Source: a virus (Duplodnaviria; Caudoviricetes). From it: a DNA stretch of 64,000 bases. The translations under genes were made by a program, and so were the position numbers. Every line of letters starts with the position of its first letter. Position 1 is the first letter of the stretch. The notes beneath the pieces were generated by a model. That model saw only the letters and a list, made by a program, of their open reading frames with translations, made no database searches and had not been told where the DNA came from. The stretch lies in IMG/VR virus record IMGVR_UViG_3300034073_003276; one strand, written 5' to 3'. Below, piece by piece: positions 1 through 64,000 of this stretch.

Positions 1-18
1 GATTGAATTTTTTGAGTG

Positions 19-222
19 TTAGTCATTTACATCCTCCCTTGCTTTACGAGCAGCATCATAAAGTTCCCGAAGTCGTTGAGACCTATCCTTCCGTTTATTG
101 ACTTGTTCTGGACTATTATACCATACACTATCAGTTCCGTGAAGAGGGCAATTGGGGTTGAGGTTTTTAGTGTTGGAGGTTTTGGTTCCCATTTGAAGAT
201 AGGAACAAGTACATTCAGACAT
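19..222 (-). CDS. hypothetical early protein (67 aa)
   Basis: ORF track 19..288; more likely start is the ATG at 222 (MSECTC...), which overlaps the upstream stop. Confidence 0.6.
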   Translation of the reverse strand: MSECTCSYLQMGTKTSNTKNLNPNCPLHGTDSVWYNSPEQVNKRKDRSQRLRELYDAARKAREDVND

Positions 223-529
223 AATTTCCCTTTCGCACCTCATTAAACCAAAGTCCTTCAAGCAGACGATGAGTTTCACCATCAGCAATCTGTTTCAGGA
301 AAATTGCACCATTATCATCCTCTTTTCTCATATACCAAAAAATAGCAGTTGAATATTCCAGACGATAATAAATCTTATCATTATAAGAAACAACCTCAAA
401 CTTCCCAGAGTTTTCAAGATACATTCTTGGTTGAGATTTATGCGTCTCAATCTCTTTCAGGAGTTCAAGTTTCTTTTGTAAGACAGCAATTTCTTTTTCA
501 GTTTTTTCAATATCTGTGTTAAAAGTCAT
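215..529 (-). CDS. hypothetical early protein, first gene behind a promoter cassette
   Basis: 104 aa ORF directly downstream of TTGAAA-17-TATAAT. Confidence 0.7.
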   Translation of the reverse strand: MTFNTDIEKTEKEIAVLQKKLELLKEIETHKSQPRMYLENSGKFEVVSYNDKIYYRLEYSTAIFWYMRKEDDNGAIFLKQIADGETHRLLEGLWFNEVRKGNYV

Positions 530-551
530 TTGAGTTTTTATCTATGAAGTC

Positions 552-610
552 ATTATACAACAAAAAGCACTCTGTTTCAAGTGCCCTTGTGCCTGTTTGC
601 GAAGTGTCCT
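552..610 (-). promoter_or_regulatory. early promoter/stem-loop cassette, copy 1
   Basis: minus strand AGGACACTT..AAACAGGCACAAGGGCAC-TTGAAA(580-575)-17 nt-TATAAT(557-552). Confidence 0.8.
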
Positions 611-646
611 TATACCACTCTCACTCGTTTAGAAGTGTCTATTCCT

Positions 647-1141
647 CTATTTTTTTGGTTCTTTCAATCTCTTCAAGTCAGCATAATCACCATATCTTTT
701 CTTATCTTTTTCTCTTCTTTCTTTTCCACCCTGCGTTTGAGACATTACAGCATAACTACCTTTTCCTTTTTCAGCATTTCTGCCTCTCTGTGCTCCCGAA
801 TGAACCCCAGCCATTCTTCTTATTCTACCAGCACTATGCTCACCACCAAGACGACCTTTTGCTACTGATTTGAATTTCTGTCTTTTTTCGTCAGGAACTT
901 TCTTATCTTTTTCCGTGTCGTGTGCTGTTTTTAGTTTTCCATATCTCTCATAATCTCTTTCACTTGGACCACCTTTATAGAATGATGGTTTATCAGGATT
1001 TTCAACACCTAATCTTTTTCTAACTGCCCTATTTTTTTCTCTTGGAGTTAGTCCAGATTGAAGTGGTCTCTTTGGATTGTCCCACTCTACTTTACCCTCA
1101 ACCAACTCACATTCCAATATAAACTCTCTAAAAGTTTTCAT
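647..1141 (-). CDS. basic hypothetical protein with MKTFREF N-terminus, typical of cyanophage late proteins
   Basis: 164 aa ORF; TATAAATA late promoter about 20 nt upstream (1162-1169). Confidence 0.7.
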   Translation of the reverse strand: MKTFREFILECELVEGKVEWDNPKRPLQSGLTPREKNRAVRKRLGVENPDKPSFYKGGPSERDYERYGKLKTAHDTEKDKKVPDEKRQKFKSVAKGRLGGEHSAGRIRRMAGVHSGAQRGRNAEKGKGSYAVMSQTQGGKERREKDKKRYGDYADLKRLKEPKK

Positions 1142-1188
1142 TTCTACTGATACTTTTTAGGTATTTATATCTCGTTTTATATCAGTCA

Positions 1189-1743
1189 TCAGAAGTTCTC
1201 CACAATATCTTTGATTGCTGTATTATAACCTTGAATAACATCAGAGTGATACTTATTCTCCAAAGGTTCTGGAATAGTATCTTTAATCAAATCCATAACT
1301 TCATCAGTCAGTTCATCACAATCAAGAGTATCATTCAGTTTGGTTTTTAGCAAGTCCCAAAGTTTATTATAAAAACTTTTTGGTTCCACTACTTTTTGAT
1401 ACTTTATTCCGTGATAGTAAATACAATCACCAGATTTGAGAATAAGTGAAGGGTCAATTTCAATTTTAGGTTCCATTTGTTTCAGGTAAGGAGTAGCATC
1501 CATCACACCATCTTTGATTGCTTGTCTAAAAGCATTACGCAGACCTTCATCTACTTGCTCTGGTGTTTGTGGTTTTGGTTGAAAGTCAGTCATTTTTTTC
1601 TTAGGATCTAAAACATCACGGGCACGGTCAGCAATCTGTCTCAAACTAATGCGAGGGTCATTATAAGATGTGGGAGTCCAATTATCACACCAACTATCAA
1701 GTTCAAGAATAACTCGTTCTAATGCTTTTTGGGTTTTAGTCAT
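1189..1743 (-). CDS. hypothetical protein
   Basis: ORF track 1189..1776; start trimmed to ATG 1743 (MTKTQK), just after the upstream stop. Confidence 0.65.
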   Translation of the reverse strand: MTKTQKALERVILELDSWCDNWTPTSYNDPRISLRQIADRARDVLDPKKKMTDFQPKPQTPEQVDEGLRNAFRQAIKDGVMDATPYLKQMEPKIEIDPSLILKSGDCIYYHGIKYQKVVEPKSFYNKLWDLLKTKLNDTLDCDELTDEVMDLIKDTIPEPLENKYHSDVIQGYNTAIKDIVENF

Positions 1744-1745
1744 AC

Positions 1746-2036
1746 TTACCAATCCAACTCCACATAAATGCTCCACCCCAAATTATTAGGCAGATTATCT
1801 TTCAAGTATTCTAACATATAATCCTGGAAATCATAAGCAGTTGGTGAGCATTCTTCAATCAACACACCATACTCCAAATCCTCTTCGTGAATACTATACT
1901 TCACCCATACATCCACCACTCGTAGGTCAGCATAATTTACACCACCAAATCGTTCTGTGGAGTTCTTGAGTTCTTCAAGTGCCTTTGTAGCAACCTCTTG
2001 AATGAGTGTGAGGTTCTTATTGAGTGTTTCGTTCAT
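1746..2036 (-). CDS. hypothetical protein
   Basis: 96 aa ORF, ATGA-coupled with its neighbour. Confidence 0.65.
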   Translation of the reverse strand: MNETLNKNLTLIQEVATKALEELKNSTERFGGVNYADLRVVDVWVKYSIHEEDLEYGVLIEECSPTAYDFQDYMLEYLKDNLPNNLGWSIYVELDW

Positions 2037-2371
2037 AATCCCAAATGGTCCCTATAACCTCCATACCAACTTATACTTACATCTTTATAAGGTTCTGCTT
2101 TCACTCCACCATAAGTATCAAAATGAGGTTTTGGGTCATTAGGTTGAGCAGTATGAACAATCTTTGTGGAATTAGGAGAAACGCAAGGAATAGTATTAGG
2201 TGTAGTATAAGGAGGAGTATACATTTGATAAGGTGTCTTATTCAAATACTCTTCAAGGATGTCGTAGTCCCAAGGGTCTCCACCACATTCTTTTCCGTAA
2301 GAAACCGATTCTTCTCTTGATGGGAAGGATGCTACAAATTTATTATGATGATAAAGTGAATAAACTTTCAT
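2033..2371 (-). CDS. hypothetical protein, Pro-rich
   Basis: 112 aa coupled ORF. Confidence 0.65.
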   Translation of the reverse strand: MKVYSLYHHNKFVASFPSREESVSYGKECGGDPWDYDILEEYLNKTPYQMYTPPYTTPNTIPCVSPNSTKIVHTAQPNDPKPHFDTYGGVKAEPYKDVSISWYGGYRDHLGL

Positions 2372-2586
2372 TTACAATCCTCATTAAGGTCAAAGTTCAG
2401 GTATTCTACCACAGGTTTTCTACAATACTCACAAAGTCGTTTCCGTGCTTCTTCTAGAGTATCGTATCCACCATCAAAATAAACCTCATAGGCAAAGATA
2501 TTAGACCACGAAAAGAACCATCTCTCTTGTGGATAATACTTTGTAGTATCACCATAAGTTTGTTTTTTGATACGATACTTTTTCAT
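2368..2586 (-). CDS. hypothetical protein
   Basis: 72 aa coupled ORF. Confidence 0.65.
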   Translation of the reverse strand: MKKYRIKKQTYGDTTKYYPQERWFFSWSNIFAYEVYFDGGYDTLEEARKRLCEYCRKPVVEYLNFDLNEDCK

Positions 2587-2750
2587 CGGATGCCACTATC
2601 AAAGAGCTTTTTGAGTTCGTGATAAACAAGCACCAAATCTCGGTCAGTAGATAGATGACCACAATCCTTTGCTCCTCTCAAAAATTCATAGAGTTCTTTT
2701 GCTTGTTGCTCTGTGAGTGTGAGTTTGTAGTTCTTTTGAATTTCAATCAT
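2583..2750 (-). CDS. hypothetical protein
   Basis: start trimmed to MIEIQK (2750). Confidence 0.6.
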   Translation of the reverse strand: MIEIQKNYKLTLTEQQAKELYEFLRGAKDCGHLSTDRDLVLVYHELKKLFDSGIR

Positions 2751-2919
2751 TTTCAATCTCCTCCACATTTACATAAGGAGCAGTTTTCCATTCACTCCAC
2801 ACATACTCATATGGAGGTGGGCATAATGCTCCATTTGCATCAACTCTAAGCATATGATGACGATACTGAATATCTGGTTTCATTCCCAGTTCATTCTCAA
2901 CGATACGAAGTTCAATCAT
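2743..2919 (-). CDS. hypothetical protein (58 aa, MIELRIVENE...), not in the ORF track
   Basis: read manually; fills the gap with overlapping start/stop codons. Confidence 0.6.
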   Translation of the reverse strand: MIELRIVENELGMKPDIQYRHHMLRVDANGALCPPPYEYVWSEWKTAPYVNVEEIEND

Positions 2920-3077
2920 TTTTCAAGTTCCTTTTGAATACGATACTCACACCATTCTGTATGATTTTTAAGTTCTCCGTTGATTTGTGGGACACTTATC
3001 TTACAATAAGAACAACAGTAATAAGGATTACCACCACCAATAGGTTCTTTTGGATAGTCGTTATAATATTGGTTCAT
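2916..3077 (-). CDS. hypothetical Cys/His protein (53 aa, YCCSYC...H..WC), not in the ORF track
   Basis: read manually; ATGA overlaps on both sides. Confidence 0.6.
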   Translation of the reverse strand: MNQYYNDYPKEPIGGGNPYYCCSYCKISVPQINGELKNHTEWCEYRIQKELEK

Positions 3078-3274
3078 TTCTGGTTCTCTTGAAGTTTCAG
3101 GTAATCATACTGTATTTTACATTCCTTTGGTTGTTCCATACAATACACAATACCCTCATTCTTTCCTACACTCATACCATTATGCCCACCGATATTGAAA
3201 CCAAGAAAGAATATCACAGTAGCAATCGTTGGAATACCCAGTATAAAAGGAATAATAATACCTGGTTCAATCAT
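3074..3274 (-). CDS. small membrane protein
   Basis: start trimmed to MIEPGII; N-terminal hydrophobic helix. Confidence 0.6.
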   Translation of the reverse strand: MIEPGIIIPFILGIPTIATVIFFLGFNIGGHNGMSVGKNEGIVYCMEQPKECKIQYDYLKLQENQK

Positions 3275-3492
3275 TTCACAAAATCTCCAATCACAGGAAC
3301 AGTTCCACAAATTTCATTCACTCTTACCATCGTTTGGTCTTTGAGTGCTTGACGACACTCCAAGTTTTTATTGTATGTTTGTTGGAATAATACTCGTTGT
3401 TGTTGAGCATCATAAGTGATGATACTACCAGCAACGATTAGAGAAATAGGAATAATCAAAATCGCAAACCAATCAAATTCATCAAATTTCAT
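3271..3492 (-). CDS. small membrane protein
   Basis: 73 aa with N-terminal TM segment. Confidence 0.6.
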   Translation of the reverse strand: MKFDEFDWFAILIIPISLIVAGSIITYDAQQQRVLFQQTYNKNLECRQALKDQTMVRVNEICGTVPVIGDFVK

Positions 3493-3686
3493 AGTGCCTC
3501 CAAATCTTTAGCAATTTCATAAAAGTCATCAGCAGTAACCCAAACAAGTCCATTATCATCATACACGAAACTATCTGCCATAGCACGAATAGCAGCAGCA
3601 ACTCCGTCTTTTGGAAAGTTGTAAGTATCTTCTGCTTCGTATGCTCTCATAATTTTTTGTGCTCGTTCTTGTTTATAGTTAGTCAT
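3489..3686 (-). CDS. hypothetical protein
   Basis: 65 aa coupled ORF. Confidence 0.65.
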   Translation of the reverse strand: MTNYKQERAQKIMRAYEAEDTYNFPKDGVAAAIRAMADSFVYDDNGLVWVTADDFYEIAKDLEAL

Positions 3687-3946
3687 TTCAAATCCATCTC
3701 GTCAATAAGAATTACAGTTTCAAAAGGTGGTTCTTTACACAACCCACAATAATCACCAAACTTCTCCATCAAATCCCACATTTGAAACTCCACATACCCA
3801 TTTTCATCTTCCTTCGGTGGAGTATAAGGAAACTTATCCAATTTACCATGAGAGTTCCAAAAATCTTCCCATTGTTTCTTATGAAGTTCTTTACCAAACT
3901 CTGTGAGTTTGACTTTGATTGGGTAGTTGATATTGAAGGATTTCAT
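3683..3946 (-). CDS. hypothetical protein
   Basis: 87 aa coupled ORF. Confidence 0.65.
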   Translation of the reverse strand: MKSFNINYPIKVKLTEFGKELHKKQWEDFWNSHGKLDKFPYTPPKEDENGYVEFQMWDLMEKFGDYCGLCKEPPFETVILIDEMDLK

Positions 3947-4161
3947 TTTGCCCTCATAGCAGCAATCACAGCATCTCTTGCGGTTCGTCCTTTTGCTCTA
4001 CTCATAGGATATCCACTATTCATAAAAACCCAATCACTTTCACCATTCATTTGAAGAGAATGAGATTTGAATTGATTGAGTAGAAATTCAAGGATTTCTG
4101 CGTCTGTTGGTTCAGTCGCATTCATTTCTCGTGATAGTTGTTTTTCTCGTTCATTCATCAT
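3943..4161 (-). CDS. hypothetical protein
   Basis: 72 aa coupled ORF. Confidence 0.6.
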   Translation of the reverse strand: MMNEREKQLSREMNATEPTDAEILEFLLNQFKSHSLQMNGESDWVFMNSGYPMSRAKGRTARDAVIAAMRAK

Positions 4162-4460
4162 TCCACTCCAAAAAATTCATAAGTCATATCAATATAACCT
4201 TCATTTATAGAATTCCAAAAGTTTTGAACTTCTTGAACTCCACCTACTCTATAAGACCACTGAGATTTATCACAATATAAACTATAAATTCCCAATTTAT
4301 TGATTGGAACTTTATTTTCTAAATCATCTTCTGTGAGAGTAGTCATACGAAAACACCAACTACTAAAAGCAACGAAAAATCTTTTCCAGTAAAACGATTG
4401 GGAGAGAAGATTATCTAAAAATTCTTCAAGAATTGAATGGAGGTGAGAATACGGTTTCAT
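4158..4460 (-). CDS. hypothetical protein
   Basis: 100 aa coupled ORF. Confidence 0.6.
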   Translation of the reverse strand: MKPYSHLHSILEEFLDNLLSQSFYWKRFFVAFSSWCFRMTTLTEDDLENKVPINKLGIYSLYCDKSQWSYRVGGVQEVQNFWNSINEGYIDMTYEFFGVE

Positions 4461-4673
4461 TTAAAGTGCCTCCACATTATAAGAAAGTTCATAAAGTTTT
4501 TGAGCATCAACTACCATATCTTCTACACCTTCATCTTTACAACACTGATAGTATTGATATTGATTAGCAATCTCACGGATAGCAGTAGCAAGTGCTTGTT
4601 TCATATCATCTGTTGCTGGTTGTGTAAGTTCTGCTTTGAATGCTTCCCAAACTTTGTATGCGGTGTCAGTCAT
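4461..4673 (-). CDS. hypothetical protein
   Basis: 70 aa coupled ORF. Confidence 0.65.
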   Translation of the reverse strand: MTDTAYKVWEAFKAELTQPATDDMKQALATAIREIANQYQYYQCCKDEGVEDMVVDAQKLYELSYNVEAL

Positions 4674-4864
4674 AATAACTCCAATTCATTAGCAAGTTTT
4701 TCTTGTGCTATTTGATAAGCACAGGCAGAGGTTTCCATCCATTTTTTAGCATACTCTTCACTTGCGAGTTGTTGTTCTTTCCAATCGGGATTTGCCTGAC
4801 GATATGCTTTCATAGAATTAGCATATGCTTTATGCCGATAAGTCAATCCATCTTCAAGAGACAT
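4670..4864 (-). CDS. hypothetical protein
   Basis: 64 aa coupled ORF. Confidence 0.6.
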   Translation of the reverse strand: MSLEDGLTYRHKAYANSMKAYRQANPDWKEQQLASEEYAKKWMETSACAYQIAQEKLANELELL

Positions 4865-5088
4865 TAGAGCAACTCCAATTCATCAATAATAGCATCAATA
4901 TCTTTCAAACAATCATCATAACCAAGAACATACATAACATTCAGTTCATCATTCAAATTGACGGGATTTTGCCCTGATAGTTGCTTACGAAGATGTTGAA
5001 GAGTTTCTTGGAGCAACCAAGCAGGATTGTGTGCTTGACTTTCCCAGAAAACTTTTAGGAGTTCTTCTGCTTTTTGTTGGTTAGTCAT
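4864..5088 (-). CDS. hypothetical protein
   Basis: 74 aa coupled ORF. Confidence 0.65.
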   Translation of the reverse strand: MTNQQKAEELLKVFWESQAHNPAWLLQETLQHLRKQLSGQNPVNLNDELNVMYVLGYDDCLKDIDAIIDELELL

Positions 5089-5208
5089 AATACTGCTGCG
5101 ATTACTGCTGGTAGAGTGTTTGTGGTTTTGTCTTTTGGTTCTTGTGATTTTTTCTCTTTGTATTCTTCAAGTGCTTTGAAGAATAGTTCTTCTTCTCTTT
5201 GAAGGTCG

Positions 5209-5355
5209 TCAGGCATTTTCTTTTACCTCTGGCTCTGGTGTTCCCCAACGATTGAGTGCCTCACGGATAGTATTTCTAACTTCGGGATAAAGATTGTAAT
5301 AACCTCCAATCTCATCCCAGAGTTCATCAAGTTGTTCGTCAGTTGGGTTAGACAT
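5209..5355 (-). CDS. hypothetical protein (48 aa, MSNPTDEQLDELW...)
   Basis: read manually; fills the gap in the operon. Confidence 0.55.
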   Translation of the reverse strand: MSNPTDEQLDELWDEIGGYYNLYPEVRNTIREALNRWGTPEPEVKENA

Positions 5356-5356
5356 T

Positions 5357-5569
5357 TCAGTTGTCCTCCGTCAAACGAATGTAAAGTTCAAGTTCTCCTC
5401 TCATATCATAAAAATACGATTTTCCCCTATCAAGAATAAAAGTATCATAATCTTCTTGTGTGGGTTCTTCTTCCATTTCCATATCCTTCCAAACTTCCAA
5501 GAAATCTTCAACAGACATATGGTATTCAAGAGGAATGTATGCGACTTTGGGAATGATGGGATTAGTCAT
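5357..5569 (-). CDS. acidic hypothetical protein, first gene behind a promoter cassette
   Basis: 70 aa; leader CATAAGCAACCAAACCGATG nearly identical to the leader at 7180-7199. Confidence 0.7.
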   Translation of the reverse strand: MTNPIIPKVAYIPLEYHMSVEDFLEVWKDMEMEEEPTQEDYDTFILDRGKSYFYDMRGELELYIRLTEDN

Positions 5570-5591
5570 CGGTTTGGTTGCTTATGAGAGT

Positions 5592-5649
5592 ATTATAAGG
5601 CATCCACAGGGTCTGTGGTGAGGTCAGTGAACAGTTTGGGAAGTGTCCT
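5592..5649 (-). promoter_or_regulatory. early promoter/stem-loop cassette, copy 2
   Basis: GGACACTTCCCAAACTGTTCAC upstream motif, CCACAG/CTGTGG inverted repeat, TATAAT at 5597-5592; -35 non-canonical. Confidence 0.7.
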
Positions 5650-5822
5650 TATTCGTCGTGAAACCAATTATAAGCAATCATCCATAAAACTCCCCAAACA
5701 GTTCCAAACATAAACCACAAAACATACTGTGGAAAGAACAAAGCAACTAACAAAACACCAAACCAAAGTGAAGGAACATAGATTGTTTTTAAAGATTTGA
5801 TGTATTTAAGTAGTTTAGTCAT
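5649..5822 (-). CDS. small membrane protein (57 aa, MTKLLKYIKS...)
   Basis: read manually; two hydrophobic segments. Confidence 0.55.
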   Translation of the reverse strand: MTKLLKYIKSLKTIYVPSLWFGVLLVALFFPQYVLWFMFGTVWGVLWMIAYNWFHDE

Positions 5823-6030
5823 AGTTATAATCAGTAGGATAAGAGGAGTTCAGGGATACACTTTCTTGGTGACTTTCCCAACCATTTTCATTACCAATTT
5901 CATAGATTGCTCGGGCAAACTCAATAAAATTTTCAGGAGTTCCAAAATATTCAGAACAACTACCATCGTCTCTCAATCCACCCTCTTGAAAGTGAAATCT
6001 CACAAGTTCAAGGATTTGTTCGTTAGTCAT
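5815..6030 (-). CDS. hypothetical protein
   Basis: 71 aa ORF. Confidence 0.65.
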   Translation of the reverse strand: MTNEQILELVRFHFQEGGLRDDGSCSEYFGTPENFIEFARAIYEIGNENGWESHQESVSLNSSYPTDYNYD

Positions 6031-6033
6031 TTC

Positions 6034-6234
6034 TCACTCCACATAATGGTAAATTGGTTGTTTATATTTCCTCAACATCTTAATTGCTGCTCTTGCTTGC
6101 ATAAGTTCTAGAAATCGTTTAGGTGAGTAAAGAACATATTCTTCTTGAGCAACACTATATTTTTGAATGCTGTAATAGGTGCTCATCTCATCAAAATCAA
6201 AGCACTCTACAATTCGGTAATCATAAACTTTCAT
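6034..6234 (-). CDS. hypothetical protein
   Basis: 66 aa ORF. Confidence 0.65.
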   Translation of the reverse strand: MKVYDYRIVECFDFDEMSTYYSIQKYSVAQEEYVLYSPKRFLELMQARAAIKMLRKYKQPIYHYVE

Positions 6235-6431
6235 AATACACCTCTAATAACTTTACGCATCGTTGCTTCAAAGATAATGTCTTTTTCCAGTTCTTGTGGT
6301 GTTGCTACTTGGAGATAGGTTTGATACTGATACTCGTTGAGGTCTTTGGATGGAATGTATCCTTTATAGGAGATAATTTGTTGAATTGCTTTTTTGGTTG
6401 GTTCTTCCCAGTCCTCTTTGAAGTTAAACAT
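6231..6431 (-). CDS. hypothetical protein
   Basis: 66 aa ORF. Confidence 0.6.
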   Translation of the reverse strand: MFNFKEDWEEPTKKAIQQIISYKGYIPSKDLNEYQYQTYLQVATPQELEKDIIFEATMRKVIRGVL

Positions 6432-6727
6432 TAGTCATTCCATCCATCAAAGTATTCTGTAAAAAAGTTTAAACTCAAACCAACCTTACCAACTTGAAAA
6501 TCTACTCCAAATAAAGAATTAGTAAAAAATGAGAATAGGATGTGTAATCCACCATCACTAAAAACTAAACGACTGGGATTTTCATAATGAACCCAGAGTA
6601 ATGTTTTATTGTTGATGATACCAAGCTGCCAAGTGTAGTCAGTATCACCATCATCCCAAACTTTTTTATCGTATTGAAAGAGTTTAGTCAAGATAATCAC
6701 CGGTAGTATAAAGAAGTAAGGCACCAA
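6431..6727 (-). CDS. hypothetical protein (start uncertain)
   Basis: ORF track; true start probably near 6691-6700. Confidence 0.55.
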   Translation of the reverse strand: MVPYFFILPVIILTKLFQYDKKVWDDGDTDYTWQLGIINNKTLLWVHYENPSRLVFSDGGLHILFSFFTNSLFGVDFQVGKVGLSLNFFTEYFDGWND

Positions 6728-6836
6728 ATGCCACTAGAATAGAAATCAAATAGTCATCACCAACAATTGAGTTTATCCCAGTAACAAAAAAGAAAAGTAA
6801 AGGAACTTGAAGTAAGTATTTGATTATGAGTTTCAT
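6684..6836 (-). CDS. small two-TM membrane protein
   Basis: start trimmed to MKLIIKY. Confidence 0.55.
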   Translation of the reverse strand: MKLIIKYLLQVPLLFFFVTGINSIVGDDYLISILVAFGALLLYTTGDYLD

Positions 6837-6918
6837 TTTAGAATACCAAAAGCAATTGCTACTCCCCAACAAAGAACAATTGTTTGGTAGGCATTCAGTA
6901 AAACAATAGTGTTGAGTT

Positions 6919-7182
6919 TCATTCTACAATCAGGCAATATCTGGTTTGAAAAATAAACATTTCCTTTTGCCAGGTTTTCTTTACACCGTTCTCTTCCCAA
7001 GAATACACAACATCCCATTCATAAGGATTTACACTTCCATAATAATTGAAACCCTCAACGGTCACAAAACCTTTGGAACCATCTGCCCGTGCCCAACGAG
7101 AACCAACTTGGATTTCGTGTGGTTCAAAGAAATGACGGACAACTGCTTTGTGCCCATCTATGATTTCAGTTTCGTAGTTCAT
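6919..7182 (-). CDS. hypothetical protein, first gene behind a promoter cassette
   Basis: 87 aa ORF. Confidence 0.7.
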   Translation of the reverse strand: MNYETEIIDGHKAVVRHFFEPHEIQVGSRWARADGSKGFVTVEGFNYYGSVNPYEWDVVYSWEENGVKKTWQKEMFIFQTRYCLIVE

Positions 7183-7204
7183 CGGTTTAGTTGCTTATGA
7201 AGTC

Positions 7205-7263
7205 ATTATACGACAAAGGACACCTGATTTCAAGTGCCCTTGTTCCAGTTTAGAAAGTGTCCT
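7205..7263 (-). promoter_or_regulatory. early promoter/stem-loop cassette, copy 3
   Basis: GGACACTTTCTAAACTGGAACAAGGGCAC-TTGAAA(7233-7228)-17 nt-TATAAT(7210-7205). Confidence 0.85.
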
Positions 7264-8006
7264 TATGATATGCGTCTTCTATTATTTTTAGATGTATCTA
7301 TTCCTTTTCCTTTTTGATAAGAAACTACTCCAGCAGAAGTTGATACATAACCAGTCATACAACATTCCCATCTTTGTGAATTGGTAATTTTTACATTTTC
7401 TCTTCTTTCTTCGGTTGCCAGTCCATAAAGACCTACACGAAGTTCTTTTGCTCTTTGTGTTGCTTTTTTACCATCTTCACTCATTTGTTCTTTAGTTCTT
7501 CCGTGAACTCCAACACCAAGTTTATATGCGGTTAGTCCTCCATTTTTTGCATCTTCACTCATTTGTTCTTTAGTTCTTCCATGAATGCCCAATCCAAGTT
7601 CGTATGCTTTTTTTCCTCCACTTTTCCCATCTTTGGTCATTTGTTCTTTAGTCCTTGCGTGTCCTCCTATTCCAAGTTCATATGCTTTTCTTCCACCCTT
7701 TGAGCACAAATCAATAAAAACTTTACCACCAACATTTTCATTAAGACACCACTTATCGGTGTTATAAAATGGTTTTATTAATCTCTTTTCAACTTCCTGT
7801 GCTTCTATCCAACCTTCATCTGTGAAGTCAAAAAATTGAAGTATTTGCTTTTTAGGAGTATAAAATTTCCACATCCACTTATGGGTTACAGGAGTTCCCA
7901 TATAGTATTCATTAAACTTTTTTTCTTTATGAGCACCATAATAGTAATAAGAAACTTCTTCAAAGGTAATCTTATACAAGTATATTCTTGGACTTTGTGA
8001 AGTCAT
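7263..8006 (-). CDS. free-standing GIY-YIG-family homing endonuclease with C-terminal repeats
   Basis: N-terminal IYLYKIT...YYYYG motif (GIY-YIG-like); three (H)GRTKEQM(S/T)(E/K)DGK repeats. Confidence 0.65.
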   Translation of the reverse strand: MTSQSPRIYLYKITFEEVSYYYYGAHKEKKFNEYYMGTPVTHKWMWKFYTPKKQILQFFDFTDEGWIEAQEVEKRLIKPFYNTDKWCLNENVGGKVFIDLCSKGGRKAYELGIGGHARTKEQMTKDGKSGGKKAYELGLGIHGRTKEQMSEDAKNGGLTAYKLGVGVHGRTKEQMSEDGKKATQRAKELRVGLYGLATEERRENVKITNSQRWECCMTGYVSTSAGVVSYQKGKGIDTSKNNRRRIS

Positions 8007-8011
8007 AGTTC

Positions 8012-8110
8012 TGCCTTGTTGTGTGTCGTATTACTATTTATACAAGAAAAGGTGTCCGAAGACACCTAATCTCTGCTTCTGGTTACGACACACACAAGCA
8101 TTATTATTTA
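8012..8110 (-). promoter_or_regulatory. homing-endonuclease control module: TAAATA, antisense arm, UUCG terminator hairpin, TATAAATA, complementary arm over the RBS
   Basis: TAAATA 8110-8105; arm 8098-8084; hairpin AGGTGTC-TTCG-GACACCT 8067-8050; TATAAATA 8042-8035; complementary arm 8030-8015. Confidence 0.75.
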
Positions 8111-8389
8111 TGGTAGTTCTAACCTACAATTACCATTTACATCAAACACCACTTTGACTTCACATTCGTGAGTTGTGTGTGCTCTCCACATAGCATCTTT
8201 GAACTCTTCTGTTTCTTTCTCTGGATACTTGGCAACAAAATGACCATTCTCATCCATTTCATTACAATTCACATCACCAAGATAATGGAGATTGAGGAAA
8301 CGATTGAGTTGTTGCTTTTGTTCGTGGTTCAGTCGAATTCTTACAAATGTGATGAATTCGTTTGATACTGGGTATTCTTCGTTAGTCAT
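8108..8389 (-). CDS. hypothetical protein
   Basis: start trimmed to MTNEEY. Confidence 0.6.
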   Translation of the reverse strand: MTNEEYPVSNEFITFVRIRLNHEQKQQLNRFLNLHYLGDVNCNEMDENGHFVAKYPEKETEEFKDAMWRAHTTHECEVKVVFDVNGNCRLELP

Positions 8390-8394
8390 AATAA

Positions 8395-8601
8395 TCAAGC
8401 AAAACATAAAACATTTAGACCATTCTGGATATGTGATTGTCTCATATTCAAGAAATCCGTTAGATTATCAAACTCTTGGTAGATAGTGAATGGAACTTTT
8501 TTAGGAACATATCCTTTCCCAGCAAAAAGACAATATCTTTCTGGAATATCACCCTTATTCAGTTTTTGAATAAATTGTTCTCTTGTGTATGTTTTAGTCA
8601 T
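8395..8601 (-). CDS. hypothetical protein
   Basis: 68 aa ORF. Confidence 0.6.
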   Translation of the reverse strand: MTKTYTREQFIQKLNKGDIPERYCLFAGKGYVPKKVPFTIYQEFDNLTDFLNMRQSHIQNGLNVLCFA

Positions 8602-8773
8602 AATAAGTGTTTGTGTTGCCGTAGTTTAGATAGTGCCAGAATAAGTTTCTCATTCTGGTTTCATTAGGATACCCGTCAAGATGGTTCCACATATGATTTC
8701 TCCAAGAATACACACAATACTCAAAGAGATGAATAGAAGTCCAGATAGTCCATTTCTTCCAGGTGTCAGTCAT
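8594..8773 (-). CDS. Trp/Tyr-rich hypothetical protein (59 aa, MTDTWKKW...)
   Basis: read manually; coupled to both neighbours. Confidence 0.55.
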   Translation of the reverse strand: MTDTWKKWTIWTSIHLFEYCVYSWRNHMWNHLDGYPNETRMRNLFWHYLNYGNTNTYYD

Positions 8774-8943
8774 TCTTCATCCTCCACAGGGAACATAGCA
8801 TCATACTCTTCATCAGTCAGTGTGAGATACTGGACATCAGCATCTTGGTGTTCTTCGGCATACATCAGTTGGTAATGAGCAAAGGAACTTTCAGAAGTGC
8901 TGGCGTATTCTACAAGACCATCAACAAGGCAAAGGTAGTTCAT
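8770..8943 (-). CDS. acidic 57 aa protein, paralogue A (MNYLCLVDG...)
   Basis: read manually; strongly similar to 10440..10616. Confidence 0.7.
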   Translation of the reverse strand: MNYLCLVDGLVEYASTSESSFAHYQLMYAEEHQDADVQYLTLTDEEYDAMFPVEDEE

Positions 8944-9248
8944 TTTGCCTCCAGTTTACCAATAAGAGTTTTAAGTTCAGCAATCGTTTGGCGATTCCAC
9001 ATTTTAGGATCTCTTTTTACAGCAATTGTGTACTCATCTTCTGGGTCATCATACCATAGTTTGTTCTGCCATTCCTCATCAAGAATAGGATCCAAACACT
9101 CAAGATCACCAAGAAGTTCAAAGATCTCATCGGCAATAAGTTCTTTATCAATCTTATTCATTACTGATTGCTTGACTTGAAGATGATTTCTAAGAAGAAC
9201 ATCATAAAGATGACGGAGTTCTTCTCTTGTAAATTGGAGTTCAATCAT
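8940..9248 (-). CDS. hypothetical protein, first gene behind a promoter cassette
   Basis: start trimmed to MIELQF (9248), downstream of TATAAT. Confidence 0.65.
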   Translation of the reverse strand: MIELQFTREELRHLYDVLLRNHLQVKQSVMNKIDKELIADEIFELLGDLECLDPILDEEWQNKLWYDDPEDEYTIAVKRDPKMWNRQTIAELKTLIGKLEAK

Positions 9249-9269
9249 TGGTTTGTTGTGTATGAAGTC

Positions 9270-9326
9270 ATTATAGACCAAAAAGGGCACCTGTGGAGAT
9301 GCCCTGTGCCAGTTTAGAGATTGTCC
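9270..9326 (-). promoter_or_regulatory. early promoter/stem-loop cassette, copy 4
   Basis: GGACAATCTCTAAACTGGCAC-AGGGCA/TGCCCT hairpin followed by a T run, TATAAT 9275-9270. Confidence 0.75.
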
Positions 9327-9583
9327 TCTTCTTGTTTCTCAATATCAAAAATAGCATTTAGAAACTCCAGACTATACTTACCAACAACCCAAGCATCTTT
9401 ATCCTCAAAGAATCGGTCTCCAATGGTTCTCATATTGTAAGATTCTTTGTCTTTATCAAAAAAAGCAATCACATAACAGGTTGGGTCTTTGAAGAAACTA
9501 TCTTCTGTTGGTGTATTCCACTTGACGAGTTCATACTTGTTGTTACATTTGCTCCATCTAAATTCTATGTTACGAAACCTCAT
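9314..9583 (-). CDS. hypothetical protein
   Basis: 89 aa ORF. Confidence 0.7.
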   Translation of the reverse strand: MRFRNIEFRWSKCNNKYELVKWNTPTEDSFFKDPTCYVIAFFDKDKESYNMRTIGDRFFEDKDAWVVGKYSLEFLNAIFDIEKQEEDNL

Positions 9584-9789
9584 TTGCCCTCCAATTCATC
9601 AAGTTTTTCATTCACAAAACCAGTCATATCAAGTGTGCGAGGGTCTATACCTTCATCAGCACAATCAAGGTGAAACTCCATAACAGCACCAAGAATCAAA
9701 CAAGCACGACGCTTATCATGCACCGTGATAGTGGTATGTGGCATCGCAACATAGTTTACAATGTGCTCGTAGAGTTCATCGTAGGTCAT
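9580..9789 (-). CDS. hypothetical protein
   Basis: 69 aa ORF. Confidence 0.65.
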   Translation of the reverse strand: MTYDELYEHIVNYVAMPHTTITVHDKRRACLILGAVMEFHLDCADEGIDPRTLDMTGFVNEKLDELEGK

Positions 9790-10058
9790 TCAAATTCTCC
9801 TGGTTTAGGTTCTGGAACTGGTGGAAGAGGTGGAAGAATTACAGGTTTCTGAACTACTACAGTTTCAGGTTTTGGTTGTTCCTTTACTTGTTTTAGTTCT
9901 TCTTCAAGTTGATTAATTTTTTCTTCAAAAGCAGAAACATCTTGTGTTTGCTCTACAGGTTGAGATTGATTTTCATTTGCCAGTTTCCAACCAGCAGCAC
10001 CAGCAGCAAAGATACTTGCGAGAGCAGCACAAACAGAAACAGTCTTAGAAAAACTCAT
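9786..10058 (-). CDS. membrane-anchored coiled-coil, Pro-rich protein
   Basis: N-terminal hydrophobic helix, coiled coil, PPLPPVP tail. Confidence 0.65.
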   Translation of the reverse strand: MSFSKTVSVCAALASIFAAGAAGWKLANENQSQPVEQTQDVSAFEEKINQLEEELKQVKEQPKPETVVVQKPVILPPLPPVPEPKPGEFE

Positions 10059-10231
10059 TCATCCTCCTCAAAATTAAAGTATTCGTAGATGGAAGACATC
10101 ACAGCGTCTTCCACTGCTTCAATGATAGCACCTTCAGTGGGATTGTCAATATACTTGAATGCTCGGGAATAACCACGACGCACACCCTCTTCGATTGCTT
10201 GTTCTAGAATAACACGGAATTTTGGTTTCAT
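10055..10231 (-). CDS. hypothetical protein (58 aa, MKPKFRVILEQAIEEG...)
   Basis: read manually; coupled ORF. Confidence 0.6.
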   Translation of the reverse strand: MKPKFRVILEQAIEEGVRRGYSRAFKYIDNPTEGAIIEAVEDAVMSSIYEYFNFEEDE

Positions 10232-10443
10232 TCAATCACCTCCCAATGTGCATCAGATTTGTCACCGAAACGATTTGTGCCCTGACGAGTGCTGACCCAG
10301 AAGAAGTATTTGCGGTTCTCACTGGCAAGAAACAATTCACCACCAGTATCCTGCTCTACAATGCAGACAGGGTTATTGTCCATTGTATTCGCTAGACGAT
10401 TCTTTGCCTTGCTGGATTTAGGTTTTACTACGACTTTTCTCAT
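10228..10443 (-). CDS. conserved cyanophage-type hypothetical protein
   Basis: 71 aa, V.PKSSKAKNRLAN motif. Confidence 0.65.
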   Translation of the reverse strand: MRKVVVKPKSSKAKNRLANTMDNNPVCIVEQDTGGELFLASENRKYFFWVSTRQGTNRFGDKSDAHWEVIE

Positions 10444-10616
10444 TCTTCTTCATCCAAAGGAGCAAAAAATTGGTCATATTCTTCATCAGTGAGAGTAAGA
10501 TACTGGACTTCAGCATCTTGGTGCTCTTCGGCATACATTACCTGATAATGCTGAAATTGATTCCAGTCATTAGCAGCATACTCTATGGTGCCGTCCAGAA
10601 GACAAAGATAGTGCAT
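10440..10616 (-). CDS. acidic 58 aa protein, paralogue B (MHYLCLLDG...)
   Basis: read manually; first gene behind cassette copy 5. Confidence 0.7.
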   Translation of the reverse strand: MHYLCLLDGTIEYAANDWNQFQHYQVMYAEEHQDAEVQYLTLTDEEYDQFFAPLDEEE

Positions 10617-10637
10617 TGGTCTTTTGCTTATGGAAGT

Positions 10638-10695
10638 ATTATACAGCAGAAAAGGGCACCTGTGAAGTGCCCCTGTGCCAGTTTAGAGATTGTCC
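10638..10695 (-). promoter_or_regulatory. early promoter/stem-loop cassette, copy 5
   Basis: GGACAATCTCTAAACTGGCAC, GGGCAC/GTGCCC hairpin plus T run, TTCACA-17-TATAAT(10643-10638). Confidence 0.8.
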
Positions 10696-11480
10696 GTATC
10701 GATTTCAAAGTTAGGGTCAAAATCTGGATTCATTTCCAGTGGATAATATCCTCTGGGATTACACACTACTCTACAATCACCAATCTTATAGTCAAAGGAA
10801 GTATGGGTATGTCCGTGCGACCAGACCCGAATCTCAGGATGGTCTAGAATGAGACCGTCAAGATCGCTGACGTAGGCACCGTTTGCGATTCCACTACTTT
10901 TGAATTTTTCGTGAACCGACTGGTAAGAGGGTGCGTGGTGCGTCAGAATCCAGATTTTCTGATTTTTGAAAAGTTCTAACTGATCCAGTAGGAATTGCTT
11001 GGAGTTGTTATGAAAAGCATAAGTATCGTCAGGGTTCATCTTGCGATACTTCGAAGTGATACGAATGGTCTTATAATCATTCAGACACTGAGATGCTTCC
11101 ATCATTTCCAGAGCATTTCCATTACGGAAATCAGTCCAGAAAGTTGAACCAATAAAAACCCAGTCTTGAATCTTGACAACACTATCTTCCATAACATGAA
11201 AGTGGTTACCAAGATGCTCTTTCAGGACATTCCAACTACCTTCATAGTTGTATCCATATGCTTCATGATTGCCTGCGATGTAAAGAATGGTATTAAAATT
11301 ATCATAACAACGCTTTACAAATCTTTCGTAGTTCTTACGAAAGTTTCCATCTTTCTTGAAGTGGCGAGCACATAGAATGTCACCACCAAGAATCAAAACT
11401 TCACCTTCACCAAGATTAGGAAGTTCGTGCTCATACTCACAGCACTCAAGGTGCAAATCAGATACAATTTTGACTTTCAT
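10683..11480 (-). CDS. calcineurin-like metallophosphoesterase
   Basis: SDLH, GGDI, GNHE, HHAP and GHTH motifs. Confidence 0.9.
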   Translation of the reverse strand: MKVKIVSDLHLECCEYEHELPNLGEGEVLILGGDILCARHFKKDGNFRKNYERFVKRCYDNFNTILYIAGNHEAYGYNYEGSWNVLKEHLGNHFHVMEDSVVKIQDWVFIGSTFWTDFRNGNALEMMEASQCLNDYKTIRITSKYRKMNPDDTYAFHNNSKQFLLDQLELFKNQKIWILTHHAPSYQSVHEKFKSSGIANGAYVSDLDGLILDHPEIRVWSHGHTHTSFDYKIGDCRVVCNPRGYYPLEMNPDFDPNFEIDTDNL

Positions 11481-11514
11481 AATATTATGATGTCTGTAAA
11501 ATTATTATAAAGCA

Positions 11515-11922
11515 TCAAGTCTCAGATGCTTCGTCCAATGTGCCAGTTTCATAATCGTCACCCAACTCCACATCTTTTACAAGGTCTTTTATTCTATCAA
11601 AGAAATCCTCATCAAGTGGAACTACTTTTTCTTTTCCAGTTTCAATATCATCCACCATCTGCATCAGGTATTCAAGAAACTCTTTCGGATAAACATCATC
11701 TTCATTCAGTGATGCCCAGAACCATTCGATACATTCTGTTTCAGGATCGTCTTCTTTAAGTAGAGCATAACCAGCATAATCTGATGTCATTAGATTTGCC
11801 CAGATGCGGAATGTCATTCGCATACTTTGCCATCCAGTCATCCAACAATGTCCAATCCAATACTCCCACCAGTTCATCTTGGTTTTATTAGGATGTGTGC
11901 CTCTAACTGGTGTGCTAAACAT
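11515..11922 (-). CDS. conserved hypothetical protein
   Basis: 135 aa ORF, TAATG-coupled. Confidence 0.65.
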   Translation of the reverse strand: MFSTPVRGTHPNKTKMNWWEYWIGHCWMTGWQSMRMTFRIWANLMTSDYAGYALLKEDDPETECIEWFWASLNEDDVYPKEFLEYLMQMVDDIETGKEKVVPLDEDFFDRIKDLVKDVELGDDYETGTLDEASET

Positions 11923-12221
11923 TATTCTCTAACTCCAATGTCACCATCAACATCATCCAGTGATGTATCAAATTCAATATCTTTCAGATAATCCCAACTC
12001 CAGGTTCTTCCTAAAATTGTCACATCAATTCCAAACTTATATGCCCAGAACAGAATATCAAGAATATCACCAGTTCCCGACTTAATTTGAAGATAAGGCC
12101 AAGATGGACAATCATTCCAACTTATGGAAATTTGAAGTAATGAGATTCTTTTGATGTTAATGATTTGAACATACCAATCATGACCAAAATCGTATCGATG
12201 ACAGAATTTTATGAGGTTCAT
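11922..12221 (-). CDS. hypothetical protein
   Basis: 99 aa ORF. Confidence 0.65.
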   Translation of the reverse strand: MNLIKFCHRYDFGHDWYVQIINIKRISLLQISISWNDCPSWPYLQIKSGTGDILDILFWAYKFGIDVTILGRTWSWDYLKDIEFDTSLDDVDGDIGVRE

Positions 12222-12233
12222 TAATTTTATTCC

Positions 12234-12710
12234 TTAAGTATAAATGTAATCTTTCCAATCTTTGACATTTGAAGTCGAAATTGCCAAATGAATTTTATTG
12301 TATGGAGTTTTTGGAATGAACTTTAGAATCATACCTGCTTCTGTTGGAGTGCGATTACCTTTTTTAGAATTACAATGATTACAAGCAGTTACCAAATTAT
12401 CCCAAGTATTTTGACCACCTCTGGAAGTTGGGTGAATGTGATCAATTGTAAGACTTTCCTTAGCACCACAATAAGCACAAGTATAGTTGTCACGCTTCAT
12501 TACCAGATTTCTTGTCGGTCGATTTTGAGTTAATTTATGATAAGGAAGTTTCACATAATCAATCAAACGTATTACTTTTTCGGTAATCATATGTGCTTTT
12601 TCCTTAAGTAGAAGCACAATAGCACGACGTGAGTTGCAAATGTTAATTGGATTGTAATCGCTGTTTAATACAAGAACAGAAGTATTGACTTTGATTTTCC
12701 TGTAGTCCAT
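12234..12710 (-). CDS. HNH endonuclease (McrA-like, bacterial type)
   Basis: VLVLN..Y.P N-terminus; RDNYTCAYCG...TIDHIHP...GG...W.NLVTAC..CN..K. Confidence 0.85.
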   Translation of the reverse strand: MDYRKIKVNTSVLVLNSDYNPINICNSRRAIVLLLKEKAHMITEKVIRLIDYVKLPYHKLTQNRPTRNLVMKRDNYTCAYCGAKESLTIDHIHPTSRGGQNTWDNLVTACNHCNSKKGNRTPTEAGMILKFIPKTPYNKIHLAISTSNVKDWKDYIYT

Positions 12711-12898
12711 TATATTTGCTTGAGAATGGATTGAGTTTTACTTAATACTTTTGTATGGTAGTTTTCCCATTCTTGAAGAATATCTGTAATATCATCCAAC
12801 ACAACCTCTGGAGAAGCATCATCTTCAAAATACTTGCGAATTGCTTCTGCTAAGTATCTTTTCCTGCTCCACTCTGCTGAATAAGGTTTGTAGTCCAT
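12710..12898 (-). CDS. conserved cyanophage-type hypothetical protein
   Basis: 62 aa, MDYKPYS.EW. Confidence 0.65.
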   Translation of the reverse strand: MDYKPYSAEWSRKRYLAEAIRKYFEDDASPEVVLDDITDILQEWENYHTKVLSKTQSILKQI

Positions 12899-12945
12899 AA
12901 TAATGGGTGTATATGGGTGTATTATAGGGTAATTAGAGTCTTATG

Positions 12946-13269
12946 TCAATCTCTCTGTCTCCAATCGGTTTCATCATCGTCTCTCCTAAACCAATCGTGT
13001 AGATCTTCTGGAGAATTGAATCCGCGAATACCAAATCTTTCATGACCCAGACCACCAAGATCCATCTGATTCATAAAGTCATCTAAACTACCCTCAACCA
13101 TATCTGGATTCTCTGCCTTTCTTCTTGCTTGACGAAGGATAGTAGCAGCAGAACGATTTGCTTTTGCAAGTTTCTCTGCCCAAATCATATCTTCCAGACT
13201 AACTTCTTCGTGTTTCGCAATCTTCTCACAAATTTCTTCAAGTCTAAGTCTGTATTGTGTAGAAAGCAT
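12946..13269 (-). CDS. conserved cyanophage-type hypothetical protein
   Basis: 107 aa, MLSTQYRLRLE.IC..I. Confidence 0.7.
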   Translation of the reverse strand: MLSTQYRLRLEEICEKIAKHEEVSLEDMIWAEKLAKANRSAATILRQARRKAENPDMVEGSLDDFMNQMDLGGLGHERFGIRGFNSPEDLHDWFRRDDDETDWRQRD

Positions 13270-13289
13270 AAGTTTTTTCCAGATATGTA

Positions 13290-13529
13290 CTATTTATTTT
13301 TGGATTCTATCTCTTTTTGCAGTTCTTCCGCAAGTTTATATGCTCTTCTCCACATAATATACTTCACAATCGGATTTGCAGGATTGTGAAGTATCCACCA
13401 TTTTGTCTTTTCGTATTGAACTCTTGCCAGTTGAGTTAGCATATAAAATGCCCTCGCTACTGATTGGTCTGTGACAATCAAGTATCCAATACAAAAGAAT
13501 ATGACAAAGTAGATGTAAATGGTATTCAT
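13290..13529 (-). CDS. membrane-associated hypothetical protein
   Basis: 79 aa with N-terminal TM. Confidence 0.6.
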   Translation of the reverse strand: MNTIYIYFVIFFCIGYLIVTDQSVARAFYMLTQLARVQYEKTKWWILHNPANPIVKYIMWRRAYKLAEELQKEIESKNK

Positions 13530-13687
13530 TTGCGAATTGTTTTCAGATATTCTAACACATTTTCTCTGACTGCCATCAACTCATTGTAACATTTCTGATT
13601 ATGAGCACACTGTCGCAACTCATGGTCTGGTTTATGGACGGACTCGATAAACAAGTCAAGACCACGATTCCATTGATCATTTGTCAT
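13526..13687 (-). CDS. hypothetical protein (53 aa, MTNDQWNRGLDLFIESV...)
   Basis: read manually; coupled ORF. Confidence 0.6.
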   Translation of the reverse strand: MTNDQWNRGLDLFIESVHKPDHELRQCAHNQKCYNELMAVRENVLEYLKTIRK

Positions 13688-13847
13688 CTTTTTTAACTGT
13701 TACAGGACAAAAGGGAATGGTCTTACGCACTTCCTGGATGATTTCTGATTTTTGAATCGGAGTCAATCCAACAACTTTTGTAAGACGATGAATGATACCT
13801 AAAGCATCAGCACAAGATATGGTCATTGTAAGTAATAGAGTAACCAT
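13677..13847 (-). CDS. small exported or membrane protein (56 aa)
   Basis: read manually; MVTLLLTMTISC. Confidence 0.55.
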   Translation of the reverse strand: MVTLLLTMTISCADALGIIHRLTKVVGLTPIQKSEIIQEVRKTIPFCPVTVKKDDK

Positions 13848-13874
13848 TACCGTCTCCCATATTTCGAATATTTA

Positions 13875-14078
13875 TCAGGAGAAACCTTTACTCTTAACCT
13901 TCTTTTTATCTTTGACGATTATAACATCTAAAAAATCAGGAACCTGTGAGTTTTGATACCAATACACCTGCGTGTCCTCCCAATTGTCGAAAAATACCTT
14001 TTTGTTATTTTTCAGCACAACTTCATAGTCGTGCTTATCATAGGGTGCTTCAGATGTGACTTTGAATGTTGTCGTCAT
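13875..14078 (-). CDS. hypothetical protein
   Basis: 67 aa ORF ending KGFS. Confidence 0.6.
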   Translation of the reverse strand: MTTTFKVTSEAPYDKHDYEVVLKNNKKVFFDNWEDTQVYWYQNSQVPDFLDVIIVKDKKKVKSKGFS

Positions 14079-14317
14079 AAAAATTCCTTAAGAGTCGCTA
14101 CCGATGCACCTTTTACGGACTTTTGAATGTAGGTTTTTGCGGACTTATAATTGTTGGCAGTATGAACTTGTTGTCCATTATGAAGGATAATAAACTTTTT
14201 ACCATAAGGCACTGCTGCCCACATTCCATCCTTACTCACATAACCATTCGGATCTCCTGGTTTAGGATTAAGAATACTAGGATGGTCGATGAAAGGTTTC
14301 TGAAACTTTTCAGTCAT
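14075..14317 (-). CDS. conserved cyanophage-type hypothetical protein
   Basis: 80 aa ORF. Confidence 0.65.
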   Translation of the reverse strand: MTEKFQKPFIDHPSILNPKPGDPNGYVSKDGMWAAVPYGKKFIILHNGQQVHTANNYKSAKTYIQKSVKGASVATLKEFL

Positions 14318-14457
14318 CCGAAAATAGCAGTGACACTGATGACTTTAGCAGTTGGATTGCGTGCTATAGCAGTGCGCTTGGCATCATCATAATCCCGTGC
14401 TTCGACAATTTCGTCAAAGACCTTACCACAAACATACAATTGAACTTTACAACGCAT
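14314..14457 (-). CDS. hypothetical protein (47 aa, MRCKVQLYVCGKVF...ARNP.AKV)
   Basis: read manually; first gene behind cassette copy 6. Confidence 0.65.
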   Translation of the reverse strand: MRCKVQLYVCGKVFDEIVEARDYDDAKRTAIARNPTAKVISVTAIFG

Positions 14458-14485
14458 TTGGAGAAACTCCTGTTTGTTTGAGTGT

Positions 14486-14542
14486 ATTATAAGGCAAAAG
14501 AGGGAAAAAGGAAACTGGTGTGGTCCAGTTTCCCAACTGCTC
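14486..14542 (-). promoter_or_regulatory. early promoter/stem-loop cassette, copy 6
   Basis: perfect inverted repeat GGAAACTGG-n6-CCAGTTTCC (14510-14533); TATAAT 14491-14486. Confidence 0.65.
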
Positions 14543-15776
14543 AGCGGCGCACCACAGACACTGCCACATCACCCTGCTTGAAGATAATGTCCACCACATT
14601 CTGGACTGCCTTCGCAGTGCCCTCAGAAGCACGGTCAAACACGGGGCACACTACCAGACCATAGGACTTGGTGTAGGACCCCAGAGCGCCTGCCTGAAGC
14701 GCCCCAGAGCGGATTCCAGCAGCGTCATCGGGGTGTAGACGCAGCGTACGCCCAACCGTCTGACCGATACCCACAGTATCCATAGAGCGCATAAACACCA
14801 CTGCCTCCAGTGCCGAAATGTTGATGCCTTCTGCCAGAATAGAGTGGTGAAGAACAACAAACTTCTTGTCAGCATCCTTGCCCCAAGCATTCAGAGTGTC
14901 AAAGAATACCTCACGGTTGACCTTCTGCCCATCAATAAAAGCACCGTGCTTGGCAGTAATATGAAGCACAGAGTAACCTTCCTCTGCCAGTTGATTAGCA
15001 AAGTCAGTTTCAGACAGCAGATTGATAATGTGCTTGGTTGCTTTCGCACAAATCAGAATCTTGTTGACAGGATTCTCCGAAATCACATTCATCAGATACT
15101 CACAGTCCCGTTGGGCAATATCCTCACCCTTGACAGACAGACGCATCTGGGAAGCAATCACCTTAGGAGGAATGATATAACCATTCTCCACCAACTCAGG
15201 AGCAGGAACTTTAGCAATGATACTACCGTAGACAGCAGTATCATTCATACCAGGTTTAGAAATCGTTGCCGAATACTTCGGAGTGGCAGTGAAGAAGTAA
15301 CAACGATTTGCTTCCTGAGAGAAATACTCTACCGCAGGGAAGAAATCACGACGCACAGAGTTGTGTGCCTCGTCAAAGTAGATAGTATTGACAGTAATAT
15401 CTGCCTTCTGAAGTTGCTGAAGGGAGTTATAAGTAGTGAAAATCAGTTTGTGACCTTGAGTTGCTTCTACCCAAGTGTGAATCACATTCGGACGAGTGCT
15501 GCTGAAGTGATGCGTCTCACCACTGTGAACATGAAGCACACGGGCATTGGTGATAAACTCAAGATACTCAGAAGACAACTGCTCAGCAAGCAGAATGCGA
15601 GGAGCAACAACTACAATCGTCTGAGGAATATCTTTCAGAAACTCTTGAATGGCATCAAAGATTCCTACATTGGTCTTGCCACCACCAGTAGGAAACACAC
15701 AGATACCTTTGTCATTCTGACGCAGTGCTTCAAGAGCAGTCTGCTGGTGAGGACGGAGTTGAATCACAGGTCTCAT
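14541..15776 (-). CDS. SF2 DEAD/DEAH-box helicase (type III restriction Res-like)
   Basis: PTGGGKT Walker A, DEAH, TATP, EGI.I and Q..GR.LR motifs. Confidence 0.88.
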   Translation of the reverse strand: MRPVIQLRPHQQTALEALRQNDKGICVFPTGGGKTNVGIFDAIQEFLKDIPQTIVVVAPRILLAEQLSSEYLEFITNARVLHVHSGETHHFSSTRPNVIHTWVEATQGHKLIFTTYNSLQQLQKADITVNTIYFDEAHNSVRRDFFPAVEYFSQEANRCYFFTATPKYSATISKPGMNDTAVYGSIIAKVPAPELVENGYIIPPKVIASQMRLSVKGEDIAQRDCEYLMNVISENPVNKILICAKATKHIINLLSETDFANQLAEEGYSVLHITAKHGAFIDGQKVNREVFFDTLNAWGKDADKKFVVLHHSILAEGINISALEAVVFMRSMDTVGIGQTVGRTLRLHPDDAAGIRSGALQAGALGSYTKSYGLVVCPVFDRASEGTAKAVQNVVDIIFKQGDVAVSVVRR

Positions 15777-15789
15777 TGCGTATAGGACT

Positions 15790-15845
15790 ATTATAGCAGA
15801 AAACCGCCTCTGGTGCGACCCAGTGGACGGTTTCTAAAGTGTCTT
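15790..15845 (-). promoter_or_regulatory. early promoter/stem-loop cassette, copy 7
   Basis: AGACACTTTAGAAACCGTCCAC upstream motif, AAACCG/CGGTTT inverted repeat, TATAAT 15795-15790. Confidence 0.7.
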
Positions 15846-15908
15846 AAAGATATCTGAGAGCTCTTATATTAGGATCTTCAACCAGGACAAAGGTAGTCTA
15901 CAGGGTTT

Positions 15909-16364
15909 TTATGAGTTTGTCAATGGTTTCCATTCATTACCATCCCATTCCCATTCTTTATAATTCCAAGTATATCTGTCTCCAATATTTAAATTATTCT
16001 CTTCTGGGTTTGGAAACATTGGTTCTGGTGGCATATTCTTAGGAATATCTTTATCTAAATTTTTGACGATGTTTTCATATTCTTCAGAAATCCAATCCTG
16101 ATCAGATTCCTTCCATTTACCAAGAGGGCAAGAATCTAATGCAAACTTTACCTTTCCACCTAGATTGCAACCACATTCTTTACATCTGTGTTGCAAATCA
16201 TCGTATTTTGGACACTTTTTACAAATTTCCAATCTTTCTCTTTGCACATCTTCAGATACAAAAAGTGAAACTCCTCCGTTTGCGACTGCCCTTTTTAGAA
16301 TCTCAAAAGTAAATTTTGCCAGATTTTTTCCTTGCTCTGGTAGAGATGGATATTCATTTTCCAT
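15909..16364 (-). CDS. Cys-rich (CxxC) small protein downstream of the fibre genes
   Basis: RLEICKKC...CKECGC...K......CPLGKW. Confidence 0.7.
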   Translation of the reverse strand: MENEYPSLPEQGKNLAKFTFEILKRAVANGGVSLFVSEDVQRERLEICKKCPKYDDLQHRCKECGCNLGGKVKFALDSCPLGKWKESDQDWISEEYENIVKNLDKDIPKNMPPEPMFPNPEENNLNIGDRYTWNYKEWEWDGNEWKPLTNS

Positions 16365-16391
16365 AAGATTTATTATAAACTCATATAATAT

Positions 16392-17609
16392 CTATTTAAG
16401 TCCCAAATATGCAGAAGAAACACTGTTAGGATCTATAATATATCCACTACCAGCAACCGCTCTTCCAGCAGTTCCTTTAGAACTGCCGTAAGTAGGACCA
16501 CCACCTGAACCAATATTTGGAGCAACGGAAGCATTACCGTCAGTTCCTTTAACACCATTTTCACCATCAGTACCATCTTGACCCCAATTTCCACCATCCC
16601 CACTCTTACCACTATTTCCTCCAGTTCCTGCGTTAGTTCCACCAGCAAAACCACTTACACGTATACCGAAACTTTTATTTTGCCCGTAACCTTGCCCTAA
16701 ACCACCTGCTTGTGCAGATCCTCCATTACCACCACTAGTAAAATAAGTATTCGAGCCTGTAGCACTAAATCTACAGTTACTTACTCTAGCTTTACCTTGT
16801 GCTTCAATGCTCCAACAAGTAGGACGACTATCTCCACAAGTTGTAGGATACTGATTGAGGGTTTTATAACAATTACTATCCCACCAATAATTGGGACCAA
16901 TTCTTTTACAGGCTTGATCGCATTGTTGATAATATGCACCACTCAATCCAGTTTGTTCACCTGTATCAGCACTATATCCATAGTAAGTATAGTATTCAAT
17001 ATAATATCCACCTCCACCTCGTCCACCACTACCGCTATTACCACCTCCACCACCTCCACCATATACTTTTGATGAGGACCCAATAGTCTTTACAATAACT
17101 GTTCCAGTATTATTTGTATTAATACTGAGGGCATTTCCACCATTTCCACCTCCAGATGCTCCTCCTGTACCTAGTATAGAACCACTAATATTCAGAATTA
17201 CATTATAAACGGCAGAAGCAATTAAACTGGCAGCAGCATTTCCATTAGATGATGCCGAAGTACCTGCAAGATTAACCCTTTTTACAATATTTTTCCCTAA
17301 ATTACTATTCCATAAACTAGAAGAGGCAATGTCTAGGTTAAGATCAGTATCTCCAGACCCTTGATTTAAATCGTAATATTTGATAGAATTTCTAAATTGG
17401 GATAATTTAAGGTTTTGTGATGTTGCTATATTTGCATTTTCAGTGGCATCAGGGACAATGGGATTGGTATTAGTTAAATCAGTAACTCTTAAAAGTTCCG
17501 AAGCACTTACTGCACTAGAAGAAGTCTCTTTAAAATTAGATCTTAATTGACTAAATGAAATTGATCCACTAGAAAAATATGGACCTACTTTACTTACTGT
17601 GAGAGACAT
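16392..17609 (-). CDS. glycine-rich tail fibre tip / adhesin-like protein
   Basis: GGGGGGNSGSGGRGGGG and other Gly-rich motifs flanking a Cys/Tyr-rich insert; follows a fibre gene. Confidence 0.6.
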   Translation of the reverse strand: MSLTVSKVGPYFSSGSISFSQLRSNFKETSSSAVSASELLRVTDLTNTNPIVPDATENANIATSQNLKLSQFRNSIKYYDLNQGSGDTDLNLDIASSSLWNSNLGKNIVKRVNLAGTSASSNGNAAASLIASAVYNVILNISGSILGTGGASGGGNGGNALSINTNNTGTVIVKTIGSSSKVYGGGGGGGNSGSGGRGGGGYYIEYYTYYGYSADTGEQTGLSGAYYQQCDQACKRIGPNYWWDSNCYKTLNQYPTTCGDSRPTCWSIEAQGKARVSNCRFSATGSNTYFTSGGNGGSAQAGGLGQGYGQNKSFGIRVSGFAGGTNAGTGGNSGKSGDGGNWGQDGTDGENGVKGTDGNASVAPNIGSGGGPTYGSSKGTAGRAVAGSGYIIDPNSVSSAYLGLK

Positions 17610-17610
17610 A

Positions 17611-19863
17611 TTAGAATAAGTTTAATGTGGTAGACCCAACTCCGAGAACTGTAAAAACTATTCTATCTGGAGATGATAAAACTTCAATTTGTACAGATGG
17701 ATTTGATGAATCGGAACTATTAAATGACGCACTCACAGTTGTAGCGGTTATCACTCCAGAATTTATTGCAATCAAATCATCAACATAAATTTTATTCGTC
17801 GCTATTGAATTTTTAACTGTTAATCCAATTATATCATCACCATAACTTTCAGGTACCGTAGTTCCAACACCAACTATAGTACCTAAACCAACAAAAGTTG
17901 CACCATTAAAGTCTACATTGTTATTAACATTTAGTGAAACTAATGTAGTGATTCCAGACGTGGTGTATAAATTAGATCCAGAAATTACATCTGGATAATC
18001 AATGTTTCCACTGATATTACCATCGACTGTTAAATTAGAATTAATATAAACATTTCCCGTAACTGTTACGCCACCACCGACAGATAATTTTTGCGATGGT
18101 GTAATATCATTAATTCCAAGATTTCCATCATAAGTCAGAGTCATTGTCTCTGAGTTTGTCTGTCCATAAACCCACTTAAAGTTACCAGTGCTTCCTGCAC
18201 CAGTTCCTCCATGAATAATAGTCTTAATATCACCAACATCATTATTGATAATATCTAATACGCCATCAGAATTCCCGAATCTCAATACAGAACTACTGTT
18301 ACCAACGCCTACAGATTGACCAATACTAATTCTTGCCTGCCCACTATCAGAAACAACCTCTACAAGAGAACCAGATGCTTTTCTTACTTGAATATCTGAT
18401 GTTGGATTTGTGGTTCCTACGCCAATATTACCAGAAATATAAGTATTTCCAATTACATCAAGTTTATTATTTGGTAATGTGCTACCAATTCCGACTTTGC
18501 GATCATTATTACCACCTTGAATTATTACATTGGAAAAACCAGAAAGGATATTGAGTGGTTTAGACCAAGAAATTATATAATTCCCATTTAATACAGGTTC
18601 ATAAGAAAATATAAAACCACTAAAAAACCCATTTCCTTCTGTTGAATTAGATATTTGAAAAGAAGAATTATAAAGACACAAACTATGCCCACTTGTATCA
18701 GTGGTTCCTATTCCAACACTGCCGTCTGCATTAACAACAAAAGGAGTTGCATCGGGATTAGTGGAATCTTCAACAACCAAAGCATTACCAGAACCAGTTT
18801 GAGTGATTCTTAATGCATCGGAAGTGCTGTTGACCGATATTGTTGATACTCCAGAGACATTCAGAGTTCCATTGACATCAAGTTTTGCTGTTGGAATTGT
18901 GGATCCAATACCAGTATTACCAGAAATATAAGTATTCCCAATTACATCAAGTTTTGCTGTTGGATTTGCGGTTCCAATACCAATATCAATATTGGATGAA
19001 GTTGCTAAAAGTGAACTAGTAATTGCTACTACCCTTCTTTCACTTGGAGCAATAAAGAAAGATCTTCCAGAAATTGATTGTGAATCATCAAGATCAACTG
19101 AAGAGGAATTAAAAGGAAAATAGTGTAAGAGTCCTTTTACAGAATTTTCTGCCTCAAAAAATTTTCCTTGAAATGCTATTGTTGGTTGGGTATATCCATC
19201 AATTGTAATTCCTTGTCTTAAAGAACTATCAGGACCACTTACTACTAAACTAGTGTAAAACAAAGAATATCTTGAACCACCAGGATTTGTGGTTCCTATT
19301 CCAATTCTTCCGTCCCTATTTACAACAAAAGGACTCGAATCTGGGTTAGTAGAATCTTCAACAATTATAGCATTACCAGTTCCAGTTTGAGTGATTCTTA
19401 ATGCATCAGAAGTGCTGTTGACCGATATTGTTGATACACCAGAGACATTTAGAGTTCCATTGACATCAAGTGCCGCTCTTGGAATTGTGGTTCCTATTCC
19501 AACATTAGATGTTGTTGAAATAAACCCTGAGTCTACATACCATCCATCTACTGCAATAGCGTAAATTCCAGTTAATCCAGAAGCACTTCCTGAGAATGAT
19601 GTTGCTGTAACTATACCAGAAACATTAATATCTGATGCAGTAAGAAATCCTACTGTAGAAATACCAGTAGTTACAGAATTTACTGTATATAAATTATTTG
19701 CTGTAACTAATCCTGTAACTCTTGTATCACCATAGACATTCAAAATATAATCTCTAGGAATAGTCGTACCAATTCCAACCAAACCATTTGAGTTTACAAT
19801 GAAATTATCATTATCAACTTGTACACCATTCCTAAAGTTAAAAGACTTATTAAAATTTGCCAT
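17611..19863 (-). CDS. tail fibre protein
   Basis: multiple (V/I)GIGTT.P repeats, internal duplication, beta-rich composition. Confidence 0.75.
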   Translation of the reverse strand: MANFNKSFNFRNGVQVDNDNFIVNSNGLVGIGTTIPRDYILNVYGDTRVTGLVTANNLYTVNSVTTGISTVGFLTASDINVSGIVTATSFSGSASGLTGIYAIAVDGWYVDSGFISTTSNVGIGTTIPRAALDVNGTLNVSGVSTISVNSTSDALRITQTGTGNAIIVEDSTNPDSSPFVVNRDGRIGIGTTNPGGSRYSLFYTSLVVSGPDSSLRQGITIDGYTQPTIAFQGKFFEAENSVKGLLHYFPFNSSSVDLDDSQSISGRSFFIAPSERRVVAITSSLLATSSNIDIGIGTANPTAKLDVIGNTYISGNTGIGSTIPTAKLDVNGTLNVSGVSTISVNSTSDALRITQTGSGNALVVEDSTNPDATPFVVNADGSVGIGTTDTSGHSLCLYNSSFQISNSTEGNGFFSGFIFSYEPVLNGNYIISWSKPLNILSGFSNVIIQGGNNDRKVGIGSTLPNNKLDVIGNTYISGNIGVGTTNPTSDIQVRKASGSLVEVVSDSGQARISIGQSVGVGNSSSVLRFGNSDGVLDIINNDVGDIKTIIHGGTGAGSTGNFKWVYGQTNSETMTLTYDGNLGINDITPSQKLSVGGGVTVTGNVYINSNLTVDGNISGNIDYPDVISGSNLYTTSGITTLVSLNVNNNVDFNGATFVGLGTIVGVGTTVPESYGDDIIGLTVKNSIATNKIYVDDLIAINSGVITATTVSASFNSSDSSNPSVQIEVLSSPDRIVFTVLGVGSTTLNLF
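18794..19470. repeat. near-identical direct repeat of about 90 bp within the fibre gene (~18794-18881 and ~19382-19470)
   Basis: both encode LDVNGTLNVSGVSTISVNSTSDALRITQTG. Confidence 0.85.
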
Positions 19864-19880
19864 CTTTTATGGTTTTAAAG

Positions 19881-22800
19881 TTATTTATCTTGCAGTTTTT
19901 GCTCAAGTGATTCGACTTTACTTGAGATTTCTTTAATTGCCTCTACAAGCAATGGAACAACTTTGTGGTAATCAACTGCAAGGTATCCATTATCTCTTGT
20001 TGTGACTGCTTCTGGAAGAACTTTCTCAATCTCTTGTGCAATCAAACCAACATCATGTCCTGACTTGTTGGAATTATCATTCCAATCAAATGTATTACCA
20101 CTGATTGAGAGAACCTTGGCAAGAGGATCATCAATAGGAGTAATGTTGTCCTTCAGTCTTTCGTCAGAAGACCAGAATGCGGTGATGTCATCGGTTACAC
20201 TCAGAATACCAGTGATGGTGGTATTTGTCTGAATCGCAACTAGATTTCCTGCGACTGCTGATAGTTTGAGATCACCAGTTAATGTATCAATGGTATTATC
20301 ATCTGTTACTGCTACTTGTATATTGCCAAAACTACCAGCAGAAGAAACAAGAGTTGATGCGGATGCAATAATAATATCTCCATTAACATTGATGTCTCCA
20401 CCAACATTGAGAGTCTTTGCTATTCCAACACCACCGTCAACAACTAATGCTCCAGTGGAAGTACTAGTTGATTCTGTGACTGCTCCAATACTCAATGTAT
20501 TACCATCAAATGTTAAGTTACTATCATCTTCAAGAGCACCACCACTTCCCACAACAACGACCCGATTGTCTGTCAATGGAGTTATTATGTCTGCATCAAA
20601 AGTTGCATTTCCAGTGACATTTAGTAACCCACCAACATTCAAGTTCTCTCCAACACCAACACCACCTTTGACAGTTAAAGCACCTTTTGTTGCAGAATCT
20701 GAAGTTGTTGTGTTTGTAACTCTTACTTGACCACTAAAGGTTGAGGTATCTTTACTTCTGATTTGTTTGTTGAAAGTAACTGGACCGTCAAACTGAGAAA
20801 GAACTGTGCCAGAATCTCCACCTTCAACAAGTAGTCTTTCCTTAACAGTGACTTCATCGTAAACAACACTTGACTTAGAAGGATCTTCACCTGTAACAGT
20901 TGGTCTTGGAATATCATAAGATGTAACTTCACCAGAAGAAGATGAAGTCTTGGTATTTCCAGTGAAGAAGTCTCCACTATTGCTCATACCAGTATAAACA
21001 ACAATACCACCTGATCTTTCTTGAGATTGGACTAAGAAATCTTCTCTTTCTGTGAGAGACTTAACTTGAACTTGAGGAAGACCAGTTGAATAGTTACCTG
21101 GACCATAACCAAGATACTCAAATGTATGACCAGAAGCGCGAAGAATAGATGGTCTGCGGAATTCAACTGCGATTGGATTAATCTTACGAATCAGAGATCC
21201 AGCATCGTGTGCTTCCTTTCTTGTTCCGAGAGCACCACGAATAACATCAAACTGAGTATTATTGTTTGATGTTGTAATTCTCATAATCTCATTATCAACC
21301 TGAATGTAAGATCCTAATGAGAATCTTGCAGCAGTGCCAATACCAGAGTTGATAGAAGAAATGACTAATGTAGTTGCCCCAGCATCATCTGTAATTGCAG
21401 TCGAGAGACTAGTAATTTCACTATCATAGAATGGGACTTGGCGAATTCCAAAGTTTTCTTCTCTAATGTCTGAAATTGCTTCATTTGCTGAGAAACCGTG
21501 CTTCAGAATATATCCATTTGTAGCACTCAGAGACTGATTAGTAACAGCAGTGAATGTAGTAACACCTACTCTTTCAGCAACAACATAGTCTCCAAGATTA
21601 TTATTAGAAGAGTTGATGACTCTAAACTTATTACCCTTTAACAATCCGTGAGGAGTTGCAGTTGTAAAGGTTGTAATTCCAGTTGCAGAAACATATGGAC
21701 TAGAATCAATTTTAGATGATGATCCTACAACAAAGGCATATTGCCCTGCGATTGGTGTCGGGTCTCCAGCAGTTTTAGCAACTGAAATTTGTGTTTCTGA
21801 ATCGACTGCACTAATTCTATAATATCCATCAGATGTAGTGCCAATACCAGTAACTTGAACTACATCACCAATGCTTGTAGAGATTCCTGCTGTTGCAAGT
21901 GTATATCTTGCATTGCCATCTCCCGCACCAATTCTTGTATTGTCAAAGTAAAGTGCTTCACTATCAGTATAATAAGAACCACCTGAAATAATATCAACAG
22001 ATGTAACCACACCTCCAGTTACAACAACTTTTGCAGTCGCACCTTTCCAAGTGCCTGTACCGGGATCAGCGGCAGTATTCAGAAGTTTTACATCATAGTA
22101 GGTGCCATTATTATATGAAGCGCCACCAGTAATTGCACCAGTAGCAATGCTACCAAGACCATGCCTTCTATCAAAACTTAAAGATGCACTTGATGTTGTT
22201 GAAGAAACTGTTTGAATTGTTTGCCCAATTCTTAAAGTAGTTGATAATTTATCAATAGTTTCTCTTGTAATACTCTTCTTAAGATCACTTGTATTTGTAT
22301 CTCCAATAGGAGCACGGAGAGCAAATGTCTTCGCTGAAGGTGGGTTTGCATCAGCATTATCTCTATCTAATTGAGGATAAAGATCTACTGGACTTTGTGA
22401 ATATTCAAGATTTGTAAACTCTTCTGTAATCGCATTACTTGCATTTAAAACATACAAGTGGTAAATTCCATCTTGTGCTCCTTCAACATAAGGAGAAATA
22501 ACTTCATTACGATAAACATAAAGATTTGATTTCCAATCGTTTCTTTCAAAACGAGGAAGATCTCTTACTTGGTCTGCTGTCGTTCTTGAATTAATATCGT
22601 TAGTGCTTGATGCTCCTGGTGTATGAACTCTTCCATTTACATCGGTTGTTGAATATGTGAATGACATATCATTCACAATTGATGCTACAGCAAACTTACC
22701 ATTATATCCTCTATCATACAGACCACTTGGATTACTGCTGTCAGTCACATTACGAATAACTACCAAGTCTCCCGTATTCAATCCGTGAGGAAGTGAAGTT

Positions 22801-25355
22801 AATACGGTAACTGTTGTGGATGCTAATGTGCAAGTTGTAATGAATCTAGGATTTTTATCATATTCAAAGTCAGTGCTAGCAATACTTGTACGAGTAAAGT
22901 CTCCTGCTCTTGCACCTGTTGTGCTAGACTCTTGAAGAATAAAACCATCTTCAGGATCTTTTGCACCAGTTAATTCTTTTGGAATAACGACTCTTAACTT
23001 ATAAACTTTTTCGTCTAAACTTCTATCATCAATAATTCTCTTTACATAAGTTAAGTCTGTAGTTTCACTGAGACCAGCAACACCAAGAGTATCGATTTCA
23101 TTATAGATATCATTTCCAGAATTGACTGTAATATACCAGTTACCAGCAGCAGTATCAAATTGAATTGGAGATCCAATGTCTCCTGCAGATTTATCAGAGA
23201 CTCTACTATAAACCTTGAGTTGCTCTCCACCATAAATTGTTAGTGCTTCATTGTTTAGAGCGTTCGTAAATGAAGTTGCTAACTTAATTTGATTTGCAGA
23301 TAATCCAGAAGTAACTGCATATCCAACTATATGTGGAGTTACATTTTCTGGTAGGTCTCCAGTTTCACTATTGATGATGATCTTTTCACCATCTTTAAGA
23401 GTATGATTACTTGTGAAAGTAAGAATAGATGAAGAAACACTAGATACATCATAAACTTTATATGCACTCGTTACACCATCCTGCATGTAAATGTTTGCAG
23501 AATATTCAGTGTTATCGATCGAAAGATATAATTTATCGTTATGACGAGCACCAATTCTATGTCCCTGAGTCACACTTACAGGAAGACTATCTGATGCATT
23601 TAATCCGTAAAGGTATAATTTATTTCCAGTTGGATTAAAAGTTACATTAGTCGTTAATCCAACATCAATCGACAACCATTCAATATCTTCTTCGGTTGTA
23701 GAATCAATATTTCTTGGAGCAATGATAGATGTGATAAAGGCATTATCGTCTTTGTTAAATGCCTCTGCTTTAAATCCATCAGAGTTAAGAGATATCTGAC
23801 CAAAGTTTGAGTTGGAGTTTGTAATTGAAGCATCACCACCAGACTCAATATCAAAGTGCTTATTAAATCCGATTGCGAATACAGATACTACCTGAATAAA
23901 GGAATCATTAGAAACTTTAATGTGACTTGATTCCCAATCTTTTCTGTAAATTGCGTCAGGATCTAAGTGATAAACTTTTGTTGTATCTGTTTGTGAAGAT
24001 CCTGTAGGAAGATCTGCACCGTAAACAGTCGTATAATTTACACCATTATAAGATCTTGAGGTTGGGTCATATTTTACGAATGCTCTATCATCTTTCTGTA
24101 GGGACACAGCGGTAAACTGTGCAACAACCATTGAGCGGAAACCTGATGACTTTCTACCATCAGCGTGCATTCCATTCATACCCCATACTGATCTTAATGA
24201 GCAGTTGAAGATGTAAGGAGACGCTCCAGATACGGTGTCAGTCTCTACAGTTACCGTTGCTCCAGTCGCTGTTGGAGTTGGATCCAAAGTAATTGGGAAA
24301 GACTCAAGTAAGTATGTAAATTGTGTTGCACTTAAGACATTTTGAACTTTTGTAGAAATATTATAAGTTGGAGAAGCAACACCTCTAATTTTAATTGGTG
24401 TGCCAGCATTTAAGTTATGATCTTCAGTAGTTGTGACTGTAACTAATGTGCTTGCTGTAGTGCCGTTTCCAGAAATAACTGTCTGTATATCAATCGGATC
24501 TGAAGCAAATGCTCCAACAATCTGCCACTCTGGATCCATTTTTGCAAAGTCTTCATCACTTGCAGGAAACTTTGCATCTGCAGGAATTGGACGATATGAG
24601 TTAAATGCATTCGAAAGTTTGCTATAATACATATCAAGGTCTGTGAGACCGTAAGTGCCAACTTCGTTGACACCATCAGCATATTCAAAACAAGTTAGTT
24701 TATGGTGAGAGAATCTTGGAATTGATTGATAACCACTTGTAAAAAATGATGGGTGAGTATAAACAAGACCAGACTCATCAGCATCAAAGAATGAAAACTG
24801 CCAGAAATAACACGCTCCAGTAACTCTGAATATTGCAGATTTTCCTACTAATGGGTCAGTAGGATTAGGAACATACTTTGGTCTGACTTTTGTTTTTCTT
24901 AAGTCAAGACCGACAATGGAGGTGCCTCTAGGTACAACAACACCACCATTGACACTATTGAACTTATAAAGAATATTATCATCTTGTGTAAGATCAAAGT
25001 TAGAATCTAATTCTAATGATAATGTTGAAAGTGCAGGAGTTCCTACACCACCAGTTGGAGGAACAGCATATGCAGTGTCGCTATTATCGTAAATAGAAAA
25101 TCCAGGTCTGTTGTCGATTAAATGCTCACCAGGAAAAACAAGAATCGTTGTCTTTTCTACTAAATCATTATCTTTCCCATTCACAAAAGAGAATCTTGCT
25201 GCTTCTAAAAGTGCTCTCTGAATCGTTTTAAAAGGTTGTGCAAGGGAATTGCCAGTATTAGTAATCGAATCTGTAGCGTCTAAATCGTTTGGATTTACAT
25301 ACAGCGTGCGCCCATCAGTATTTTTGATGAAGTTGCTTAACTTATTCAGAGGCAT
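19881..25355 (-). CDS. large virion structural / tail fibre protein with C-terminal intramolecular chaperone (peptidase S74)
   Basis: N-terminus LYVNPND.DATD...G....PFKTIQRAL; C-terminus SDERLKDNI...G..FDW...GLIAQEIE. Confidence 0.8.
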   Translation of the reverse strand: MPLNKLSNFIKNTDGRTLYVNPNDLDATDSITNTGNSLAQPFKTIQRALLEAARFSFVNGKDNDLVEKTTILVFPGEHLIDNRPGFSIYDNSDTAYAVPPTGGVGTPALSTLSLELDSNFDLTQDDNILYKFNSVNGGVVVPRGTSIVGLDLRKTKVRPKYVPNPTDPLVGKSAIFRVTGACYFWQFSFFDADESGLVYTHPSFFTSGYQSIPRFSHHKLTCFEYADGVNEVGTYGLTDLDMYYSKLSNAFNSYRPIPADAKFPASDEDFAKMDPEWQIVGAFASDPIDIQTVISGNGTTASTLVTVTTTEDHNLNAGTPIKIRGVASPTYNISTKVQNVLSATQFTYLLESFPITLDPTPTATGATVTVETDTVSGASPYIFNCSLRSVWGMNGMHADGRKSSGFRSMVVAQFTAVSLQKDDRAFVKYDPTSRSYNGVNYTTVYGADLPTGSSQTDTTKVYHLDPDAIYRKDWESSHIKVSNDSFIQVVSVFAIGFNKHFDIESGGDASITNSNSNFGQISLNSDGFKAEAFNKDDNAFITSIIAPRNIDSTTEEDIEWLSIDVGLTTNVTFNPTGNKLYLYGLNASDSLPVSVTQGHRIGARHNDKLYLSIDNTEYSANIYMQDGVTSAYKVYDVSSVSSSILTFTSNHTLKDGEKIIINSETGDLPENVTPHIVGYAVTSGLSANQIKLATSFTNALNNEALTIYGGEQLKVYSRVSDKSAGDIGSPIQFDTAAGNWYITVNSGNDIYNEIDTLGVAGLSETTDLTYVKRIIDDRSLDEKVYKLRVVIPKELTGAKDPEDGFILQESSTTGARAGDFTRTSIASTDFEYDKNPRFITTCTLASTTVTVLTSLPHGLNTGDLVVIRNVTDSSNPSGLYDRGYNGKFAVASIVNDMSFTYSTTDVNGRVHTPGASSTNDINSRTTADQVRDLPRFERNDWKSNLYVYRNEVISPYVEGAQDGIYHLYVLNASNAITEEFTNLEYSQSPVDLYPQLDRDNADANPPSAKTFALRAPIGDTNTSDLKKSITRETIDKLSTTLRIGQTIQTVSSTTSSASLSFDRRHGLGSIATGAITGGASYNNGTYYDVKLLNTAADPGTGTWKGATAKVVVTGGVVTSVDIISGGSYYTDSEALYFDNTRIGAGDGNARYTLATAGISTSIGDVVQVTGIGTTSDGYYRISAVDSETQISVAKTAGDPTPIAGQYAFVVGSSSKIDSSPYVSATGITTFTTATPHGLLKGNKFRVINSSNNNLGDYVVAERVGVTTFTAVTNQSLSATNGYILKHGFSANEAISDIREENFGIRQVPFYDSEITSLSTAITDDAGATTLVISSINSGIGTAARFSLGSYIQVDNEIMRITTSNNNTQFDVIRGALGTRKEAHDAGSLIRKINPIAVEFRRPSILRASGHTFEYLGYGPGNYSTGLPQVQVKSLTEREDFLVQSQERSGGIVVYTGMSNSGDFFTGNTKTSSSSGEVTSYDIPRPTVTGEDPSKSSVVYDEVTVKERLLVEGGDSGTVLSQFDGPVTFNKQIRSKDTSTFSGQVRVTNTTTSDSATKGALTVKGGVGVGENLNVGGLLNVTGNATFDADIITPLTDNRVVVVGSGGALEDDSNLTFDGNTLSIGAVTESTSTSTGALVVDGGVGIAKTLNVGGDINVNGDIIIASASTLVSSAGSFGNIQVAVTDDNTIDTLTGDLKLSAVAGNLVAIQTNTTITGILSVTDDITAFWSSDERLKDNITPIDDPLAKVLSISGNTFDWNDNSNKSGHDVGLIAQEIEKVLPEAVTTRDNGYLAVDYHKVVPLLVEAIKEISSKVESLEQKLQDK

Positions 25356-25390
25356 CGTATTATGACTTCTAAGATATTGCTATCTTTTAT

Positions 25391-25693
25391 TTATGAAGTC
25401 AAATCCTCTCCACATTCAAACTCAAAGTCGTCTGGAAGGTCTTCTGGATTTTCCAATTCAACTGGAAAAAAACAAGGATGAACTTCTTCATCTATCAAAT
25501 AAAATGAGTTTTTATATAAATCTTCTGGTTCAAATGTGCGATTTTTGTCCGCTTCCCTACAAAGATCTTGATCGTATAAATGACCATCTGGAAGTTCGTC
25601 GAATGTAAATGGAATATGATTAATAAAATACATTTTTACAATCATACTTCCATCTAGATACCAACAATATGCTTGGTCGATACGATAAGACAT
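25391..25693 (-). CDS. conserved cyanophage-type hypothetical protein
   Basis: 100 aa acidic ORF; TAAATA upstream. Confidence 0.7.
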   Translation of the reverse strand: MSYRIDQAYCWYLDGSMIVKMYFINHIPFTFDELPDGHLYDQDLCREADKNRTFEPEDLYKNSFYLIDEEVHPCFFPVELENPEDLPDDFEFECGEDLTS

Positions 25694-25727
25694 AGGACTT
25701 ACTCCCGTATCTTATATTTATTTTTAA

Positions 25728-25801
25728 TACCCGCAGTCGGATTCGAACCGACACTGGAGGAGTTTTAAGCTCCCTATCTCTGCCTGTTGGATTATGCGGG
25801 C
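25728..25801 (-). tRNA. trnL: tRNA-Leu(TAA)
   Basis: acceptor GCCCGCA/TGCGGGT, anticodon arm GGGAG-CT TAA AA-CTCCT, T-arm GTCGG TTCGAAT CCGAC; short variable loop; no encoded CCA. Confidence 0.85.
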
Positions 25802-25805
25802 AAGG

Positions 25806-25879
25806 TGCAGGTTGTGGGGATCGAACCCACCTTAGGCGAATTATGAGTTCGCTGCTTTCAACCAGAGAGCTAAACCTGC
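25806..25879 (-). tRNA. tRNA with CAT anticodon (elongator Met or Ile2)
   Basis: acceptor GCAGGTT/AACCTGC, GCGAA-CT CAT AA-TTCGC, GTGGG TTCGATC CCCAC; G1-C72 pair argues against fMet. Confidence 0.85.
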
Positions 25880-26301
25880 TCGTTTAGGAATTCTTCCCAA
25901 CTATCACCATAGTGTAACATATGATGGCAGTTATGGCAAAGAAGGTCGCATTTATCAACTTCTTCCTTAACAGAATTCCATTTTCTATTAGCAAAAGTTC
26001 TCCCATCAAGATTAAACGATTTTTCTGATGGGTCTCTATGATGAAAACATAGAGTTGCTGGTCTACTTTCGCCACAAGTTTGACACTTACTACCTTTGTA
26101 TTGAAGTGCTTTCCATTTATTGGAATAACCTCTTGCTTTTTGTTCGGTATAAGTGTTCCTATCTTTAATTACAGGATCGTTTTCATATCTCCATTTTGCT
26201 CTACAAGATTCACTACACCATTTTTTTAGTCGCCCTTTCGTCATTCTCTCATTTAGAATGTCGCATCCGCAACTCTGACAGGTAGTGATAGTAGTATACA
26301 T
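25870..26301 (-). CDS. HNH homing endonuclease with N-terminal Zn finger
   Basis: CQSCG...CSESCR; CQTCG...LCFHH.DP..K...CDLLCHNCH; TATAAATA 26337-26330 inside a small hairpin. Confidence 0.8.
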   Translation of the reverse strand: MYTTITTCQSCGCDILNERMTKGRLKKWCSESCRAKWRYENDPVIKDRNTYTEQKARGYSNKWKALQYKGSKCQTCGESRPATLCFHHRDPSEKSFNLDGRTFANRKWNSVKEEVDKCDLLCHNCHHMLHYGDSWEEFLNEQV

Positions 26302-26353
26302 TATGGTGTTATGAAGTTATACATATACCTATTTATAAAATGATATATGTAAG

Positions 26354-26441
26354 TAGAAGTGGGTGGATTCGAACCACCTCAAAGCCGCTAATCTGGCGGA
26401 AAGAGTTTATAAGACTCCTCTGACTACCAAGTCTCACTTCC
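26354..26441 (-). tRNA. atypical tRNA-Ile(TAT) with long variable arm
   Basis: acceptor GGAAGTG/CACTTCT, GGAGT-CT TAT AA-ACTCT, variable stem CCGC/GCGG, T-arm GGTGG TTCGAAT CCACC; reduced D-arm. Confidence 0.65.
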
Positions 26442-26452
26442 CAGATGATGAA

Positions 26453-26626
26453 TTATGATGCCTCGTTATTACACTCAGTGTGTATTCGTATGAGGTCATC
26501 ATCCGCAGGCAACATAACTGCTGCCTTTCCATTCTCATCCACAATTCCTATATGCTCTCCCATTTCTACTCTCTCCATCAATTCATCAAATCTTTCCTGA
26601 AACTCTTCTACTGTGAAAATTTCCAT
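26453..26626 (-). CDS. Phd/YefM antitoxin-like small protein (57 aa), not in the ORF track
   Basis: MEIFTVEEFQERFDELMERVEMGEHIGIVDENGKAAVMLPAD matches the Phd N-terminal pattern; GAGG RBS. Confidence 0.6.
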   Translation of the reverse strand: MEIFTVEEFQERFDELMERVEMGEHIGIVDENGKAAVMLPADDDLIRIHTECNNEAS

Positions 26627-26648
26627 TCTTTCCTTTGAGGATACTTAT

Positions 26649-26677
26649 ATTATAGCATCACTGCCCATAAACCGCAA
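26649..26677 (-). promoter_or_regulatory. sigma70-type promoter
   Basis: TTGCGG-17 nt-TATAAT. Confidence 0.65.
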
Positions 26678-26858
26678 GGTCTGCATATTCGATTTGGTCG
26701 GGGTCAAGATTCGCAGTCACAACTTCCAACACATTCATAAACTCTTGAACAGTCTCACATTCTACCATACGCTCACTTCCTTGGTCGCTGGTAAGAAGAA
26801 AAGTGCGGGTGCAGACATCAATCACAATACCTTTAACAGTCTCTTGTGTGGTGCTCAT
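26658..26858 (-). CDS. conserved cyanophage-type hypothetical protein
   Basis: 66 aa ORF behind a consensus promoter. Confidence 0.7.
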   Translation of the reverse strand: MSTTQETVKGIVIDVCTRTFLLTSDQGSERMVECETVQEFMNVLEVVTANLDPDQIEYADLAVYGQ

Positions 26859-26884
26859 TGGGGTGTTTCGTTGATTACCCCCAT

Positions 26885-26913
26885 ATTATAGGGGGTCTGG
26901 GTCCTGGTGTCAA
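26885..26913 (-). promoter_or_regulatory. perfect-consensus sigma70 promoter
   Basis: TTGACA-17 nt-TATAAT. Confidence 0.85.
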
Positions 26914-26920
26914 GGGGGTT

Positions 26921-27604
26921 TTAAGAATAATTTCTGATTGTAGTAATTGCTGTAGATATTCTTGTATTTTCTTGAGTTAAAATTCTAATAGTATAATTTC
27001 CAGCATATCTTTCAATTTCATAGTCAACTCTTTCTGTTCTTACATTATTGGATGAAGTAACTAAATCTGTTAGTTGATTTCTAAGTGTTGTAAGTTGACT
27101 TTGTTTTGCGGTAATAGAGGATGCAAAAGATACACAGTTTCCTGAAACACAAGGTATTCTGTAACAAGTTCCTATATCATCATAAAGAGTTCCAATTCCT
27201 GATTGTGAAGAATCATTTTGTGTATAAACTAAAAAAGTTCCAAATCCAACATTGCCAGAGCTAAGAAAAGCGACATTTACATCATATGGGGAGTCCCCGT
27301 CGTATGACTGCGTAGAAATATTATAACTATAATTTCTTACAGTATCTGGGTATATTGTGGATACTCCAACTCCAGTGGTGCCGCAACCGACAGCGTAAGC
27401 ATTTGTAGATAATCCAACAATCTCTGACTGAATAGTAACAATACTTGCTGCGATGGAAACAATTTGACTATCTACGGTGTTACATATTGGAGAAAACAAA
27501 TCAATATTTGTTTGTATTCCAGGTCTTCTCTCTGCAAGTACCTCTATAGAATCATTATTTCCTGATATTTTTCCTGATAATAAATTAGTAAGTTGCTCGC
27601 TCAT
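26921..27604 (-). CDS. putative structural / fibre-associated protein
   Basis: 227 aa, Ser/Thr-rich, in the late operon. Confidence 0.6.
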   Translation of the reverse strand: MSEQLTNLLSGKISGNNDSIEVLAERRPGIQTNIDLFSPICNTVDSQIVSIAASIVTIQSEIVGLSTNAYAVGCGTTGVGVSTIYPDTVRNYSYNISTQSYDGDSPYDVNVAFLSSGNVGFGTFLVYTQNDSSQSGIGTLYDDIGTCYRIPCVSGNCVSFASSITAKQSQLTTLRNQLTDLVTSSNNVRTERVDYEIERYAGNYTIRILTQENTRISTAITTIRNYS

Positions 27605-28308
27605 TTACTTTCTCCATTTTTTAAGTTTTCAATCTCTTTTCTAAGACTATCAATTTGTGTTTGTTGCTCTTTAATTGCTTCTACTAATACTGCAGTTAAG
27701 TGTTGATATGATACTCCTAGATTTCCATTTTCTTGTTGAGATACAACTTCTGGAATAACTTTATCTACTTCTTGTGCAATCAATCCTATCTGATGTTTTC
27801 TAAGATATCCGTAGTCTTTAGAATCTTTAAAATCATACTCAACACCATTTAATTTAGATACTTTTTCTAAAGCGTTTTTAATTGGTGAAATATTTTCTTT
27901 TAATTTTATGTCCGATGATGGGAGAGTGTCTGCTCTATTAATTCTAGATGCAACATCACCACAGTTAGCAAGAATTATTCTACCATTTACAATCACATTG
28001 CGATTTGCAATAACTGTATTGTTAAAAACAGATATTCCAGATATTGTTAAATTTCTAAATCCAAAGATACTTCCAGATACAAAAAGATTTGGAAGTTGTG
28101 CTTTTCTGTTTAATGGATTTAAAACTAAGTACGTATTACCACAAATAACTTTCTCACCAAGAGTTAGTGAATTGCTTTGGGAGATTAAATCTCCAGTAAT
28201 TCTCACATTTTGATTAAAGGTGCTATTATCGTGATAAAACTTTTCCTCTCCCCTTTGAGGTAATAAAGGAAATCCAATTAAACTGAATAGTGTATTAACT
28301 GCTGACAT
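27601..28308 (-). CDS. short fibre protein with peptidase S74 chaperone domain
   Basis: SDIKLKENI...LNGVEY.FK...GLIAQEV. Confidence 0.8.
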   Translation of the reverse strand: MSAVNTLFSLIGFPLLPQRGEEKFYHDNSTFNQNVRITGDLISQSNSLTLGEKVICGNTYLVLNPLNRKAQLPNLFVSGSIFGFRNLTISGISVFNNTVIANRNVIVNGRIILANCGDVASRINRADTLPSSDIKLKENISPIKNALEKVSKLNGVEYDFKDSKDYGYLRKHQIGLIAQEVDKVIPEVVSQQENGNLGVSYQHLTAVLVEAIKEQQTQIDSLRKEIENLKNGESK

Positions 28309-28865
28309 TATCCTACTCCCACAATAGATTTAATAGCACCAATTACATTTAGACCGCCAACAAATACATCAGTAATATATTCATTACCAACAGGAGAAAG
28401 TGCAAACGCTCTCTTACCAAATGTGTCAAGAATTGCGTTTCCAGTAAGTGCAACCTGGTCTATTTTGTTTGCTTTCTGAATAATTCTTCCAGATCCAGAA
28501 ACCATGTTAATATTTCTACCTGCTTTGAGATCTAAATCTTCGACTGCTTCAATCATCACGGTTTTTCCTTTAATCTTCACAGTTCCATTACTCATTGCAG
28601 TGATACAAATATCCCCACCCATTCCAGTGAGACAGATATCAACACTTCCTTCAGATCCTGTGTTTCCTGCAACGATTTCAATTCCTTTGTCATTTAAAAT
28701 TTTATAGGCACCAGTTTCAGTAAAGGTTTGCAAATGAACATCATTATCATTTGTATAGGCATACATATGATAAACAGATGTGCCATCTCCTCCCATTAAG
28801 GGATCATTGGTAGTAATTCTAAACTTAGGTCCTATACTAATATAATCTCTTGCTTCGTAATTCAT
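28308..28865 (-). CDS. baseplate spike-associated protein (resembles a gp5 C-terminal beta-helix)
   Basis: beta-rich repeats; immediately downstream of gp5. Confidence 0.5.
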   Translation of the reverse strand: MNYEARDYISIGPKFRITTNDPLMGGDGTSVYHMYAYTNDNDVHLQTFTETGAYKILNDKGIEIVAGNTGSEGSVDICLTGMGGDICITAMSNGTVKIKGKTVMIEAVEDLDLKAGRNINMVSGSGRIIQKANKIDQVALTGNAILDTFGKRAFALSPVGNEYITDVFVGGLNVIGAIKSIVGVG

Positions 28866-28866
28866 C

Positions 28867-30912
28867 TTATGTTGGGCAGTCTACTGATGTCTTAATACCT
28901 ACAAAATCTCCGACTAATCTTTGTGTTTCTGATGGTTGAGAAATGGACCCAAGAATCGGTTTTAATACAGCACCAAATCCAGTTTCAGAATTGATTGTAA
29001 TTACAGGAATGTCTGTAACTTCTAAAATATTTAGAGGAGTTGCTGAAAGTATTCTACCATTGTCAATGGTTAAACTATAAGTGTTTCCAAAATTATCAAT
29101 TGCAGTATCACCACTAGAGTAATTTAAACCTGCCGTCGGAACTTCAACATCAACAACACCATATGGGTCTTGATTCTGAACTACTGGATATCCTTCTCCA
29201 GAGGATGTCATATAAATTGCAGTCACTTCACCAGCATCATTTAAAACTGCTCTACCTTTTGCACCATATCCCAATCCACAACTATCAGAGAATTCAACAA
29301 ATGGTGAGAAACGATATCCAGATCCAGGATTTGTAACTACAGCACCAATAATATTTGCAGTCTGTGTTACATTATTAATTGTATTATTGATTGGAGATGG
29401 AACTCCAAGAATTGGAAATGCAGTTGCTCCAGATCCTCCTCCACCAAAAATATTAATCGTTGGAGATCCGCAAGTTGTTGGGAAAGTTGGAATACATTCT
29501 CCTAGACCATTAAGAGCATCTTGTAAAATATCATTTGAGAAAACATCTGCGATTCCTGCAACACCTTCAACTGCAGAAGTTACATCTCCTACAACACCTC
29601 CAATCGTATTTGCAATTTCGAAAATATTATTGAAAGATTCGAGTGGATCTAAACTGCTCTTTGGACCAACACCAATTATCCATTCCTTAGTTCCATCACA
29701 CTTTGTATTATTTTGATTGCAGTCAAATAGTCCTCCCAACCCAAGAATTGCATCTACAGTGCTGGTGACAAAATCAACAACACTGAATACGCCACCTAGA
29801 AGTGCAGATACACCATCTAAGGCAGCAGATAATCCGTCAGCAACAGCATCAACAATTGTATTGACTAAAGAACCAATAAATTGCTCTGCTACACAAGTTA
29901 CAAATCTATCCACATTTTCAAGAAGAGACTCTAATAATTGTACAATTATAGTAGTGAGACCTTCAACAATTGCATTTGTAACACAAGAAAGTGCTTCTTC
30001 TAAGATTTTAATTGGAATTACAAAAACTTCATTAGATTTATAACCAGCGGTGTGTGCTACAGCAGGATTTCCAGTTGCGGCAAAAACAGATCCATAAACA
30101 CTGATATATAATGCCTTCAATGCTTTTGGAATAATTCCAGGATTTTCTTCATCCCCAACTAAGAAATTATAAATTGAATCCATTATTCTACCGACTATCC
30201 AATTCACGGCAGATTTAATGACTTCAGCAGTATTCTGAATTGCTTGTTTATACTCTGCAATTTTTCCTTGTGTTTCTTGTATATCTTTAAGTAAGTTATT
30301 AACTTCAGATTTTATGGTCTTAATTGTTGTATCTTCACAAGTATCGGCAAATACAACTTCTCTTCCAATACCAGTATAAGCAGATATTTCTCTAAGTCTT
30401 GCTGCTACTTCTGGAGGAACTGCTCTTGGAGTCTTTTGAGATTCTCTTGTAGATTCATTTGTTTGATCTGCATAATTTCTTCCACTTGGTCCAGGATTTT
30501 TAATATTAGTTGTAAATCCTGTAAAAGGTTGAAATGGATTAGTATATCCAGAAGTAGACCACTCACTTGTGTGTCCAAGTGCTCCCATAATAACTGGGAT
30601 TTGTGCATTATCACCATCTAAGAAAAATCCAATGACCATATCACCTGGTCTTATTTTTGGATTTACAGCATATTTTGCAGCACCACTTCCTGTAGTGGTT
30701 GGAAACATCACTTGTGCCCAAGGAAGATCATCATTTGATAGTTCTGCTACATCTAAAGGATGATAACCAAGTATTCTAACCTTATATCTATATCCCCATC
30801 CACCACCATTTGCTTGCTCTTCCCACGCTTCTATAGGTGCAATTTGCCCTAACCACCAACGGAAACCATCTCTACCTATAAAATGACTTTTAAGAAGTGA
30901 TTCGTCTATCAT
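28867..30912 (-). CDS. gp5: baseplate hub / central spike protein gp5-like
   Basis: FIGRDGFRWWLGQI, RYKVRILGYH, LPWA.V..P, V.GFFLDGDNAQ.P.I.G OB-fold motifs. Confidence 0.85.
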   Translation of the reverse strand: MIDESLLKSHFIGRDGFRWWLGQIAPIEAWEEQANGGGWGYRYKVRILGYHPLDVAELSNDDLPWAQVMFPTTTGSGAAKYAVNPKIRPGDMVIGFFLDGDNAQIPVIMGALGHTSEWSTSGYTNPFQPFTGFTTNIKNPGPSGRNYADQTNESTRESQKTPRAVPPEVAARLREISAYTGIGREVVFADTCEDTTIKTIKSEVNNLLKDIQETQGKIAEYKQAIQNTAEVIKSAVNWIVGRIMDSIYNFLVGDEENPGIIPKALKALYISVYGSVFAATGNPAVAHTAGYKSNEVFVIPIKILEEALSCVTNAIVEGLTTIIVQLLESLLENVDRFVTCVAEQFIGSLVNTIVDAVADGLSAALDGVSALLGGVFSVVDFVTSTVDAILGLGGLFDCNQNNTKCDGTKEWIIGVGPKSSLDPLESFNNIFEIANTIGGVVGDVTSAVEGVAGIADVFSNDILQDALNGLGECIPTFPTTCGSPTINIFGGGGSGATAFPILGVPSPINNTINNVTQTANIIGAVVTNPGSGYRFSPFVEFSDSCGLGYGAKGRAVLNDAGEVTAIYMTSSGEGYPVVQNQDPYGVVDVEVPTAGLNYSSGDTAIDNFGNTYSLTIDNGRILSATPLNILEVTDIPVITINSETGFGAVLKPILGSISQPSETQRLVGDFVGIKTSVDCPT

Positions 30913-30915
30913 TTA

Positions 30916-32265
30916 TTATGCCTTTTTGTTGATTCCGAAAGTATCTCTAATTAATTTCATAGATGTATATGAATTATTTGCATCAAAGTGATGACACAAT
31001 TCCTTAATCATATATAGACCACTAGTTTCAGTGTCATATTCTTTTTCATCAGCTTGTGTGATTTTAGGGAATTGACATTCTACAACATCACCTGCTCTCA
31101 AGTTAGTATTCGAAGGAACTACAACATTTAATGTCTGAGTGAATAGACTATTGTATCTCATTAAAGATTGTGATTGATACTCTGTAGGATCTGCATTCAC
31201 ATCGGTTGAGATATCAGAGTTTAAGGTGCCGACATCAAGAATTCCAGTAATAATTCTTGTTGGTGTGTCACCTAGAGTTTTTTCACTTCCTTCAGATAAT
31301 GGCGGAAGTTTAATTTTACTGCCAAGATTACTTGTCTTATCGGAATAATTTTGAAACTTGAAAACATCTTGTCCAGGACCTGTTATTGATCCGTTTAAAG
31401 GATTGAAAAATATTCTTTGACTGGCATATGTTCCTAGTTTTAACTTTTCAAGTAAGTTTTGATTCTTTTCAACATAATAGTTAAGGATATTGAAATTGTT
31501 GTTTACCTTATTATTATTTTCATCATATGCCTGATTGACTTGATTATATGTAAATACGACTCTATTATCATTTGTGTCGGTTCTAGGCTCCTGATTAATT
31601 AAGTCATCAATTGACCTAAACTGAAATCCATCCTGAGTTTGATAGAATAAAAATCCAGCAGTTGCACTTCCAGAAGATTCAGGAACTGCTTTTGATGCCA
31701 ACCAAACTAAAACCGTAAAAGGTTTTCTCATATTTCCAATAAATCCATACTTATTTGAAGACTTATTAATAGTTCCTATTCTATTTGTCTTAAGGTAATT
31801 TTTTAAGATGTCTTCTACAGAATCACTAATAGAATTATCAACCTTAAACTTTTTACCCACTCTCACAGTTTCATTGGTAATCGCTTCTCTTGAAACTAGA
31901 TGAAGAGTAAAACTTTCTTGATTTGTCTCCGAGATTACATCACTGATACTTGAAACATAAAAATAATCTTCTACTCTTTTAGAAAAATCCAATCCAGGAT
32001 TAGTTTCTGAGTTTCCTGCAATCTTCATTAAAACTCTTTCACCACCTCTTAAAGGAAGACCATTGTAAATTGATTGCCTTCCTGTGCCACCTTCTGCAAC
32101 AATTGTGTTTCCTGTGTTGATAACCTTAACTTTCGCTGTGATTGTTGGTGAAAAAATATCCTCATAATAGTCAATCGCAATCGCACCTGTTGAGATGTCA
32201 ATCGTCCTACTACGATCGCTTGACTCTAAAACTAACTGCTCGTAAATGGACTTTTGAATTGACAT
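30916..32265 (-). CDS. baseplate hub protein (gp27-like by position)
   Basis: YYEDIFSPTITA, FLFYQTQDGF.F.SID and LRAGDVV.C.FP motifs; sits upstream of gp5. Confidence 0.6.
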   Translation of the reverse strand: MSIQKSIYEQLVLESSDRSRTIDISTGAIAIDYYEDIFSPTITAKVKVINTGNTIVAEGGTGRQSIYNGLPLRGGERVLMKIAGNSETNPGLDFSKRVEDYFYVSSISDVISETNQESFTLHLVSREAITNETVRVGKKFKVDNSISDSVEDILKNYLKTNRIGTINKSSNKYGFIGNMRKPFTVLVWLASKAVPESSGSATAGFLFYQTQDGFQFRSIDDLINQEPRTDTNDNRVVFTYNQVNQAYDENNNKVNNNFNILNYYVEKNQNLLEKLKLGTYASQRIFFNPLNGSITGPGQDVFKFQNYSDKTSNLGSKIKLPPLSEGSEKTLGDTPTRIITGILDVGTLNSDISTDVNADPTEYQSQSLMRYNSLFTQTLNVVVPSNTNLRAGDVVECQFPKITQADEKEYDTETSGLYMIKELCHHFDANNSYTSMKLIRDTFGINKKA

Positions 32266-34187
32266 TATAGGTAAGCTAGATCCAGGAGAAGTTTATTCTT
32301 GATAAAGTTATTTAACAAGTCAAAATCACTGATTGGAGAAGGTGCTGCTCCCCCACCACTTGCAGCAGGAGTAATAATATTTTGCTGTTGTCTTGGTTGG
32401 TCTACAATTATAATGTCTTGCCCTCTTCTTTCTGGAGTAAGCGCAGAAGGAACTGTTTGTGACTGTTGAGGCGCTGCTGCGATTTGTGCTGGTGTTGCTG
32501 ATACAACTCCAGGTCCAGGTTGAGTATTAAATGGGGCAAACTTACTATATCTACTGAGAGCATCAAATCTTCCTGTTACTTGCCCCCCATTCCATCCAGT
32601 TCCAGCCTCCCAATGTAAATGAGGTCCGGATGTTCTACCAGTCATACCAACTTTTCCTATCACCTCACCCTTTTTAACTGGACCTCCCCTTTTATATCCC
32701 GATTGCATATGACCATACAAGTGATAAATTCCACGATCATCTTTCATTACTAGAAAGTTTCCCCAACCTTTTTCAAAATCAGAATCGACAATAACACCGT
32801 CAGAAATTGCTCTTAATGGTGTTCCCATTTTAACTTGCAAATCAACTCCTTTATGTCCCCTTCCAGCACCAAGTCTATCACCAATTGTTGGATTCACATT
32901 TCCAACAGGAACTTGTTGTATTTGCGATTCTTGTTTTGATGGTTGAAGTTGAGCAGGACCTCCCCTTCTTTGTTTATCAAGAACACTTGCTGCTGCTTCT
33001 GGTGAAATACTAGCTTTATTTCTGCCAATACCAGCATACCTAGATTGCCCACGAACTCTGCCTGCTTCTGGATATTCTAGACCAACTGAAGCAAATTCTC
33101 TTGCCAATTGTTGAACAGCTGTTCTTCTATCATTTGATTTCCCATTAATGTATGCACCAATTTCCGGTCTTTTAACATCAATTAAGTAATCAAAGAGTCT
33201 GTTTTGAGTTGCAGAGTTAAATTTAGCATTTAATGGAATTTTGGTATATTTGACAGCACCAGATAAAGTGGAAGGAATAAATTGATATTTACCAACTGCA
33301 ACAACTCTACCTTGTCTTTGAGCTTGCATAATTTCACCAACTGTCATATCAGTTAGGTTTTTACCAAAAATAGATTTCGCACCACCTGGAGTATCGCCAG
33401 CATTGCCCCTATTAACTGAATTAATTCCACCTTCACCTTTTACAACTAAGGATGCTAACTCTGGGTATTTTGTTCCCCCAGAAGAAGGAGCACTACCACT
33501 ATAAGGAGGTGGTTCTTGATAGGCACCTTGATCGGTTTGTTGTGTTCCTGTTTCAGGAATTTCTTCACCACTATACTTACCTTCTGTAAGTGGTGTTGTT
33601 AATAAACTAAACGCTTCTTCAATTTGTCCAGTTAGACTTCCCATAGTGCTATTCAATTCACTCATCGAATTTTTCACACGATTTGATGTATCAAAGAAAT
33701 CAAACTGCAATAAGTTTTGCCCTAAAGAACTTAAAAGACTTCCAACCCCAGTAAACAGTTTAATTGTATTATTGAAAAATCCGGATACAATCTCACCCGC
33801 TTTCTGAATTCTTGCAATAAACTCTTTACCCATTGCAATCCAGGTTGGAAGATTATTCATCAACCAACCAGCAGCAAGATAACCAAGAAATCCTAAAATT
33901 CTGTTAAAAAATCCTTTAGCGCCAGTTTTTTCTACTAACTGTTGAGCGCCTGTTGGAATAGCAGCAACTCTAGGCGCTTCAAGTTCATCCTCAAGCATCA
34001 TTCTCTTTTCACTTTCTTCTCTTCTTTTTCTGAAGAGATTTGTTTGGGCAAATGCTTCTCTCTTAACCTTAGTTCTCTTTAGAATGACTTGCCCTATGTT
34101 TTTTATGCCCTCTCTACCTTGAGCAACTCCCTTCTTAGATTCATTTGCTGTAAAAATTACTCTTCTAACTGGTGCTGATACTGCCAT
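32265..34187 (-). CDS. virion protein with lysozyme-like and M23 peptidase domains
   Basis: AVGKYQFIP.TL lysozyme-like motif; HKGVDL and GPHLHWE M23 motifs. Confidence 0.8.
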   Translation of the reverse strand: MAVSAPVRRVIFTANESKKGVAQGREGIKNIGQVILKRTKVKREAFAQTNLFRKRREESEKRMMLEDELEAPRVAAIPTGAQQLVEKTGAKGFFNRILGFLGYLAAGWLMNNLPTWIAMGKEFIARIQKAGEIVSGFFNNTIKLFTGVGSLLSSLGQNLLQFDFFDTSNRVKNSMSELNSTMGSLTGQIEEAFSLLTTPLTEGKYSGEEIPETGTQQTDQGAYQEPPPYSGSAPSSGGTKYPELASLVVKGEGGINSVNRGNAGDTPGGAKSIFGKNLTDMTVGEIMQAQRQGRVVAVGKYQFIPSTLSGAVKYTKIPLNAKFNSATQNRLFDYLIDVKRPEIGAYINGKSNDRRTAVQQLAREFASVGLEYPEAGRVRGQSRYAGIGRNKASISPEAAASVLDKQRRGGPAQLQPSKQESQIQQVPVGNVNPTIGDRLGAGRGHKGVDLQVKMGTPLRAISDGVIVDSDFEKGWGNFLVMKDDRGIYHLYGHMQSGYKRGGPVKKGEVIGKVGMTGRTSGPHLHWEAGTGWNGGQVTGRFDALSRYSKFAPFNTQPGPGVVSATPAQIAAAPQQSQTVPSALTPERRGQDIIIVDQPRQQQNIITPAASGGGAAPSPISDFDLLNNFIKNKLLLDLAYL

Positions 34188-34188
34188 A

Positions 34189-35838
34189 TTACATCACCAC
34201 ATTGTAGTTAAGTTGTGAGTAGAGCACATAGAAATTATCAGTGTTTGAAGATGGTATAAATGGCACATCAGTTAAAGGTTCTTGTTGAGAAACCATTGTC
34301 TGGGTTCTATCTTTTCCACCACCTGCCATAATAATATTTGGTTTTGCTTCAGGTAAAGTGCCAACAGGTGTATTTGGTTTTGGCGGTGCTTGAATATCTG
34401 CAGCAGGTGCTTTTTCTTGAAGTAAACCTTCAAGATTTACTGTGCCATATGGAGGTGCTGTTTCTTGTGTTGGTGATTGTGCTGGACCTTGTAGCATATT
34501 TGCAGTATCTACCCCAAATGTCATTTCAGACATTGATGGTATTGCAGGTGTTTGTGGTTGTGATGGTGCTGCTACTTGTGCTGCTGGTGGTGCTGGAGTT
34601 GCTGCTGGTTGTGCGGATGGCTGTGCTGCTGTTGGTGTTGGTTGGTCTTCTTTTTTGCCAAAGAATGTGCCCTTTCCAAATCCAAATTCTCTTGCTACAT
34701 CCAATCCAGCAAATCCTAATCCAATACCAGGAATTGCAGATCCATAAGATAATAAACCACCAACAATGTCTCCTTGCGAAATTCTATAAGTTCCAACACC
34801 AATTGCCAATGGAGTAAGAATTTTAGAAGCAATACTACCAGTACCCTTTAAAAAACTCCGAGCGCCCTTTCCTATATTATTAACGCCTCCCAAAAATCTT
34901 GACATTGGACTACCTGCACCCAATACCTTTCCACCACTGGTAGTAATAGGTACTCTTCCACCGGGTCTTGTAATTGTTTTTGCTGCGTTAGCACCAAACC
35001 CAAGTAGTCTTCCAATTGCAGCACCTGCTAATCTAAACGGTGCCAGAGCGATTCTAGCAACAAAACTTGCCAACTTAAGAGTCAATCCAGTAATGGTTCT
35101 CATTAAGAGACCGAATCCTAGATTTACAGCAGCAAAAGCACCTATTGCAAATAATACATTCTTAATGACATTGTTTTTAATCTCTTCAAGTTTCTTAGTA
35201 TCACCTTCAGCAAGTGCTTTTAGGGTTTCAATCCCCTGATTTGTCAACCATCCAAAGAATAATGTCGTCAAGGCACCCATTATTCGGTCAAAAAGACTTG
35301 TAACCGTTTGCTGAAGTTTAGCAATCGGTCTCATTAATGCTGCTTGAATATTTTTCTCTAATTCACTTTCCTTCCCAAGACGAACTTTACGCTCTGCTAA
35401 TCTTCTTTCTGCTTCTTGTTCTTGTTTAAGTTGATTCTGCTCTAAAGCACTTTCTGCTTGAAGTTGTTTTGCAGTGTTTTGAATTCCTTGATTTAATTCA
35501 GTTACTTGTACGCGAATAACATCAAGACTCTGCTGAAGACCTCCAATTGATTGTGCGTTTGTTTGTATTTGTAATGTCTGTGCCCTATCTACTAAACTTG
35601 TTTGTGGTCTTACTACAATCGCAGATCCTGCAGCAACTGCTCCTCCGCCACCTGCTCCACCGCCAGCGGTACCACCCCCACCACCTGCTACTGTACGACC
35701 ACCAAAAACTGATCTTGGTAATGTAGTGATTCTACCAAGAGAAAATTTTTGTAGGGTAATTCTTTCCGAGCTGGTATAGTAACCACCACTTGGCTTTTCG
35801 CCTGTTTGTGCTCTTAAACCAGCTTCTGCCCTATCCAT
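34189..35838 (-). CDS. tape-measure-like / baseplate hub-associated protein
   Basis: 549 aa, coiled coil plus Ala/Gly-rich amphipathic segments; position downstream of gp51. Confidence 0.55.
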   Translation of the reverse strand: MDRAEAGLRAQTGEKPSGGYYTSSERITLQKFSLGRITTLPRSVFGGRTVAGGGGGTAGGGAGGGGAVAAGSAIVVRPQTSLVDRAQTLQIQTNAQSIGGLQQSLDVIRVQVTELNQGIQNTAKQLQAESALEQNQLKQEQEAERRLAERKVRLGKESELEKNIQAALMRPIAKLQQTVTSLFDRIMGALTTLFFGWLTNQGIETLKALAEGDTKKLEEIKNNVIKNVLFAIGAFAAVNLGFGLLMRTITGLTLKLASFVARIALAPFRLAGAAIGRLLGFGANAAKTITRPGGRVPITTSGGKVLGAGSPMSRFLGGVNNIGKGARSFLKGTGSIASKILTPLAIGVGTYRISQGDIVGGLLSYGSAIPGIGLGFAGLDVAREFGFGKGTFFGKKEDQPTPTAAQPSAQPAATPAPPAAQVAAPSQPQTPAIPSMSEMTFGVDTANMLQGPAQSPTQETAPPYGTVNLEGLLQEKAPAADIQAPPKPNTPVGTLPEAKPNIIMAGGGKDRTQTMVSQQEPLTDVPFIPSSNTDNFYVLYSQLNYNVVM

Positions 35839-35872
35839 TCGATTGATTCTTCAGGGTTTCTTCTTCAATATA
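35831..35872 (-). pseudogene. remnant of the original gp51 3' end (YIEEETLKNQSNG*)
   Basis: parallels the current gp51 end YIEEENLKNNQNS*; its stop overlaps the ATG of the next gene. Confidence 0.65.
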
Positions 35873-35886
35873 AGTTATTTATTTGA

Positions 35887-35985
35887 TAAATATGAATACC
35901 TGATCTGGTGGTTCTTTTCAGGTTGGGATAAAGCACCTTTGGGTGCTTTTCCTGTATAAATAGCAATAACCACCAGATTAGAGTA
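35887..35985 (+). promoter_or_regulatory. homing-endonuclease control module (second instance)
   Basis: TAAATA 35887-35892; arm 35901-35913; hairpin 35930-35949; TATAAATA 35955-35962; complementary arm 35968-35980. Confidence 0.75.
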
Positions 35986-35988
35986 ACA

Positions 35989-36618
35989 ATGAAAAATCTT
36001 AAAAGATTTTACACTTACGCATATTTGCGTGAAAACAAAACACCATATTATATTGGTAAAGGAAGTAATAATAGACTGCACAAAAGAAAAAAGAGTGATG
36101 TAAAGCCTCCAAAAGATAAATCTAGAATAATAATATTAAAACAAAATCTCACAGAAAAAGAAGCATTTAATCACGAAGAATATATGATTTATGTCTTTGG
36201 TAGAAAAGATTTAGGCACAGGTATTCTTCTTAATAAAACAAGCGGGGGCGAAGGATCAAGTGGTGCCATTCGTTCTTTAGAATTTAAATTAAATTTGAGT
36301 GAAATAAACAAAAATAAAATTCTCTCAAAGGAGCATAAAGAAAAAATAGGCAATGCACAGAAAGGAGAAAAAAATCATAATTATGGAAAATCTGCATCCA
36401 AAGAAACCAGAGAAAAAATGAGTAATGCACAATTAGGCGAAAAACATCCTAGGGCAAACTGGTGGAAACTTACTTTCTCAAATGGAAACACGATAGAAAT
36501 ATGTGGATTGCCTAGTTGGGCAAAGGAAAATAATTATAGTTGTGGAAATATTCATATGGTTTATCTAGGAAATAGAAAAAAACATAAAGACATTATAAAA
36601 GTTGAAAAAATAAGATAA
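35989..36618 (+). CDS. GIY-YIG homing endonuclease with NUMOD3-like repeats, inverted relative to its operon
   Basis: FYTYAYLRE..TPYYIGKG...R; LLNKTSGGEG; HKEKIGNAQKGEKN. Confidence 0.85.
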   Translation: MKNLKRFYTYAYLRENKTPYYIGKGSNNRLHKRKKSDVKPPKDKSRIIILKQNLTEKEAFNHEEYMIYVFGRKDLGTGILLNKTSGGEGSSGAIRSLEFKLNLSEINKNKILSKEHKEKIGNAQKGEKNHNYGKSASKETREKMSNAQLGEKHPRANWWKLTFSNGNTIEICGLPSWAKENNYSCGNIHMVYLGNRKKHKDIIKVEKIR

Positions 36619-36619
36619 T

Positions 36620-36793
36620 TTAAGAATTTTGATTATTTTTTAAGTTTTCCTCTTCAATATATTGTTGGAGAAGAGTAATGTAAACTTCCCTTTCCCAAGG
36701 TATAAGATTTTCTAGTTCAGTTAAAGACCATCGATGATGTTGTACAAGGGCAAAATTTGTCTTGTAATATGATGCAAGATCCTCATGCATCAT
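36620..36793 (-). CDS. gp51: baseplate hub assembly catalyst gp51 (57 aa), not in the ORF track
   Basis: MMHEDLASYYKTNFALVQHHRWSLTELENLIPWEREVY; follows gp26. Confidence 0.8.
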   Translation of the reverse strand: MMHEDLASYYKTNFALVQHHRWSLTELENLIPWEREVYITLLQQYIEEENLKNNQNS

Positions 36794-36795
36794 CG

Positions 36796-37515
36796 CTAGG
36801 CGAAAAAACTTGTTAGACCCTCCAAGACAACTTCACTTTCAACTCCAGTATTTGGATTCTTCACTTTAATTGTATGAGAAAGTTTTGGCATTGTTTCAAA
36901 AAACTTTTCAATGTCTTTGAATTGTTGAGAAGTGAGTTGCTCAAGAAATTCTTTCAATTCTTTTTTAGTCGAATCTGATGCTGCCCAAGATTCTTCTTCA
37001 CTATAAATCTGCTCAATACAAGAAATAATCATATCAAAAGTGTCATCAACAGAAATCTCTTCTCCAACTACAAAGTTACTCTTCACAAACTCTTGCATTG
37101 ATGGATATCTCATTCTCAGAGTTAGATTATCATCAAGTTTAATATCTCTCGAATGCTCCTTATCAAATTCAACTTGAATATCGTCTAAGTTGATACTCAT
37201 AGGAACTTGTGTAGTGCCATCATCAGGGCAGGTAATTAAAATATCAACCGACTCTCCAACAGATTTTCCTCGAATATTCAGAAACAAATATTCAATATCA
37301 AAGGTTGCAAGTTTCTCAACCTTGATTCCACGACTGATAATACAATTTCCAATTACATTCTTAACAGCTTCGGCAATTTGCTTTGGATCTTCACTTTCCA
37401 TCGCAATAATTAGAATTTTCTCCTCCTTCACAAGAAATGGACGATACTTAATGCTCTTTTTCAGTGAAGGAATTTCCAACTCATATGTTGGTGTAGATAT
37501 TTTTGGTAAAGGCAT
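36796..37515 (-). CDS. gp26: baseplate hub subunit gp26
   Basis: MPLPKI.TPTYEL..PS...IKYRPFLVKEEKIL; DIEYLFLNIRGKSVGE. Confidence 0.9.
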   Translation of the reverse strand: MPLPKISTPTYELEIPSLKKSIKYRPFLVKEEKILIIAMESEDPKQIAEAVKNVIGNCIISRGIKVEKLATFDIEYLFLNIRGKSVGESVDILITCPDDGTTQVPMSINLDDIQVEFDKEHSRDIKLDDNLTLRMRYPSMQEFVKSNFVVGEEISVDDTFDMIISCIEQIYSEEESWAASDSTKKELKEFLEQLTSQQFKDIEKFFETMPKLSHTIKVKNPNTGVESEVVLEGLTSFFA

Positions 37516-37545
37516 AATGACCTATAGAATTTCAGTTAAAATTAT

Positions 37546-38391
37546 TTAGAAGAGAGTTTCGGGGTTTGCTTGCGTAGATAATGGATTTGCTGATAAAGAT
37601 TCTGATGCAGTCTGAATTGTTTGATTAGTTTGCGTGCCAAAGGTGAAAGTTTCCTGAGATGCTCTGTAAACATCTTCTGCAGACTGTGGAGCGGATGGTG
37701 TATTTTGTGGTTGTAGAGGATTAAGATTATTGTTGTTTCCATTAAAGATATTGAATGAATTTGCCTTTCCAACAATGTATCTGTCATACTGGAAAGAAGC
37801 AGACACTTTCATAACATCGGATGCCATGTAAGAAACTGGAATAGAACTTATATTCAGAGGAAATAGTCCTCTGAAGTTGTATTCAATCTCTCTTCTATAA
37901 TCTCTATCAAACTTAACAATGGATACAGCATCTGCTTTGTAATATTTGGGATATTGCATCCTTACAAAATACCCATCTACATTTTGGTTGATTGGAGGAT
38001 TTTCTCCAGTAAGAGGTGTATTAGGATTACGATAAAAAGATCCACTTGCAATGAATTCCATCCAACACTCTAAGAAATTAAGCATTTGATAATCACTATC
38101 AACATAAAAATCTAGAGTGATTTCTGAATAAATTCTAGAGTTTGCAAACTTCTCCTGAACACCCATAAAGTTTCCATCAACCGTGAAAGAACCTAATGTA
38201 GTTGTTGGAAGAACAGCAGAATAGCAGAGAAGACCTGCACTTTCAGCAATAAATCTAGAGTTAATACCTTTATTACGGAGATATGACATTAACTGTGGTG
38301 GCAGAGTACCAAACTTCACCTCATAGTGAGAAGTTTGTGCCAGATTGGTCATCAATGGCTTAATATCAGATATTCTGCGGGGTGTTGCCAC
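37546..38391 (-). CDS. tail tube initiator gp54 / gp19-like protein
   Basis: LLC.SA.LP...F...R.YS.I.L.FYVD; P.NI..I..SY; divergent from gp4. Confidence 0.6.
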   Translation of the reverse strand: MATPRRISDIKPLMTNLAQTSHYEVKFGTLPPQLMSYLRNKGINSRFIAESAGLLCYSAVLPTTTLGSFTVDGNFMGVQEKFANSRIYSEITLDFYVDSDYQMLNFLECWMEFIASGSFYRNPNTPLTGENPPINQNVDGYFVRMQYPKYYKADAVSIVKFDRDYRREIEYNFRGLFPLNISSIPVSYMASDVMKVSASFQYDRYIVGKANSFNIFNGNNNNLNPLQPQNTPSAPQSAEDVYRASQETFTFGTQTNQTIQTASESLSANPLSTQANPETLF

Positions 38392-38393
38392 TC

Positions 38394-38432
38394 TAAATAC
38401 CTTATACGACTGTTTATATTATTAAGTATTTA
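38394..38432. promoter_or_regulatory. divergent pair of late promoters
   Basis: CTAAATAC on the + strand near 38393 and on the - strand near 38432. Confidence 0.6.
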
Positions 38433-38433
38433 G

Positions 38434-38871
38434 ATGTCATATAAAGGTAAATATAAACCATCATATCCAGAAAAATATAATGGTGACCCAACTAATATCA
38501 TCTATAGATCATTGTGGGAAAGAAAGTTTTGTGTATATTGCGACACCAACGAAAAAATAATTGAATGGTCATCTGAGGAAAAATGTATCCCTTATCGATC
38601 ACCTTTAGATGGGAGAATTCACAGATACTTTCCAGACTTTCTTATCAAGGTTAAAGAGTCTGATGGAAGCATCAAAAAATATATGATTGAGATTAAACCA
38701 TCGAAGCAAACTGTCCCTCCTACTAAACCAAAGAGGCAAACACAAAAATATATTGCTGAGGTCTATGAGTATGCTAAAAATCAATCAAAGTGGGAAGCAG
38801 CAAGAGAATGGTGTGCTGATAGAGGTTATGAGTTTAAAGTAATCACCGAGCACGAGTTAGGGATTAAGTAA
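38434..38871 (+). CDS. gp4: head completion protein gp4
   Basis: YKGKYKP..P.KY.GD..NIIYRSLWE; RYFPDF; EIKP. Confidence 0.92.
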   Translation: MSYKGKYKPSYPEKYNGDPTNIIYRSLWERKFCVYCDTNEKIIEWSSEEKCIPYRSPLDGRIHRYFPDFLIKVKESDGSIKKYMIEIKPSKQTVPPTKPKRQTQKYIAEVYEYAKNQSKWEAAREWCADRGYEFKVITEHELGIK

Positions 38872-39245
38872 TGCCAAGAAAAACTCTTCAACAAAGACAA
38901 AGAAGTCGCCTTGCTGGTCTTGTAAAAAAGTTTATTGGTACTGAAGATGCTGATGATACAATGATTGAAATTATGAATGTATTGACTGAATCTCCATTAC
39001 CTCCAGTAGCAGGAAAGTATTATGTTTTTGTTTACAATGCAAAAACTCCAAACATAAATTATGACCAAAATCCTTTTGTCTATGTGAAAAAAGTTTATAA
39101 CTGGGGATTTACTGGATTAAATTATCATTGGGGGAAAGATAGACAGTATACTTGGGATGAAATCGCGGGTAAGTTATATGAAATTTATCCATCCGAAATT
39201 GAAGACTTAAAAAGATTATCTTTCGGCAATGTCAGGACTAAATAG
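38871..39245 (+). CDS. DNA end protector gp2-like protein
   Basis: GKYYVF.YNAKT...YDQNP...GF.GLNYHW; adjacent to gp4. Confidence 0.55.
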   Translation: MPRKTLQQRQRSRLAGLVKKFIGTEDADDTMIEIMNVLTESPLPPVAGKYYVFVYNAKTPNINYDQNPFVYVKKVYNWGFTGLNYHWGKDRQYTWDEIAGKLYEIYPSEIEDLKRLSFGNVRTK

Positions 39246-39260
39246 TTCAAAAAAAAATAA

Positions 39261-40172
39261 ATGGCACCCACATTCAGGTATCCACAAAAAAGATTAGAAA
39301 ATAATACCGACTATGTGAAAATTGATGCTTATGAATATCGCCCTCCAGGTGTTGGGCAATTAAGTTCTACCAATTTTGTAGTACCAACTTCAGATACATA
39401 TTATCAATCTATAGGTCAAAAAGATATACGAGGTAGTGTTATTCTTCCAATTCCACAATCTTTACCAGTCAATTCACAATCTGCAGGATGGGGTTCTGGT
39501 GGTATGAGTGGTATAATAGCTGCTGGGGTAGGCGTTGCACAGGAAACAATAAAAGCGGGAAATTCATTTCAAGGTTTTGGTCAAGGAGTATCTGCTTTTA
39601 TTAAAAAAGTAACATCTTCGGCACAGACTGGATTGGGACAAAAAGCAATTCAAGATTTTTTTGCAACGAAAGCAGTTGAGCAGTTACTTGGAACCGATCC
39701 AAACTTATTTGGAGAACTTCTATCAAGAGATACTGGAGCAGTGATTAATGAAAATATTGAGTTACTTTTTAGAGGAGTAAGCTTGAGAGAGCCTTTTTCT
39801 TTAGCATTTGATTTATCACCAAGAGATGCTGATGAGGGAAGAGTAATTAAAGATTTGGCATATTTCTTAAAAAAGGAAATGTCACCAAGAAAAGGAACTA
39901 CATCAGGTGCTGCAGGAGGATTATTCTTAACTGCCCCAAGTGTTTTTAAAATTCAATATATGAGTGGTGGAAAACCCCACCCATATCTAAATAAGTACAA
40001 AATATGTGCCCTTCAAAATTTGGGATTAAACTTTACAGGTTCTAATACCTATGCAACTTATTCTGACGGCACACCCGTTCATATGCAGTTGACCTTACAA
40101 TTCCAAGAATTGACTCCAATTTACGCGGAAGATTACAACAGCACAGAAGGAGCAACAGGAGTCGGATACTAA
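39261..40172 (+). CDS. gp48: baseplate tail-tube cap gp48
   Basis: N.NIELLF.GV.LR.F.L.F...PR...E; FL.AP.VF.I.Y; C.L....NFT...Y.TY.DG.P....L.FQEL. Confidence 0.88.
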   Translation: MAPTFRYPQKRLENNTDYVKIDAYEYRPPGVGQLSSTNFVVPTSDTYYQSIGQKDIRGSVILPIPQSLPVNSQSAGWGSGGMSGIIAAGVGVAQETIKAGNSFQGFGQGVSAFIKKVTSSAQTGLGQKAIQDFFATKAVEQLLGTDPNLFGELLSRDTGAVINENIELLFRGVSLREPFSLAFDLSPRDADEGRVIKDLAYFLKKEMSPRKGTTSGAAGGLFLTAPSVFKIQYMSGGKPHPYLNKYKICALQNLGLNFTGSNTYATYSDGTPVHMQLTLQFQELTPIYAEDYNSTEGATGVGY

Positions 40173-40864
40173 TGACTTACTTCAGAGAACTACCCAACTT
40201 AGAATATCAGTCATTCCTATCAGATTCTAATTCATCTGATCAGTATTTGATTGTCAAGAATCTTTTCCGTAGAGTCAAACTGCGTGATGACTTACAAAAT
40301 GTTTTTACTGTCTTTGACAAATATCAAATTCCAGATGGGTCTAGACCAGAATTAGTTGCTCAAGAACTTTATGGTAGCACTCAATATGATTGGGTAGTCA
40401 TCGTATCTGCAGGAATCACAAGACTCAGAGACCAATGGCCACTTTCCGATAAGCAAGTTTATGATTATGCAGAGTCAATTTATGGAAATAATTTGAATGC
40501 GATTCATCATTACGAAACTACAGAAGTCAGAGACTCAGAAGATAGATTAATTCTTCCTGCTGGTCAAGTTGTAGATGCAGACTTTAAGGTTTCTTACTAT
40601 GATGATGGCACTCTTTATACAAATGATGCAACAAGATTAGGAGATGATGTGATTCGTATTCCAGATCCTATAGTAGGAGTGAGTAATTATGAGTATGAAG
40701 TGAGAAAGAATAATGATAAGAGAGGTATCTATGTATTAAAACCAAGATACCTACAGCAAGTTATTAATGACACAAGAAAAGCGATGATTTATGATAGGTC
40801 ATCGCAGTATGTAAATGATACTCTAATTAAAACTGAGAATACTAAATCAACTATTCCATTTTAA
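40172..40864 (+). CDS. gp53: baseplate wedge protein gp53
   Basis: YF..LP...Y; G.RPE.VA..LYG...YDWVV; IHHYET. Confidence 0.9.
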   Translation: MTYFRELPNLEYQSFLSDSNSSDQYLIVKNLFRRVKLRDDLQNVFTVFDKYQIPDGSRPELVAQELYGSTQYDWVVIVSAGITRLRDQWPLSDKQVYDYAESIYGNNLNAIHHYETTEVRDSEDRLILPAGQVVDADFKVSYYDDGTLYTNDATRLGDDVIRIPDPIVGVSNYEYEVRKNNDKRGIYVLKPRYLQQVINDTRKAMIYDRSSQYVNDTLIKTENTKSTIPF

Positions 40865-41440
40865 TTCTAGATTCTTATCAAAAACTATCACATAACGGTG
40901 CTTGCGGGAGCGTTCTTTCCATTCTCCCTCAGCACCTTTTACTTTTCCACGAGAGTGCTTAGTTCCGTCTGAATAGTAGAAATCTTTTTTTGGATCTGTG
41001 AGACCCATATACTTAAAGTTACAAGCGCGATAGATTGTGCCAGAATGAAAATCACTATCAGCGTAAGAGATAATTGCCTTAACTTCAGTATCTTTTCGTA
41101 ACTGTCTAATCGCTTTTGAAACAAACCAAGAAGTGATATTATACTCGCTCTGTTGAGTTTGTGGATGAATGCAGAGTCGTGAAAGTTCGAATAATCCTTG
41201 TTGTTCATTTCTCTCTAATCCAAAGGCACCTTTTGCGATTTCAGGAACAGGAAGTCCAGTGAAAATACAGACCCCAACAGGACCTCCAATATTTAACACA
41301 TCTGTAAAAGATTTTTTATATAAAGAATAATTATATCCACTTTTGAAATCTTTTGATATGTCTTTTAGATAATGGTAATTATACAATAATTCTTTTATTT
41401 CTGATTTGGGAACCCTTTGAATATAATAATCACTTTTCAT
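40847..41440 (-). CDS. Mom-like DNA modification protein (GNAT fold)
   Basis: ELSRLC, ISYAD...H.GTIY.A.NF.Y.G motifs of the Mu Mom family; start trimmed to MKSDYY. Confidence 0.7.
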   Translation of the reverse strand: MKSDYYIQRVPKSEIKELLYNYHYLKDISKDFKSGYNYSLYKKSFTDVLNIGGPVGVCIFTGLPVPEIAKGAFGLERNEQQGLFELSRLCIHPQTQQSEYNITSWFVSKAIRQLRKDTEVKAIISYADSDFHSGTIYRACNFKYMGLTDPKKDFYYSDGTKHSRGKVKGAEGEWKERSRKHRYVIVFDKNLELKWNS

Positions 41441-42101
41441 AAAAAACACTATACTTGTAAATATAATATTTTGATCTACCAGTCATTTTTACAGCATCTT
41501 TTATGCAATCATATACTACGCCATTATAGCATAGTTTTCTCGCTCTTGGATTTTTACCTCCCATTATATCTGAATTTTGAATACCCTTATTCCAAGGTTT
41601 TCTTCCCTTACAAGAATCACTTATTTTTTTCCTAACTTCTGGTCTTTTAGTTGGATTTTTATCTCCAACTAATTTTCCTCTTGCTCTTAAACCTTTTTCT
41701 ATATCTGACTGTCTTCTTTTTTCAGTAATAGTCTTTGGAGTTCCTCTATTTGCTTCTGCAATTTTTCTTTTATGAGATTCTGATAAAGGTTTTCCAAGTC
41801 TTGCTTTTCTTCTATTTTCAATATCCTTTTCAGTCATTATTTTTCCAGAACATCCATCCCCACCATTAGTTTTATTATGAAGAATTCCAGTTCCTAGATC
41901 TTTTCTGCCAAACACAGCAATCATATAGATTTCGTGATTAAATGCTTGTTCCTCTGTAAGATTTCTTTTTAAAAATAAAATTCTTTCCTTTGATGGTGGA
42001 TAAAAACTTCCGTGTTTTAAAAATGCTCTTCTACCCTTTCCCTTACCAATATAATAGGGTGTCCCATCTTCACGCAAATATGCGTAAGTATAATAGTCCA
42101 T
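41430..42101 (-). CDS. GIY-YIG homing endonuclease with NUMOD3-like repeats
   Basis: YYTYAYLREDGTPYYIGKG; HNKTNGGDG; LSESHKRKI. Confidence 0.85.
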   Translation of the reverse strand: MDYYTYAYLREDGTPYYIGKGKGRRAFLKHGSFYPPSKERILFLKRNLTEEQAFNHEIYMIAVFGRKDLGTGILHNKTNGGDGCSGKIMTEKDIENRRKARLGKPLSESHKRKIAEANRGTPKTITEKRRQSDIEKGLRARGKLVGDKNPTKRPEVRKKISDSCKGRKPWNKGIQNSDIMGGKNPRARKLCYNGVVYDCIKDAVKMTGRSKYYIYKYSVFYEK

Positions 42102-42102
42102 C

Positions 42103-42200
42103 TGCTTCTAAATTAAGGTCGCAATAGTATTTATAATAAAATAGGGTGGATTTCTCCACCCTTCTCTAAAAGTGCGACCTTGTTAGAGCATTAGTATTTA
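42103..42200 (-). promoter_or_regulatory. homing-endonuclease control module (third instance)
   Basis: TAAATA 42200-42195; arm 42181-42173; GAAA hairpin 42162-42143; TATAAATA 42135-42128; complementary arm 42123-42115. Confidence 0.75.
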
Positions 42201-42204
42201 GACA

Positions 42205-43137
42205 TCAATCATCAGATGCTAATTTTGCGAAATACGAAAGCGCATCATCGTCCTCATCTTCTTCTGCCGCAGGAGCAGCAGCGCGGCGAGTTGGTTTCAG
42301 ATTGCTGATTTCCTCACGAAGGTCATCAGTCAACTCACGGGAAGACCCACGAGTATATTCTTCCTCTTCACCTTCTTCGACATCAAGACGCACATTTGCT
42401 TTCGATCCAAGCACAGAATGAAGACGTGCTTTCAGTTCTTCATAAGTCTTGAATTGATCGGGAGAAACAAATTCAGCAAGAGAATACTGCTTCTTCCAGA
42501 TTGCTTCCAGAGCATCATCATCATCCAGCAAAGCACTCTGAGGAGCAAACTCACTGGAATCATAGTTACGATAACCAGCAACATTCTTTGCCTTCAGTTT
42601 GAAGTTGGCGCCTTGCCAGAAGTCAAACGGATCGATTGCTTCTTCATCTTCAAACTCAGGTTGCATTGCAGCAGTCAGTTTGTCAAAGATCTTCTTACCA
42701 TACTTGAAGAGGAAGACTTTACCTTCATTTTCAGGATTGGCAGGATCTTTTACCACATAGATGTTGGAAACATAAGTCAGTTTGCGCTTCTGCTTACGTG
42801 CAACCTCTTTACCAGCATCAGTGCCGTTATTCCAGAGACCAGAGTTGTGCTCACATACAGGGCACTTTTGATTCATAGTCGTCAGGCAGGTGTCAATCAA
42901 CCAACCACCAGGACCTTGGAATGCGTGACTATAAACCTTCACAAAAGGAATGTCTTCACCATCAGGGGCAGGCAGAAAACGGATTACGGCATATCCATTA
43001 CCGCTTTTATCTACGTCCATTTTCCACAGACGATCATCGGAAGGACTTCCAATAGTATTCATTTTTTCTACTTCTTTCACCAGTTTTGCGGTGAGAGAAC
43101 CAAGTTTAGATTGTTTTTTAAGGTCGGAAAAACCCAT
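42205..43137 (-). CDS. gp32: single-stranded DNA-binding protein gp32
   Basis: D.RLWK..VDKSGNGYAVIRFLP; HAFQGPGGW; CPVC; acidic tail LSYFAKLA. Confidence 0.95.
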   Translation of the reverse strand: MGFSDLKKQSKLGSLTAKLVKEVEKMNTIGSPSDDRLWKMDVDKSGNGYAVIRFLPAPDGEDIPFVKVYSHAFQGPGGWLIDTCLTTMNQKCPVCEHNSGLWNNGTDAGKEVARKQKRKLTYVSNIYVVKDPANPENEGKVFLFKYGKKIFDKLTAAMQPEFEDEEAIDPFDFWQGANFKLKAKNVAGYRNYDSSEFAPQSALLDDDDALEAIWKKQYSLAEFVSPDQFKTYEELKARLHSVLGSKANVRLDVEEGEEEEYTRGSSRELTDDLREEISNLKPTRRAAAPAAEEDEDDDALSYFAKLASDD

Positions 43138-43183
43138 TTGGATACCTCGGATAAATTGGATTCGGGGGATTACTCGGATAGTA

Positions 43184-43212
43184 TAACAGGGATTCCCTCA
43201 ACCGTCAATGTA
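43184..43212 (-). promoter_or_regulatory. sigma70-type promoter for gp32
   Basis: TTGACG-17 nt-TATACT. Confidence 0.7.
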
Positions 43213-43530
43213 TTGTTTGAGGGATTGGATAGTCTTGGTCATACTATTGAATAAGATTTGCATATCAGTCTCTGGTGGGAAACCCATCAGTGCGACTGAT
43301 TTGCGTAGGTTATCTTTCATCTCAACCGCTTTAGGGTCGTCTGAAAGGGACAACCTAGTATACATCACTCTTTGCTTTTCTAGCAAGGATTCAAGTTTTT
43401 CAATATGCTCCAGTTTGGTTTCACGGTCCATCATACCAAAAGTCAAAAGACTTCCGTAGATACTTTCTTGTAACTGATTGATTTCTTTCAGTTCATCTTG
43501 AATAATATCGGAGTCAAAAAAGTTACTCAT
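43198..43530 (-). CDS. DUF1825-like cyanobacterial/cyanophage protein
   Basis: FF.SDIIQ.E; EKQR.MYTRLSLSDDP. Confidence 0.7.
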   Translation of the reverse strand: MSNFFDSDIIQDELKEINQLQESIYGSLLTFGMMDRETKLEHIEKLESLLEKQRVMYTRLSLSDDPKAVEMKDNLRKSVALMGFPPETDMQILFNSMTKTIQSLKQYIDG

Positions 43531-44119
43531 TTATAATGTCCCGTAAAATTTTCTTAAACTGGAATATGTCAGTATTTATGAATGGAGTGTATTTTTTTAT
43601 TTTCAAACTTACGGTTTCCCACACAGGGTCGTCAAGTTTTTTATCAAAAGTTTTTGAGAAACCAAATATTTTTTCGTATATTGTTAAGGTTTCTAGCGAC
43701 AATTGCCCGCTTAGAAACTTTTTGAGGATGATTGGGTGTCCTTTGGAACAATTGAAAACATCCTCTAATTTGTTCTCCGAGAGCAATTCGTTGCTTTGCT
43801 CTTTGAATAAGTAAGTCAAACTCTGTTGTCTCCGCATCCATTCTGCGTATGTTCTTTCGCCAGAATTTATAATTTCTCCAATCCATAAGTTTTGTGGGTT
43901 GTCTGCAGATACAAAGTTTGATACAAGAAAATTTACGACTTCTTTGTCATCATACTTACGCGAAGTTTTTTCAAACCAGTATTTGTCCTTTCTTTTATTG
44001 AAAGAAGTTACACTGGCACGGGTCTTCGCACCGTATTTAAAGAAGTCGTATTTTGGATTTGTGAAATGATTTTTAAGTGACAAATAATGTTGATAAGTTT
44101 CAAAAGGAGTCACAATCAT
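43523..44119 (-). CDS. gp59: helicase loader gp59
   Basis: YLSLKNHFT...YD.FKY; F.KRKDKY.FEK. Confidence 0.85.
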   Translation of the reverse strand: MIVTPFETYQHYLSLKNHFTNPKYDFFKYGAKTRASVTSFNKRKDKYWFEKTSRKYDDKEVVNFLVSNFVSADNPQNLWIGEIINSGERTYAEWMRRQQSLTYLFKEQSNELLSENKLEDVFNCSKGHPIILKKFLSGQLSLETLTIYEKIFGFSKTFDKKLDDPVWETVSLKIKKYTPFINTDIFQFKKILRDIINE

Positions 44120-44376
44120 AGAGGCAGTTTTGCTCGGGAAGTTTTCTTCATAAAGTTAAGACGAATGGCATCCCATTTCAGTCTTTCTTTAAGTGGTTTT
44201 GAAATAAGTTTCGTTACTGAGTCTACTTCAAGATTATTGATTTCGCAATAATGACAAATAGCATCAATGTAATTCATATTCTCCACTGCCACAATGTTCT
44301 CTATTTCTAGAGCAAACTTAGAGGGCGTAAGAAACTTATTTTCTATGACTTGTTCTAATTCTTTATTGGGTTCCAT
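44116..44376 (-). CDS. gp33: late transcription co-activator gp33
   Basis: F..EIE.IV....NYIDAI.HYCE.N.LE...KLISKPLKE; start trimmed to 44376. Confidence 0.85.
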   Translation of the reverse strand: MEPNKELEQVIENKFLTPSKFALEIENIVAVENMNYIDAICHYCEINNLEVDSVTKLISKPLKERLKWDAIRLNFMKKTSRAKLPL

Positions 44377-45046
44377 ATGATTCCAATTTATCTCTAACAA
44401 ACTCTCTAATGTATTCGGTGAGTAGTTTGATGTATTTTGTTTTGTCTCTTTCTTCATAGACGACGCATTCTCCATTTTCGCAAGCCATAATAATTACAAG
44501 TTTTTTAACTGGAATACCAGTCAGTTCGTAAAGCATACAACCATATGCCATACATTGAACAAAATAGTGTTCGATCCACTCTCGTGGTTTTGGTTTTTTA
44601 GAAGTCTTAAAGTCTATGATTGACAATTCTCCATCAAACTCTGCTATACAGTCAACAGTGCCAGCAATGCCTAGTTGTTTACTGTAGAGTGACCCTTCAA
44701 GAGCATGAATATTATTTATACGATTGAGAGTTGACTTAGAAATCTTGAATAAGAAATCAGACAGAGGTTGAACTTCTGGAAGAGTCTCATTTTTTAAATG
44801 ATACTCAACAAGTGTGTGCATATCAGTGCCACGACTTGTTGCTTGTCGAGTAATCTTATCTGCTTCTTCTTCACCAACTTTTTTTCGCCAGTTAATAAAT
44901 ATCTGGCGATTTTTATGACTGGTGACAGAAGTGATAGAAACAAGTTTGATTAATTCATGATTATCAGGAACTTTATAGTATCTTACCCCATCAATTGTTT
45001 CTCTTTCGAGTTGGGGTAAATTCAAATCAATGTGATTAAATATCAA
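44363..45046 (-). CDS. PD-(D/E)XK exonuclease
   Basis: SITSV, RGT.MH, AGTVDCIAE, IIDFKTS. Confidence 0.85.
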   Translation of the reverse strand: MIFNHIDLNLPQLERETIDGVRYYKVPDNHELIKLVSITSVTSHKNRQIFINWRKKVGEEEADKITRQATSRGTDMHTLVEYHLKNETLPEVQPLSDFLFKISKSTLNRINNIHALEGSLYSKQLGIAGTVDCIAEFDGELSIIDFKTSKKPKPREWIEHYFVQCMAYGCMLYELTGIPVKKLVIIMACENGECVVYEERDKTKYIKLLTEYIREFVRDKLESYGTQ

Positions 45047-45795
45047 AAACCTGCCTCCATTTTTGCGGTGATGTATTCCTTGACAAGTCCAGAGCGAACA
45101 ATATCTTCTATACCAAATTCAATTATATCAAAGGAAGGCATTTTACGCAAGACTGACATAAAATCTACAATACCATTTCTTTCATTTGTCTTTTGTAAAT
45201 CAGACTGAGTGGCATCACCACAAAACATAATCTTAGTATTTTCACCAACGCGGGTGATAATAGAATCTAATTCATGGAAGTTTAGATTCTGAAACTCATC
45301 GACAATAATAATAGCGTTATCAAGAGTTGTACCACGAAGGAATGAAGTAGACCAAAACTTGATTGTTTCTTGTGACTTTAGATTTCCATAAAGCATTTCA
45401 AAATCAGCATCAGAAGGCATCTGGAACATATACTTTACCATATTCTTATAAGGAATTTGGTAAATGTCTGCCTTATCATCGTGACTTCCAGGCAAGAATC
45501 CAATTTCACGAGTAGCAACTAGTGAGCGGACAATATAAACTCTTTCGTATGGACTTCTTTCATTCAATACATCTTGAATAGCATTATAAAGTGTGATAAA
45601 CGTTTTACCAGTTCCAGCGCATCCATAGGCAACCAAGTGCTTTTGCTCTTTATAAGATTCAAATAACTTTCTTTGGTTGTCTGTAAGAGGTTCAATATCT
45701 ACAAGATATTCAGAACTCAGTGGTTTTTTGCGCTTCATTTGACGAGTAGTAAGACCAACCCCGATTGGTTGCTCTGCTCTTTTTCTTCTTGCCAT
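45043..45795 (-). CDS. phoH: PhoH-family ATPase
   Basis: G.AGTGKT, GFLPG, FLRGTTL, IVDE.QN, GD..QSDL. Confidence 0.95.
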   Translation of the reverse strand: MARRKRAEQPIGVGLTTRQMKRKKPLSSEYLVDIEPLTDNQRKLFESYKEQKHLVAYGCAGTGKTFITLYNAIQDVLNERSPYERVYIVRSLVATREIGFLPGSHDDKADIYQIPYKNMVKYMFQMPSDADFEMLYGNLKSQETIKFWSTSFLRGTTLDNAIIIVDEFQNLNFHELDSIITRVGENTKIMFCGDATQSDLQKTNERNGIVDFMSVLRKMPSFDIIEFGIEDIVRSGLVKEYITAKMEAGF

Positions 45796-45801
45796 AGTTG
45801 G

Positions 45802-46050
45802 TTATAGTTTTTTTACAGTTGATCCAGGTGCTTTACTTGCTTTTTCTAAGACATCATTCCATCCAGGATTTTTACTTACAAGTTTATTCCTCCACTCACC
45901 AACTTCTCCTGGTTGAGGGCAAGTTGATGGGTCGGACCAATCACGAATCCAATCAGGATTATCAGTTTTCCACTGGTCCCAGTCGTGGATACTCATTTCC
46001 ACTTCTTTCTGTTCACCAGTTTTGGTATTGACTATCGGATATACAGGCAT
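45802..46050 (-). CDS. conserved T4-like/cyanophage small protein (FmdB-like N-terminus)
   Basis: MPVYP..N.KTGE..E; GWNDVL.K..K.PGS. Confidence 0.7.
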   Translation of the reverse strand: MPVYPIVNTKTGEQKEVEMSIHDWDQWKTDNPDWIRDWSDPSTCPQPGEVGEWRNKLVSKNPGWNDVLEKASKAPGSTVKKL

Positions 46051-46085
46051 AAAGTTACGAATTCAAGATAATTTATTTAGAGTCA

Positions 46086-46796
46086 TTATACCACATACTT
46101 CCAAACATATCCTTTATGTTTTTTCCTTTTATTTTGACAAACTAAAGTTATTTTGGAAGTTGAGGCGTTATTTTTTTCTGCGGCAATGGTCATACTATCA
46201 TAAACTTCAATTAAATTTCCATTAGTATCATATTTTCCTATTTTTTTAATTTTATGAGAGGTTCTTTTATATGAAGATATTTTTGATAGTGGTTGATTTT
46301 CAAAAGTTTTCCATTGAAACCCACCACAAGTTTGATATTCTCCTCTTATCACGGCACCAATGCCTTTACAATCTTTACCAAAAACATCATAAGAAGCATC
46401 TCTACAACTTTCATAAACATTGACTAGATTTCCATCCAAATCATAACAAGCAACTTTTTTAGAATTGCTTTGTTTAATTGCTTGTTTCCATCTATCCCCG
46501 TGCTTTTTATTGAGAAATCCACCACCGTCGCCTCCATTAGTCATATTATAATATGGTTTCAAAAGAGAGACATAATACATTTCTCTTTCATTTACTTTAT
46601 TTTCAAAACACTCTTCTATAATTTCAAATACAAAATTTTCAACACCATACTTTCTCATAGCATAATATAATTTTGTATTTCTTACTTTTGAATGAGATTT
46701 ATGCTGTCTCCATCTTACTTTTGGTCTTTTGGATTTACCAATATAAATCTGCTCATTAAGAATATTTGTTATTTTGTAAATGTAGTGTGAAACCAT
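46086..46796 (-). CDS. GIY-YIG homing endonuclease with NUMOD1-like domains
   Basis: YIYKITN...YIGKS; YNMTNGGDG; two YD..GNL..VY.S repeats; TATAAATA at 46828-46821. Confidence 0.85.
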   Translation of the reverse strand: MVSHYIYKITNILNEQIYIGKSKRPKVRWRQHKSHSKVRNTKLYYAMRKYGVENFVFEIIEECFENKVNEREMYYVSLLKPYYNMTNGGDGGGFLNKKHGDRWKQAIKQSNSKKVACYDLDGNLVNVYESCRDASYDVFGKDCKGIGAVIRGEYQTCGGFQWKTFENQPLSKISSYKRTSHKIKKIGKYDTNGNLIEVYDSMTIAAEKNNASTSKITLVCQNKRKKHKGYVWKYVV

Positions 46797-46832
46797 AATA
46801 CGATAGTTTTACTCTACCAATATTTATATAAA

Positions 46833-47585
46833 TTAGGGACTCAAACGAGCACGATGTAGTCTCTTTTCTTCATAATACTTCCAAACATTTGGAGACCACT
46901 TTTGAAGTTCTGGAGCAATTGCGTCACAAAGTGCTTGAATCTCAATTTGAGCATCAAGTTTAGAACGAAGGTCCATAAAGTGAAGAACAGAACGAAGGTT
47001 AAATGAAACTACAAAGTTTTGCCGAATTGCCTGAGGAAGATAATCACGAATATGCTCTTCACACATACCTTGCTCATAATACTCAGCATACTCCTCACAC
47101 TCACTCAGAATGCGCTCTAACTTGCGTTGTCGGTTCTCTTCGGTCCATTCATACTTCTTACCCTTACGATTGGTGTAGAATCCCTCAGGACGCACATAGA
47201 AGACATCTTCGACATCAAGTTCACGCTTAGCAACCTTTACAACTCTCTTTCCAGTATATCGTTGCGACTGAACATCCCAAGAAGTGCCAATTCGATGAGT
47301 TCTTGCCTGAACGATTACATTATGAACAAAACCAGATACCGAAAAAGTAATTCCGGGATGCTCTAATGGACCCCAGTGACCTCTTTCATTTGCGAGTAGT
47401 TGCTCTACAATCCACTCACCACATTCCTGAGGACTGGGGACCTTAACTTCGTGAATTGGTACTTCGGAATAATCACCTTTTCCTGCCTGCCAAATAACTT
47501 GTTCCGGAATCGGATAACATTGAAGTCTAACAACTTCAAGTCTTTTATCAAGTTCAAGAAGGTCTTTTGCTTTAATAGGTTTCAT
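46833..47585 (-). CDS. thyX: flavin-dependent thymidylate synthase
   Basis: HWGPLEH, QARTHR.G.S.DVQSQRY, N.RS..HF.DLR. Confidence 0.92.
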   Translation of the reverse strand: MKPIKAKDLLELDKRLEVVRLQCYPIPEQVIWQAGKGDYSEVPIHEVKVPSPQECGEWIVEQLLANERGHWGPLEHPGITFSVSGFVHNVIVQARTHRIGTSWDVQSQRYTGKRVVKVAKRELDVEDVFYVRPEGFYTNRKGKKYEWTEENRQRKLERILSECEEYAEYYEQGMCEEHIRDYLPQAIRQNFVVSFNLRSVLHFMDLRSKLDAQIEIQALCDAIAPELQKWSPNVWKYYEEKRLHRARLSP

Positions 47586-47755
47586 TTCTTTCCAAATCCT
47601 TTTGATGTTTGTGCTTCTAACTCTTTAATTTGCTCTTTTACTGTACGAAGTTGTGCTTTCATTTCTTGAATTTTGTCATCAGTATAAAGATGATCTTGTT
47701 TGATTAATCTTTCAAGAAGTTTTACAAGTTGCTTTGCTCTTGATGTTTCAGTCAT
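47582..47755 (-). CDS. conserved cyanophage-type protein (57 aa, ends SKGFGKK)
   Basis: read manually; coupled to thyX. Confidence 0.65.
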   Translation of the reverse strand: MTETSRAKQLVKLLERLIKQDHLYTDDKIQEMKAQLRTVKEQIKELEAQTSKGFGKK

Positions 47756-47921
47756 CTAAGTCAGAATCCTCAAATATTTCGTCGTAATCTAAGATTGGTC
47801 TTTTTCTCACATCTGGTTCTGTATATGAGTAAGCAGAAACATCAGAATACACTTCTGCTTTTAGAGAATCAACCAACAGTTCAAGATTACGGACGATGAG
47901 TTTTAGTTTGTCTTTGTCCAT
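47748..47921 (-). CDS. conserved cyanophage-type protein (57 aa, MDKDKLKLIVRNLELLVDSLKAEVYSD)
   Basis: read manually. Confidence 0.65.
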   Translation of the reverse strand: MDKDKLKLIVRNLELLVDSLKAEVYSDVSAYSYTEPDVRKRPILDYDEIFEDSDLDD

Positions 47922-47950
47922 AAGATACCATTCTCTCTCAGAATTTTAGC

Positions 47951-47982
47951 ATAAAAAAAGGAGGGAATCAATCCCTCCTTTG
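47951..47982 (-). terminator. intrinsic terminator
   Basis: AAAGGAGGGA-TTGAT-TCCCTCCTTT followed by a T run on the minus strand. Confidence 0.8.
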
Positions 47983-47991
47983 AATTTTTTT

Positions 47992-48075
47992 TTACTTAGA
48001 CAACCACTGAATATACAATGAAAGTAAAGTAATAAATGCGACAGACGCAACTGAAATTTGTGCGATGATTAGCAT
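47992..48075 (-). CDS. 27 aa single-TM micropeptide
   Basis: MLIIAQISVASVAFITLLSLYIQWLSK; ATG overlaps the upstream TGA. Confidence 0.55.
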   Translation of the reverse strand: MLIIAQISVASVAFITLLSLYIQWLSK

Positions 48076-48170
48076 CACTTTGCTCCTGCGTTTGCTAGCA
48101 GTGCTTGGTGACGACGTTGCTCTTTTTGCTTTTGCTCTTTAATGAGTTGAAGCACATTGAGTTTTTTCAT
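48075..48170 (-). CDS. 31 aa basic micropeptide
   Basis: MKKLNVLQLIKEQKQKEQRRHQALLANAGAK; AAGGAGG RBS inside the upstream ORF. Confidence 0.6.
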   Translation of the reverse strand: MKKLNVLQLIKEQKQKEQRRHQALLANAGAK

Positions 48171-48307
48171 CACTTATGACCCTCCTTTACAAACTTAACA
48201 CCACGATAGGTTTCGTTGTATTGTTGGGGTTGTTGCATCATTTGCTGTTGATACTCAAGACGCTTTTGAGTATCATACTCTACGCCTCTGTATACGACTT
48301 TAGACAT
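48170..48307 (-). CDS. DUF4278-like 45 aa protein
   Basis: two YRGV motifs (VYRGVEY, TYRGVKF); strong RBS TAAGGAG. Confidence 0.75.
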   Translation of the reverse strand: MSKVVYRGVEYDTQKRLEYQQQMMQQPQQYNETYRGVKFVKEGHK

Positions 48308-48339
48308 TAGGTTTTCTCCTTAGTTTTTAAGTTAAAGAG

Positions 48340-48437
48340 CGTTCCTTCAGTCGGCGTTTGCGTCCGCTATTTGAGAATAGCGAATGAACGTTCCGTTCCG
48401 CGTCGGCTTACTTCCGTCTGGTTTTCCAGATGAACGT
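48340..48437 (-). ncRNA. tandem glutamine-riboswitch-like aptamers (glnA / Downstream-peptide family)
   Basis: unit 1 CGTTCA-TCTGG/CCAGA-CGGAAGTAAG-CCGAC-GCGGAACG; unit 2 CGTTCA-stem-CGCAAACG-CCGAC-TGAAGGAACG. Confidence 0.75.
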
Positions 48438-48443
48438 AAGGTC

Positions 48444-48472
48444 ATTATAGACCCTTTCATCGTATATATCAA
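48444..48472 (-). promoter_or_regulatory. sigma70-type promoter
   Basis: TTGATA-17 nt-TATAAT; predicted +1 at ~48437 coincides with the aptamer 5' end. Confidence 0.8.
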
Positions 48473-48480
48473 TCTTATTT

Positions 48481-48496
48481 TGTAACTTTTGTTACA
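48481..48496. promoter_or_regulatory. NtcA binding site
   Basis: TGTAACTTTTGTTACA is a perfect TGTA-N8-TACA palindrome 8 nt upstream of the -35 element. Confidence 0.7.
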
Positions 48497-48556
48497 ATTT
48501 TTAAAAATCTTAATAGTCAAAAAAATTGCCGGGATTTTTTCCCAGCATTTTTGAAA

Positions 48557-48925
48557 TCACTTTCGCTTTTTCTTTTGAGGTTTTTGATACCCCCATAACT
48601 TAGGATTAACTCTACCATACCCAAAGTCAATACTCTTTAGATTTTCACGAAACTTATCCCAATACATATCAAATAATTTAATTCTTCCACCACGAGTCAA
48701 GTCAAAACAAATCTTATCGTCAATCATATACTTGATAATATAAGCATCATTTGGAGCATCCTTAGTGCATACTTCAGCATAAGATCCATCCTGAATTAAA
48801 ATTTCACAACCATAACGTGCTTTACAGGTTTCTTTTTCTGCTGGTGTCCAAGAGTCCATATGCTTTTCTGTACTTTGTGCTCTTTCAATTACATCACGAA
48901 GTCTGCTCACGAACGTCCTCCCCAA
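48557..48925 (-). CDS. conserved cyanophage-type hypothetical protein (start uncertain)
   Basis: 122 aa; D..RG.R..LFDMYWD..GR..PKLW. Confidence 0.65.
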   Translation of the reverse strand: MGRTFVSRLRDVIERAQSTEKHMDSWTPAEKETCKARYGCEILIQDGSYAEVCTKDAPNDAYIIKYMIDDKICFDLTRGGRIKLFDMYWDKFRENLKSIDFGYGRVNPKLWGYQKPQKKKRK

Positions 48926-49512
48926 TGAATATCAGGATATGCTTCTGAAACAATTTGTTTTGTAATCTTATACTTAGTTTGAAGTTTTTTATCCTTTATG
49001 AGACAAACAATTTCTGCTTCAAGTGGATGAAGACCCTGAAGAAGATTGATAAACATAGTTTCTCTACGAATAGAACTTAGTCCATCATTTCCACCCTTAA
49101 TAAAGTTATAAAATTTTTGATACTCTTTGCGAATAGAAGAACGTCCCTGATCTTGAGATCCTAAAGAATTAGATCCAATTTCACCCATTTTCTCAACAGC
49201 GTCGGATATTTTTTCACTCAATGTTCCTTTAAATGAATCCATTTCATTTACCGCAGCGTACGGAACATCGCCAGGAGGAAGAATTGAAATTACACTTTCA
49301 TCAAAATTCCAAATAAAAATTGCTTTTAAAGAAGGATGCTCATACTTTCTGAGCACTTCAATTTTTTTAGAATTGGTTCTTTGCTTTGCAATCAAATTTA
49401 AAATTTCAAAGACAAAAGGATTTGCAGGAAGATCTTGGATTGGAGCAGCTGCTACTTTTGGTTTTGAAACTGATTTTTTAGTGGTCGTTTTTGATTTTGT
49501 TGTCGTTGTCAT
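48907..49512 (-). CDS. conserved T4-like/cyanophage hypothetical protein
   Basis: 201 aa; RRETMFINLL.GLHP.EAE. Confidence 0.7.
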   Translation of the reverse strand: MTTTTKSKTTTKKSVSKPKVAAAPIQDLPANPFVFEILNLIAKQRTNSKKIEVLRKYEHPSLKAIFIWNFDESVISILPPGDVPYAAVNEMDSFKGTLSEKISDAVEKMGEIGSNSLGSQDQGRSSIRKEYQKFYNFIKGGNDGLSSIRRETMFINLLQGLHPLEAEIVCLIKDKKLQTKYKITKQIVSEAYPDIHWGGRS

Positions 49513-49559
49513 AATTCTACAAAATGTTGAATACTGTTAGTGATATTTATTGTCTATTA

Positions 49560-49805
49560 CTATTCTTCTTCTATATCTTCCATTTCAAAGTCATCATCAA
49601 AATATCCTTGCTCAAATCTTACAGATACAATTTCTTCATCAATTAGGTCACCATCTTTATTATAAAATTCTGGATGATATGCGATTTGCTTTGGTCCTTC
49701 TTGATGAGTCATCATGTATTCTCTTGCAACCCAACCTATAGCAAGTCCCACTATAAGAAACAATATGGTTAGAAAGGAACCTAAAACTAAACTAACTGCT
49801 AACAT
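49560..49805 (-). CDS. small membrane protein
   Basis: N-terminal TM; HPE.Y..DG.L.DEE. Confidence 0.65.
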   Translation of the reverse strand: MLAVSLVLGSFLTILFLIVGLAIGWVAREYMMTHQEGPKQIAYHPEFYNKDGDLIDEEIVSVRFEQGYFDDDFEMEDIEEE

Positions 49806-50007
49806 TTCTTTTTCTCCGGGAAACTACTTTTTTCTTCCTTGACTTTAAGGAAAATTCAAAATAGATAGTTACTTCCCGATTCAGAAAGCAAACTATCTTC
49901 TCAAAAATGAGATGGAATGGTTGAGTCTGCTTTCGTTTACCTCCATTAAGAATAAAATCAACGCCACGATTTCTGTGGTCTGAGTTATTTATGTTAGTAT
50001 CAGACAA
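49792..50007 (-). CDS. hypothetical protein
   Basis: 71 aa, TTG start. Confidence 0.5.
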   Translation of the reverse strand: MSDTNINNSDHRNRGVDFILNGGKRKQTQPFHLIFEKIVCFLNREVTIYFEFSLKSRKKKVVSRRKRNVSS

Positions 50008-50236
50008 TTTGTTTTTCTTTCAAATATTTGACAGTATCACTACAACCACCAAGTTTTTTATCATCACAGATGACTTGAGGGAATGTGGACCCTTCACCAA
50101 ACTCAGAATAAAATTCATCTTTGGTGAAGTGTTCATCCAGATTATACACGACAAAGTTGCTTCCTGTCAACTCTAATACTTGTTTAACCTTATAACAATA
50201 AGGACAATTTTCTTTTGAATATACAGTAAAGTTCAT
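50000..50236 (-). CDS. nrdC: glutaredoxin
   Basis: CPYC, TFPQV, GG. Confidence 0.92.
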   Translation of the reverse strand: MNFTVYSKENCPYCYKVKQVLELTGSNFVVYNLDEHFTKDEFYSEFGEGSTFPQVICDDKKLGGCSDTVKYLKEKQIV

Positions 50237-50250
50237 AAGTTAAAAATTAA

Positions 50251-51030
50251 TTAAAATTTGTTTTCTTTATATATCTTCCATAAATTTAGCACATCATTAT
50301 AAGATTCGATATGAAATCCTTTTTGTCCACCAGAGACAAAGGTAGATTCTATGGAAATATTTTCAACAAACAGTGGAAAAGTGTAAGTTTTTCCAATCCC
50401 AGTAAAAACTATATTTTCTACTAAATTTGGTTGTTTGTGATACAATGGATCTGCAGAATAATTTTCATCATGATACCATACATTTGGAGTTTCATTGACA
50501 AGGTTTAAAATAAATTTATCTTCTTTAACATAAGAGTCTACCAATTTTTTAGCATATTCTCTTTTCATAATGTATGCGGTTGCTCCCCAAAAATCCCACA
50601 TCCTTTCTTTTAATTTCAATTCAGTTATATAAAAATGATCGGCAATAAGAAGCAATTGAACACATTCCCAATCTTCAGGCAATTTTTCTATAAATTCATC
50701 CCAATTAAAATTCCAATACTGAACTGTTTCTAGACTTAAATCATCTTCACAAAAAAATCCATAAGAGTCATCACATTCTTCAATCCATTTTTTTATAAGT
50801 TTAAGATGTGAAACGCCACATTCAATACCTCTCATAGAATAAACATCATCACTATAGAGATGTAAATATTCACCTTCTATATTTTCAGAATACTCTGGAT
50901 ATTTTTTCGATATTAAAAAATTTACATCATCAATTCCATAGTTTTCAAATTGTCCTACAAGAATATTTCTTCTAGTAATATCATTCTCCAAACTAACACA
51001 ATATACTTTTGGAAAATTTTTTAGTTTCAT
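50251..51030 (-). CDS. glycosyltransferase family 25-like protein
   Basis: YCVSL...RR, GVSHL..IK.W, FCEDD, GA.AYI. Confidence 0.75.
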   Translation of the reverse strand: MKLKNFPKVYCVSLENDITRRNILVGQFENYGIDDVNFLISKKYPEYSENIEGEYLHLYSDDVYSMRGIECGVSHLKLIKKWIEECDDSYGFFCEDDLSLETVQYWNFNWDEFIEKLPEDWECVQLLLIADHFYITELKLKERMWDFWGATAYIMKREYAKKLVDSYVKEDKFILNLVNETPNVWYHDENYSADPLYHKQPNLVENIVFTGIGKTYTFPLFVENISIESTFVSGGQKGFHIESYNDVLNLWKIYKENKF

Positions 51031-51035
51031 AGTGT

Positions 51036-52286
51036 TTAAGTATCAAAAAAGAACATCTGCCAAAGTCTGCCACTATTTTTATTACAACCAAAATATTCTG
51101 AAGCAGAATGAATGCAACTTCCATCAAATATTATGAGACGATTAAAAACATTTCCCATAACATCTACAGGTTCGAATGGAGTTTTGTCTAAATGTGTTGT
51201 GGTTTCATTTATAACTCCAGAAAAAGCATCGTCATAAGAGACTTCATAATAATCTCTACCTCTTGTTTTTTTATGTGCAAACAATGTTGTTCCACATTCA
51301 AAAGGAGCATCAGGTGTTAAGTATAGCACAGCACCCCATTTTTGACTATCCCAATGATAAACTAAGGGTTCTCCTGCCCAAGCAATTTGAAATTTACCAT
51401 TTTCACTATGTTCTTCCCATGCCGTAATTTTTCTTCCCATAATTTCTTCAAATTTTTCTTTTAATCCTGGAAACAAAAATTGTTGATATGTTCTCCTACC
51501 AATAAACCCCCTCCCTATTCCACCCTCAAAATAATCCTGTTGAAGAGCAAAATCACGAACAAAATAAGGATCATTATAAAAATTATCTACAGTCCATACT
51601 CTTAACTTTTGATTTAGACTTATAGAAAAATTTTCAACTCTAACTCTTTTAAAAAGAATAGAGGCATCAACATTTTTTACCATTTCGAATCCATAAGATT
51701 CGATTAATTTTATTGATTTTTTAGTATCTTCTGACCAATCTACATCATCAATAAAACAATAACCATTTAAAACTACCTTACTAGCATATTTGTTTATGTC
51801 TTTAAGAACTTGCACTGTGTGTTGACCATCAATATGGATAACACTTAAATTTTCTATTGCTGGAGCATCATCACTAGTAGATCTTATCAACTTTGTATAC
51901 TCATAAACACTTAGATCTTCTATCGCATTGCAACAGACATTTAACATATTTTCCAAATCAACCGTTCCCCAAAATTGTTGGTGACTTGGATGATCATATC
52001 CAGTTAAAGCATCTTGAGTATTCCATGGATCAATTCCATAGACAGTTCCCCTAGATAAAAATTTCAGTGTGAGAGAGAATGGAATTAAACTCTTTCCGCC
52101 AAAAACTCCAACTTCAAGACAATTTAACTCTTCCTGTTCTTCAGATAATTCAAGAATACATTTAATAATTTCTTGTGCCTTTTCTAAAGAACACCATCCC
52201 CAGAGATTATATTTTTGGTCATATTCCTGATAAATTTTTTCGACTTGTTTTAAAATTTCTTCAGAATAATTTTTATCTTCTCCCAT
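51036..52286 (-). CDS. class I SAM methyltransferase fused to a 2OG-Fe(II)-oxygenase-like domain
   Basis: LEVGVFGGKS, IHIDGQH; C-terminal VDNFYNDP..VR, H.D, NVFNRL.IFDG..HSA. Confidence 0.75.
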   Translation of the reverse strand: MGEDKNYSEEILKQVEKIYQEYDQKYNLWGWCSLEKAQEIIKCILELSEEQEELNCLEVGVFGGKSLIPFSLTLKFLSRGTVYGIDPWNTQDALTGYDHPSHQQFWGTVDLENMLNVCCNAIEDLSVYEYTKLIRSTSDDAPAIENLSVIHIDGQHTVQVLKDINKYASKVVLNGYCFIDDVDWSEDTKKSIKLIESYGFEMVKNVDASILFKRVRVENFSISLNQKLRVWTVDNFYNDPYFVRDFALQQDYFEGGIGRGFIGRRTYQQFLFPGLKEKFEEIMGRKITAWEEHSENGKFQIAWAGEPLVYHWDSQKWGAVLYLTPDAPFECGTTLFAHKKTRGRDYYEVSYDDAFSGVINETTTHLDKTPFEPVDVMGNVFNRLIIFDGSCIHSASEYFGCNKNSGRLWQMFFFDT

Positions 52287-52289
52287 AAA

Positions 52290-53612
52290 TTAAAATCCTA
52301 AATTTTTTTCTCTAATAAAATTCAAATCATAAGTAGTATACTTATTATCATAATTTTCCATATTAAATGGTTTTGAATATTTAAATTCTTTTCCCCATTT
52401 ATTAGTTAAATATACAGATTCATTAAGTATTCTAGAATTGTCTAATTTTTCTTTCAACTTCATATCCAATCTCCAAGTTTGAGATCCTGTAGTTGCATAA
52501 TCTTCTTCACCATGCAAATAATTTTCATCTAAAGATTTATACTTTATATTTTCATTCATAATTCGAATATGATAATCAACATCTTCTGCATATGCTGGAT
52601 ATAAATTTTCGTCAAATAATCCACATTTTTGAACTACCCAATCCTTAATTAAAAATAAATCATACATACCTCCACCCCAATCGGATTTTTTAGCATGTAT
52701 CATTCCATATTCAGGATTTAAAGATTCTTGATAGAATTTTTTTAATAATCCAGGACTAAATTCAACATCGTTACTTACAAGCATCCAGTATGGTTCCATC
52801 ATATAAGATTTAATAATTAAATTCCATCCACCTCCACATCCAAAATTAGAAGGCATATGACTAACATGAAAATTTTTTATGAATGGGTGTCCAGAGTTGC
52901 ATATCTCATTTAATTCTTCAGTAATCTCACCTTTTCCATTATTGTTTACAATAAAAAAGTTTTTAACAGGGTAATCGACACTATCAATTAATCTTTTTAA
53001 CCAGTGCACGCCATTTACGATCGGAACGCCAATTACAGGAATTATTCCCCTTTCAATTTTTAAATTATCCATATTAGCATCAACTGCGTCTTTATGACTT
53101 TGATCCATTACATCCCAGTAATTATGATATAAGTCTAAAAACAATTGCCTAGATTGCTCTCCTTTACCCCACCAATAAGAAGATACTGCCTTTTCAAATA
53201 TCAACCCATATTTTCCAGGATACTCCAAATGATCATTTAATGGAGAAAGATCGAAATCACATATTTCTAAAGACAAAGATGATAACATATAAGCAGTGTC
53301 AAATTGTCTTCTTCTCTCTTCAAATCTTGAAAAAAGAAAGTATGCTTCAGGTCTTTTTGGAAGAACTGAAATCGCATGTTTATATAATCCTCTAACAGCA
53401 TCTTCTCTTTTTCCTTGCCTATCAAAACATTCTGCCGCATGTAATAGGCATTCGTATGATAAATTTAAGTCTTCGCTTCTATCAGCGGCACGAATAAAAA
53501 ATGAAACTGCAGATGCTGTTTGATTTATTTTTTTATATTCTAATGCAAGATTAAAATTATTTTTAGGATCTTCAACATTTTGAATATATTCTTGTAATCT
53601 TTCAAGAAGCAT
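52290..53612 (-). CDS. TPR plus glycosyltransferase family 2 fusion
   Basis: TPR-like N-terminus; IGVPIVN, NFGCGGGWN, SNDV, GLFDEN.YPAY.ED.DY. Confidence 0.75.
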   Translation of the reverse strand: MLLERLQEYIQNVEDPKNNFNLALEYKKINQTASAVSFFIRAADRSEDLNLSYECLLHAAECFDRQGKREDAVRGLYKHAISVLPKRPEAYFLFSRFEERRRQFDTAYMLSSLSLEICDFDLSPLNDHLEYPGKYGLIFEKAVSSYWWGKGEQSRQLFLDLYHNYWDVMDQSHKDAVDANMDNLKIERGIIPVIGVPIVNGVHWLKRLIDSVDYPVKNFFIVNNNGKGEITEELNEICNSGHPFIKNFHVSHMPSNFGCGGGWNLIIKSYMMEPYWMLVSNDVEFSPGLLKKFYQESLNPEYGMIHAKKSDWGGGMYDLFLIKDWVVQKCGLFDENLYPAYAEDVDYHIRIMNENIKYKSLDENYLHGEEDYATTGSQTWRLDMKLKEKLDNSRILNESVYLTNKWGKEFKYSKPFNMENYDNKYTTYDLNFIREKNLGF

Positions 53613-54579
53613 GGATATAATCCTCTAAAAATTTTTCAGTAACTTTTAACAAATAAGCACAGTTATCCTGAAATCCAAAAGTAATTAAATAACTGTCACG
53701 ATATTTAGACATTCCACAAACAAATTCTATTTTTGCTCCCATAAAATCAAATTCTTCAGTTATCTTTTTTATATTCCATTCCTTATCCCAAATTACAAAT
53801 CTATGTCGATAAGTCCCATTCTTTCTTCCTGCCTCACTATCATAAAAATAGACTTCGTGAGTAATCGTAATGTATCCATCCTTATATGGAATAACCTGAG
53901 AACCACCTCTTAAATCTCTAGGTAATTCAATACGCTGATTACTACTAAAAACTACATCACATTCATTTGTGTAAGGATTGTATTTAACAATTTCTGTAGG
54001 ATTTACCCACTTTACAAAATGATAAGGAATATTAGAGATAGGCATCCAATTTTTTTCACAATATGAATCTAGGTTATTGGGCATTGGAATTCTAAATCTT
54101 TGTGTTTCCACAACTTTATTATCAATGGTTTGCAATTCACTCAATTCCATTCTACCAACGCCGTTGGTAGTTGTATCTCTACGAACTCCGCACAAATAAA
54201 ATTTATTGTCCCATTTTACTATACGACCGTCTTCTAATCCTACAAATTCCCATAAAGGTTTTTGATCTAATTTTCCAGTGTCTACTTGAGAAAATCCAAT
54301 TGCATTGAAATTAGAATCTAACTCACAAAAATAATTGGTTGTGGTTAATGTTAAATCATCTTCTGGATTCAAATACAGTAAAGGACCCCATTGATGCTCA
54401 TAGTTGCTCAATTCAGAATGATATAATGTATACTGACAGTGCCTTATATTCACATATATTTTATTCCCATCCACAAAAACTGAGGGATTAAAAAGACCTG
54501 TACCATTCGTTAATTCTGAAGGAATTATAAGAGGATGGATTGAACCTCTATTTTCTGAGGCAAGTTTTACAAAGTTCAT
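53602..54579 (-). CDS. five-bladed beta-propeller glycosidase/phosphorylase-like protein (GH130/GH32 clan)
   Basis: FNPSV, GLEDGR, EKNW.P, RGGSQ, IEFVCG. Confidence 0.65.
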   Translation of the reverse strand: MNFVKLASENRGSIHPLIIPSELTNGTGLFNPSVFVDGNKIYVNIRHCQYTLYHSELSNYEHQWGPLLYLNPEDDLTLTTTNYFCELDSNFNAIGFSQVDTGKLDQKPLWEFVGLEDGRIVKWDNKFYLCGVRRDTTTNGVGRMELSELQTIDNKVVETQRFRIPMPNNLDSYCEKNWMPISNIPYHFVKWVNPTEIVKYNPYTNECDVVFSSNQRIELPRDLRGGSQVIPYKDGYITITHEVYFYDSEAGRKNGTYRHRFVIWDKEWNIKKITEEFDFMGAKIEFVCGMSKYRDSYLITFGFQDNCAYLLKVTEKFLEDYIHAS

Positions 54580-54616
54580 AAAAACATAATAAGTTATTGA
54601 ATATATTTATTTACCA

Positions 54617-54973
54617 CTAGTATAACTTAATTTCTTTAAATACGGAATTGCACATCTCATTAATTTCTCTTTTAATTCTTGCTCTCTCATCATTAGTAAT
54701 GTAAACACTACGAGCAAGTTTAATAAACTCTTCGTCAAATTTTTGTTCCTTCTCTAACTTTCTCAACCTATCTTCAATCTTCCAAAGTTTTTCATTCACT
54801 TTTTTAAGTTTAATTTCATACTCTAAAGTATATTGAGTTAGAGTACTCTTAATTGAATTTAATTGTTCCAACTCTTTTATAACATATTCATTATCGGTGA
54901 ACATAGATTTAATTTCTAAAATTGAAATCTTATCTAATAATTCACCGACTGATACTGGAATTTCAATCTTCAT
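54617..54973 (-). CDS. DUF6165-like protein
   Basis: PVS.GEL.DKISILEIK; LW.IED..R; ARSVY..ND.RA.IK..IN. Confidence 0.7.
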   Translation of the reverse strand: MKIEIPVSVGELLDKISILEIKSMFTDNEYVIKELEQLNSIKSTLTQYTLEYEIKLKKVNEKLWKIEDRLRKLEKEQKFDEEFIKLARSVYITNDERARIKREINEMCNSVFKEIKLY

Positions 54974-56525
54974 TTTTAATGCTTAAATATAAGTTTTGAA
55001 TTGCTTCTATCCTTTCAGGAAGTGTTAATGTTTCAGAATTAAATCCAGAAGCAAATACAATAATGTTTGGATTTTGAGTCAATCTACCAATATTAAGTAG
55101 ATGAGTGAATGCTTTACCCATAGCATCCCCACCAATATTCATTGCTTCACTTAATGCGTGAAAAGCATAATTAGATGCTCTTTGAATATCTTTGGTATTA
55201 ATAAGAGCGATACTAGTCATAATGAACACATCAATTCTTGATGGGTCAAAATATGCTTTTGAAAGATTTAGATATTCTTGACCAAGTTCAATAGTCTTCT
55301 CAATATTCTTAACTTCAAAATAATGCTTGAAGATAAACCAAAGATAATAAACACTTGTAGGATTCTTTTCAAATTCTCTTTCGCAAATTGAAAGATAGAA
55401 AAGTTGCTTATCCACACTTGGTTGGATATTCTTAGTAATCTTAACTGTTATATTAACGGCAACTTCATTCAAATATTCTTCTGTTGGAACAAATGTTGGA
55501 GTTTCATGAACAGCATTCACCCAAATGTAGTTTTTGGTTCTATGAAAACGAATGTGAGATGCTTGACCTAATGTTGGTTCTTCGTCTCCAACCTTATCAT
55601 ATCGTTCATGATTAAATACTGTGAATTCTTCGGCAATTACACCAAGACCTTCTGGAAAGAACTCATCCAGATCTTCATTGAAATCAAGAGAAAATGCCCA
55701 ATCAGTCTTTACATAAGATAGTGCTTGATTTCTCGCTTTGGCAAAATCAAACTCTTCTCTGGTCTGTGGATGCTCATAGACTTCAATACCAGCATCTTTG
55801 AGTAGTTGAACTGTATTATCTGTGCTTCCCGTATCAACTACAACAGTATTTGTAAACTTCTTTGAAATTTCAATGAATTTCTCAACATTCTTTTCTTCGT
55901 TTTTAGCAATAGCATAAAGTGTGATGTCCATTTTTTCTCCTTGTTTTTGATGTAACCAAACTTTGTTTAATGTAAAATCTCCACGATCTAAAAGAACTAC
56001 AGATTTTCCTGTAAAATATTCTTTAACTGCTTGAATAACTCCACCCCAACTTATTACATAGTCATCACCAGTAATAAAACCTCCTGGTTTTACTTTTGGA
56101 TACCAAGCAATAATATCTGCTAAAACATTTTCATAATCGTGTGAGGCATCAATATGAACAAAATCAAGACTATTATCTTCAAATTGTTTTGCTGCTTCTA
56201 CACTAGTAGTTTTGAGTGGTATTACTTGTTTTTGAATACCACACATTTGAATATGATAATTAAAGATATCAAATAGAGTTAGGTTTTCATTCTTCAATTT
56301 TTCTATTGTTTCTTTATGCTGAGGTTCTTCGCTTCCTTCCCAAGTATCTACGGCATAAAACTTGATATTTTTGGAAGATTTTTTAATTTGTTCTCCCATA
56401 TAACAAGTAGACCTTCCCATCCAAGAACCAACTTCCACAAAAGTTGAGTTATCTGGACAGTATTTAATTACTAAATCATAAAGGTTAGTATAAGAAAAAT
56501 AACCTTCAACATCTTTCCATTTCAT
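54963..56525 (-). CDS. methyltransferase-GT2-TPR fusion
   Basis: VEVGSW.GRS, HIDASHDYE, GDDY; then YAIAKNEE, DTGSTD, FA.ARN.AL, D.D.E; start trimmed to 56525. Confidence 0.8.
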   Translation of the reverse strand: MKWKDVEGYFSYTNLYDLVIKYCPDNSTFVEVGSWMGRSTCYMGEQIKKSSKNIKFYAVDTWEGSEEPQHKETIEKLKNENLTLFDIFNYHIQMCGIQKQVIPLKTTSVEAAKQFEDNSLDFVHIDASHDYENVLADIIAWYPKVKPGGFITGDDYVISWGGVIQAVKEYFTGKSVVLLDRGDFTLNKVWLHQKQGEKMDITLYAIAKNEEKNVEKFIEISKKFTNTVVVDTGSTDNTVQLLKDAGIEVYEHPQTREEFDFAKARNQALSYVKTDWAFSLDFNEDLDEFFPEGLGVIAEEFTVFNHERYDKVGDEEPTLGQASHIRFHRTKNYIWVNAVHETPTFVPTEEYLNEVAVNITVKITKNIQPSVDKQLFYLSICEREFEKNPTSVYYLWFIFKHYFEVKNIEKTIELGQEYLNLSKAYFDPSRIDVFIMTSIALINTKDIQRASNYAFHALSEAMNIGGDAMGKAFTHLLNIGRLTQNPNIIVFASGFNSETLTLPERIEAIQNLYLSIKNED

Positions 56526-56529
56526 ATTA

Positions 56530-57228
56530 TTAATATAGATAATTTTTCCAATCAATACAAGGTGATAATAAATCTTCTTGACAGTGTGTAGAATAACCAG
56601 GAATAGAAGAGATAAGAACTCTTCCTCTTTGAGATAATTCTAAAAATTTTTGGTGGTCCGCTGATGGTTCCACTCCTGTAGAATATTTAGTGTGAGTATA
56701 AAAGTCTTCTACGAGAGTTGAATACTTAACGGCAAAAGTATTTGTCGTTGATGGTGTTGCCATCCAGTGACAAGAATCTGTGAACAAAACTTTGGTACGA
56801 AACTCTTCATAATATTCACCATACTTATCTCTATGGTCGTACAAGGTCACATAAGAAACTGGTAGAGTAAATCCCTCCATTAGAACTTTATCCCATCCTG
56901 GTTGATGAACATAATCATCTTCTAGAAAGTAAATGATATCATCTGGAGAATGGTTTTGAGATTGGACATACTTTAATGTCTCAATAAAACTCTTTGCTTC
57001 TCCACCGCAATTAATAGTATGAACATTATTCTCCTGTGATAAGAAAGTATCTTCTATCTTTCCATAATATTCATCATAGACGAGTGTATAATTTGTGGTT
57101 TCTGGATTAAGAGTATTTTTAAAATTTTGGAATACCTTTTCTTTATCCCACCAAGAAGGTCTCTGTTTTCCTGGAGACTCTTGAATTTTTGAGTAATAGC
57201 AGTGTCTTAAATATACATTAATTTTCAT
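56530..57228 (-). CDS. GT-A fold glycosyltransferase-like protein
   Basis: IYFLEDDYVH; STTNTF. Confidence 0.65.
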   Translation of the reverse strand: MKINVYLRHCYYSKIQESPGKQRPSWWDKEKVFQNFKNTLNPETTNYTLVYDEYYGKIEDTFLSQENNVHTINCGGEAKSFIETLKYVQSQNHSPDDIIYFLEDDYVHQPGWDKVLMEGFTLPVSYVTLYDHRDKYGEYYEEFRTKVLFTDSCHWMATPSTTNTFAVKYSTLVEDFYTHTKYSTGVEPSADHQKFLELSQRGRVLISSIPGYSTHCQEDLLSPCIDWKNYLY

Positions 57229-57824
57229 TCTAAATTACCTGATATGGAAATTCTGTAGTCATCACTTGTCGTGAATGGATAAACACAATGAGATAAATGG
57301 GCAGGAAATAATACTATTCTACCACACCAATCTTGATTTACATATAAAGTTTCTGTAGTTAATTGTCCAAGAATGTTTGGATAAATGAACTGGAATGTTG
57401 ATGCTGCTTTTGCTTTTGTGTCTTTAACGTGAGAAGCGTTCAATTCTTCTTCTACTTTATAAGGAATTTTTAACCAGCAGACAAAACTAAAAGTACTACT
57501 GTGATGATGGATAGGATTAAATTCATTCTTCTTTTGAAAATTAACCCATAAATGAGTGAGATTAAATTCTTCTTCTTTTTGATAAAATTTCCAATAATTT
57601 GTATAAGACTTACACATACCATTCAAGTATGGTTGAAGAATTGGAATGGATTTTTTCAGTTCATATTGTCTTTCAATATTTCCAGCAAGTCCATTATTAT
57701 ACTTTGAGTGTGATTGAAAGTCTGTTGAAATTCCATTCACCTCTTCCATCACTTGGTTATGTACGTCTTCTGGAAGTTGTCCAGTTATTACTCCAGGATT
57801 TGGTAGTGATATATGATTAAACAT
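57225..57824 (-). CDS. 2OG-Fe(II) oxygenase
   Basis: WVNFQ...FNP.H.H, SFV.WL, FPA.L.H.V.PF, RISISGN. Confidence 0.85.
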   Translation of the reverse strand: MFNHISLPNPGVITGQLPEDVHNQVMEEVNGISTDFQSHSKYNNGLAGNIERQYELKKSIPILQPYLNGMCKSYTNYWKFYQKEEEFNLTHLWVNFQKKNEFNPIHHHSSTFSFVCWLKIPYKVEEELNASHVKDTKAKAASTFQFIYPNILGQLTTETLYVNQDWCGRIVLFPAHLSHCVYPFTTSDDYRISISGNLE

Positions 57825-58623
57825 TTTTCAATTTCTCCAAATCATATTCATTCCACCAAGACTTCCAATCAATGAAGAAGTCCTTATCCCATTCTGTCTG
57901 CATATGAAGTGCTAATGATGGAATAGGTGTAAAGCAATAGTATCCTCTTTGATAATAAATCTTACAAATACTATCCATTTCCATCGTTTCACTCACTTCA
58001 CTTGTTGCCATTTTGTAAAACAAGTCCCAGTGTAGTTTAATAATACTACTATGAGTCATTAGAGTCACTGCTGGATGAATATTGGTTCTCCAGTATCGAT
58101 CTTTTCCAACAACAAGATTACAAAGAACAGCAGTATTTTCTGGTAAATGATATTCTGCCGGTTTATTAAATGGAAAGATGCTAGCAGGTTTTCCTAAGTT
58201 GCAACTAAACTGATTGATTGCATGTAGCATTAATTCGATTGTGTTTTGTTGATGTAAAAAATCATCTTGAACAAAGTAAACCCAATCCTTTCCATAGTCT
58301 CTTCCATGCTCATAACAACGAAGTATAGAAGGCATTATACCGTAGGTTTCAAGATGAGTCAAATTAACTCGAAACTTTGCAGTATCAATCAGTCTTTGAA
58401 GAATATCTAAAAACTCTTGGTCTGAATGGTCATCAAAGATTTGTAGTTCTATTTCATAATCTGGATATTGTTCTTGAGCGTAGTTAAGACTATCGATCAC
58501 AGAGAAAATACACCTTGATGATACTTCAATCTTTGGAGCATTACAATATCTTTTATGATTTTCATCGGTTTCTCTATTCCCCTTTGAATGAGACTGAATA
58601 ACCACTAACAAATGAGTTTTCAT
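57817..58623 (-). CDS. GT-A fold glycosyltransferase-like protein
   Basis: DDHS, VYFVQDDFLH, P.PSLALH. Confidence 0.6.
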   Translation of the reverse strand: MKTHLLVVIQSHSKGNRETDENHKRYCNAPKIEVSSRCIFSVIDSLNYAQEQYPDYEIELQIFDDHSDQEFLDILQRLIDTAKFRVNLTHLETYGIMPSILRCYEHGRDYGKDWVYFVQDDFLHQQNTIELMLHAINQFSCNLGKPASIFPFNKPAEYHLPENTAVLCNLVVGKDRYWRTNIHPAVTLMTHSSIIKLHWDLFYKMATSEVSETMEMDSICKIYYQRGYYCFTPIPSLALHMQTEWDKDFFIDWKSWWNEYDLEKLKNV

Positions 58624-59402
58624 AAATCAAATTTGGAATAAAGTTTTACATTTTCTTCTCCTATTATATCAATAGGATTTTGTGAGATTTTGGATAAATT
58701 TGGACGAATATCGTGAAGACCTTTCAACCCCCAAGCATCATCCTTTTGTTCTCCACAAGTATTATCAATGTTATCAAAGGTATTTGTGTAAGAAGGAATC
58801 TCCAGAAACTCATAGATTTTATTCAACTCTGCTTCTGGATTTTCTACAAGACTATTATATTCTACCAAATGAACCCAATCTGGGTACGTTGTAAGTCCAT
58901 AAACCATAGACTCATAAGATGGAGAAACATAATATCTCCAAATATATTCGGCACGATTATTATTTGTGATTGCAAGTTTATCTTTTCTTAAGTGATTATC
59001 GATAAAATTATCTTCGTGCTTTGATTTTTCTATGAGCGAAATATAAGATGTAAGAACTTCTGGAATAGAACGATAAGTTGCTACAATCTTTGGTTTATTG
59101 GAAAGAAACCTTTGAACTATATCAAGATTCTTTCCCCAAAATCTATGCTTATCTAATATTGTAGACTTTGGTATATGATTATAAAAGTTAGCAAGCACTG
59201 CCTTATAAACATTATAAGATATTTCTTTACGGTCAAAAGTAAATTGCTCATTTACTTTATTGAATATTTTTTCTATATCAGTAACAAAATCACTTAATGG
59301 AGATGTTGGAGAAACATAAATGTCTGGATGTTGATTAAGAAGTGACCCTAATAGTGTGGAACCACTTCTTGGAAGTCCTCCAAGAAAATACAAAGTCTTC
59401 AT
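58620..59402 (-). CDS. sulfotransferase
   Basis: FLGGLPRSGSTLL..LLNQHP PAPS loop; VEY..LV..P. Confidence 0.85.
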   Translation of the reverse strand: MKTLYFLGGLPRSGSTLLGSLLNQHPDIYVSPTSPLSDFVTDIEKIFNKVNEQFTFDRKEISYNVYKAVLANFYNHIPKSTILDKHRFWGKNLDIVQRFLSNKPKIVATYRSIPEVLTSYISLIEKSKHEDNFIDNHLRKDKLAITNNNRAEYIWRYYVSPSYESMVYGLTTYPDWVHLVEYNSLVENPEAELNKIYEFLEIPSYTNTFDNIDNTCGEQKDDAWGLKGLHDIRPNLSKISQNPIDIIGEENVKLYSKFDL

Positions 59403-59427
59403 AGTATTTTTCAGTTGTTATGTGTAT

Positions 59428-60624
59428 TTAGATTACTGAATCGATGTAGGTTAGTGCTGCAATATGAAGATCTCCACCACTCACTTGTTTCCAATTGGAT
59501 CCTCCAGCGAATGTAGTGATTGGAGTACTTATATATGCAAAAGTTGCTACTCCATTTCCAAGTTTTCCCTGCGTTCCACTACCCCAAGTCCATAAGGTTC
59601 CATCGGTTTTGATTGCTGCTGTATTATCACTTGCACCACTCACTTGTTTCCAATTGGTTCCTCCAGAGAATGTAGTGACTGGAGTACTTATGTCTCCTGT
59701 TGTTGTTGCATTTCCAAGTTTTCCACCACTTCCAGCACCCCAAGTCCATAAGGTTCCATCAGTCTTGATTGCTGTTGTATGAAAACGTCCACATGCCGAT
59801 TGTTTCCAGTTGGTTCCTCCAGAGAATGTAGTGACTGGAGTACTTATGGATCCTACTGTTGCTCCATTTCCAAGTCTTCCATTACTTCCAGCACCCCAAG
59901 TCCATAAGGTTCCATCAGTTTTGACTGCTGCTACATGATAACCTCCACAACTCACTTGTTTCCAGTTGGTTCCTCCAGCGAATGTAGTGACAGGAGTAGA
60001 AGGAAAAGCAGATATCTGTCCGTTTCCAAGTTGTCCAAGGTTTCCAATACCCCAAGTCCATAAGGTTCCATCGGTCTTGATTGCTGCTGTGAAATACTGC
60101 CCATTACTCACTTGTTTCCAATTCGATCCTCCAGCGAATGTGGTGACTGGAGTACTTATGTTTCCTACTGTTATTCCATTTCCAAGTATTCCAAGTAGAC
60201 CATAACCCCAAGTCCATAAGGTTCCATCAGTTTTGATTGCTGCTGTATGATACCACCCACTGTGTACTTGTTTCCAATTGGTTCCTCCAGAGAATGTAGT
60301 GACTGGAGTACTTATGTCTCCTGTTGTTACTGCGTTTCCAAGTTTTCCATTACCTCCAGCACCCCAAATCCATAAGGTTCCATCGGTCTTGATTGCTGCT
60401 GTATTAACTCGACCAGCATGTACTTGTTTCCAATTGGTTCCTCCAGAGAATGTAGTGACTGGAGTACTTATGGATGCTGATGATGTTATTGCATTTCCAA
60501 GTCTTCCAGCATCTTCAAAACCCCAATCCCATAAATTACCTTCACGAAATAAATCAGCAGGCACAAAGATATCATCAAAACTATAATCAAGTCCATTTTC
60601 TCTAAAGTTATAAAAGGTAGGCAT
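59428..60624 (-). CDS. RCC1-repeat beta-propeller protein
   Basis: about 7 repeats of WKQV..G..HTAAIKTDGTLWTWG.G..G.LGN. Confidence 0.9.
   Translation of the reverse strand: MPTFYNFRENGLDYSFDDIFVPADLFREGNLWDWGFEDAGRLGNAITSSASISTPVTTFSGGTNWKQVHAGRVNTAAIKTDGTLWIWGAGGNGKLGNAVTTGDISTPVTTFSGGTNWKQVHSGWYHTAAIKTDGTLWTWGYGLLGILGNGITVGNISTPVTTFAGGSNWKQVSNGQYFTAAIKTDGTLWTWGIGNLGQLGNGQISAFPSTPVTTFAGGTNWKQVSCGGYHVAAVKTDGTLWTWGAGSNGRLGNGATVGSISTPVTTFSGGTNWKQSACGRFHTTAIKTDGTLWTWGAGSGGKLGNATTTGDISTPVTTFSGGTNWKQVSGASDNTAAIKTDGTLWTWGSGTQGKLGNGVATFAYISTPITTFAGGSNWKQVSGGDLHIAALTYIDSVI
59460..60545. repeat. tandem ~165 bp coding repeats (RCC1)
   Basis: recurring ccataaggttccatc and tttccaattggttcctccagagaatgtagtgactggagtact blocks. 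Confidence 0.85.
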
Positions 60625-60648
60625 TGGAAATCTCTAAGACTTAGTAAA

Positions 60649-61002
60649 TTACTCTGATATCAAAACTAGAGTATTCATTTTCTCCCCCCATTCTATAAAC
60701 CACTTTCTCATATCATCAGTTATTCTTTTATTATTTATCCCAAACACTTTAAGGTATTGACCATTTTCATTTCGTTCCACAGATACTAATACATTACACT
60801 TATCAGGTCTCATTTCTTCTGGTAGCAAATGTTGACTCCAGGCACACTGATAATTCCTACAAGATTCTGGTCGTCCTTTATGAACTCCACATCCATTACA
60901 TTCCAAGAACTTACAAGACTGTCCCTGACCAAACTTCCAAGCAAAAGCATCACCAATCAACCAAGTACAACAAGCAGTACATTCTCCACATTCACGAAAC
61001 AT
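60649..61002 (-). CDS. CxxCxxCC (YkgJ-like) cysteine-cluster protein
   Basis: CGECTACC...C.FL....C.VH..RP..C..YQC.W. Confidence 0.75.
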   Translation of the reverse strand: MFRECGECTACCTWLIGDAFAWKFGQGQSCKFLECNGCGVHKGRPESCRNYQCAWSQHLLPEEMRPDKCNVLVSVERNENGQYLKVFGINNKRITDDMRKWFIEWGEKMNTLVLISE

Positions 61003-61645
61003 AATCTTTCTCCTGATAAAAATATGTATAAGGTTCGTGGTCTTCTGGTTGATACAAAGATTTCATCTTACCATTTCCAGTACCAATCCAGAATTCTCTG
61101 TCCAATCTAAAGTTACTCTTCAAGAACTCATCATCCAAAGTATTTACATAAGAAGCATTTGCCCACCAAAAGTTTCCTACAAAATGTTGAGTTCCTACCT
61201 TTTCCCAAGTTTGTGTACCATCACTCCAAGTTGTTGGTCCTAAAATCTTAAGATTACTTCCAACAACATCATAATCATTCAAATATTCTACACATTCTTT
61301 CCATCTATCAATCACAAAGTATTCCATCATTAGTCTCCAACTCTCTCCATTTAGGCAGTGTTGAGATATACCTTTTGTGTGAAAGTAAATAACTTTGTAG
61401 TCTGGATTTTCTTTACAGAAATCTCTTAAAGAGATTAGAGTTTCTGTTTCTTCTTTATGGTTTTGATTATAAACGATCTTTGTATTCTCTGGAACATTAA
61501 AAAGTTCTTGGTCTCCATTTACACCAAAGTGAATATAATCTGCTTCTTTGATTAATTCAGAAGCATATAATCTATGAACTTGTTGTAGATATACAAAAGC
61601 ACCCAACCCCATTTGAGTTATGTGATAAAAAATTGCTAGTTTCAT
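60992..61645 (-). CDS. putative glycosyltransferase-like protein, paralogue 1
   Basis: YFHTKG, WR..MEYF, GNFWWAN..Y. Confidence 0.6.
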   Translation of the reverse strand: MKLAIFYHITQMGLGAFVYLQQVHRLYASELIKEADYIHFGVNGDQELFNVPENTKIVYNQNHKEETETLISLRDFCKENPDYKVIYFHTKGISQHCLNGESWRLMMEYFVIDRWKECVEYLNDYDVVGSNLKILGPTTWSDGTQTWEKVGTQHFVGNFWWANASYVNTLDDEFLKSNFRLDREFWIGTGNGKMKSLYQPEDHEPYTYFYQEKDYVS

Positions 61646-62310
61646 TTTATATAAAGTTTTTCGTCGTATATGTCTATATAAAAATCTCCAATTTCTCCAT
61701 TCATCTTAGAATAATTTAAACATTTTGGATTAGCATTTGTTGTTTGTCCTATCCACAATTCTTTTGTTAATCTTGGAAGATTTGGATTTAAATATTCATC
61801 ATTTAAAGTATTCACATAAGAAGCATTTGCCCACCAAAAGTTTCCAGCAAAATAATGAGAGTCAAATCTTTGCTTGAGAATATACTCATCTAAAAATACT
61901 TTTTTAGCACCATAACAATCAGTACCACAAGAATCATATTCACTTAGATATTCTACACACTCTTTCCACTTATCAATCGTATAGTATTCCATATACAATC
62001 TCCAAGCACTTGTTTGTAAATCATTTTTACTAGCACCTTTTGTGTGAAAATAAAAAACTTTGTAGTCTGGATTTTCTTTACAAAAATCTCTTAAAGATAT
62101 TAAGGTGTCCGATTCATCTCCTAAATTTTTATTTCTTTTTACGATTGCCTTGTCTGGAACATTAAAAAGTTCTTGGTCTCCATTCACTCCAAAGTGAATA
62201 TGAGATGCTTCTTTGATTAATCCTGAAGCATAAAGTCTATGAATTTGCTGTTGGTATATGAAAGCACCTAGACCCATTTGTGCTATATGATAAAAAATTG
62301 CTAGTTTCAT
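61642..62310 (-). CDS. putative glycosyltransferase-like protein, paralogue 2
   Basis: tandem paralogue of 60992..61645. Confidence 0.6.
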   Translation of the reverse strand: MKLAIFYHIAQMGLGAFIYQQQIHRLYASGLIKEASHIHFGVNGDQELFNVPDKAIVKRNKNLGDESDTLISLRDFCKENPDYKVFYFHTKGASKNDLQTSAWRLYMEYYTIDKWKECVEYLSEYDSCGTDCYGAKKVFLDEYILKQRFDSHYFAGNFWWANASYVNTLNDEYLNPNLPRLTKELWIGQTTNANPKCLNYSKMNGEIGDFYIDIYDEKLYIK

Positions 62311-63086
62311 ATATTATAACTATCTCCTTCCATTCCTTTGATTGTTGTAAGTCCTAGATTTGGAATACTAATCACATTCCTTTTATTTAAGAACCGATAA
62401 AGAGAATGTTCAACATCAGTACCTGCCGTATATTGAATCATTTTTTCCATATAAACAAATGCTTTCTCAAGTGTCTCAACAATCTCATTAAAAAGCATAC
62501 GGTCAAAAGACCATAATCCAGTTACCATCATACCCTTTGCACCATAAAGATAAGCATAGACATTCTCAAGTTCTTTACCATCAAAATTCTCTGCTTCTTG
62601 TGGAAGATAGTCATACTTTTTGATTATATATCGTTCCTCAAGAAACTTTGATTCATAATCTTTAATATCAAAATACTCATTCAACAAATATCTTCCAGTC
62701 AATTTGAATACTCTTTGACTATCACTGAATAGATTATGTTTTTTAATTACATAAAGAGCATTCAATAATCCTCTGGTTTCTAATAATGACTTAACATAAG
62801 TAATCAGTTCTGGTCTTGATTCTAGATTTTCGTAGATTTGTTTGATTACTGGTTCATTATAAAATTCCAAAAACAAATCTGCTTTTTCTTTGATTACATC
62901 TTTTTGCCTTTCGTCAATTGGTTTAGAAGAACACTCAAATAAAACGACATAAGAGTTTGGTACTTTTTCTCTTATACATTCAATCGTTTTTAATGTTTGC
63001 TCAAATCTTTGCTCCTCATCATAAGCACTAAACTTTTCTTCTTGAAAGTGTTTAAGTGCTGAACCAACCAAAAATAAAAATTTCAT
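62307..63086 (-). CDS. glycan-related hypothetical protein
   Basis: RFEQT..TI..IR, FKLTGRY.L, DVEH motifs seen in GT-like ORFs. Confidence 0.55.
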   Translation of the reverse strand: MKFLFLVGSALKHFQEEKFSAYDEEQRFEQTLKTIECIREKVPNSYVVLFECSSKPIDERQKDVIKEKADLFLEFYNEPVIKQIYENLESRPELITYVKSLLETRGLLNALYVIKKHNLFSDSQRVFKLTGRYLLNEYFDIKDYESKFLEERYIIKKYDYLPQEAENFDGKELENVYAYLYGAKGMMVTGLWSFDRMLFNEIVETLEKAFVYMEKMIQYTAGTDVEHSLYRFLNKRNVISIPNLGLTTIKGMEGDSYNI

Positions 63087-63541
63087 AAGTAATCTGTATT
63101 AAAACTAATAATAATTCTTTCTTCTGTTTCTTCTTCAGTATAGTGAACCAAATCACTTGAGAAAATGATTAATAATCCTGGATAAGGACTGATTGAAGTA
63201 TCTGGAAATATTAAAGGAGTCTTTCCAGAAATATAAAATGCTCCACTTACAATACTTTCTTCGTGCTTATGTGCCTTAAGTTTATTTCCTGGTTTTGAAA
63301 TATTAAACCAACTATTGATAAATTTGAGTGGTGAAATCTCATACTTATTACAATATATTCTAACATATTGTTTAAGAATATTTCTCAATCCAGTCAGTTC
63401 TGGATACAATAGAGTAGGCATTCCGTAATTATAAGTGGAAACACCATTGGTTACAAGACCGTGAGAACTAGTTTCTATTTGAAAAAGTTTGCTCTTAATA
63501 GTATTTAGATTGAGAAAAGAAAGGTTATACTCCTCTATCAT
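63083..63541 (-). CDS. 2OG-Fe(II) oxygenase
   Basis: SWFN......H.H, SGAFY, F.S.L.H, RI.ISFN. Confidence 0.8.
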   Translation of the reverse strand: MIEEYNLSFLNLNTIKSKLFQIETSSHGLVTNGVSTYNYGMPTLLYPELTGLRNILKQYVRIYCNKYEISPLKFINSWFNISKPGNKLKAHKHEESIVSGAFYISGKTPLIFPDTSISPYPGLLIIFSSDLVHYTEEETEERIIISFNTDYL

Positions 63542-63998
63542 TTAAAAATTCCTTCAGTTGCTTCAAAGGTTCGTCCCAGTTTCTTGGTTTCTTTTGCTTG
63601 AACAAATGGACATTATCCCCATACCACCAAGACTTTCCTGTTGAACTTGTCCAAACATAATACTCCATAATCGGTACAAAGACACATACTTCTTTACCTT
63701 GTGATGCTGCTATATGAGCAATAGAGGTACAAGAAGTAATCACCAAGTCCATTTGAGATACAAGTGAGAATGTATCTGTAAAATCCCTATTTGGAATATC
63801 AAAAGTATTTACCTCATAATACTCTGGTGGCAATTGATCAGGTAGTTGAAGTGAATATAATGACGAATTAGTTTTTGATATAACTTTGAATAAATCATCA
63901 GCATCAATAGAACGAAAATGTGCTTGTTCAAATCCAGAACCAGAGTTCCAGAATGTACCAATCTTATATTTTTGGTCTTCTTGTAGATATGAATATTG
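63525..63998 (-). CDS. GT9-like glycosyltransferase (5' end lies outside the window)
   Basis: frame stays open to the window edge (KIGTFW.SG...RSI, YSLQ, DF.DT...SQMDLVITSCTSIAH.A..WY). Confidence 0.7.
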   Translation of the reverse strand, partial: QYSYLQEDQKYKIGTFWNSGSGFEQAHFRSIDADDLFKVISKTNSSLYSLQLPDQLPPEYYEVNTFDIPNRDFTDTFSLVSQMDLVITSCTSIAHIAASQGKEVCVFVPIMEYYVWTSSTGKSWWYGDNVHLFKQKKPRNWDEPLKQLKEFLNDRGV

Positions 63999-64000
63999 CT

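Follow-up and report, generated by a model that had tools for sequence, protein, structure and literature searches.

A cyanophage mini-operon with an NtcA-type box, a candidate interlocked double glutamine sensor and three small peptide genes

Cyanobacteria are known to have glutamine riboswitches, and cyanophage annotations also list them, though solely as single or 'tandem' motifs. In Synechocystis sp. PCC 6803, the leader of the host gene gifB has been validated as an ON switch (PMC6212724), and the glutamine contacts reported for the aptamer are C1, G2, the G of ACG, C58 and G59 (PMC6698751). Within the glutamine synthetase (GS) inactivating factor IF17, inhibition resides in the IF7-like C-terminal moiety with its conserved arginines, and the DUF4278 N-terminal moiety is reported to be dispensable. 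In marine picocyanobacteria, IF-mediated control of GS has been described as ruled out. On the phage side, NtcA-type sites were reported in all 16 cyanomyovirus genomes of one study, and a late motif, NATAAATA, as well as overlapping early and late promoters are on record for cyanomyoviruses.

Here we analysed a stretch of 64,000 nucleotides (the window) of the IMG/VR record IMGVR_UViG_3300034073_003276. This freshwater-type cyanophage carries a mini-operon, the layout of which is common to well over a hundred phage contigs. We regard it as probable that the locus is a self-contained cyanomyovirus operon gated by nitrogen status, in which a promoter with an NtcA-type box and an interlocked double glutamine sensor control three peptides. 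The locus thereby couples, in a virus, a conserved NtcA-type box with a glutamine sensor, and since the geometry of the box is unlike that of the host, it allows the reading of both nitrogen signals by a phage to be tested directly.

Operon layout and promoter region

A first-pass annotation of the sequence had listed, on the minus strand, an NtcA box, a promoter, two aptamer-like units, a Shine-Dalgarno (SD) sequence, three micro-ORFs and a terminator, and each of these was found in its claimed place (Table 1). Their order and conservation support the view that the whole is a self-contained operon running from promoter to terminator. The terminator of the upstream gene insulates it on the 5' side, and the hairpin that follows ORF3 also ends the version of the operon found in cyanophage S-SRM01. 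The latter terminator is bidirectional in form. The operon is present as a single copy in the 89-kb record, and the junction between the two aptamer-like units recurs in at least 120 IMG/VR contigs. Within the window, the statistics of the box and the promoter are at chance level, hence the case rests on comparison with relatives; more than 120 related phage contigs show the elements to be selected features.

Table 1. Elements of the mini-operon and its borders, listed in the direction of transcription; RNA helices are predicted.
Feature	Position	Strand	Basis or remark
Terminator of upstream gene	48527..48547	-	8-pair stem, 5 G-C pairs, T run
NtcA-type box, TGTAAC-AAAA-GTTACA	48481..48496	-	palindrome; NtcA-box consensus GTA-N8-TAC, extended TGTA-N8-TACA form
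Sigma-70-type promoter, TTGATA-17-TATAAT	48444..48472	-	11/12 consensus matches
Inverted repeat GGTC-TATAAT-GACC around -10 hexamer	48439..48453	-	stem comparison in relatives
97-nt double glutamine aptamer (candidate)	48340..48436	-	two sub-threshold RF01739 matches and pair counts
Outer P1	48436-48432 with 48344-48340	-	first CGUUC with last GAACG
Hairpin 1	48430-48417	-	covariation
AGUA	48412-48409	-	loop-E strand, unit 1
Inter-unit helix (P3)	48408-48401 with 48356-48349	-	8 positions, covariation
Inner helix	GAACG 48398-48394 with CGUUC 48390-48386	-	part of double aptamer
Hairpin 2	48384-48363	-	covariation
GAAG	48348-48345	-	loop-E strand, unit 2
Possible expression platform	48316..48339	-	CUCUUUA 48339-48333 can pair with SD UAAGGAG 48322-48316
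SD sequence, TAAGGAG	48322-48316	-	5' of ORF1
ORF1 (module A), 45 aa, DUF4278-like, two YRG motifs	48170..48307	-	profile homology
ORF2 (module B), 31 aa from ATG 48170 (32 aa from GTG 48173), basic helical peptide	48075..48170	-	relatives
ORF3 (module C), 27 aa from ATG, single hydrophobic segment	47992..48075	-	relatives
Intrinsic terminator	47950..47981	-	10-pair stem 47981-47957, then T run

The strong host-type promoter would drive transcription of the operon, and a start set by TATAAT would place the 5' end of the RNA one or two bases upstream of the aptamer. The -10 hexamer lies within an inverted repeat, the mean stem of which was 5.96 in 71 relatives compared with 4.32 in shuffled sequences, and 48 distinct hairpins with compensatory stems were observed. 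Contigs from RNA libraries, when aligned with the locus, cover ORF1-ORF2 and parts of the leader, and one crosses the promoter; such contigs cannot give the start, strand or level of a transcript, may contain DNA, and their uncovered parts carry no meaning. Directly after the -35 hexamer, the sequence TATATA (48468-48463) was invariant in an alignment of 91 upstream regions. This TAnATA element bears a partial likeness to the cyanophage late-promoter motif, and an overlap of early and late promoters is therefore conceivable at this locus.

The position of the box was examined both in the window and in relatives. Within the window, GTA-N8-TAC occurs 12 times (9.8 expected), and a box followed after 13 nt by TAnATA is not above chance, being matched by 84 of 100 shuffles. 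Among 83 distinct phage promoters, 44 have a perfect box separated by exactly 13 nt from the TAnATA that follows, compared with 1 of 327 control windows, and the N8 spacer varies among these promoters while the 13-nt gap is fixed; 29 of the 83 have no perfect box. The centre of the box lies at about -50.5 from the TATAAT-driven start, 5' of the -35 hexamer, or at about -32.5 if TAnATA is taken as the -10 element, the literature reference positions of NtcA being -41.5 for activation and -28.5 for repression. Hence, the box is neither near the activating position nor over the -10/start region, where it would repress as in gif promoters. A canonical NtcA-activated promoter composed of the box and TAnATA was ruled out by the spacing (13 nt versus about 22). 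In hosts, the box was found at 31 of 50 riboswitch-led gif-type loci, compared with 2 of 65 non-cyanobacterial loci; in gifB-type promoters of hosts it overlaps the -10 element and ends 10-17 nt before the aptamer. The first-pass assignment of an NtcA box thus stands as regards the extended consensus and the conserved position; the placement is neither the activating one nor that of host gifB-type promoters.

It may be argued that the box is no working NtcA site but an A/T-rich upstream promoter element, the site of another factor or a relic, early transcription being constitutive. The lack of enrichment in the window, the unusual centre, the promoters devoid of a perfect box and the near-consensus -35 and -10 hexamers would all agree with this. 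We nevertheless consider it unlikely, given the fixed gap next to a variable spacer, the same extended form preceding the riboswitch-led gif-type genes of hosts, and the NtcA-type sites reported throughout the cyanomyovirus genomes mentioned above. Binding of NtcA at the phage box is putative, as is the sign of its effect. In the cell, 2-oxoglutarate is high when glutamine is low, so that a putative activation by NtcA would oppose the glutamine signal.

The leader RNA

At the Rfam gathering score, no riboswitch was detected in the window, the only matches being two tRNAs elsewhere in it. In E-value mode, the type-1 model RF01739 matched 48392-48336 at 29.1 bits (E 4.7e-4) and 48436-48394 at 26.3 bits (E 2.9e-3), both below the gathering cut-off of 35 bits, and relatives scored between 28.9 and 35.6 bits with the same model. 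Gln-II (RF01704) was rejected at a negligible 13 bits. The Infernal search suggested in the first-pass annotation thus gave nothing at the gathering score, but it did place RF01739 on both units. Both cores keep the P1 strands CGUUC/GAACG and all reported glutamine-contacting nucleotides, the respective columns being invariant in alignment A1, and a YRG/DUF4278-type gene lies 3' of 111 of the 113 such leaders. Together with the covarying hairpins described below, these properties bear out the earlier proposal of a glutamine riboswitch: comparative evidence supports the leader as a real relative of this class in front of a DUF4278-type gene, and the 97-nt RNA probably binds glutamine.

Pairing in hairpin 1 is nearly complete, with pairs 1-4 formed in 80/80, 80/80, 79/80 and 75/79 distinct sequences by two to four Watson-Crick types each, and all five of its pairs have changed on both sides in alignment A1. 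Complete pairing of hairpin 2 was seen in 28 short and 70 long variants; in alignment A1 every cell is paired (100%) and six of eight pairs show changes on both sides. A third helix joins the two units. Four of its eight pairs have changed on both sides (alignment A1), pair 34-96 being AU in 21, GC in 4 and GU in 3 sequences and pair 41-88 being GC in 10, UA in 5 and AU in 4 (19/19 paired). Across 126 loci, 29 distinct combinations of unit-1 and unit-2 strands were found, AGUCG:CGACU, AGUCA:UGACU and GGACGGC:GCCGCCC among them. For the structure as a whole, 93.8% of the cells in alignment A1 are paired and 15 pairs have changed on both sides, a result reached by none of 500 shuffles; sliding of the partner strands lowers the pairing to 29-51%. 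The window's own subtype has two C.A/A.C mismatches among the eight positions of the inter-unit helix.

The first-pass annotation had described the units as tandem. In a classical tandem, two independent aptamers, each with its own P1, would respond more sharply or at two thresholds, a behaviour put forward for other riboswitches of this kind. Such an arrangement would agree with the local alignment of RF01739 to each unit, with the tandem glnA RNAs known from the literature, and with the ability of CGUUC and GAACG to pair within each unit. The four P1 strands never vary, partly since the search patterns demanded them; their invariance is thus compatible with local pairing, and covariation cannot separate an outer and inner P1 from local P1 helices bridged by a pseudoknot. 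The inter-unit helix, however, covaries and would have to be such a pseudoknot in a tandem fold. Furthermore, unit 1 has no GAAG and unit 2 no AGUA, which leaves the composite as the only form with both loop-E strands; placement of these strands (AGUA/GAA) beside P3 is achieved by the composite fold and by neither unit alone. A local P3 of unit 1 (CCG/CGG) would deprive P1 of a G, and pair 41-88 shows that the base meant for its loop covaries with unit 2. The units are also only 3 nt apart, compared with about 7-25 nt between the complete aptamers of cellular tandems. Overall, we consider two independent aptamers to be a doubtful description.

As the covarying eight-position helix joins unit 1 to unit 2, a single nested fold is most likely: the 97 nt would form one type-1 aptamer with a second core inside its P3. 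In this model of a single interlocked double sensor for glutamine, the outer P1 would consist of the first CGUUC and the last GAACG, hairpin 1 would be P2, AGUA of unit 1 and GAAG of unit 2 would supply the loop-E strands, and the inter-unit helix would be P3. A second, circularly permuted glutamine pocket would sit at the far end of this helix, built from the inner GAACG-GAA-CGUUC helix, hairpin 2 and ACG. The covarying helix therefore points to an architecture different from the single and tandem motifs annotated to date, and an interlocked arrangement explains why standard models score such leaders below threshold. In the window the fold takes its smallest form (97 nt with no gene in a loop), which makes this leader the RNA best suited to probing, calorimetry and structural work on stoichiometry and cooperativity.

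By analogy with gifB and the Prochlorococcus leaders, binding of glutamine would open the SD sequence of ORF1 to the ribosome, i.e. the phage leader would act as an ON switch. ORF2 and ORF3, each with its own SD sequence, would follow through translational coupling at the TGATG overlaps. In the window, a hairpin between CUCUUUA and the SD sequence is seen in minimum-free-energy folds (-6.4 kcal/mol, z -0.99), where it is no more stable than in shuffles, and the pairing is kept in the freshwater subgroup to which the window belongs. Sequestration of the SD sequence as a family-wide platform was rejected for lack of enrichment (26/99 versus 374/990 controls), and no expression platform common to the whole family was found.

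The encoded peptides

All three micro-ORFs of the first-pass annotation have conserved relatives, which supports them as real genes. The start of ORF2 overlaps the stop of ORF1 (TGATG) and that of ORF3 overlaps the stop of ORF2, both junctions reading GTGATG with an AGGAG upstream. The predicted products are a DUF4278-type peptide with homology to the IF17 N-terminal moiety, a basic helical peptide and a small membrane peptide. In most genomes the three micropeptides are unannotated, and they are abundant in freshwater RNA-library contigs.

ORF1 matched Pfam PF14105 at 19.1 bits (E 0.0017), below the gathering cut-off of 25.3, and at 16.2 bits in a six-frame genome search; its nearest Atlas clusters carry PF14105, and 272 homologues were found. 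When the profile of 58 phage module-A peptides was compared with that of 34 host riboswitch-linked DUF4278 N-termini, hhalign gave a probability of 95.4% (E 1.7e-8), and this profile match makes ORF1 a homologue of the IF17 N-terminal moiety. It has no IF7-like region. ORF2 has 27 distinct free-standing relatives, and in other phages modules A and B are fused in either order. At least 14 contigs carry a relative of ORF3, with the pattern ..AF..L(I/L)Y.E(I/V).LL.K, after the same operon. Variation in RNA-library contigs (three metatranscriptome studies) is concentrated at codon position 3, with 19 of 24 variant sites of ORF1 and 7 of 7 of ORF2. NCBIfam returned nothing for ORF1-3 or the peptides of relatives, the PDB sequence search nothing for ORF1, and Pfam, NCBIfam and PDB nothing for ORF2. 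Complex prediction for ORF1 and ORF2 scored 0.00, a value that speaks neither for nor against contact.

According to the earlier annotation, the peptides may tune host nitrogen assimilation or lytic timing; the analysis lent no support to the latter, and the link to GS inactivation proved weak. As equivalents of IF17/IF7, the peptides would be made when glutamine is high and would then inactivate the GS of the host. In favour of this, ORF1 shares homology with the DUF4278 part of IF17, ORF2 resembles IF7 in being basic and helical, hosts likewise pair a glutamine riboswitch and an NtcA box for gifB-type genes, and DUF4278-only proteins of picocyanobacteria have been put forward as IF17-like. 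However, ORF1 corresponds to the dispensable moiety of IF17 only, and its weak DUF4278 match is the sole one to PDB, Pfam or NCBIfam for either peptide. The profile of module B (74 sequences) aligned with the IF7-like region of 19 host proteins at a probability of 0.1% in local, low-mact and global modes of hhalign. The HMM comparison proposed in the annotation thus upheld DUF4278 for ORF1 but not an IF7 helix for ORF2, and a split mini-IF17, with DUF4278 in ORF1 and the IF7 helix in ORF2, was rejected on account of the latter half. Since ORF2 has no detectable similarity to the GS-inhibiting helix, inhibition of GS is unsupported; the exclusion of IF-mediated control reported for marine picocyanobacteria also speaks against it, and we judge phage-encoded GS inactivating factors to be improbable. 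A more far-reaching variant of the interlocked sensor, to which we give equally little credence, is that the single two-site RNA (type-1, with a permuted pocket in P3) and NtcA together gate peptides that act on host GS/IF, e.g. a DUF4278 decoy devoid of the inhibitory helix that would keep GS active.

Comparison with described systems

The leader shares with the type-1 glutamine riboswitch (RF01739; gifB leader of Synechocystis sp. PCC 6803, PMC6212724) the CGUUC/GAACG closing helix, a covarying P2, ACG and the loop-E strands, as well as its place in the 5' UTR of a DUF4278-type gene and an NtcA-consensus box in the promoter region. In contrast to gifB, the phage RNA has two cores within 97 nt, a covarying helix that joins them and loop-E strands split between them; its single units fall below the Rfam cut-off, its gene corresponds to the N-terminal-like part of IF17 only, and its box lies 5' of the -35 hexamer and not over the -10. 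Tandem glnA RNAs (Weinberg et al. 2010, PMC2864571) likewise have more than one glutamine aptamer core per leader. The cellular tandems that we found, in SAR11-, SAR86- and SAR116-type genomes (marine proteobacteria), consist of complete aptamers, each with AGUA and GAAGGAACG, whereas the phage units are incomplete, closely spaced and base-paired to each other.

With regard to the box, Sullivan et al. 2010 (PMC3037559) reported GTA-N8-TAC in intergenic promoter regions of T4-like cyanophages; here, it is tied at 13 nt to one promoter module driving a glutamine riboswitch, a link not described in the available portion of that paper. The type-2 glutamine riboswitch and the DUF4278 'IF17-like' proteins of Prochlorococcus and marine Synechococcus, e.g. 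PMM1846 (PMC6212724, PMC6316151), share with the phage a short DUF4278-only product, the ACGCA core variant (unit 2 in the window, both units in marine relatives) and a nearby NtcA motif, and the host element has been demonstrated to act as an ON switch. Unlike that system, the phage leader has no Gln-II P2 or pseudoknot arrangement, its RF01704 match is negligible, and the peptides of modules B and C are encoded downstream. The annotated glnA riboswitch of cyanophage S-CREM1 (PMC9964418; OP535465 164232-164330) is the same double unit of 99 nt, with a near-identical sequence, before the gene of a small YRG peptide. There, it was annotated as a single cis-regulatory RNA with no analysis of fold or genes, its peptide is of the fused A-B form, and its promoter has no TATAAT hairpin segment.

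Layout and genomic setting of the operon

The first-pass annotation had described a nitrogen-sensing phage micro-operon with an NtcA box, a promoter, a tandem glutamine riboswitch, three micro-ORFs and a terminator. This order of elements proved accurate, all of them being found on the minus strand, while the interpretation attached to it, that the phage reads host nitrogen status twice to control its peptides, was supported in part. Both ORF junctions read GTGATG, the stop overlapping the next start, and AGGAG precedes each.

The IMG/VR virus record containing the window comprises 89,329 bases (completeness estimate 36%), and the operon has neighbours of the T4-like cyanophage type, being flanked upstream by a DUF6433 protein and downstream by ThyX. 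A blastn search with the 661-bp locus matched 24 records, all cyanophage and mostly Kyanoviridae; the nearest relatives, S-SRM01, DSL-LC02, DSL-LC03 and S-CREM1, originate from fresh or estuarine water. The next gene, encoding 57 aa (MDKDKLKLIVRNLELLVDSLKAEVYSD...DYDEIFEDSD), has a promoter-like site of its own, keeps the same position after the operon in most related contigs, and matched no family. Judged by its translation alone, a 236-aa ORF adjoining thyX may encode a homing endonuclease, since a GIY-YIG-like motif (YIYKITN...IYIGKS) stands at its start.

Statistics for the elements in the window alone are weak: GTA-N8-TAC, the NtcA consensus box, occurs 12 times against 9.8 expected. The comparative tests on the RNA, promoter and genes were carried out on loci collected by the unit junction CGGAACGGANCGTTCAT, which is present in at least 120 IMG/VR contigs and in a single copy in the window's record.

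Features of the operon, its surroundings and related leaders
Feature	Coordinates	Strand	Remark
Terminator of upstream gene	48547-48527	minus	
TGTAAC-AAAA-GTTACA	48496-48481	minus	
Promoter TTGATA-17-TATAAT	48472-48444	minus	11/12 matches
Inverted repeat around -10	48439-48453	minus	
Aptamer-like RNA, 97 nt	48436-48340	minus	
Shine-Dalgarno (SD) TAAGGAG	48322-48316	minus	
ORF1, 45 aa	48307-48170	minus	
ORF2, 31 aa from ATG	48170-48075	minus	
ORF3, 27 aa from ATG	48075-47992	minus	
Terminator, 10-pair stem	47981-47957	minus	
Next gene, 57 aa	47748-47921	minus	
ORF adjoining thyX, 236 aa	46086-46796	minus	
Long leader variants, example loci	L003:1356-1527, L004:1620-1800, L008:1305-1485, L010:1265-1445		and 66 other distinct loci; not in window
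S-SRM01 leader	L002:1546-1722		not in window

Fold of the leader RNA

At the Rfam gathering score, no riboswitch was matched in the window. The proposed glutamine riboswitch was recovered in E-value mode, where RF01739, the type-1 family, matched both aptamer-like halves of the leader (units 1 and 2), yet with scores of 29.1 and 26.3 bits that fall short of the 35-bit cut-off. The 99-nt 'glnA riboswitch' annotated in S-CREM1 corresponds to the window's double unit in near-identical sequence, and as a whole is reported to score 44 bits (PMC9964418).

Unit 1 contains ACGGAAGUAAG and a GGAACG without the preceding GAAG, and unit 2 contains GAAGGAACG and ACGCAAA where AGUA is expected; thus, each unit is one type-1 loop-E strand short. 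The unit-1 bases following AGUA pair with the unit-2 bases preceding GAAGG, in 29 distinct combinations over 126 loci (AGUCG:CGACU, AGUCA:UGACU and GGACGGC:GCCGCCC among them), and one unit-1 base varying as G/U/A is matched by C/A/U in unit 2. The four outer positions of hairpin 1 are paired in 80/80, 80/80, 79/80 and 75/79 distinct sequences, each with several Watson-Crick pair types, and the pairing of hairpin 2 is complete in its short and long forms alike. Given pairing of the first CGUUC with the last GAACG, the inter-unit helix is in the position of the canonical type-1 P3. At the end of this P3, the inner GAACG-GAA-CGUUC, hairpin 2 and ACG would make up a second core in circularly permuted order. 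When this nested structure was scored on an alignment of 29 sequences, 93.8% of cells were paired (84.8% in shuffles), and 15 pairs were changed on both sides (7.4 in shuffles), a value reached by 0 of 500 shuffles; sliding the partners lowered pairing to 29-51%. Within the inter-unit helix, 4 of 8 pairs changed on both sides, pair 41-88 being GC 10, UA 5 and AU 4 times. The nucleotides reported to contact glutamine (PMC6698751) are kept in both cores.

Local P1 pairing within each unit retains some plausibility, as the four P1 strands are invariant and covariation is therefore blind to local versus outer/inner P1 pairing; however, the covarying inter-unit helix would then have to be a bridging pseudoknot. 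Judging from sequence comparison, we prefer the nested fold, since it makes the pseudoknot unnecessary and reproduces the known type-1 architecture, and since true cellular tandems consist of complete aptamers with spacers of about 7-25 nt. The window would present this interlocked fold in its most compact and experimentally convenient form.

In the window, CUCUUUA is able to pair with the SD, a pairing that the freshwater subgroup conserves; over the family of related phage leaders as a whole, SD pairing showed no enrichment. By analogy with validated host leaders, the phage leader would be an ON switch controlling translation.

Peptide genes behind and within the leaders

A YRG-type peptide gene comes next in 111 of the 113 leaders with enough downstream sequence. 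ORF1, with 272 close homologues in metagenomes, matches Pfam DUF4278 weakly (19.1 bits), and its profile is clearly homologous to the host riboswitch-linked DUF4278 N-termini (hhalign, 95.4%, E 1.7e-8). The ORF2 family (module B) is basic and helical, and is found free-standing or fused either after or before the ORF1 family (module A), which argues that ORF1 and ORF2 work together. The ORF3 family (module C) is small and hydrophobic and conserves a Y-x-E motif. Contigs of three metatranscriptome studies bear on coding selection but neither prove transcription nor define a start; in them, codon position 3 holds 7/7 variant sites in ORF2 and 19/24 in ORF1, supporting coding selection on both.

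Kinship to DUF4278 was borne out for ORF1; the module B profile showed no similarity to the IF7-like helix (hhalign, 0.1%). Genes behind host leaders with the canonical pattern encode full IF17, short IF17, IF7 only or DUF4278 only, and inhibition of glutamine synthetase (GS) by IF17/IF7 needs the IF7-like C-terminal helix and its arginines. As inhibition rests on that helix, GS inactivation by the phage peptides is unsupported, though conceivable.

Further small genes accompany related leaders. Hairpin 2 is short in the window, S-CREM1, S-PM2, Bellamy and P-TIM68; in 70/70 distinct long variants, a conserved ORF of about 50 aa lies within it, the ATG occupying nt 9-11 of unit 2. The encoded peptides end in ..PEC.WDAND or ..KECKIDAKAD, and in 64/70 the stop lies inside the aptamer core (GAC-UGA/UAA-AGGAACG), 7 nt ahead of the aptamer 3' end. 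In S-SRM01, this stop is altered from UGA to GGA, so the ORF extends past GGAACG and closes at a UAA within the anti-SD segment. Some contigs (L015, L025, L031, L040, L050 and others) also carry an ORF in hairpin 1, upstream of the junction, that begins MSCERF/W.. and stops immediately ahead of GACGCAAG, which makes a leader with two nested genes. Downstream of modules A-B(-C), 24 contigs (L029, L040, L103, L120, L125 and others) encode a conserved fourth peptide, 51-58 aa in length (M.NY.YH.DDMDKDNR.PACYQL.YRGC.YWSCY.IHL.EWFE..), which is absent from the window.

Box, promoter and comparison with known systems

The upstream consensus of 91 distinct regions consists of TGTA-N8-TACA, 8 nt, TTGAC, TAnATA, an inverted repeat around TATAAT, and CGTTCA. 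In 44 of 83 promoters, exactly 13 nt separate the end of a perfect box from TAnATA, compared with 1 of 327 control windows; if transcription starts after TATAAT, this spacing places the box centre near -50.5. The TATAAT segment is missing from twelve relatives, and there TAnATA, which partially resembles the cyanophage late motif NATAAATA, directly adjoins the aptamer; overlapping early/late promoters have been proposed for such cyanophages. The -10 hexamer lies inside the inverted repeat in the window and 71 related promoters, the arms covary (GGTC/GACC, GTGTTA/TAACAC, GACGT/GCGTC and others), and the mean stem is 5.96 versus 4.32 in shuffles; the repeat may serve as a protein-binding site or, in a transcript started at TAnATA, as a 5' stem-loop.

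Among 50 cyanobacterial riboswitch-led gif-type genes, 31 have the box, which usually overlaps the -10 and leaves 10-17 nt between its end and the aptamer, the repressing geometry. The phage box, centred at about -50.5, is unlike this, so NtcA might activate, repress or have no effect here. Repression would be coherent with an ON riboswitch, both inputs permitting expression when nitrogen is plentiful; with activation, the two inputs would be opposed. The canonical glutamine aptamer pattern is frequent in marine SAR11-, SAR116- and SAR86-type genomes (cellular loci L132-L251), where two or three complete copies often follow one another, and only 2 of 65 such and other non-cyanobacterial aptamer loci have a box nearby.

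The literature searched, with incomplete coverage, contained no interlocked fold, three-peptide operon with fusions or fixed box-promoter-riboswitch module, and nothing relevant on DUF4278 and phage. Already published are glutamine riboswitches in cyanophages (PMC9964418), tandem glnA RNAs (PMC2864571), the association of cyanobacterial DUF4278 genes with the riboswitch, and NtcA-type sites in cyanomyoviruses (PMC3037559).

Follow-up and report, generated by a model that had tools for sequence, protein, structure and literature searches.

Tandem glutamine riboswitches are a textbook multi-aptamer arrangement that lacks a known purpose. GlnA RNAs in tandem were reported in 2010 (Weinberg 2010, PMC2864571), and by 2022 a total of 157 doublets and 4 triplets of the glutamine riboswitch had been counted and filed as pseudo-cooperative (Sherlock 2022, PMC9481103). 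According to Ruff et al. (2016), citing Ames and Breaker (2011), tandem glutamine riboswitches show no cooperative binding in vitro; the tandem arrangement is also attributed to Ames and Breaker (2011) as cited in PMC5066625. In cyanobacteria, genes for DUF4278/IF17-like proteins are preceded by glutamine aptamers that switch expression ON (Klahn et al. 2018, PMC6212724). A survey published in 2017 found just two glutamine riboswitches in cyanophages (PMC5473149).

In crystal structures, the glutamine pocket is made by a C1:G40 pair, a G18>G2:C39 triple, and a long-range pair. The latter, here called the linchpin, joins the base that follows the CG of the linking strand to the base that follows GAACG; it is C:G in glutamine-II and has an equivalent in glutamine-I (PMC6698751). 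In the Rfam consensus of glutamine-I (ACGG...GAACGC) the linchpin is G:C. A loop E is described for glutamine-I in PMC6698751, which summarises the structure of Ren et al. (2015). Crystals of the glutamine-II RNA contained a dimer with swapped strands, and the RNA still binds glutamine when assembled from two pieces (Huang et al. 2019, PMC6698751).

The window analysed here is a 64,000-nucleotide stretch of DNA from an 89-kb IMG/VR viral record with an estimated completeness of about 36% (CheckV). An earlier note, made from the letters of this stretch, had placed two glutamine-aptamer-like units at 48436-48340 on the minus strand of a virus. Sequence and coordinates are as claimed, both units match the Rfam glutamine family (RF01739), and the viral source is borne out by the IMG/VR record, by the Kyanoviridae relatives, and by genes for ThyX, glutaredoxin, and a GIY-YIG endonuclease, which flank the riboswitch module together with a gene for a DUF6433 protein. 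The nearest DNA matches are Kyanoviridae cyanophages of lakes, reservoirs, and estuaries (S-SRM01, DSL-LC02/03, and S-CREM1), together with marine ones, e.g., S-PM2. All features of the module lie on the minus strand (Table 1). On balance, the segment 48436-48339 (98 nt) probably forms one composite, nested glutamine sensor, in which glutamine binding would free the Shine-Dalgarno (SD) sequence and turn translation of ORF1 to ORF3 ON. The element appears to belong to the known class of tandem glutamine riboswitches, and a nested, strand-swapped fold, rather than a serial one, is its best-supported structure from sequence comparison.

A Rfam scan of the whole window at gathering thresholds returned two tRNAs only and reported no glutamine riboswitch, because both units score below the RF01739 (Glutamine) gathering score of 35 bits: in a permissive Rfam scan of 48150-48600, unit 2 matched RF01739 at 48392-48336 with 29.1 bits (E 2.3e-4) and unit 1 at 48436-48394 with 26.3 bits (E 1.4e-3). 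That the 2017 survey counted only two may follow from the same circumstance, as both halves fall below the Rfam threshold in a normal genome scan; by contrast, three exact-pattern scans of IMG/VR and 11 sequenced phage records here gave at least 151 distinct elements. A search of the source viral record found an RF01739 match of 38.8 bits, above the cut-off, at 48438-48385. It corresponds to unit 1 closed by a second GAACG that arises from the GAA linker between the units, and we take this closure as incidental because the linker was seen in three elements only (the window's own and those at our loci L050 and L127). The corresponding element of S-CREM1 is annotated as one 99-nt 'glnA' riboswitch; its published Rfam match spans all 99 nt at 44.0 bits (PMC9964418), more than either S-CREM1 unit scores alone. 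Glutamine-II (RF01704) was considered and rejected, the match being 13 bits (E 1.1) against a family score of 33 bits and the window having no complementary strand downstream of GAACG.

Conservation of both units in homologues had been set beforehand as a check. The two-unit arrangement is present in 11/11 sequenced cyanophage records examined and in the at least 151 distinct elements collected, and is therefore no chance resemblance. No three-unit arrangement was found among the loci retrieved, and bacterial and archaeal genomes scanned with a loose pattern gave at least 120 chance matches, with no real element among the matches listed.

Table 1. Predicted features of the riboswitch module, with positions in the window
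Feature	Position	Strand	Description and basis
Terminator-like hairpin and T run	48527..48547	-	Closes the upstream gene and bounds the module on that side; 8-bp stem with 5 GC pairs, T-rich tail
NtcA-like box TGTA-N8-TACA	48481..48496	.	Centre about 51 nt upstream of predicted transcription start
Sigma-70-type promoter TTGATA-17 nt-TATAAT	48444..48472	-	11/12 consensus matches; palindrome around the -10 box
Unit 1	48436-48394	-	CGUUCA, 5-bp hairpin, CGGAAGUAAG, GCCGAC, GGAACG
CGUUC, outer P1 5' strand	48432..48436	-	Invariant among relatives; pairs with 48344-48340 in the nested model
P2a hairpin (UCUGG AAAA CCAGA)	48417..48430	-	5/5 pairs with two-sided changes among relatives
Linking strand 1 (CGG)	48414..48416	-	G48414 = linchpin base a, partner C48339
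AAGUA, loop-E 5' strand	48409..48413	-	Unit 1 only; sequence and RF01739 alignment
P3 5' strand (AGCCGACG)	48401..48408	-	Partner 48356-48349
GGAACG, 3'-type P1 strand of inner permuted core	48394..48399	-	GAACG partner 48390-48386; local hairpin in RNAalifold and MFE folds
3-nt loop GAA	48391..48393	-	G48393 = linchpin base b, partner C48360
Unit 2	48390-48340	-	CGUUCA, 9-bp hairpin, ACGCAAAC, GCCGAC, UGAAGGAACG
CGUUC, 5'-type P1 strand of inner core	48386..48390	-	Search by outer parts; RNAalifold
P2b hairpin, 9 bp (UUCGCUAUU CUCA AAUAGCGGA)	48363..48384	-	Covarying pairs; sequence-conserved module
Linking strand 2 (CGC)	48360..48362	-	C48360 = linchpin base c
P3 3' strand (CGCCGACU)	48349..48356	-	Comparison of relatives
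GAAG, loop-E 3' strand	48345..48348	-	Unit 2 only; sequence and Rfam alignment
GAACG, outer P1 3' strand	48340..48344	-	Covariation alignment, MFE, RNAalifold
Anti-Shine-Dalgarno strand CUCUUUA	48333..48339	-	First base C48339 = linchpin d; 7-bp MFE hairpin with 48322-48316
Shine-Dalgarno region UAAGGAG of ORF1	48316..48322	-	Sequence, MFE fold, clade comparison
ORF1, 45 aa, two YRG motifs; DUF4278/IF17-like, phrog_5049	48170..48307	-	Family matches
ORF2, 31-32 aa, lysine/glutamine-rich	48075..48173	-	Start at 48173 or ATG 48170; overlaps ORF1 stop (UGAUG); AAGGAGG upstream
ORF3, 27-28 aa, hydrophobic micropeptide	47992..48078	-	Overlaps ORF2 stop; candidate coding, by position only
Terminator-like hairpin (10 bp) and T run	47957..47981	-	Downstream module boundary

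Read from its 5' end, the first part of the leader consists of CGUUC, A, P2a, CGG, AAGUA, A-GCCGACG, C, GGAACG, and the linker GAA, and the second part of CGUUC, A, P2b, CGC, AAA, CGCCGAC-U, GAAG, GAACG, and the linchpin C. On the 3' side of the aptamer come CUCUUUA, ten bases, UAAGGAG, eight bases, and an AUG at 48307. The two strands of loop E are split between the units, AAGUA being found solely in unit 1 and GAAG solely in unit 2, so only a cross-unit combination gives the glutamine-I consensus. The outer shell so composed (CGUUC, P2a, CGG, AAGUA, P3, GAAG, GAACG, C) equals that consensus at every conserved position, and both the loop-E motif of glutamine-I (AAGUA opposite GAAG) and its long-range linchpin (here G48414:C48339) occur across units only.

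In the nested model, a complete glutamine-I (glnA-type) three-way junction would be built from the 5' half of unit 1 (CGUUC, P2a, CGG, AAGUA) combined with the 3' half of unit 2 (GAAG, GAACG, C). The junction strands that contain GCCGAC, one from each unit, would pair as its P3. At its distal end, P3 would bear a second core in circularly permuted order, comprising GGAACG, a loop of 3 nt that opens with the linchpin G, CGUUC, P2b, and CGC. The inner three-way junction would run P3 strand, CG, GAACG, linchpin G, two loop bases, CGUUC, A, P2b, CGC, AAA, P3 strand; it would lack loop E, yet no nucleotide in contact with glutamine in the solved structures would be missing from it. Both cores conserve the ligand contacts listed in PMC6698751 (C1, C39/C58, G40/G59, and the linking-strand G). 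An exchange of halves is physically possible, because the glutamine-II RNA both crystallised strand-swapped and works in two pieces, a precedent for a site built from separated halves. The earlier note had seen two dissimilar glutamine-aptamer-like units in tandem. Both units are indeed aptamer-like, but the description misleads if two complete sensors are meant, each unit having a single loop-E strand and the linchpins being mismatched here; the dissimilarity would arise because one aptamer is split around a permuted second core.

We tracked four linchpin bases through the 151 listed elements as a (G48414, after the CG of unit 1), b (G48393, after the GAACG of unit 1), c (C48360, after the CG of unit 2), and d (C48339, after the GAACG of unit 2). 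The first two scan patterns left a, c, and d free, and the third fixed c. Across units, a and d form a pair in 151/151 elements (G:C 55, C:G 96) and b and c in 142/151 (G:C 136, C:G 4, A:U 1, U.G 1), b = C always being accompanied by c = G; the nine b:c mismatches (A.C 6, U.C 3) come mostly from one lineage with AAGU/AAGC linkers. Within units, a:b pairs in 95 elements and is mismatched in 56, and c:d pairs in 93 and is mismatched in 58. Pair counts from a MAFFT alignment of 30 short-form elements agree, with 30/30 and two-sided changes for each cross-unit linchpin and 21/30 for each within-unit one.

These counts bear directly on the arrangement as the literature describes it, namely two independent aptamers side by side, each closing a P1 and binding a glutamine of its own, so that a single platform would respond more steeply or at two thresholds. 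Each unit alone does score on RF01739, and the majority (C,G,C,G) type of element would allow within-unit linchpins as well. In the window, however, those linchpins would be G.G and C.C, both mismatched, as in about 37% of the listed relatives; no unit has both strands of loop E; a J1:J2 helix would need a double pseudoknot; and the side-by-side fold is both the less stable one and not the choice of RNAalifold. The element does not look like complete, self-folding aptamers in series, having one loop-E strand to each unit, mismatched linchpins, and pairing between the junctions of different units, and we consider it very unlikely that the serial description is the right one.

On a tree based on flanking sequence, a and d change 7 times each, and all three well-supported independent pairs of elements that differ in a are concordant in d, a test that lacks significance (sign test, p = 0.25) because three pairs cannot reach it. 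Since both bases lie in one small module, they could partly co-travel by recombination. Both a:d states are found on the same P3 types (22 G:C and 21 C:G on the commonest type), with no discordant a/d combination among the listed elements, which speaks against pure hitch-hiking.

The second cross-unit feature is P3, in which 48408-48401 would pair with 48356-48349. This is a long-range helix, not a local hairpin, of eight positions, six of them Watson-Crick pairs and two conserved C.A/A.C mismatches, and it is kept through 33 sequence types of both strands among the 151 listed elements. At its innermost pair (X:Y, where unit 1 reads A-GCCGAC-X and unit 2 Y-GCCGAC-U) only G:C, U:A, or A:U occur, with 0 mismatches, and the outermost pair is A:U, G:C, C:G, or G.U among relatives. 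Where P3 is shorter (GUCG with CGAC), 3-nt deletions are matched on both strands. Two-sided changes are also seen at four pairs of P2b, to be set beside those of P2a.

Among relatives, both CGUUC and both GAACG strands of P1 are invariant, and the assignment of their partners accordingly relies on folding energies together with P3, the two linchpins, and the division of loop E between the units. The earlier note had observed that the CGUUC of unit 1 could pair with the final GGAACG; the observation is right, and it is this very pairing that sequence comparison favours. Against shuffled versions of itself, the region folds better (z = -3.4). Without guidance, MFE folding of the window's aptamer arrives at the nested topology, with an outer P1 and an inner hairpin, and RNAalifold, unguided on 30 sequences, returned the outer P1, P2a, the inner GAACG/CGUUC hairpin, and P2b, with the P3 helix absent from its prediction. 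Evaluated on the window's aptamer, the nested structure has -22.9 kcal/mol and the side-by-side structure -18.7 kcal/mol, a gap of 4.2 kcal/mol. Two further pairings were discarded. One, in the MFE fold, joins the linking strand CGC to the GCG before the inner GAACG; the site varies (G, U, A) with the base before the GCCGAC of unit 2 and not with the constant C. The other, between CUUAC and GUAAG of the leader, shows no conservation among relatives and is located ahead of the predicted transcription start.

As the P1 strands of both units are identical in sequence, strands could be exchanged, and the regulatory step might be an exchange, during transcription or with ligand, between a side-by-side (or unit-1-only) fold and the nested one. 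Unit 1 is transcribed first and is able to close on itself, and in the window its closure on the second GAACG yields the full 38.8-bit glutamine-I match noted above. Against this, the GAA linker behind that match is confined to the three elements mentioned, and no within-unit pair shows covariation. Such a bistable switch seems very unlikely to us. The earlier note had offered a cooperative sensor, a two-threshold sensor, or a switchable nested fold, and of these the nested fold fits the covariation best, as a conserved fold and not as a demonstrated switch alternative.

Within the nested fold, it has to be asked what the inner core does. The outer glutamine-I aptamer could be the sole ligand site, the inner hairpin and P2b being a structural extension of P3 that serves as a scaffold, a folding guide, or a carrier of cargo, for instance of the conserved hairpin module or, among relatives, of a small ORF. 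The inner core has no loop E, its 3-nt loop looks tight for a linchpin pair, b:c is mismatched in the nine elements that otherwise retain the rest, and P2b accepts insertions of 140-200 nt in 54/151 listed relatives; the lack of cooperativity reported for tandem constructs in vitro, in the secondhand form cited above, points the same way. However, the inner CGUUC, GAACG, and CG linking strand show no more variation than their outer counterparts, whereas a hairpin that served just as a spacer could change freely. The inner strands were fixed by design in two of the three database scans, but the stretch GGAACG, 2-7 nt, CGUUCA is also present in 109/112 listed elements that were anchored on outer parts alone, so this conservation was not imposed by the search. 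In addition, b:c shows compensatory changes (C:G in 4 elements and A:U in 1 among the 151 listed), and glutamine-II likewise has no loop E and still binds glutamine. We think it unlikely that the outer site stands alone.

The more ambitious version of the nested reading would be a natural two-site, strand-swapped glutamine sensor, in which glutamine at the inner site sets up P3 and the outer junction in advance, all 'tandem' cases since 2010 are interleaved in the same manner, and cyanophages time IF17-like proteins to host nitrogen status; we offer it tentatively, as a proposal that may well prove wrong. If true, the interleaved type would explain why no benefit of the serial arrangement was ever found. 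The nested permuted architecture would change how tandem glutamine riboswitches are modelled, probed, and annotated, and would be a rarity in nature, both as a riboswitch core in circular permutation and as a ligand sensor whose strands swap within one molecule. Such a strand-swapped fold could plausibly have arisen by tandem duplication, the inner halves of both P3/loop-E regions being lost afterwards. We found no description of a nested layout of the tandem glutamine riboswitch in the literature, in which Ames and Breaker (2011) and Ren et al. (2015) were represented by papers that cite them; an earlier description may exist, for example in one of these two.

Compared with the described systems, the element is closest to glutamine-I (RF01739), and in particular to the Synechocystis gifB leader, with which it shares the CGUUC/GAACG P1, the P2 hairpin, the ACGG linking strand, the AAGUA/GAAG loop E, P3, the G:C linchpin after P1, and a DUF4278 gene downstream. 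It differs in that P3 is a long-range helix and not a 3-bp hairpin, with a circularly permuted second core at its far end, in that each half-unit lies below the Rfam gathering score, and in being encoded by a virus. With the published tandem glutamine riboswitches (PMC2864571, PMC9481103) it has in common aptamer-like sequences a few nucleotides apart without a platform between them, and it is very probably of the same class; unlike their description as a series ('pseudo-cooperative', with no benefit identified), halves of the window's type would pair across units and share one P3. Glutamine-II (RF01704, the Downstream-peptide motif) has the same ligand pocket and, like the inner core, no loop E and a C:G linchpin, but it folds as an H-type pseudoknot and draws on sequence downstream of GAACG for its P2, a helix that the window lacks. 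The tandem glycine riboswitch similarly combines two homologous ligand-binding cores, inter-domain contacts, and one expression platform; its aptamers, in contrast, are complete serial domains that dock by tertiary contacts and are neither interleaved nor permuted.

Two observations concern the P2 positions. The hairpin module in P2b is unique within the window, and across the 151 listed elements the same module occupies P2b in 39 cases and P2a in 15.

From the analysis of the leader, the element is probably an ON switch of translation that works by releasing the SD from sequestration. Glutamine binding would stabilise the outer P1 and the G48414:C48339 linchpin, and this pair would withdraw C48339 from the 7-bp hairpin between the anti-SD strand and the SD (48339-48333 with 48322-48316), weakening it by a computed value of about 2.9 kcal/mol; the weakened hairpin would then permit translation of ORF1 and, by coupling, of ORF2 and ORF3, in line with the proposal made for the gifB leader of Synechocystis. 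There, too, the SD is sequestered by bases beginning at the linchpin C, and the present element probably operates likewise. No U-run follows the SD hairpin in the window's leader, and control is for this reason probably translational. In the clade with d = C, the SD core is paired to the first 13 nt after P1 in 19/21 distinct leaders, compared with 16% of shuffles. Marine leaders with d = G show no excess of SD sequestration by the bases right after P1 (16/54, against 31% in shuffles), so the comparison supports this platform model for the window's own clade only. What the comparison shows is the sequence anatomy, its conservation, and a covariation in favour of nested pairing; that either core binds glutamine, that the inner site is occupied, that control runs in the ON direction, and that host glutamine synthetase would be affected in any way are inferences.

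Three short ORFs follow the leader. ORF1 matches Pfam DUF4278 below the cut-off (19.1 bits, E 0.0017) and phrog_5049 with E 1e-10; equivalent ORFs of relatives carry a DUF4278 match in 36/39 cases (best E 1.8e-13), and ORF1 is likewise assigned to 272 metagenomic protein clusters. Searches of Pfam and PHROG gave no family match for ORF2, but peptide segments homologous to it follow the YRG ORF in relatives or are fused to it. For ORF3 no family match was found. Taken together with the leader, this analysis points to phage micropeptides of the DUF4278/IF17-like kind whose translation may be tied to the glutamine pool of the host during infection.

The spacing of the putative promoter predicts a transcription start near A48437, one base ahead of the aptamer. 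RNA-library contigs from three studies, mostly derived from relatives, cover 48081-48413, i.e., the ORFs and most of the riboswitch, and one low-depth contig (48399-48656) spans the promoter; as DNA carry-over is possible, these contigs are at most a weak hint that the module is transcribed. Over the whole window, GTA-N8-TAC occurs 12 times where about 10 are expected and is not enriched, and the distance between the NtcA-like box and the promoter is unusual. A corresponding box lies upstream in 60/82 related loci, and in 41 of those it starts 58-61 nt before the first CGUUC. This positional conservation suggests that the TGTA-N8-TACA box may bind NtcA and could provide a possible NtcA input to the module.

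In 54 of the 151 distinct elements (related phage loci and sequenced phage records), among the matches listed, P2b, the second hairpin of the composite glutamine-I-like leader, encloses a small gene (49-66 codons) in place of a short loop; the window has the short-hairpin form. Among these matches, 49 of the 54 gene-bearing elements carry a reading frame whose AUG lies in the P2b 5' strand and whose U(G/A)A stop falls at the junction of P3, the helix between the junction strands, and GAAG, the 3' loop-E strand, so that the last residues, D-A-K/N-(A)-D, are encoded by the aptamer linking strand and P3. The proteins encoded at these related loci are conserved, with two Cys and the pattern ...ELxE...C.WDA.D.

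In a hairpin of 9 bp, UUCGCUAUU-N4-AAUAGCG(A/G)A, conservation extends beyond structure to sequence. Among the matches listed it serves as P2b in 39 of the 151 elements and as P2a, the hairpin of the first unit, in 15; in a single case (locus L043) it is nested within a longer P2a. It is present in only one copy in the window. This comparison suggests a recognized module, perhaps a protein site or a tertiary contact, that moves between P2a and P2b.

Downstream, many public gene calls homologous to ORF1 (proteins P0001-P0005 and others) are 62-78 amino acids long, compared with 45 for ORF1 itself. The start of the long calls appears to fall within the riboswitch, and the probable cause is that gene callers over-extend the N-terminus by reading through the leader. 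Relatives show the window's ORF2 peptide (LNVLQLIKEQ...) in two arrangements: in a fusion, where it follows a single YRG motif, or as the ORF that comes first downstream of the riboswitch. The small proteins under this element appear to be assembled from modules that have been shuffled. Coverage of the ORFs and the larger part of the riboswitch (48081-48413) comes from metatranscriptome contigs of three studies (freshwater, aquatic, and outdoor), although start, strand, and level are not readable from contigs and DNA carry-over is possible. Most of the contigs derive from relatives 88-99% similar to the window, and their loose ends carry other variants of unit 1, of the GGACGGCGG type.

Within the 30 nt preceding the aptamer, 69 of 81 distinct relatives among the matches listed have inverted-repeat arms of at least 5 nt, compared with 19% in shuffles. 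These arms vary in sequence from lineage to lineage (GGTCT/AGACC, TGTGTTA/TAACACA, GGTATG/CATACC), a pattern that looks like hairpin covariation. If some transcripts start further upstream, the inverted repeat would form a stem-loop at their 5' end, directly adjoining the outer P1; if not, it would be a promoter feature at the DNA level. The position of the candidate NtcA-type box is kept in 41 of 82 related loci among the matches listed. Its center lies approximately 51 nt before the predicted start, whereas that of NtcA-activated promoters is typically at -41.5.

Features of the window and related loci
Feature	Position	Strand	Remarks
Two adjacent tRNA genes	25728-25879	-	53.1 and 50.1 bits
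GIY-YIG/NUMOD homing-endonuclease-like gene	46086-46796	-	Directly downstream of thyX
thyX	46833-47585		Adjoins GIY-YIG/NUMOD gene
ORF2	48075-48173	-	Compared with loci L093, L104, L121, L210
9-bp hairpin module	48363-48384	-	Also P2a or P2b of many loci
Inverted repeat AAGGGTC ... GACCTT	48438-48456	-	Around TATAAT -10 box
Candidate NtcA-type box, TGTA-N8-TACA	48481-48496		Perfect, extended; just upstream of -35 hexamer
Gene-bearing P2b	Outside window		Loci L001, L002, L003, L008, L009, L011 and 48 more

Elsewhere in the window, a homing-endonuclease-like gene beside thyX is a typical mobile insertion of T4-like phages.
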